Positions 1 through 20,000 of a stretch of DNA of 20,000 nucleotides are shown here, in pieces; position 1 is the first letter of the stretch; each line of letters opens with the position of its first letter. The position numbers and the translations under genes are program-made. Origin of the DNA: Reclinomonas americana ATCC 50394 (taxonomy: Eukaryota); contig PS015442.1 in the NCBI GenBank assembly GCA_048213135.1, positions 61,317 through 81,316 on the forward strand. The letters run 5' to 3'. The notes beneath the pieces were generated by a model. It was not told where the DNA came from and searched no databases. It saw only the letters and a program-made list of their open reading frames with translations.

Positions 1-61
1 AGCAGGGAATTCGGCAGCAATATTTGTTCGACCATCACCCACCGTGTCGTTTGCCGTGCAG

Positions 62-560
62 GTTGCTGGATGGTGTGGCCTCGCGCAGTCAAGTGGGCCA
101 ACTGAGTGCCGCTGTCAGTCGCAATGTAGGCAGTGGTCTGGCTCTGTTTGCCGACAAGGTGTGTGAACAGTATGTGTGTTTCGCACATGCGACAACCTTT
201 AACATGCTGTGCAGCAAAATCGTGTGATTCGCATGTTTGCTGCCAACGGCGGTGGTGAGTTGCAGAAACCTACAGTAGTGAGCGAGGCGATGTGCGTGTG
301 TACTCACTGCGCTTGCTCGCACAGGTCCTGCCACTGTGTCCACGGCATTCGGTTCGGGTTCGCCTGGCACCGCTGACGGCAGCTCTTCGACAGCCTCTGT
401 TGCGTCGTCTCATAGTCGCCTTCCACTCCTGCGAAAGTGTCACCCACATGTGTGTGCAAACAGTTCCGTTCGATGGTGGACTTGGCATTTTGGCCTGGCA
501 ACGACATGTTGTATGTGTCGGACCAGGATGCGAACACGATTCGAGCTGTCGTCTCATCTC
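62..560 (+). other. NHL-repeat (beta-propeller)-like segment of the polycystin-like protein
   Basis: Spliced peptide ...LFADKQNRVIRMF...VSTAFGSGSPGTADGSSSTASFRSMVDLAFWPGNDMLYVSDQDANTIRAV resembles the NHL pattern (GxxDGxxxxAxF...LYVxDxxNxxIR). Confidence 0.7.
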
Positions 561-3500
561 GTTGTGTGCACTTGTGTTCGAGTTTTTGGACTCTTCTCTC
601 TCGCTCATGCTTCATGTGTGTTGCACGCAGCCACCATCTTTTACGCCGACAAGTTGGTTCTCTTCAATGACACCACACCGTCGACCATTGGTCTCTACGG
701 GTGCGCTCTGGTGGACGTATCGGCCGACTCTAGCGCCTTCCGTGTGTTGAACAGCACCTCGGCCGCGCCAGTGACCACCATGAGCATCACCAGCGCCTTT
801 GTCAACAGTCGATCGCTCACCTTGTCGGTCCGCACAAACTTTGCTCTACCTGGCGTATATGTGATGCAAGTACGATGGTCGACATCGTCGCAGTACCTGA
901 CAGCATTCAACTTTACCGTCGGTGCGTACACTAGCACTTGCATACAGGAGACGCTTATCTGTCTCACACTTTGGTGACCTTGCTGATGTGCAGCGGAGAA
1001 GCCGCGTCCGTTGTGCGCCGACCTGACCACTGTGAGCGTGGCTGCTGGCGCGCAGACGTCCGTCACCGACGGTAGCAAGCCGACGGCCAAGTACGAGCCG
1101 TTTATGTCTTGTCGGTGGCTGGTGCAAAGTGCCACACCCTCCTCCACGTCGATCTTTTACACCATTGCACGGCTGGATACCGAGGCAAACAAGGACACTC
1201 TGCGAGTGTACAAGGACGGTGTGGAGTCGGCCGCCAACTTGCTGGCCACCTATTCTGGCAACCGCGCAGGGGCCTTCTTGGAAGTTGCCGGCTGTTGCGT
1301 TGATAGACTGCAGCTCTACTCGCTTCTCTTGTTCATCTACTCACGCGAAGCGGGCCGTGCAACGCAGCCTCGAAACTGTTGGTGGTGTTCGAGTCCGATG
1401 CCAGCAATCAGTACACTGGGTGGGAGATGCAAGTCTATGGTGCAGCCCCCTGTTGTCAACAAGCTGTGTTGCATTCATTCAGTCTTACCACCTATCACAG
1501 TTCCGCGAGGCCTGCAAGTGACGCTCTCCGGCGACGGTGGCTTCTACTCGTGGGGCGACAGTGTAAAACTGGCAGCCTCAGTCAACGACATGGACAGTTC
1601 GTCTGTGTTTGCGACGGTGCGTTAGCGGGCAGCTTTTGTCGTCCTGGTCGATGTACGTGTCTTGCTGATGTGGAAGTTGCTGGCAGGCGGTGTTGGCCAG
1701 CACCGTGTGGGATTGTGCCTACTACTCTCCGCTGGGCTCGGGTGCCCCCGAGGCGTGTGGTCTGTCGTTTGGATCGCCAGTGAGCAACACATTTGATGCC
1801 AGCAACATGCGGAACGGAACGTTGCGTGTCCCCCGTTGCTCGCACCGCCGACTGTCAACTTGCTGCTGAGATTTCCTTGTGTTCTCTCCGTCAAACAGCT
1901 ATGTGTTCTCCGTGACGGTGACACGCAGCAGCTACACGGCCACTGTCTCGTCGTCGATTACCTACGGTGCTGCCATGTCGGTGTATCTCTCGGTGGTGAG
2001 TAGTGTGCGCTCTGCTAAATTGCGTACCACATCGCTTGTTGTCATTGTATGTTGCTGACGGGCGGCTGGTGCAGCCGAGTGTGGGCGGTTCATCACTGCT
2101 TCGCAACTACATGGAGCCGTTTGTTGTGCGTGCAATGTTCCCGAATGGCGTCAGTGACGACATGGCCTCCATGACGACTACATTCGAGGTCACAAGTTGC
2201 GCACACGACGCATTGCAAGTTGTCGTCGTGTCTCCTTCCTTTGCCACTATTCTCAATTCGCTCCTTTCGTTTGTGAATGGCAGATCAAGGCACAAAGGCG
2301 GTAGTACCACTGGAAAAGTTCACTGTGCTGCGCAACTCGCGCTCACAGCCGATTGCACTGCGTATTGCTGCGGGTGTTCTCGAAGCCGGTGCCACCTATG
2401 ACTTTGCATATGCTGTCAAAGCTGGCAAGACGACCTGTTGCGTGGCACAATGCGGTGGTCTTCTGCAACGTGCAGCTGACGCGCGCGCGCATCGCACAGT
2501 GAACACAACTCTGGCGGTACAGATGCGATCGCTGCCGACAGTCAGTGGCACGGCCACGTCGTCGCCGCCGCTGGGCGTTGCTCGATCGACCACGTACACG
2601 CTGACGGCTCCGACTGCGACCAGCACAGACTCGGCACTGTACTACGCGTTCCTCTACACTCGTGTGTCCACAGGCGCGACCGTTCTTTTGGGCCTCCAGC
2701 TCAACTCCACGCTGGTGACCACTCTCGAGGCCGGTGACCCGAACGACAACTACAAGGTTCTCGTCCAGATGGAGGTCGTAGACGCCTATGGCGTTTCGTC
2801 CAAGTTGCGCATTGCGACATGTCACACTCTCCACTGTATTACCACTGTGTCACCCACTCATCCTCATGACAGAACGGCACTGAACACCACTGTCAACGTG
2901 GGCCCAATGACCAACACGACGGACGAATCGCTGCAGCAGCAGTTCCTGGCGGAGACCACTGATCTCGCCGCGCTGTCGCTGCTCGATTCCACCGATGCTT
3001 TGCGTCTGGTTGCTCGTGCACAGTTCACGCTGTCGATGCTCGAGGAGGGGGCAAGCCGGAGTCGCATCATGGCCGGTGGCTCGACTGTCAGTGCAGCTGT
3101 TGTCACCACGGCTGGTTTGCTGGGAACAGCGTCGACACTATTCCGCTTCGCCGACATGCCTCGTGCTTCGTGGGCACTGGCTTCGAGTGTGCAGATTGTC
3201 GCCGAGTTGCGTTAATTCGTGAGCGGTTGTGAACCAAGCTTGCACGTGTGCCTGACAGTGTCGGGTAGGACATTGCCGTCGCTGACGGCAACGAATCGCG
3301 TGAGCGTAGCTACGCAACTCACATCGATTGCCGAACTCATGGCCGCATCGTCGTACTTTACTCAGACCACGTCGAGTCAGAAGCTGATGACAATCGTCGA
3401 TCGCATTGCGTCTGCGCTGAGCGCGAGTTCGTCAGACAGCAGTGCGAGCGCCTTGATTGTGCGCCTGAACAAGCTGTCGCAGCAGCTGCTGACCAGCGTG

Positions 3501-6500
3501 GCCACCCTCAAGGTGAGCAGCCGTGTTTCCACTGTTTCCAGGGTGTGCGTGTCAGCTCAATAAGCGTATTCCTGCGGCAGGTGCCGGGTGAGGCTGCTAC
3601 TCGCTTCTCTGGCAGCACCTTTGTGATGGAGACGGCATTCTTCTCCACCGACGGCACTGGCTCCAGCGGAGTGCAGTTGGCCGACAACAGCTCGCCCACG
3701 TCTCTCTTGAATGCACTGGATTCACCATTTACTGGTGGCGCCGGCAGCTGGTCGCAACTGTCCTCGTCCACGACCTCTGCGCCGGAGCTGCGCGTTGCAT
3801 CGCCGCCGTCCTCGTCGACATTTGTGTTCCCGCGGTCGTACGTGTCGGCCTTTGGCACCTCTGGTGACACCACGTACGTGTCGACCATGTACAACTCGGG
3901 CTACAATCCGCACGATACGCTCGGCGCCGGCACGGCGAATCAGGCCAACAACAAGACCGCGCAATTGTTGACTTCAGTGCACACATTCAAGCTCATGGAC
4001 AGCGCCTCCAGCGAGATTGCGGTCACCAACCGGACTGAGCCATTCTACTTCCAAGTTGGCGGCACCAGCAACACGCTCTCAACGAAACTGGCGGCACAGT
4101 TGGTACGATTCGCCCGTCGCCTCTGTACACCAACCGTTCGTTCCCTTTTTACTTACTCTCTTGCTGTGTGCAGAACAACACTCTGCGCTACATTCAGGCG
4201 TGCAATCCGGGCAACTACACATACAGCGAGAACGTTCAGCTCGTGCCTCTGTTCGACATGTGCACCCAGGGACTGCCCTTCGCAGCCACCAACATGACGC
4301 TGGGCTTCAATGCTACCAGCGGTCTCACTGAGGTGCTGCCACAAGGCAACAACAGCACCAACAGCAGTAGCAGCAGTGCACTGCTCAACCCACAGCGGCT
4401 AGACCTGTGCGTGTATTGGTCTACGTCGACTGGCAAGTGGGACACCTCCGGTTGCAAGTCATACATGAAGGTGCGTGCACGTATGTGATTGAGCAAGTGA
4501 CCCGCAATTCCGTTCTCACACCCGCTCTTGGTGTGCATGCATACCACAGGTACAAGCCGGCACAGTTGTCAACGTGGTGTGCGCCTGCAACCACATGACC
4601 GACTTCTCGGTGGACGCCAGCGACATCTTTGACATTCAATTCACATTTGCCAGCCCGCTCGACATTAGCCAGTTCCCCGCCGGCACAGGCATTCTCAAGA
4701 TGTGGACCATGTGGATTCTTGGCGCTGTCCATTTGTTCTACGCAGTAGCCTGGTACGTTCTCTACCGATGGGACCGCAGCCGTGATCGCGTGCTGCGCAC
4801 GTACGAGGCCTTCAAGGTGCTGGCCAAGGAGCGGGTGCGTACTCGATACCTCGTTGTATAGGCTGCTGCTGCTCTTGCTGTCAGCGTGATCATGAGAGCT
4901 AACTGTGGTTGTCGACAGAGCAACACGCACAAACGCAGCCCGTTCTGCGGCAAGTTCAGCTTTGTCGAACTGGTGAAGGAGGTGTGGCGACACAAGTATG
5001 GAGTACGCGATGTGGCAGAGGTTTTGCCCGCTGGATACGCATTGCAGTTGCGGTACAACAACTGTCGCCACACACGAATTGAGTGTCGCTCACTCATTCA
5101 TTGTTCTCCCTCTGCTCCCCGTTTGCAGAGTGGATGGCGAACTGCAGCCGACCGGACCCGGCGCTGGCGGACGCTTGTCAGTCACTGACAGCTCGGCCGA
5201 CGCGAATTCACTGAGCGACGAAACTCGCAGTCCGAACTCTGATGCGGCCTCACCCACCGACATGCCCGTGCCGACTGTGGTCGCCCTTGGTGTCGGTGAT
5301 CGACGCTCATCGCGAGTCCCATCACCGCTGTTGCCAACGCAGCCACCCTCTGCCACCGTTGCCGAGCGAGTTCGGGGACACCGCCGATCAGTGTCGCTGT
5401 CGGAGACGGCTTTGCAGTGCGGCAGCTCGTGCTCCGATTTGCATGTCTCTGCCACCGACAGGGTGCGTGCTGTTGTGAGAAGTAGAAAGAAGGATTTGTC
5501 GACGGGAATGGAGAAGACTGACCAGGAGTGTGCGCAGGTGCTTGCAGCGGGCTCTACCGTTATTCAGGAGCAACGCAAATCGTCGGTGCTGGCGGCTGTC
5601 GACGGAGTTGATGTGGGCGCCTTGGTGGTGCGGACGCGTCCTCGCGGTCGCAGTCTGTCGCCAGGAAGGACCGGTGAGTGTTTTCATCGTCGTGCGACAA
5701 GAAAGCAATCAGCGCCTCATGTTTCTCCTTTGCGCAGAATCACCTCGAGTCCCGATGAGTCTGCAAGCCTTTGCTCTCCCCTTGGCGGAGCCCGTCTTTG
5801 GCGATGTTAGTGGCTCACGACGCATGTCGTCGATCGACAGCCCCGCATCGTCGTCAGTGGTGTCGGACTCGGCGCCGTTCATGCGACGCAATCGTCACGT
5901 GTCGGCTGATTCGGATCACGACTTGGTTCGTCCGCCGTTTGCAGTGTGTTGACGCTGCCGCTGACACGGTTTTAACCCCTTTCCGGTGCAGCTGTCGTGT
6001 TCCTCGCCAGCGAAAAGTGCGATTACTGCCAAGTGTGTCGGTGTTTCGATTCCGTCGCTGACAAGCGCCGACAAGGAGATTCTGTCACACACCGACATCG
6101 AGGCGGAGCTGGAGAGTACTCTGCGCCGTCACCATACCGTGGTGGCACGTTTCAAGGGTACGGCTGGCAGGAATGCAAAATGCGCTCAGCGAGTGATTCA
6201 TGTGGTTGTGGTGCAGGTGTTGTCAAACGCATCATTGAGGCGCAACGCAAACGAAATGCGCTGCTCAAGGCCGGCTCCAAGCTCACGCGTCTATTCAAGC
6301 ACGGACACACCTGGCTGGCCACCATGACGACGCGGCCGCTGGACAACTTCCGTCGCACCCAGAAGCTGACGGTTGCGTGCTGCTGCTGGCTTGCCATTTT
6401 CATGCTGCCGTTCCTGTTGCTCATGACGCACTAATGTGTATACAGGTTCTGTGGCTAGCCACCATTTGCTCACTGTACTTCAACACTGTGCTGGCTGGCC

Positions 6501-9388
6501 AAAAGGACTCATCGTTGCTGTCGACATTCTTCCAAGACATTATCATCGGCATCTCAATCGGTGAGGTCCTCGCCAGAGAGACTCCCAGCATCGCAGACAA
6601 CTCACTGCATATTTCTCTTGCCAGGTCTTACCATGATGCCCGTGTGTCTCTTGGCCAGCTTTGCATTCCGCTTCACCGCGCGAACGCCAACTGAGGACAC
6701 GTGGTTTGAGGCCGGTGAAAATCGTTTGCGTGCAGAGATGGTCGACGCTCTGCGCGAGGCGGCCGTGAAGGGCGCCACCAGCAACAACAACATCCACAGC
6801 AGCAGTAGCAGCAGCGGCGGCAGCGGCAGCGACTGGCATCAAGCCAAAGTTCCCACACTTGCGGTCGACGGCTCGGCCAGTGCTCGCCTCATTCTTGAAC
6901 GAGAGTGGCGCTCTGTGCAACGTGACGCGAAGTTGGAGAAAGGTGTGCATCGACAAACTGGCCGAAAGGTGTGATTCAGTTTACTCATCTGCATGTCGTG
7001 GTTCTGCAACAGTCGCCGCACTCGCAGCACCTTCTGACAACGATCAGACAACCGACTGCGCCGATCCCATGCGTCGCACGTCATGGGCTCCGAATTCTTT
7101 CACCGCAGGCAGTGCAGCATCAGAGGTGTGCATCCAGTGTCTTCGACATACTATGCAGGTTCTCATGTGGAGTGTGTACAGGCATCGCATTCGGCTGGCA
7201 GCTTTGGAGACCATGGTGCTCGTTCATTGCTATCCACGGTGATTCGCGTTCCGCGCTCCCGCGCCGACTCCGGCAGTGAGCTTGTGGTCAAAGCCAACCC
7301 TGCCGCTGAGATGAACATGTCGCTGCCTATCTCGTCGATCTTGGAGGTACTCGCGTGTTCGCCGAGGCTGACACAGAATTGGATAAGCTGCTAACTTGCT
7401 GCCATTGCAGACCCGTCGGTTCAGTGCCATTCGACCGGTGGCCAGTGTTGCCACTGCACGCAGTGTGGTACGTCGCCTTCACCTCCTTTCTTTTCTTTCA
7501 CACAGTTGGTGACTTGGTCGCAACGACAGTACGCGGAAGCTCCTCTTGCGCCGTCCAACCGCAAGGACTCCACTTGCGTTGGCACGGCAGCTGTTCAGCA
7601 GTTTGTCGTCACAGGTCCCAGTGTTCAGCCCCCGCCAGTCAATAATGGTGCGTGTGATACAGCCTGCCGTATGTTTCGAGTGCGTTTTTGTTAACTCACA
7701 GACACACGTAGTTCGTCATTCGCACAACGCCGACCCCGTCAATGTTGCCGAAGTCGATGACGATGAATCGCATGGCGGGCATGTGCTGGCGGTGCCGAGT
7801 CCGGCGCAGGGTGTCAGATTCAGCGCCGACCGGAACTCGCATTTCTTTGAGGACGAGTTTGCGGACGATGACGGGCAAGACAGGGCGGCGGATGATGTGG
7901 ACGAGGACGAGACGGACGCTGTGCGAGTTCATGCTGATGCTGGAGACTTGTGGGGCAAGCATTCCGGTCTCCCGAGCCTGGCGTCGGTGTTGGAGCGCGA
8001 CGAGATACCGTCCATCATTGTCTTGCGACCTGGCTACTACAAGCCATTCACGATTCCGGCAACGACACGCACACCAACCGGCACGCTGACCATCCGCGCC
8101 CTGCAGCCGAAGAAAGCCGTTTCGTGCTAGCATTTGCTTCTGCTGCTCGCACGGTCATTGCTTCTCACCTTCTCCACACAGATTGTTTGCGCACTGCGGT
8201 TCTCGAACAAGGGCGAGCGAAAGTTGGCGCGTTTGCGAGCACTGCAGGAAGCCAGCGAGGTGTGTTGGTGCTGCCAGGCGCTGTTTTCTCTTGTCGCATG
8301 TATTGATTGTGGACTGGCGAGCAGGAGTGGCACGATGTGTTGGAGGAGATGTTGGAGGGTCTGCCGCCGGCCATTTCCATTCACGTCAGTGATCCAGACG
8401 AGCGCACGGTGAGCAGCATGATGGTACATGCTGTGCGTTGTTTGTGATTGTCGCTCACTTTCCTCATGCGTCGCAGTCGGAGTCGCATGTCTTGCCTGGT
8501 TTGCCGTTGCCCGTGCGCTCTATTGAGCTTGCTGGTCTCGCGCTAGAGGCGTCCACCTGCGGCATCTCGGTGAGCAACGCCAGCTCTCAGTGCGGTAGCG
8601 GTGCCGACCGTCCAGCCTCCTCCTCCTCCTCGTCGTCCTCGTCCGCCTCTGCAGCCAGTGCGGTATGTTGTGAGACGATGGGCTACACTGTGCATTCCTC
8701 TCGCTCACATGATTGTCCGCTGCGCAGCGCCGATCCAGTATGTGTCGTGGGAACAATGCTCGTGGCAGTAGTCGGAGCCCACGCAACGCAAACTCGTACC
8801 TCGTGGAGATTTACAGCCACCACAACCACTTCCGCGATGTGCGCAATCTGGCGCTGTACGACTCGCCGCGCACATACGGCAGTTTGGTGACGCGAACCGA
8901 GGAGAATGTCAAGGTGGTGCCGCCGAAACCGACCAGGAAGCGGACGGTCACCAGTTGCGTTTTCGCCACCCTTTGCTCTTTGGTCATGTGGTCTCTGGAG
9001 TGCTAATTGTGCTCTTTGACCGGCAAACAGATCCGCTGTGGAGCCGTCTGAAGGCCCGACAGCTGCCGTACGCCATGGTACGTGTTGTTGGCCAGGTGTT
9101 GTCCACTGTGCTTTGTTGCTTATTTTCCTCGTGGCATTGCAGGTCTACGTTTCGTACTTTTTGATCTGGGCCACCGGCATCTTCCTGTCATACATGACAC
9201 TGGTGACGACGGCCGTGATGATTAACAAGATTGGCGAGGCGTCAGTGCTGCGTCAGTCGGCCGGCAGTGTGGCCGGTGACATTTTCATCAATGAGCCGAT
9301 CAAGCTAATCATCCTCTGGATGATGGGCCCGTGCTTCGTGCCCGCCGTGTTTGCTGACATTATCGCCCTCGTCGTCGGTCTAATCTAA
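62..9388 (+). CDS. 5'-partial polycystin-1-like (PKD1/REJ-type) membrane receptor, 37 exons in window, >2280 aa: NHL repeats, CUB, REJ, GAIN/GPS, TM1, long cytoplasmic loops, TM2-TM5/6
   Basis: Removing 36 GT-AG introns (159-214, 255-324, 399-463, 561-630, 922-993, 1294-1367, 1440-1500, 1617-1686, 1821-1898, 1996-2074, 2196-2283, 2437-2499, 2804-2872, 3206-3268, 3513-3580, 4103-4173, 4471-4549, 4835-4918, 5047-5128, 5463-5537, 5674-5737, 5926-5991, 6158-6216, 6372-6445, 6561-6624, 6943-7012, 7126-7181, 7347-7410, 7468-7529, 7648-7711, 8119-8181, 8260-8324, 8409-8476, 8663-8727, 8954-9030, 9078-9142) gives one continuous frame ending TAA at 9386-9388. Polycystin-1-like motifs: GPS, HTWLATMTTRPLDNFRRTQKLT before TM2, DIFINEPIKL in TM5. 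Confidence 0.85.
1011..1439 (+). other. CUB domain of the polycystin-like protein
   Basis: C...TDGS...YEPFMSCRWLV...RLDTEANKDTLRVYKDG...LLATYSG...KLLVVFESDASNQYTGWEMQV follows the CUB consensus (YxxxxxCxWxI, DTExxxDxLxVYDG, LxVxFxSD, GF/W). Confidence 0.85.
1501..2910 (+). other. REJ (PKD/REJ-like) region
   Basis: PTVSGTATSSPPLGVARSTTYTLTA...DSALYYAFLY...TTLEAGDPNDNYKVLVQMEVVDAYG matches the REJ C-terminal module (PxxGxAxxTxFxL, LxYxFxY, LPxGD...VxVxDxYG). Confidence 0.75.
3581..4612 (+). other. GAIN domain with GPS autoproteolysis motif
   Basis: VPGE...TSVHTFKL...EIAVTNRTEPF, then CVYWSTSTGKWDTSGC...VVCACNHMTDFS (GPS consensus CxxW..W...GC...CxCxHL/TxF), followed by TM1 (MWTMWILGAVHLFYAVAWYVLY). 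Confidence 0.9.
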
Positions 9389-9549
9389 TAACATCCTCGC
9401 ACCCCGGCGACGACGGCATCATAGAAAAAAGAAAGAGAAAAAGTAATAGAAAAACTGGAGGAATGAAAATGTGGCATGTACATAATGACAAAATAAGTGG
9501 GCACGAAAAAGAAAGAGAGGTATTCGGAATGGGAGCAGACACGGCGGCA

Positions 9550-11624
9550 TTACGGTCGCCGAATGATAATGTAGGCCCACAGGGCCAGCAGCATAATGGC
9601 CACCAGCAGTGCGATTCGACTGGTCAGTCCCGACGACCCTGTTGTCGCCCACCAGCAGGTGTGAGCAGAAAATGTGCGTTAGCAAGGACGCACACAGAAC
9701 AAACGCACCACTTGTTCGTTTGCCAGCAGCAAACACGCTAACTGAGCTGGCGATGGAGGTGGAGGCCACGAGGATCTGCGACCGAGCGGCAAGCACAGCC
9801 GGATCCGGCAGTGGGCTGCTGTTGTCGCCCTCATCGTCCGAATCACCCTCCTCGTCGTCACCATTGTCCTCGGCCTCGTCAGTGCTTTCGTCGGCCGCCT
9901 TGGATGCCTTCTTGGACGCTCTCCGCGACTATACAAAGCGAGGTGAGCAGCATGTAAGAGACTTGACGTACGGGCGCGCGCGCGCGCAACTCTTGTGGGT
10001 GGCAGCGGGGCAATAGAGACGTGTGTCACTGGCATGCGGTGAGCCTGGCACACAGTGATGCGACGAAGCGACGACGTCTTCATAACGGCGACCTTGCCGC
10101 TGGAGAAACCGACGGCGCAGTGCTCTCCCGACGGACTGCCAAATGGACGGTGGCAGTCAGTGCGCTGTTGGTGCAGGGCAAAACGGAAAGTCAACACGAA
10201 CACATACCTCACAGTCAGCGCCGTGGCGGCCGGCAGCAGAGTGACACGCGAGTCGCGCAAGCCCGACGGCTTGGGTTTCGCCTCTGCACGCACAGATATC
10301 AGCAGACAGATTTTCACCCACGCGCACTCGATCGCTCACTCGCCTCTTGGTTGTGGGTTATCGAGATCCGCCATAATGTCGCGCTTCACCAGAATCGAAT
10401 TCTTCTTGCCGTGCGACTCGAGGACAAGCAAGTACACGGACTCAGCATCGGTGCAGAATCTGCATGTCGCGTCAGACTCGACAACTCTCTCGCACAAGAA
10501 CAAGAGGGCGACAAAACTCATTCGCCCGTGTAATGTACTCCGGGGTAGTGGCGGCGTACGCGCAAATGTGAACGAGATCACTCTTCTCGCTCCGCAGATT
10601 CAGGCTCCACACCCTGGTAATGCGATCGTATCCCGACGTGGCAATCTGTGCGCATCCCAACATCATTGTTCACCTGACCGGTTTGCGCGCACAAGGTTCA
10701 ACACGCGTTACCAGCACTTGACTCGACGACAACTCCATGCACGACACACTCCAGATGGACGTGGTCTGATCCGTCGGCTCGTGCGCCTTCGACACCTCCA
10801 CCAGCGTCTTCACTCGCCACTCACCATTGCTGGCGTCTGCGCCCAGAGACAACGCTGTTAACACGCGGCAGCACACAAAACACAACCAGCCAGCCACTCA
10901 ATCGCGCACCACGTGCCACATGCTGCACGATGAGATCACCGGCCTCGTTGGCCGCACACAGCAGTCGCGGTGCGGCGCAGTACGTGCTCACCGACTGAGC
11001 ACGAGGAGTGGTGAGCACAGATCAAAACAAAGACGAGATCAGTGGGATCGTCACCTGGTGATCCAGCTCCTGCTTGTCAAGCACCTCATTCGGCAACGCT
11101 TGTTCGCGCTCCAGCTGCATGCTGCCATCCTCACTGGGCAACAAAAGCGCGCATAAGATGACAGCATCTGCAACACTCTCTCAACACGACCTGCGCACCT
11201 CAGCTTGATGGAGATGATCTGTGAGCGCTTCGGCAGCACACACAGCAGGTGTGGACTGTGCGGGCGGATCTGTGAAGAGAGAGAGAGACAAGTGAGCGCG
11301 TGTGCGCGAGTGTGAAGAGTACACGTGTGACTGACCGGATGCACGCCCCACACACACTCGTTTCCAGTGCGCAGTGCTGCACGCTGTGCAAGGTGTTGAT
11401 CCACGGGATCAAAGTCGTAAATCACCTGCGCACATGCACATGCACACACGCATGAGATTGCGCGCGCGCGCGCTCTTCTTCTTTTGCATCACACACACAC
11501 ACACCACTCCATTCTCAATGCCAGTCTTGGCTGCGCCACCACCGCCTCCACACGCCAAGGTGCGATAGTCAAGCCAGCGTGTGTAGTACAGTGGAAAGGG
11601 CGCGTAGTCGAGAGGTGAGCTCAT
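9550..11624 (-). CDS. SEC12: SEC12/PREB-like Sar1 guanine nucleotide exchange factor (WD40 propeller plus C-terminal TM anchor), 12 exons
   Basis: The N-terminus APFPLY...GGGGGAAKTGIENGV is the Sec12/PREB K-loop signature. WD40-like segments IATSGYDRITRVWSL and AATALTVSPSGEHCAVGFSSGKVAVM...AHRMPVT. The last exon encodes a TM tail IALLVAIMLLALWAYIIIRRP* (stop 9550-9552). Confidence 0.9.
10284..10343 (-). other. GC-AG intron in SEC12
   Basis: Donor AGAG|GCGAGT. Only this phase-1 donor keeps the frame leading into the WD40-like AATALTVS-PSGEHCAVG. The GT 4 nt downstream gives the wrong frame. Confidence 0.7.
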
Positions 11625-11683
11625 TGTCGCAACAATGAAGGAAAACGAATTTGCGGTGTGCTGTTGGTTTCACTACGCCTGTC

Positions 11684-14600
11684 TCACTGTCGCTCGGAGC
11701 CAAAGGTCGAGTCCAGCAGCGAGAGATTGCCACTTCCCGCGCCGCCTACATCCATCATGTCGAGTAATTCCACGGGTGTTGGAGCGCGCTGGAGGTGCTC
11801 GAGGTGAGAAAGAAGATGCACTGCGTGGTGCAGGAATAGAGCCTCACCTCGTTTAGTCTGCGCCGCAGCTCGGCGACGCGCTTTTGTGTCTCCACCAGCT
11901 CCTTGCTCTTGTCGTCGAGCAGCTGTTGGAGAACGAGCTCGAGGCCGGCTGGGGCGGCGCGGCCGGTGCTTTCCAGCCACTCACGATCTCGAACGCCTGC
12001 AGGTGACGCAAATTAAAATGAGCTCGATGCAGTGCGGCGGGAAGCCAGCGACGGTGATGGGGGAGGGGACCTTGGTTGACACTTTGCAGACGGCCGAGAA
12101 TTGACTGGAAAGTGCCGACATCCGACGCCTTGGCAATCGCCTCCAGCTCCACACATCGCTGATGTTCTGCAACAAGAAGTGAGATTGTGACTTGGTGCTT
12201 CTGGTCGCCTCGCACGCGCATCACTAACCATGTTCCTGGTACCGCTGCAAGTGGGGACTCAGCCGGCGCCAGAACTCCATCTGCGCACGGCGTCTCTTGA
12301 TTTGGTGTTTCACTTCGGCGCCTGCTTTTGGTTTGGCCGGGCGCGTCTTGCCGAACGACGCAATCTCGTCGTCGAGACGCGGCAGCACCACGTTCTGCAT
12401 CATCTCGAACTGCGATCGCCATATGCAGTACTGCGAAACCACACCCACTTCAGCATCACAGGGCAAGTGTGAGAGGACGAGCGACCTCGACGCACCTGGT
12501 GAATGAGGTCATCCTGATCGCGGTAGTACTCGCCCAGCGCGTGCAGATACCGACACCGCGCCGACACGAAATACTCGTGCAGGTATCGATTCATGATGGG
12601 TCGTTGTTCCTTGCTCTGTGACCCCACACGAATGAGCAAAAAACGAAACGCCCTTGAGGATGCTTTGCAAACTGCGCGCACCAATTGCTGCAACATGTCG
12701 TTCTCCTCGGCCATCGCATGCAGCTCCTCACGCAGCTGCTCCCGTTGCATCTGCGTGGCTGCGCGCATGTCGGGAATGCGTTTTTTCATGGCCTGTACCG
12801 CCCGCGAACGTGAGACACGCAGACACACAAGCGGGTGGCTGCGAACACACCTCCACTTCGGCATACTGCTGCGCTTCGGTGTTGGCACAGCTCTCACGCC
12901 ACCGCACGAGCGTTCGCAATCGCTGTCGTGCCGTCTCCAGCACATTGGTGTCGGCCAACTACGACACGCGCGCCACACGTGAGCCAGGAGCGGCAACTTG
13001 ACAAGAACGCACACACACACAACAAGACCTGTCGCTTCACATGCTCGTTGGCGTATCGCAGTCGGCGCGTGTCGTTCTCCAGACTGGCGATCGTCGCCGG
13101 CAACTCGTGATCGATCCGCCGCTCCACCACCTCCAACTCATGCACCAACTCTCTCCTCTGCTGCGCCTCCTGCCGCGCCCGCTCCTCCGGCGACATGCTC
13201 TCAATCGCAATCTCCTTGCGCAGCCGCTCCACATTCTCGCTCGCATCCTCCACTTGCCGCCGCCGATCATCGACCATCGACCGCAACATCTGCGCCTTGT
13301 TCGTCAACTGATCGTTGCGGGCACGCGCGCTCTGCACCTGCACCGACAGATCATGATACGTATCTGCACCACAGTCTATCAGCATCGCCTATCGATTGAT
13401 GAGATCCCAATGCCACTCTCGCACTCACTCTGCAGTCCCACAAGTGGATCGCTGTCTTCTTGACTTGCGCCACCACCACGAGCTCCCTGCGCAGCTGCGC
13501 CTCCAACTCCACCACCAGCTGTGCGACCAGTGGCATCCAGTGACGACGACGTGCGCGTCAACCGCACAGTGTACCGTCGCAGTGCTATCCACGAGTGAGC
13601 AAGTGTGTGTGTAAGAGTGCACGTGAAAGAGTGCGTGTGCACACCTTCCACCCACTCTCCACTGGCAGTTCGCGGAGGCGAGAGTCGCTTCCGCAGACGC
13701 GCATCGATTGCTCGCTGTGGAGCCACCGCCGGCACTGGTGCAGCTGTGGCAGCTGCAGCAGTGCCCAGTGCAGCAGCAGCACTCGTGGGAGAGTGACTGA
13801 GGAGAGTGGTGCGCGGGGAAGGCGTGCGTGGAGTCGGTGGACCTCCTCCTGCTCCTGCTCCTGCACTTGCTGCTGCGCGTTCACTGCCCATGCGCATGAT
13901 GCTCGACCATTCAAGAGAGGACGACGCGGAGCTGTTAGTGCTCATGCTGCTGATATGTTTTATGAGCGGGCGATTGATCGATCGCGTCAATGATGGGTTC
14001 TGCGTTGTAGAGCTCCCATGTCGAGCTCTGTGCAGCCTGATTGGTGCGCTCCCATTCTGTGCTGAGTGAGGAACACGTGTTGTTTCGTCGCGCATCTTGT
14101 TCTTCATGAGAGCGGGCGTGCGGCCGTCCAGTGACTCCCAGTGCGACCGACGACGACTTGTCGAGCTGCGTGAATGGGCGTAAGGCCCCCCTTGCGCTCA
14201 CTGCGTGTATACAAGTCACCTGCGCTTACCTGCCACCACTCCCAACAAGTCCTTGCTACTGCTGCTGCCGCCCAGTGGCGGAAGCTTACTGGGTGCTCTG
14301 TTGATTCCCCCCTGCTGTTGCTGTTGTTGCTGTTGATACCGTTGAGGACTGCTGGCACCTGCACCTCTGCCTGCGTGGATTCCCTCACTGGTGGACTGTG
14401 CTTGCTGTTGTTGCTGTCGTCCTCGTGGAGTCAGCAGCAGTGAGGCACCTCCGCCTTGTCCACTGTTGCTGCCCTCGGCTCCTTGCGCAAGAGGATCCAA
14501 CTCGATGGGCAGTGGACGAGAGCGGATGATACTCTACTCATGTGTGCGTAAGTGGGCGTGAGAGGCAGGGAGTGAGAGAGCGGGCGCACCTGACGAGCGG

Positions 14601-14864
14601 CCTTTGACTCGCGCAGTGTCTGTTTCAACGCACGCACAGCATGATTGCGTCGTGACTGTTTGTGTAACACACACGAGTGAGACACACGAGAGGAGACTCA
14701 CACGCGTGTGTGTGCGTGTTGTGTCTGCAAACCGCTGAGGACTGGAAGGGCGCAGGTGGAGTCGACACCACTCGTTCCACATCGTCGCTGCCAGTGGCAC
14801 CGCGGCGGCCTCCTCCTCGTGACTCTTTGTCGCTGTCGGAGTCTGCGCTGGCGGAGCACCCCAT
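11684..14864 (-). CDS. Hypothetical protein, about 13 exons: N-terminal MGCSAS acylation-type motif, long S/G/Q/A-rich low-complexity region, C-terminal coiled coil
   Basis: ATG at 14864. Exons join in frame through short GT-AG introns to ...LQNTYHDLSVQVQSARARNDQLTNKAQMLRSMVDDRRRQVEDASENVERLRKE...QREQLREELHAMAEENDMLQQL...KSKELVETQKRVAELRRRLNE...SERQ* (TGA 11684-11686). The junction near 14166-14230 is the least certain, so this could be two genes. Confidence 0.6.
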
Positions 14865-15173
14865 TTGCGCGCTCGACTGTTGTGTGAGTGAGAGTGTGTG
14901 TGTAATTGCGTCGGTTGAGTGGTTTGTCCGATTGTATCAGCGAGCCGGCACAATACCGAAGGTACAACTAATAATCCAAAGAGCAACGTAGCTGCGTGAA
15001 GATCACCATCTCGAATGAGCAGAAACAGAGACATCACAGGAACTGTACGAGAGAAAGCAGGAATGCACAAAGCTGGTGTGGATTCTACGACACGTTTGTT
15101 TATGTGGTCGCCGTGCCCTTTTTAAAAAGAAAAGTATGGGCAAAGCTCTCTCCTTCTCCCTCCCTCTGCCTCC

Positions 15174-16749
15174 TCAGTGGATGATCATGCCGGCCTCCTT
15201 GTCCTTGCGGAATAAGCTGGCGATCCTCTTGAACAGGTTGACCTGCTTGTTTTTCCGTGGAGCTGTACATGTGCATGCATGCGGAGTCAGGAAATGAATC
15301 GCCTGGGTGTATGCAAGAGGGTGCGTACCATCGTCGGCGCCCGGAAGCGACAGCTCGGTCACCGACAGCGAGATGAAGAAGCCAAACGGAACCTGCAATG
15401 CACAGTCGAGTTTAGGAAGAGGGAGAGGAGATGACGGCAAAGGAGGAGAAGAGCGACGAGGGAGGAGGAGGAGGAGGAGGAATAGAAGAAGAAGAAGAAG
15501 AAGAAGAAGAAAAGACAACAGCAACAGCAACATCGACTACGACGACGACGACAACAACAACAACACCGACGACGACGACGACAACAACGACAACACCAAC
15601 GACGACGACAACTACAACAACAACAGCAACAACAACAACAACAACAACAACAACACCAAGAACTAGAAGACGAAGAGGAATAAGGGCACAGAGAAGAAAA
15701 ACCACCACCACCCCCACAACGACGATAACAAAATGAGAAGACGAAGAAAGCGAAGAGGGAGACAGACAGTTGACCGTCAGCTCTGCAGTCGTTACTACGC
15801 ACCATCCACACGGCGTAAAAGTAGAAGCACAGAATGTCGGACATGGTGTACTCCAGACCCTCGGGCGACACGAAAAAGTTGTACCACAACAGGTGGCTGA
15901 CCACAAAGCACACTGTCGCCGTCGCCAATCGCTCTCAGTGTCAGCCCGTCAACGCAATACTCACACACAGACAAACGCACCACACGAGCCAATGAACGTG
16001 ACACCGCTGAGCACGAGCAAAACACAGTCATCAGCGACAATGTGAGGCAGGCACACAAGCAGGCAACACACAATCGCACCGGTAATCAAAGAACGGATAC
16101 CGCCGCAGCAGGCTGTTGTAGCACAAGTGCGCACCGATGCCTGACACGCAGAATGAGTCACAACGCTACGGCATGCAGTCGGGCAAAGGGGTCTCTCACC
16201 GAATGCACAGGCGATCAGTGGCATGCCATCAAACAACCAGTGCAACGCATGCAGCCCGACGACCACCTGTGCGTGCGAGAGAGTGAGTGTGTGCAAGAGT
16301 GTGTGTGAGAGAGGCAGCACGCACCCAGATAGAGTACTTAAGCGTGTTGCGGAAAATGTATGTGTACTCCTCTGCCAACTCGGCCAGCTGTGAACGAAAT
16401 TGAGGTGAGTGAGCGTGTGAGACTGAGTGCACAGAGAGGCATGCGTGTCAGAGCGCAACGTAATACAAGCCGCATGCTGAGCAGAGAAGAGAGAGAGAGA
16501 GAGCGCGCGTGTGAGTGCCATTGCCAACACACACACACACGCAAGCGACAATGAGCAACGCACCCAAGCACAACGCAAGGAACGCCACTGCCACGTACAG
16601 CGACAAGTACGACAGGATACTGTGAGCGATGTGTGTGTCAGTGAGTGAGCACACAGAGGGCAACAACGCATCTCTCTCTCTCAGTCACACACACGCACAC
16701 GCGCGTACACACATGCAACCAGAAGACGCAACGTGAAGAAGTAGCCCAT
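15174..16749 (-). CDS. TEX261: TEX261/Svp26 family COPII cargo adaptor (multi-TM), 10 exons
   Basis: Exons 16749-16733, 16619-16564, 16476-16460, 16387-16325, 16266-16200, 16140-16080, 16006-15981, 15912-15803, 15392-15329, 15262-15174 give [39 protein letters not shown]...YPFF...FIGSCVCFVVSHLLWYNFF...VWMVPFGFFISLS...LP, which carries the family motifs [13 protein letters not shown] and WxVPFxxFxSLS. Confidence 0.92.
15458..15657. repeat. Compound trinucleotide microsatellite (GGA)n-(GAA)n-(GAC)n/(AAC)n inside TEX261 intron 8
   Basis: Directly visible runs of ggaggagga, gaagaagaa, gacgacgac and aacaacaac within the 410-nt intron 15393-15802. Confidence 0.95.
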
Positions 16750-16828
16750 CGATGCTCTCACAGTCGCACAGTCGCACGCGATCAGTTGATTGTGTGTCTG
16801 TCTGTCTGTGTGTGAGTGACTCTTTCTG
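16750..16828. promoter_or_regulatory. Very short divergent intergenic region, putative bidirectional promoter (TEX261 / mnmE)
   Basis: Only 79 nt separate the head-to-head ATGs. The region contains a CACAGTCG tandem duplication and (TCTG)n/(TG)n. Promoter function is inferred from gene geometry only. Confidence 0.4.
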
Positions 16829-18903
16829 ATGTTGGCCAGTGTGTTTGCACTGTGCTCTGGCGGCTCTGGACGGTGCGGACTGAGTGTGACACGTGTCTCT
16901 GGGCCACAGGCCATGTGGATCGCGCGTGCCTTGTGCAGAGGAGGAACAAAGTACACAAATGCACTTGTCTCTCTGTGTCTCTCTGTCGCTCATGTGCGTG
17001 TGTGTGCAAAGACCGCTTCTTGTGCAGTCGTCGGGGAGCATGGTGCATGTGCGCGACTTTGTGCATCCGCAGAGTGGCGAGTTGATTGATCGCGGCATTC
17101 TGTTGCAGTTCTTTGGTCAGTCTCTCTCTATTGTCTCTCTCGTGCGCGTGTGCTGAGTGTGCGTGCATGTGTGTGTGCAGCGCCGAGGAGTTACACAGGG
17201 GAGCATGTTGTGGAGTTTCATACGCATGGGAGTGGCGCAGTGATTCGGGCACTGCATGCGGCGTTGAGTGCGTTGCATGGGCGGCGAGTGAGTGCTGACA
17301 GGGACGAGGAGGAGGAGGAGGTGTTCAATGTGCGACCAGCGGAGGCGGGCGAGTTCACGAGGAGAGCGTTTGAGAATCAGAAGCTGGATTTGACCAAGGT
17401 GGAGGGCGTGGCCGACCTCATTCATGTTGCGTGGTGTGCATGGCGCGGTCGACTTGTGTGTGTGTGTGTCTCTCATGGGTGTTTTGTCGTCGCGCGTCAG
17501 GCAGGCTGAGACCGAAGCGCAGCGCAAGCAGGCGTTGCGGCAAATGACGGTCTGCATGTTGTTGTTCGCCGGTGCGGTCTTCGTGTGCATGCATGCTCAT
17601 CGACTTTACAGGGCCAGTCGTCGGCCGAGATCCAGGCGCTGCGACGCGAGCTCAGCACGGCGTTGGCGTACATTGAGGCGTTTATCGACTTTGGCGACGA
17701 TGAGGATATTCCGGCGGAGACGCGCGATCTCGGTTGGTGACTGGTGACTGATGATGGTCTGTGGTTGTTGTTGACCACGCCTTGCAGTGCTCGACAAGAC
17801 CCGCAGTGTGGCGTCGAGTATTGCACGCGTGCTGAAGGATCATCGTCGCGGCATGGCGGTTCGACAGGGCGTGCACGTGGCGATTGTGGGGCCACCAAAT
17901 GCTGGCAAGAGCACGCTGATGAACTTGCTCGGTGTGTCTGCGTGTCATACGTTGATCTTGGTGTCTGTCATCTCACCGTGAAGCCTGCAGCTCAGCGAGA
18001 CGTGGCCATGGTCAGCAACCGGCCTGGAACGACTCGCGATGTGATCGAAGTGACGCTCGATCTGGGCGGCTACGCCACGGTGTTGGCCGACACGGCAGGT
18101 ATTCGTGAGGCCACGGACGATCCACTCGAGCGCGAAGGCATGAACCGAGCACTGGCCAGGTGCATTGACCCGCGGTTGCATCGCAAGGCTGAAACCTCCT
18201 CACCGAGTTCCGCAAACAGATTTCACGACGCCGATCTCCGACTGCTGGTGTTGGACGCCACGCCGCTGCTCGACGCCAATGTCCCCATCAGCGATTGGAG
18301 AGTACCCGAATCACTGGCGCACTTGCACACCGAAGACACACTGGTGGTGTGGAACAAGTGCGATGCTCAGGATCGATCAAATGTCGACGTGGACAACACA
18401 ACGGCACCGATTGCCATCAGTTGTCACACGCAACATGGCGTGGATCGCTTTCTGCGCGTGTTGACCAAGCAGATTGCCGCGCGGTGTGTCTTGTCATGTG
18501 ACTCGCTCTGCCACGCCACCAGGAGCTGACCGATTCCATGTACGTGCAGGCTAGAGACCACGGAAGTGTCGTCGATTGTCGTCACTCGCGAACGGCACCT
18601 GCATCACTTGCGCGAATGCTTGTCGCACACGCAACGTGTGATTGATGGTGCGTGTGTGTGTGATGAATGAGACTTTCCTCTGCATGGGCTCATCGTCGCG
18701 CAGAGTGGAGCGTGGCAGAGCCGGTGATACTTGCCGAAATGCTGCGAATGGCCATGAACAGGTCCGTGTGCGCCTTACCGCCTCCTCCCTCGATTTCCAT
18801 GGCACTCACCTGTGCGACTGACAGCCTCGGTGCGTTCACCGGCAAGGTCGACGTGGAACAGCTGCTGGATATCATCTTTCGTGATTTCTGCATCGGCAAA
18901 TGA
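16829..18903 (+). CDS. mnmE: tRNA modification GTPase MnmE/TrmE (GTPBP3/MSS1-like), 11 exons; start codon uncertain
   Basis: Spliced product has [72 protein letters not shown]1 GPPNAGKS, G2 PGTTRD, G3 DTAGIR, G4 NKCD and the C-terminal FCIGK* (TGA 18901-18903). Introns: 16951-17011 (uncertain), 17116-17180, 17426-17504, 17550-17611, 17733-17787, 17932-17990, 18160-18219, 18484-18549, 18648-18703, 18762-18824. Confidence 0.95.
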
Positions 18904-18914
18904 AGGAACGTAGT

Positions 18915-19150
18915 NNNNNNNNNNNNNNNNNNNNNNNNNNNNNNNNNNNNNNNNNNNNNNNNNNNNNNNNNNNNNNNNNNNNNNNNNNNNNNNNNNNNNN
19001 NNNNNNNNNNNNNNNNNNNNNNNNNNNNNNNNNNNNNNNNNNNNNNNNNNNNNNNNNNNNNNNNNNNNNNNNNNNNNNNNNNNNNNNNNNNNNNNNNNNN
19101 NNNNNNNNNNNNNNNNNNNNNNNNNNNNNNNNNNNNNNNNNNNNNNNNNN
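18915..19150. other. Assembly gap (236 N)
   Basis: Run of N between the MnmE stop and the TBC gene. It probably hides the TBC stop codon and both 3' UTRs. Confidence 1.
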
Positions 19151-20000
19151 ACAACAGGCGGTGCGGCGGCCGGTGCCGGTGCTGGTGCACTGCTGCTTCC
19201 GCCCGGCAAATCGGAAAAGAAGATGTCGGTCTGGGCGACCACGCGATTAGGTGGCACCTCGCCGCGTTCAATGGCCTCCTGGATTCGCCGTTGTTCCTCC
19301 TGCTGAGCAGCCTGTCTCCGCGCCGTCTTGGTGGCCTGTGTTAGGTCGGCGAACTCAAAGGAGAAGTCGGGCTGATTGACAATATCCCAGTCCATGTCGT
19401 CGCCGACAATGAGCTGGAAGCGCTTGAAGAGGGCCTCGCCAATCAGCAGGATCTCGTCAGCGTCCAGTGTGCCCGTCAGCCTAGCGCGCAGGAGTTTGTG
19501 AGGAGACAGCAATGAGAGAAATAGGCGGTTCCACAAGCTTACTTGTTCATGTGCTGCAGAATCTCGTCAAACTCCAACTCCTGCGCCATGATGATCGACT
19601 TTTGCTTGAACAGAATGGCCAGCGCCATGAACACCGGCCAATGGTACGTCGGCTCGTGCGTCCAGATCACCTGATTTGCGGTACGTCAGGACGTGACAAC
19701 AACAACAACGGTGAAGAGAGAGACGGCAGTTCGCGTACGCTACCTCCCACAACCGCATCACAGCGACAAAGTCAAACTCGCGCTTGAAATGCACAATGAT
19801 CCACCGGAAGGCGAAGAAGAAGTTGGAGGCGTTGTGTGTGTCTGCGATAGGGCGCCAAAGGGGGTTGAGGCACGAAACGCCTGCTCAGCAGGCAAGAACT
19901 GGCACGAACCGAGGTACATGAACAACTCGTGATCGAGCAGTTTGCACAGATTCACGACTTGCATCAACTGGGTGTGAATGCCCTGGCCGTCGCGCAAAAA
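19151..20000 (-). CDS. Partial TBC-domain Rab GTPase-activating protein, TBC1D15/17-Gyp7-like
   Basis: Introns 19842-19909, 19671-19743 and 19481-19542 give DGQGIHTQL...LLDHELFMYLDTHNASNFFFAFRWIIVHFKREFDFVAVMRLWEVIWT...VFMALAIL...FDEILQHMNKLTGTLD, matching the TBC1D15/Gyp7 C-terminal TBC pattern (FxFRWxxxxFKREF...RLWEVxW, FxEILxHxNxL). Runs off the window at the 5' end and into the gap at the 3' end. Confidence 0.9.

Follow-up and report, generated by a model that had tools for sequence, protein, structure and literature searches.

The locus, its introns and their donors

We rebuilt, by our own curation, the gene models of a 20-kb window of Reclinomonas americana ATCC 50394, the window being the whole stretch of DNA analysed here. 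In its six genes 81 GT-AG introns were inferred, their junctions from sequence alone, and the spliced open reading frames stay open to a stop, a window edge or a gap. Introns occur at a density of 4 to 5 per kb, and these 81 make up our sample. At tandem donors (about nine cases), preference was given to the site with a G at the last exon position (-1), a rule common to our models and to an earlier sequence-only reading of the same DNA. Four genes are central to what follows:

61 to 9388, plus strand: giant membrane protein gene (CUB, REJ and GPS, by Pfam matches), cut at the window start; 36 introns, open spliced frame of 2288 codons
9549 to 11624, minus strand: SEC12-like WD-repeat gene with a C-terminal membrane anchor; 11 introns, open spliced frame; the name is our own reading, the beta-propeller Pfam matches being weak
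15174 to 16749, minus strand: TEX261/Erv26-like gene; 9 introns, open spliced frame of 189 codons, Pfam Erv26 match at E 0.051 in one exon
16829 to 18903, plus strand: gene for a mitochondrial-type MnmE (tRNA modification GTPase); 10 introns, open frame, matches to TrmE_N, MnmE_helical and MMR_HSR1, and homologues

We set apart as class B the GTTNNG donors that lack a G at the fifth intron position (+5), and as class A all remaining donors. Class A (64 introns) follows the main motif (not G)G/GT-N-N-G-T, the slash marking the exon-intron border, most commonly in the form G/GTGCGT; G stands at +5 in 53 of the 64 and T at +6 in 36. Class B accounts for 17 of the 81 introns, with GTTGCG at 14 donors and single cases of GTTTCG (8119), GTTTTG (10517, minus strand) and GTTGTG (561). 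All 17 have T at +3 and G at +6, and 12 have T at +7. Class B is also the more uniform, one hexamer accounting for 14 of its 17 donors and the most frequent hexamer of class A for 13 of 64. On the exon side, G occupies -1 in a single class-B case (6372) versus 61 of 64 in class A (Fisher p = 4.7e-13), the class-A exceptions being 16951 (A/GTACAC) and, on the minus strand, 13428 (A/GTGAGT) and 19542 (A/GTAAGC). Measured against the coding background, -1 G is moderately depleted in class B (5.1 expected, 1 seen, p = 0.018). Every class-A and class-B intron (64/64 and 17/17) begins with GT and ends with AG at frame-keeping positions.

The sequence-only reading had reported GTTGCG at 14 coordinates and the three variants, all of which are present. 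Our own curation reproduces its counts (17 of 81 introns, 16 of the 17 following A, C or T, and 61 of the other 64 following G) and its placement of the class in four genes on both strands, namely the giant CUB/REJ/GPS, MnmE, TEX261/Erv26-like and SEC12-like genes; the absence of +5 G and presence of +6 G that it described hold for all 17 donors. The class-B introns are as follows:

399 to 463, plus strand: T/GTTGCGTCG, giant gene; 65 nt, phase 0; retention gives a frameshift; no class-A-type alternative nearby
561 to 630, plus strand: C/GTTGTGTGC; 70 nt, phase 1; retention gives a frameshift; ambiguous with T/GTGTGC at 564, a non-G preceding both
1294 to 1367, plus strand: T/GTTGCGTTG; 74 nt; interrupts the CUB domain, the CUB match lying on the upstream exon; retention gives a frameshift
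1821 to 1898, plus strand: C/GTTGCGTGT; 78 nt; retention gives an in-frame stop
2196 to 2283, plus strand: A/GTTGCGCAC; 88 nt; retention gives a frameshift; none of 106 frame-keeping pairs offers a class-A-type alternative
2437 to 2499, plus strand: T/GTTGCGTGG; 63 nt, in frame and stop-free; CTGAC branch, CAG end; read-through scores -0.40 bits per codon, in the lowest 3% of giant-gene windows
2804 to 2872, plus strand: A/GTTGCGCAT; 69 nt, in frame and stop-free; read-through scores -0.37 bits per codon
3206 to 3268, plus strand: A/GTTGCGTTA; 63 nt; CTGAC branch lying 12 nt upstream of TAG; retention gives an in-frame stop
5047 to 5128, plus strand: A/GTTGCGGTA; 82 nt; retention gives a frameshift; no class-A-type alternative
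6372 to 6445, plus strand: G/GTTGCGTGC, the sole one after G; 74 nt; retention gives a stop and a frameshift; no class-A-type alternative
8119 to 8181, plus strand: C/GTTTCGTGC; 63 nt; retention gives an in-frame stop
8954 to 9030, plus strand: A/GTTGCGTTT; 77 nt; retention gives a stop and a frameshift
17426 to 17504, plus strand: T/GTTGCGTGG, MnmE, junction DLIH/AET; 79 nt
16620 to 16732, minus strand: C/GTTGCGTCT, intron 1 of the TEX261/Erv26-like gene; 113 nt; placed by codon usage
16388 to 16459, minus strand: C/GTTGCGCTC, intron 3 of the TEX261/Erv26-like gene, after a 17-nt micro-exon; 72 nt; retention gives an in-frame stop; placed by codon usage
10460 to 10517, minus strand: A/GTTTTGTCG, SEC12-like gene; 58 nt; retention gives a stop and a frameshift; in-frame alternative A/GTACAT at 10538, also after a non-G
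9929 to 9990, minus strand: A/GTTGCGCGC, SEC12-like gene; 62 nt; retention gives a frameshift; alternative C/GTACGT at 9971 with a later acceptor

The two classes share the same kind of 3' half, with a YTNAY branch motif in 14 of 17 class-B introns (median distance 15.5 nt) versus 56 of 64 in class A (17 nt); the -3 base is C or T in all 17 class-B introns. U12-type introns likewise form a second class with its own donor word beside a main class; we rejected them here, with the RTATCCY donor in 0 of 81 introns and the TCCTTRAY branch in 0 of the 17, and class B differs from them in having the branch and 3' end of the main class. Introner-like (transposon-derived) repeats were also rejected, local alignment scores between introns averaging 8.4 within class B (maximum 14), 8.0 between the classes (maximum 19) and 7.5 within class A (maximum 19).

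Register and recognition of the class-B donors

Scored with the class-A matrix over positions -3 to +7, class B averages -6.3 bits in the normal register versus +8.0 for class A itself. Slid by one base, its mean rises to +3.3 bits, and once the single G-to-T column is set aside the slid sites score 5.5 to 9.8 bits each versus 6.2 for class A. With columns +1 and +2 omitted, class B scores above zero at none of the other shifts between -2 and +3. A shifted register requires T at +3, as is found in 17 of 17 donors. The exon side behaves in the same manner: the class-B -1 base (A7 C5 T4 G1) resembles the class-A -2 base (A23 C15 T20 G6; G in 1/17 versus 6/64, Fisher p = 1.0) and is unlike the class-A -1 base (p = 5e-13). 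The earlier proposal that /GTTGCGT is the main donor word slid one base into the intron is thus matched, within the window, on both exon and intron sides. Its companion statement, that such donors are nearly confined to exons ending in a base other than G, stands as a description, and a simpler reading is that -1 here sits at the main-class -2, where G is also rare.

On these patterns, we lean towards the view that the 17 sites are genuine 5' ends of U2-type GT-AG introns and make up a second donor class, its word displaced by one base and read in a shifted register. In such a scheme, the component that recognises donors would read the intron's first G in place of the exon's last G, would tolerate a U where the first intron G is normally met, and would pair with the remainder as usual; the catalytic core would then cut before the sole available GU, one base upstream of what the shifted register predicts. 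By analogy with humans, the recogniser would be the 5' end of U1 snRNA, and a single spliceosome would probably serve both classes. Class B would presumably extend genome-wide, its anatomy and statistics coming from the 20-kb window; the description of it as a routine class of about a fifth of introns holds as a statement about that window (17/81). More tentatively, and short of an even chance in our estimation, the displaced register could be a constitutive genome-wide class of about one fifth of introns that depends on a U1 whose 5' end has diverged or on a second snRNA of the U1 type, with recognition and cut choice routinely uncoupled.

Would class B then need a reader of its own? A second U1-type snRNA, or a nonstandard U1 5' end, fully complementary to GUUGCGU would read these donors through its own particle, and not through a tolerated mismatch. 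Duplexes were calculated with the human-type U1 5' end as printed in the excerpted text of PMC4856993, which may not be that of the host; with this sequence the mean best duplex is -1.4 kcal/mol for class B versus -6.3 for class A. With the same human-type end, from which the host's may differ, the best class-B duplexes adopt the +1 register at 4 of 17 sites and an unrelated register at 7 of 17, none being consistent. Since the class-B duplexes are weak and inconsistent in register, simple pairing with a standard U1 is no explanation, and their weakness fits the idea of differing machinery without pointing to what differs. This near-absence of pairing energy in any register, the uniformity of class B and the existence of human variant U1 genes (excerpts of PMC3561869 and PMC10870369) all argue for a dedicated reader. 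However, the exon- and intron-side statistics are equally consistent with one reader in two registers, and a search for snRNA genes within the 20-kb window found none; we consider a reader of this kind unlikely.

Another alternative retains normal pairing at G+1 and U+2, with the U at +2 or +3 bulging and pairing resuming on GCGU. The letters GU-U-GCGU are compatible with this as well, GU-U-NNGU being drawable with one bulged U as for known bulge-register donors. For human donors, the excerpted text of PMC4856993 treats a bulge at +3 (or +2) as established; there, as in that of PMC9311317, bulge registers between the 5' splice site and U1 are referred to Roca et al. 2012. However, a bulge leaves -1 and -2 opposite their usual U1 bases, so that a G at -1 should stay favoured, and in class B this preference is lost. 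As the class-B -1 base behaves like the class-A -2 base, the shifted register is favoured, and we regard a bulged U as distinctly improbable.

Placement of the class-B boundaries

The shifted-register reading presupposes that the boundaries, predicted as they are from sequence, are correctly placed; were some or many of the 17 wrong, through different donors or acceptors, retention or atypical cuts, the class would have been inflated by the choice of frame-keeping GT-AG pairs. For 15 of the 17 introns the reading frame survives only if they are spliced out, retention giving a frameshift and/or an in-frame stop, and for the majority of class-B sites no main-class donor close by offers a solution that preserves the frame. 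The two that are not frame-forced (2437 and 2804) are in frame and stop-free, and so are placed by signals and low codon scores only. A donor-blind search, using GT, AG, an open frame and codon usage with the donor matrix left out, picked GTTGCG at 1294, 1821, 2437, 2804, 3206, 6372, 8954, 17426 and, on the minus strand, 16732.

Competing solutions exist at four class-B sites: 561, 17426 and, on the minus strand, 10517 and 9990. At 17426 the alternative G/GTGTGC at 17434, with its acceptor at 17500, would insert 4 residues; three homologues (P0001, P0002 and P0003) read ADLxxAET and align gap-free across the junction, which upholds the claim that conserved MnmE protein fixes the cut at DLIH/AET. 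The same had been claimed for GLYY/LAEL in the TEX261-like gene. Here a search for homologues found none, the Erv26 match in one exon being all that Pfam offered, and the part that stands is that codon usage favours the class-B path. Both class-B sites of this gene rest on codon usage, at +0.27 bits per codon versus -0.16 to -0.88 for four alternatives, and its 5' end admits 956 frame-keeping paths without class-B donors.

These competing solutions, the two sites that the frame does not force and the alternative paths would favour an artefact of inference. Against it stand the donor-blind picks, the MnmE homologues and the distribution of the word itself: in the sense strand of genes GTTGCG occurs at 14 frame-derived donors, twice elsewhere in exons and never inside introns, and it is avoided in sense exons (2 versus 11 antisense to exons). 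Moreover, the competing solutions mostly lack a -1 G too, and with the ambiguous choices all turned against the association (six tandem class-A choices moved to the non-G alternative, and four ambiguous class-B sites to a class-A-type one) the Fisher test still gives p = 4.2e-7. An artefact is, in our judgement, very unlikely.

Relation to known donors and significance

Human sites of the GUUAAGU type, a few dozen in number and well paired with U1 in the shifted position, were reportedly described by Roca and Krainer in 2009. Class-B donors are like these human donors in that the cut falls at GU followed by U, with a poor consensus fit unshifted and a good one when shifted by one. They are unlike them in making up 17 of 81 introns across four genes, in their word GUUGCGU, with which a human-type U1 5' end pairs unstably, and in a link to the -1 base that is near-absolute in this window. 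The excerpted texts of PMC4856993 and PMC9311317 treat recognition by U1 in a shifted register as established for some human donors, the former presenting the +1 shift among several noncanonical registers and citing Roca and Krainer 2009.

The main class, for its part, shares the atypical word GTGCGT with Ostreococcus lucimarinus, whose donors outside chromosome 2 are strictly GTGCG(T) (Irimia and Roy 2008; PMC2483917, in excerpt). Ostreococcus is intron-poor with one rigid class, whereas the densely interrupted genes studied here combine a looser GTNNGT main class with a displaced second one; the excerpted text makes no mention of a displaced donor class in Ostreococcus. In full-text searches of main-text papers, largely from outside the subscription journals, we found no such donor class described, and a genome paper may yet mention one. 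To our knowledge, no earlier genome uses a noncanonical donor register as a routine class, such registers being elsewhere a rare exception.

Should RNA data confirm the class, R. americana would be the first known genome with a noncanonical donor register in routine use. With its many sites it would then be a natural setting in which to study how the exact cut is fixed by the spliceosome independently of first recognition. A comparison of the two classes inside the same cell would put to the test what U1, U6, U5 loop 1 and Prp8 contribute to that decision. The implications would also reach annotation: gene finders that apply one donor matrix to all introns would overlook or misplace roughly every fifth intron of this organism, a systematic error that the displaced class would explain.

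Two apparent donor classes among six intron-rich genes

Our analysis confirms, for this window and from its sequence, the observation that a second class of 5' splice site (donor) appears to operate alongside the main one. The setting is a stretch of 51 to 60% G+C, with a gap of 236 N, in which six genes are closely packed on both strands and interrupted by numerous short introns. A first-pass chain search relied on GT and AG, open frames, codon usage and the length of introns, with no donor matrix. Its output was noisy, with merged introns and skipped exons, and its use was limited to scaffolding the models and to a donor-blind check. Hand curation of the sequence gave the final gene models, each of which was then verified by machine:

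61-9388, plus strand: giant gene with 36 introns, an open frame of 2288 codons and Pfam matches to CUB, REJ and an intron-split GPS motif
9549-11624, minus strand: SEC12-like gene with 11 introns
11693-14864, minus strand: coiled-coil gene with 12 introns, its N-terminal half (about 13430-14864) being uncertain and of low complexity
15174-16749, minus strand: TEX261/Erv26-like gene with 9 introns
16829-18903, plus strand: MnmE, recognised through Pfam, with 10 introns
19151-20000, minus strand: TBC-domain gene with 3 introns

These models hold 81 introns of median length 65 nt, a total that an earlier sequence-only reading had also reached and that our curation reproduces. Eighty of them measure 38 to 113 nt, the remaining one being a 410-nt intron (15393-15802, minus strand) rich in trinucleotide microsatellites (GAA, CAA and GAC runs). 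The layout is very compact: the divergent start codons of the TEX261-like gene and MnmE lie 80 nt apart (16749-16829), and other neighbouring gene ends that we noted are separated by about 70 nt (11624-11693) and about 160 nt (9386-9549). From the donor at 7468 (plus strand), either of two in-frame acceptors could be used: the intron would be 38 nt long if it ended at 7505, behind a pyrimidine run, and 62 nt long if it ended at 7529. The coiled-coil gene carries tandem donors 10 nt apart at 14219-14229 (minus strand), G|GTAAGC and G|GTGACT, of which the second alone keeps the long downstream frame.

The giant gene would encode a membrane protein that exceeds 2288 residues and is truncated by the start of the window. 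Comparison of its exon 3581-4102 with proteins of 306-2000 residues found no relative, two scans of metagenome contigs for related loci, giant protein included, gave no match, and neither did a protein search with the TBC exon.

Composition of the donors and the base before the cut

The main class of 64 donors has the consensus (A/T/C)G|GT-N-N-G-T. The second class comprises 17 donors with T at +3 and G at +6 and without G at +5: 14 are GTTGCG, and GTTTCG, GTTTTG and GTTGTG occur once each. All 17 sites listed by the sequence-only reading are present, and they fall in four genes on both strands, as it had stated.

Base counts at intron positions of the two donor classes
Position: main class (n = 64); second class (n = 17)
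+3: G 41, A 12, C 6, T 5; T 17
+4: C 31, A 17, T 14, G 2; G 15
+5: G 53; C 15
+6: T 36, C 16; G 17
+7: –; T 12, C 4

The same reading had proposed that second-class donors mostly follow an exon ending in a base other than G, and this holds in the window: G stands at -1 in just one of the 17 (6372), as against 61 of the 64 others (Fisher 4.7e-13). In about nine tandem-donor cases the donor after G was chosen, as the sequence-only reading must also have done, and a competing solution exists for four of the 17 second-class sites; when all of these choices are reversed against the claim, G at -1 is still found in 56 of 68 versus 1 of 13 (p = 4.2e-7).

Main-class features reappear in the second class one base further into the intron. 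Under the main-class matrix, the mean score of these donors is -6.3 bits unshifted and +3.3 after a one-base slide; slid, and with the T-for-G column omitted, every one of them reaches 5.5 to 9.8 bits, the main-class mean being 6.2. With columns +1 and +2 omitted, the one-base slide alone is positive among shifts from -2 to +3. Similarly, the -1 position of the second class (A7 C5 T4 G1) resembles the -2 position of the main class (A23 C15 T20 G6), G being rare in both.

Five main-class donors also carry T at +3 (5926 and 17733 on the plus strand; 12228, 14732 and 19909 on the minus strand; GTTCGT twice, GTTGGT, GTTAGT and GTTTGC). Each of them retains G at +5 and lies behind an exonic G, so T at +3 alone is insufficient to define the second class. 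Where a main-class donor follows a base other than G, that base is A in all three cases (16951, plus strand; 13428 and 19542, minus strand), and two of the three carry hexamers that match standard U1 well (GTGAGT and GTAAGC).

Support for the 17 introns

The donor-blind chain search picked the GTTGCG sites at 1294, 1821, 2437, 2804, 3206, 6372, 8954 and 17426, as well as GTTTCG at 8119 and the minus-strand site at 16732. Retention of 15 of the 17 introns would cause a frameshift or an in-frame stop; the exceptions, 2437 and 2804, read through at -0.40 and -0.37 bits per codon, within the lowest 3% of windows in that gene. Around each site we enumerated all GT/GC-AG alternatives that preserve the frame: at three sites none has a main-class donor, and at most others the alternatives entail big exon losses or poor acceptors, the near ones being 17434 (G|GTGTGC, adding four residues to MnmE) and 9971 on the minus strand (C|GTACGT). 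On the sense strand of the genes, GTTGCG marks 14 donors, is found at 2 other places in exons and is absent from the interior of introns; the strand opposite the exons carries it 11 times (binomial 0.011). Such a distribution would be expected of an active splice signal.

Conserved proteins had been invoked to fix the cut, at DLIH|AET in MnmE and GLYY|LAEL in TEX261. For MnmE, a single-exon query retrieved bacterial-type MnmE only, and three homologues align gaplessly across the junction as ADLxxAET, so the DLIH|AET junction is fixed; taken on its own, this junction gives an identical mRNA if both cuts slide by one base. In the TEX261-like gene, an exon searched against 1.84 billion representatives yielded no homologue for junction comparison, and the Pfam Erv26 match (E 0.051) covers a single exon. 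Frame alone permits 956 other paths at the 5' end of this gene; the path that uses both GTTGCG donors reaches +0.27 bits per codon, similar to the rest of the gene (0.28), and four alternatives score -0.16 to -0.88. The same gene holds a 17-nt micro-exon (16460-16476, minus strand), with an intron of the main class on one side and a GTTGCG intron on the other.

Could the introns be cut elsewhere, or belong to another known type? Moving both cuts one base downstream, the 5' one to G|TT, would leave the mRNA unchanged in just three of the 17 introns and would make the introns end in AGN; this reading was rejected. A G-to-T error in the assembly was rejected as well, since the reading frames agree with cleavage ahead of the G and not behind it. 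None of the second class is U12-like, and the intron bodies lack the mutual similarity of introner copies. In branch-like motifs and their spacing from the 3' end, as in the terminal YAG and in length, introns of the two classes are alike.

How the second class may be recognised

Both a donor:U1 register shifted by one base and registers in which a U is bulged out are established for some human sites, as described in the available text of PMC4856993 and the review PMC9311317. A bulge would retain the preference for G at -1; that preference is lost in the second class, and its -1 position has the composition of -2, which is why we favour recognition in the shifted register, with the cut made at the sole GU. 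The interpretation offered by the sequence-only reading is thus partly supported: the displaced-register anatomy is clear and statistically strong in the window.

Full-text literature searches, covering main articles and few subscription journals, addressed the shifted register and the motif written either as DNA or as RNA; apart from a tunicate paper in which a shifted register is raised as a possibility, they brought up studies on humans alone. The atypical GTGCGT word is shared with Ostreococcus lucimarinus, where GTGCGT(G) is the strict donor outside chromosome 2 (available text of PMC2483917). The window is far too intron-rich to come from that alga, and it has a displaced donor class that the available text of that paper does not describe. 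Plasmodiophora brassicae, another compact genome, was considered as a source for its G+C content and compactness but is not proposed: the 86 introns in the table of PMC2483917 average 55.7 nt (sd 7), as against the median of 65 nt in the window.

What, then, reads these donors? An Rfam search of the window returned no family match and hence no candidate snRNA gene. Against a human-type 5' end of U1, as given in PMC4856993, which may not be that of the host, main-class donors form best duplexes averaging -6.3 kcal/mol, with the main register canonical in 62 of 64, and second-class donors average -1.4 kcal/mol, in an inconsistent register. C at main-class +4, equivalent to second-class +5, breaks the helix. 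One of three things must therefore hold: the U1 of the host is divergent, the host has a second U1-type RNA, or much of the recognition falls to proteins or U6.
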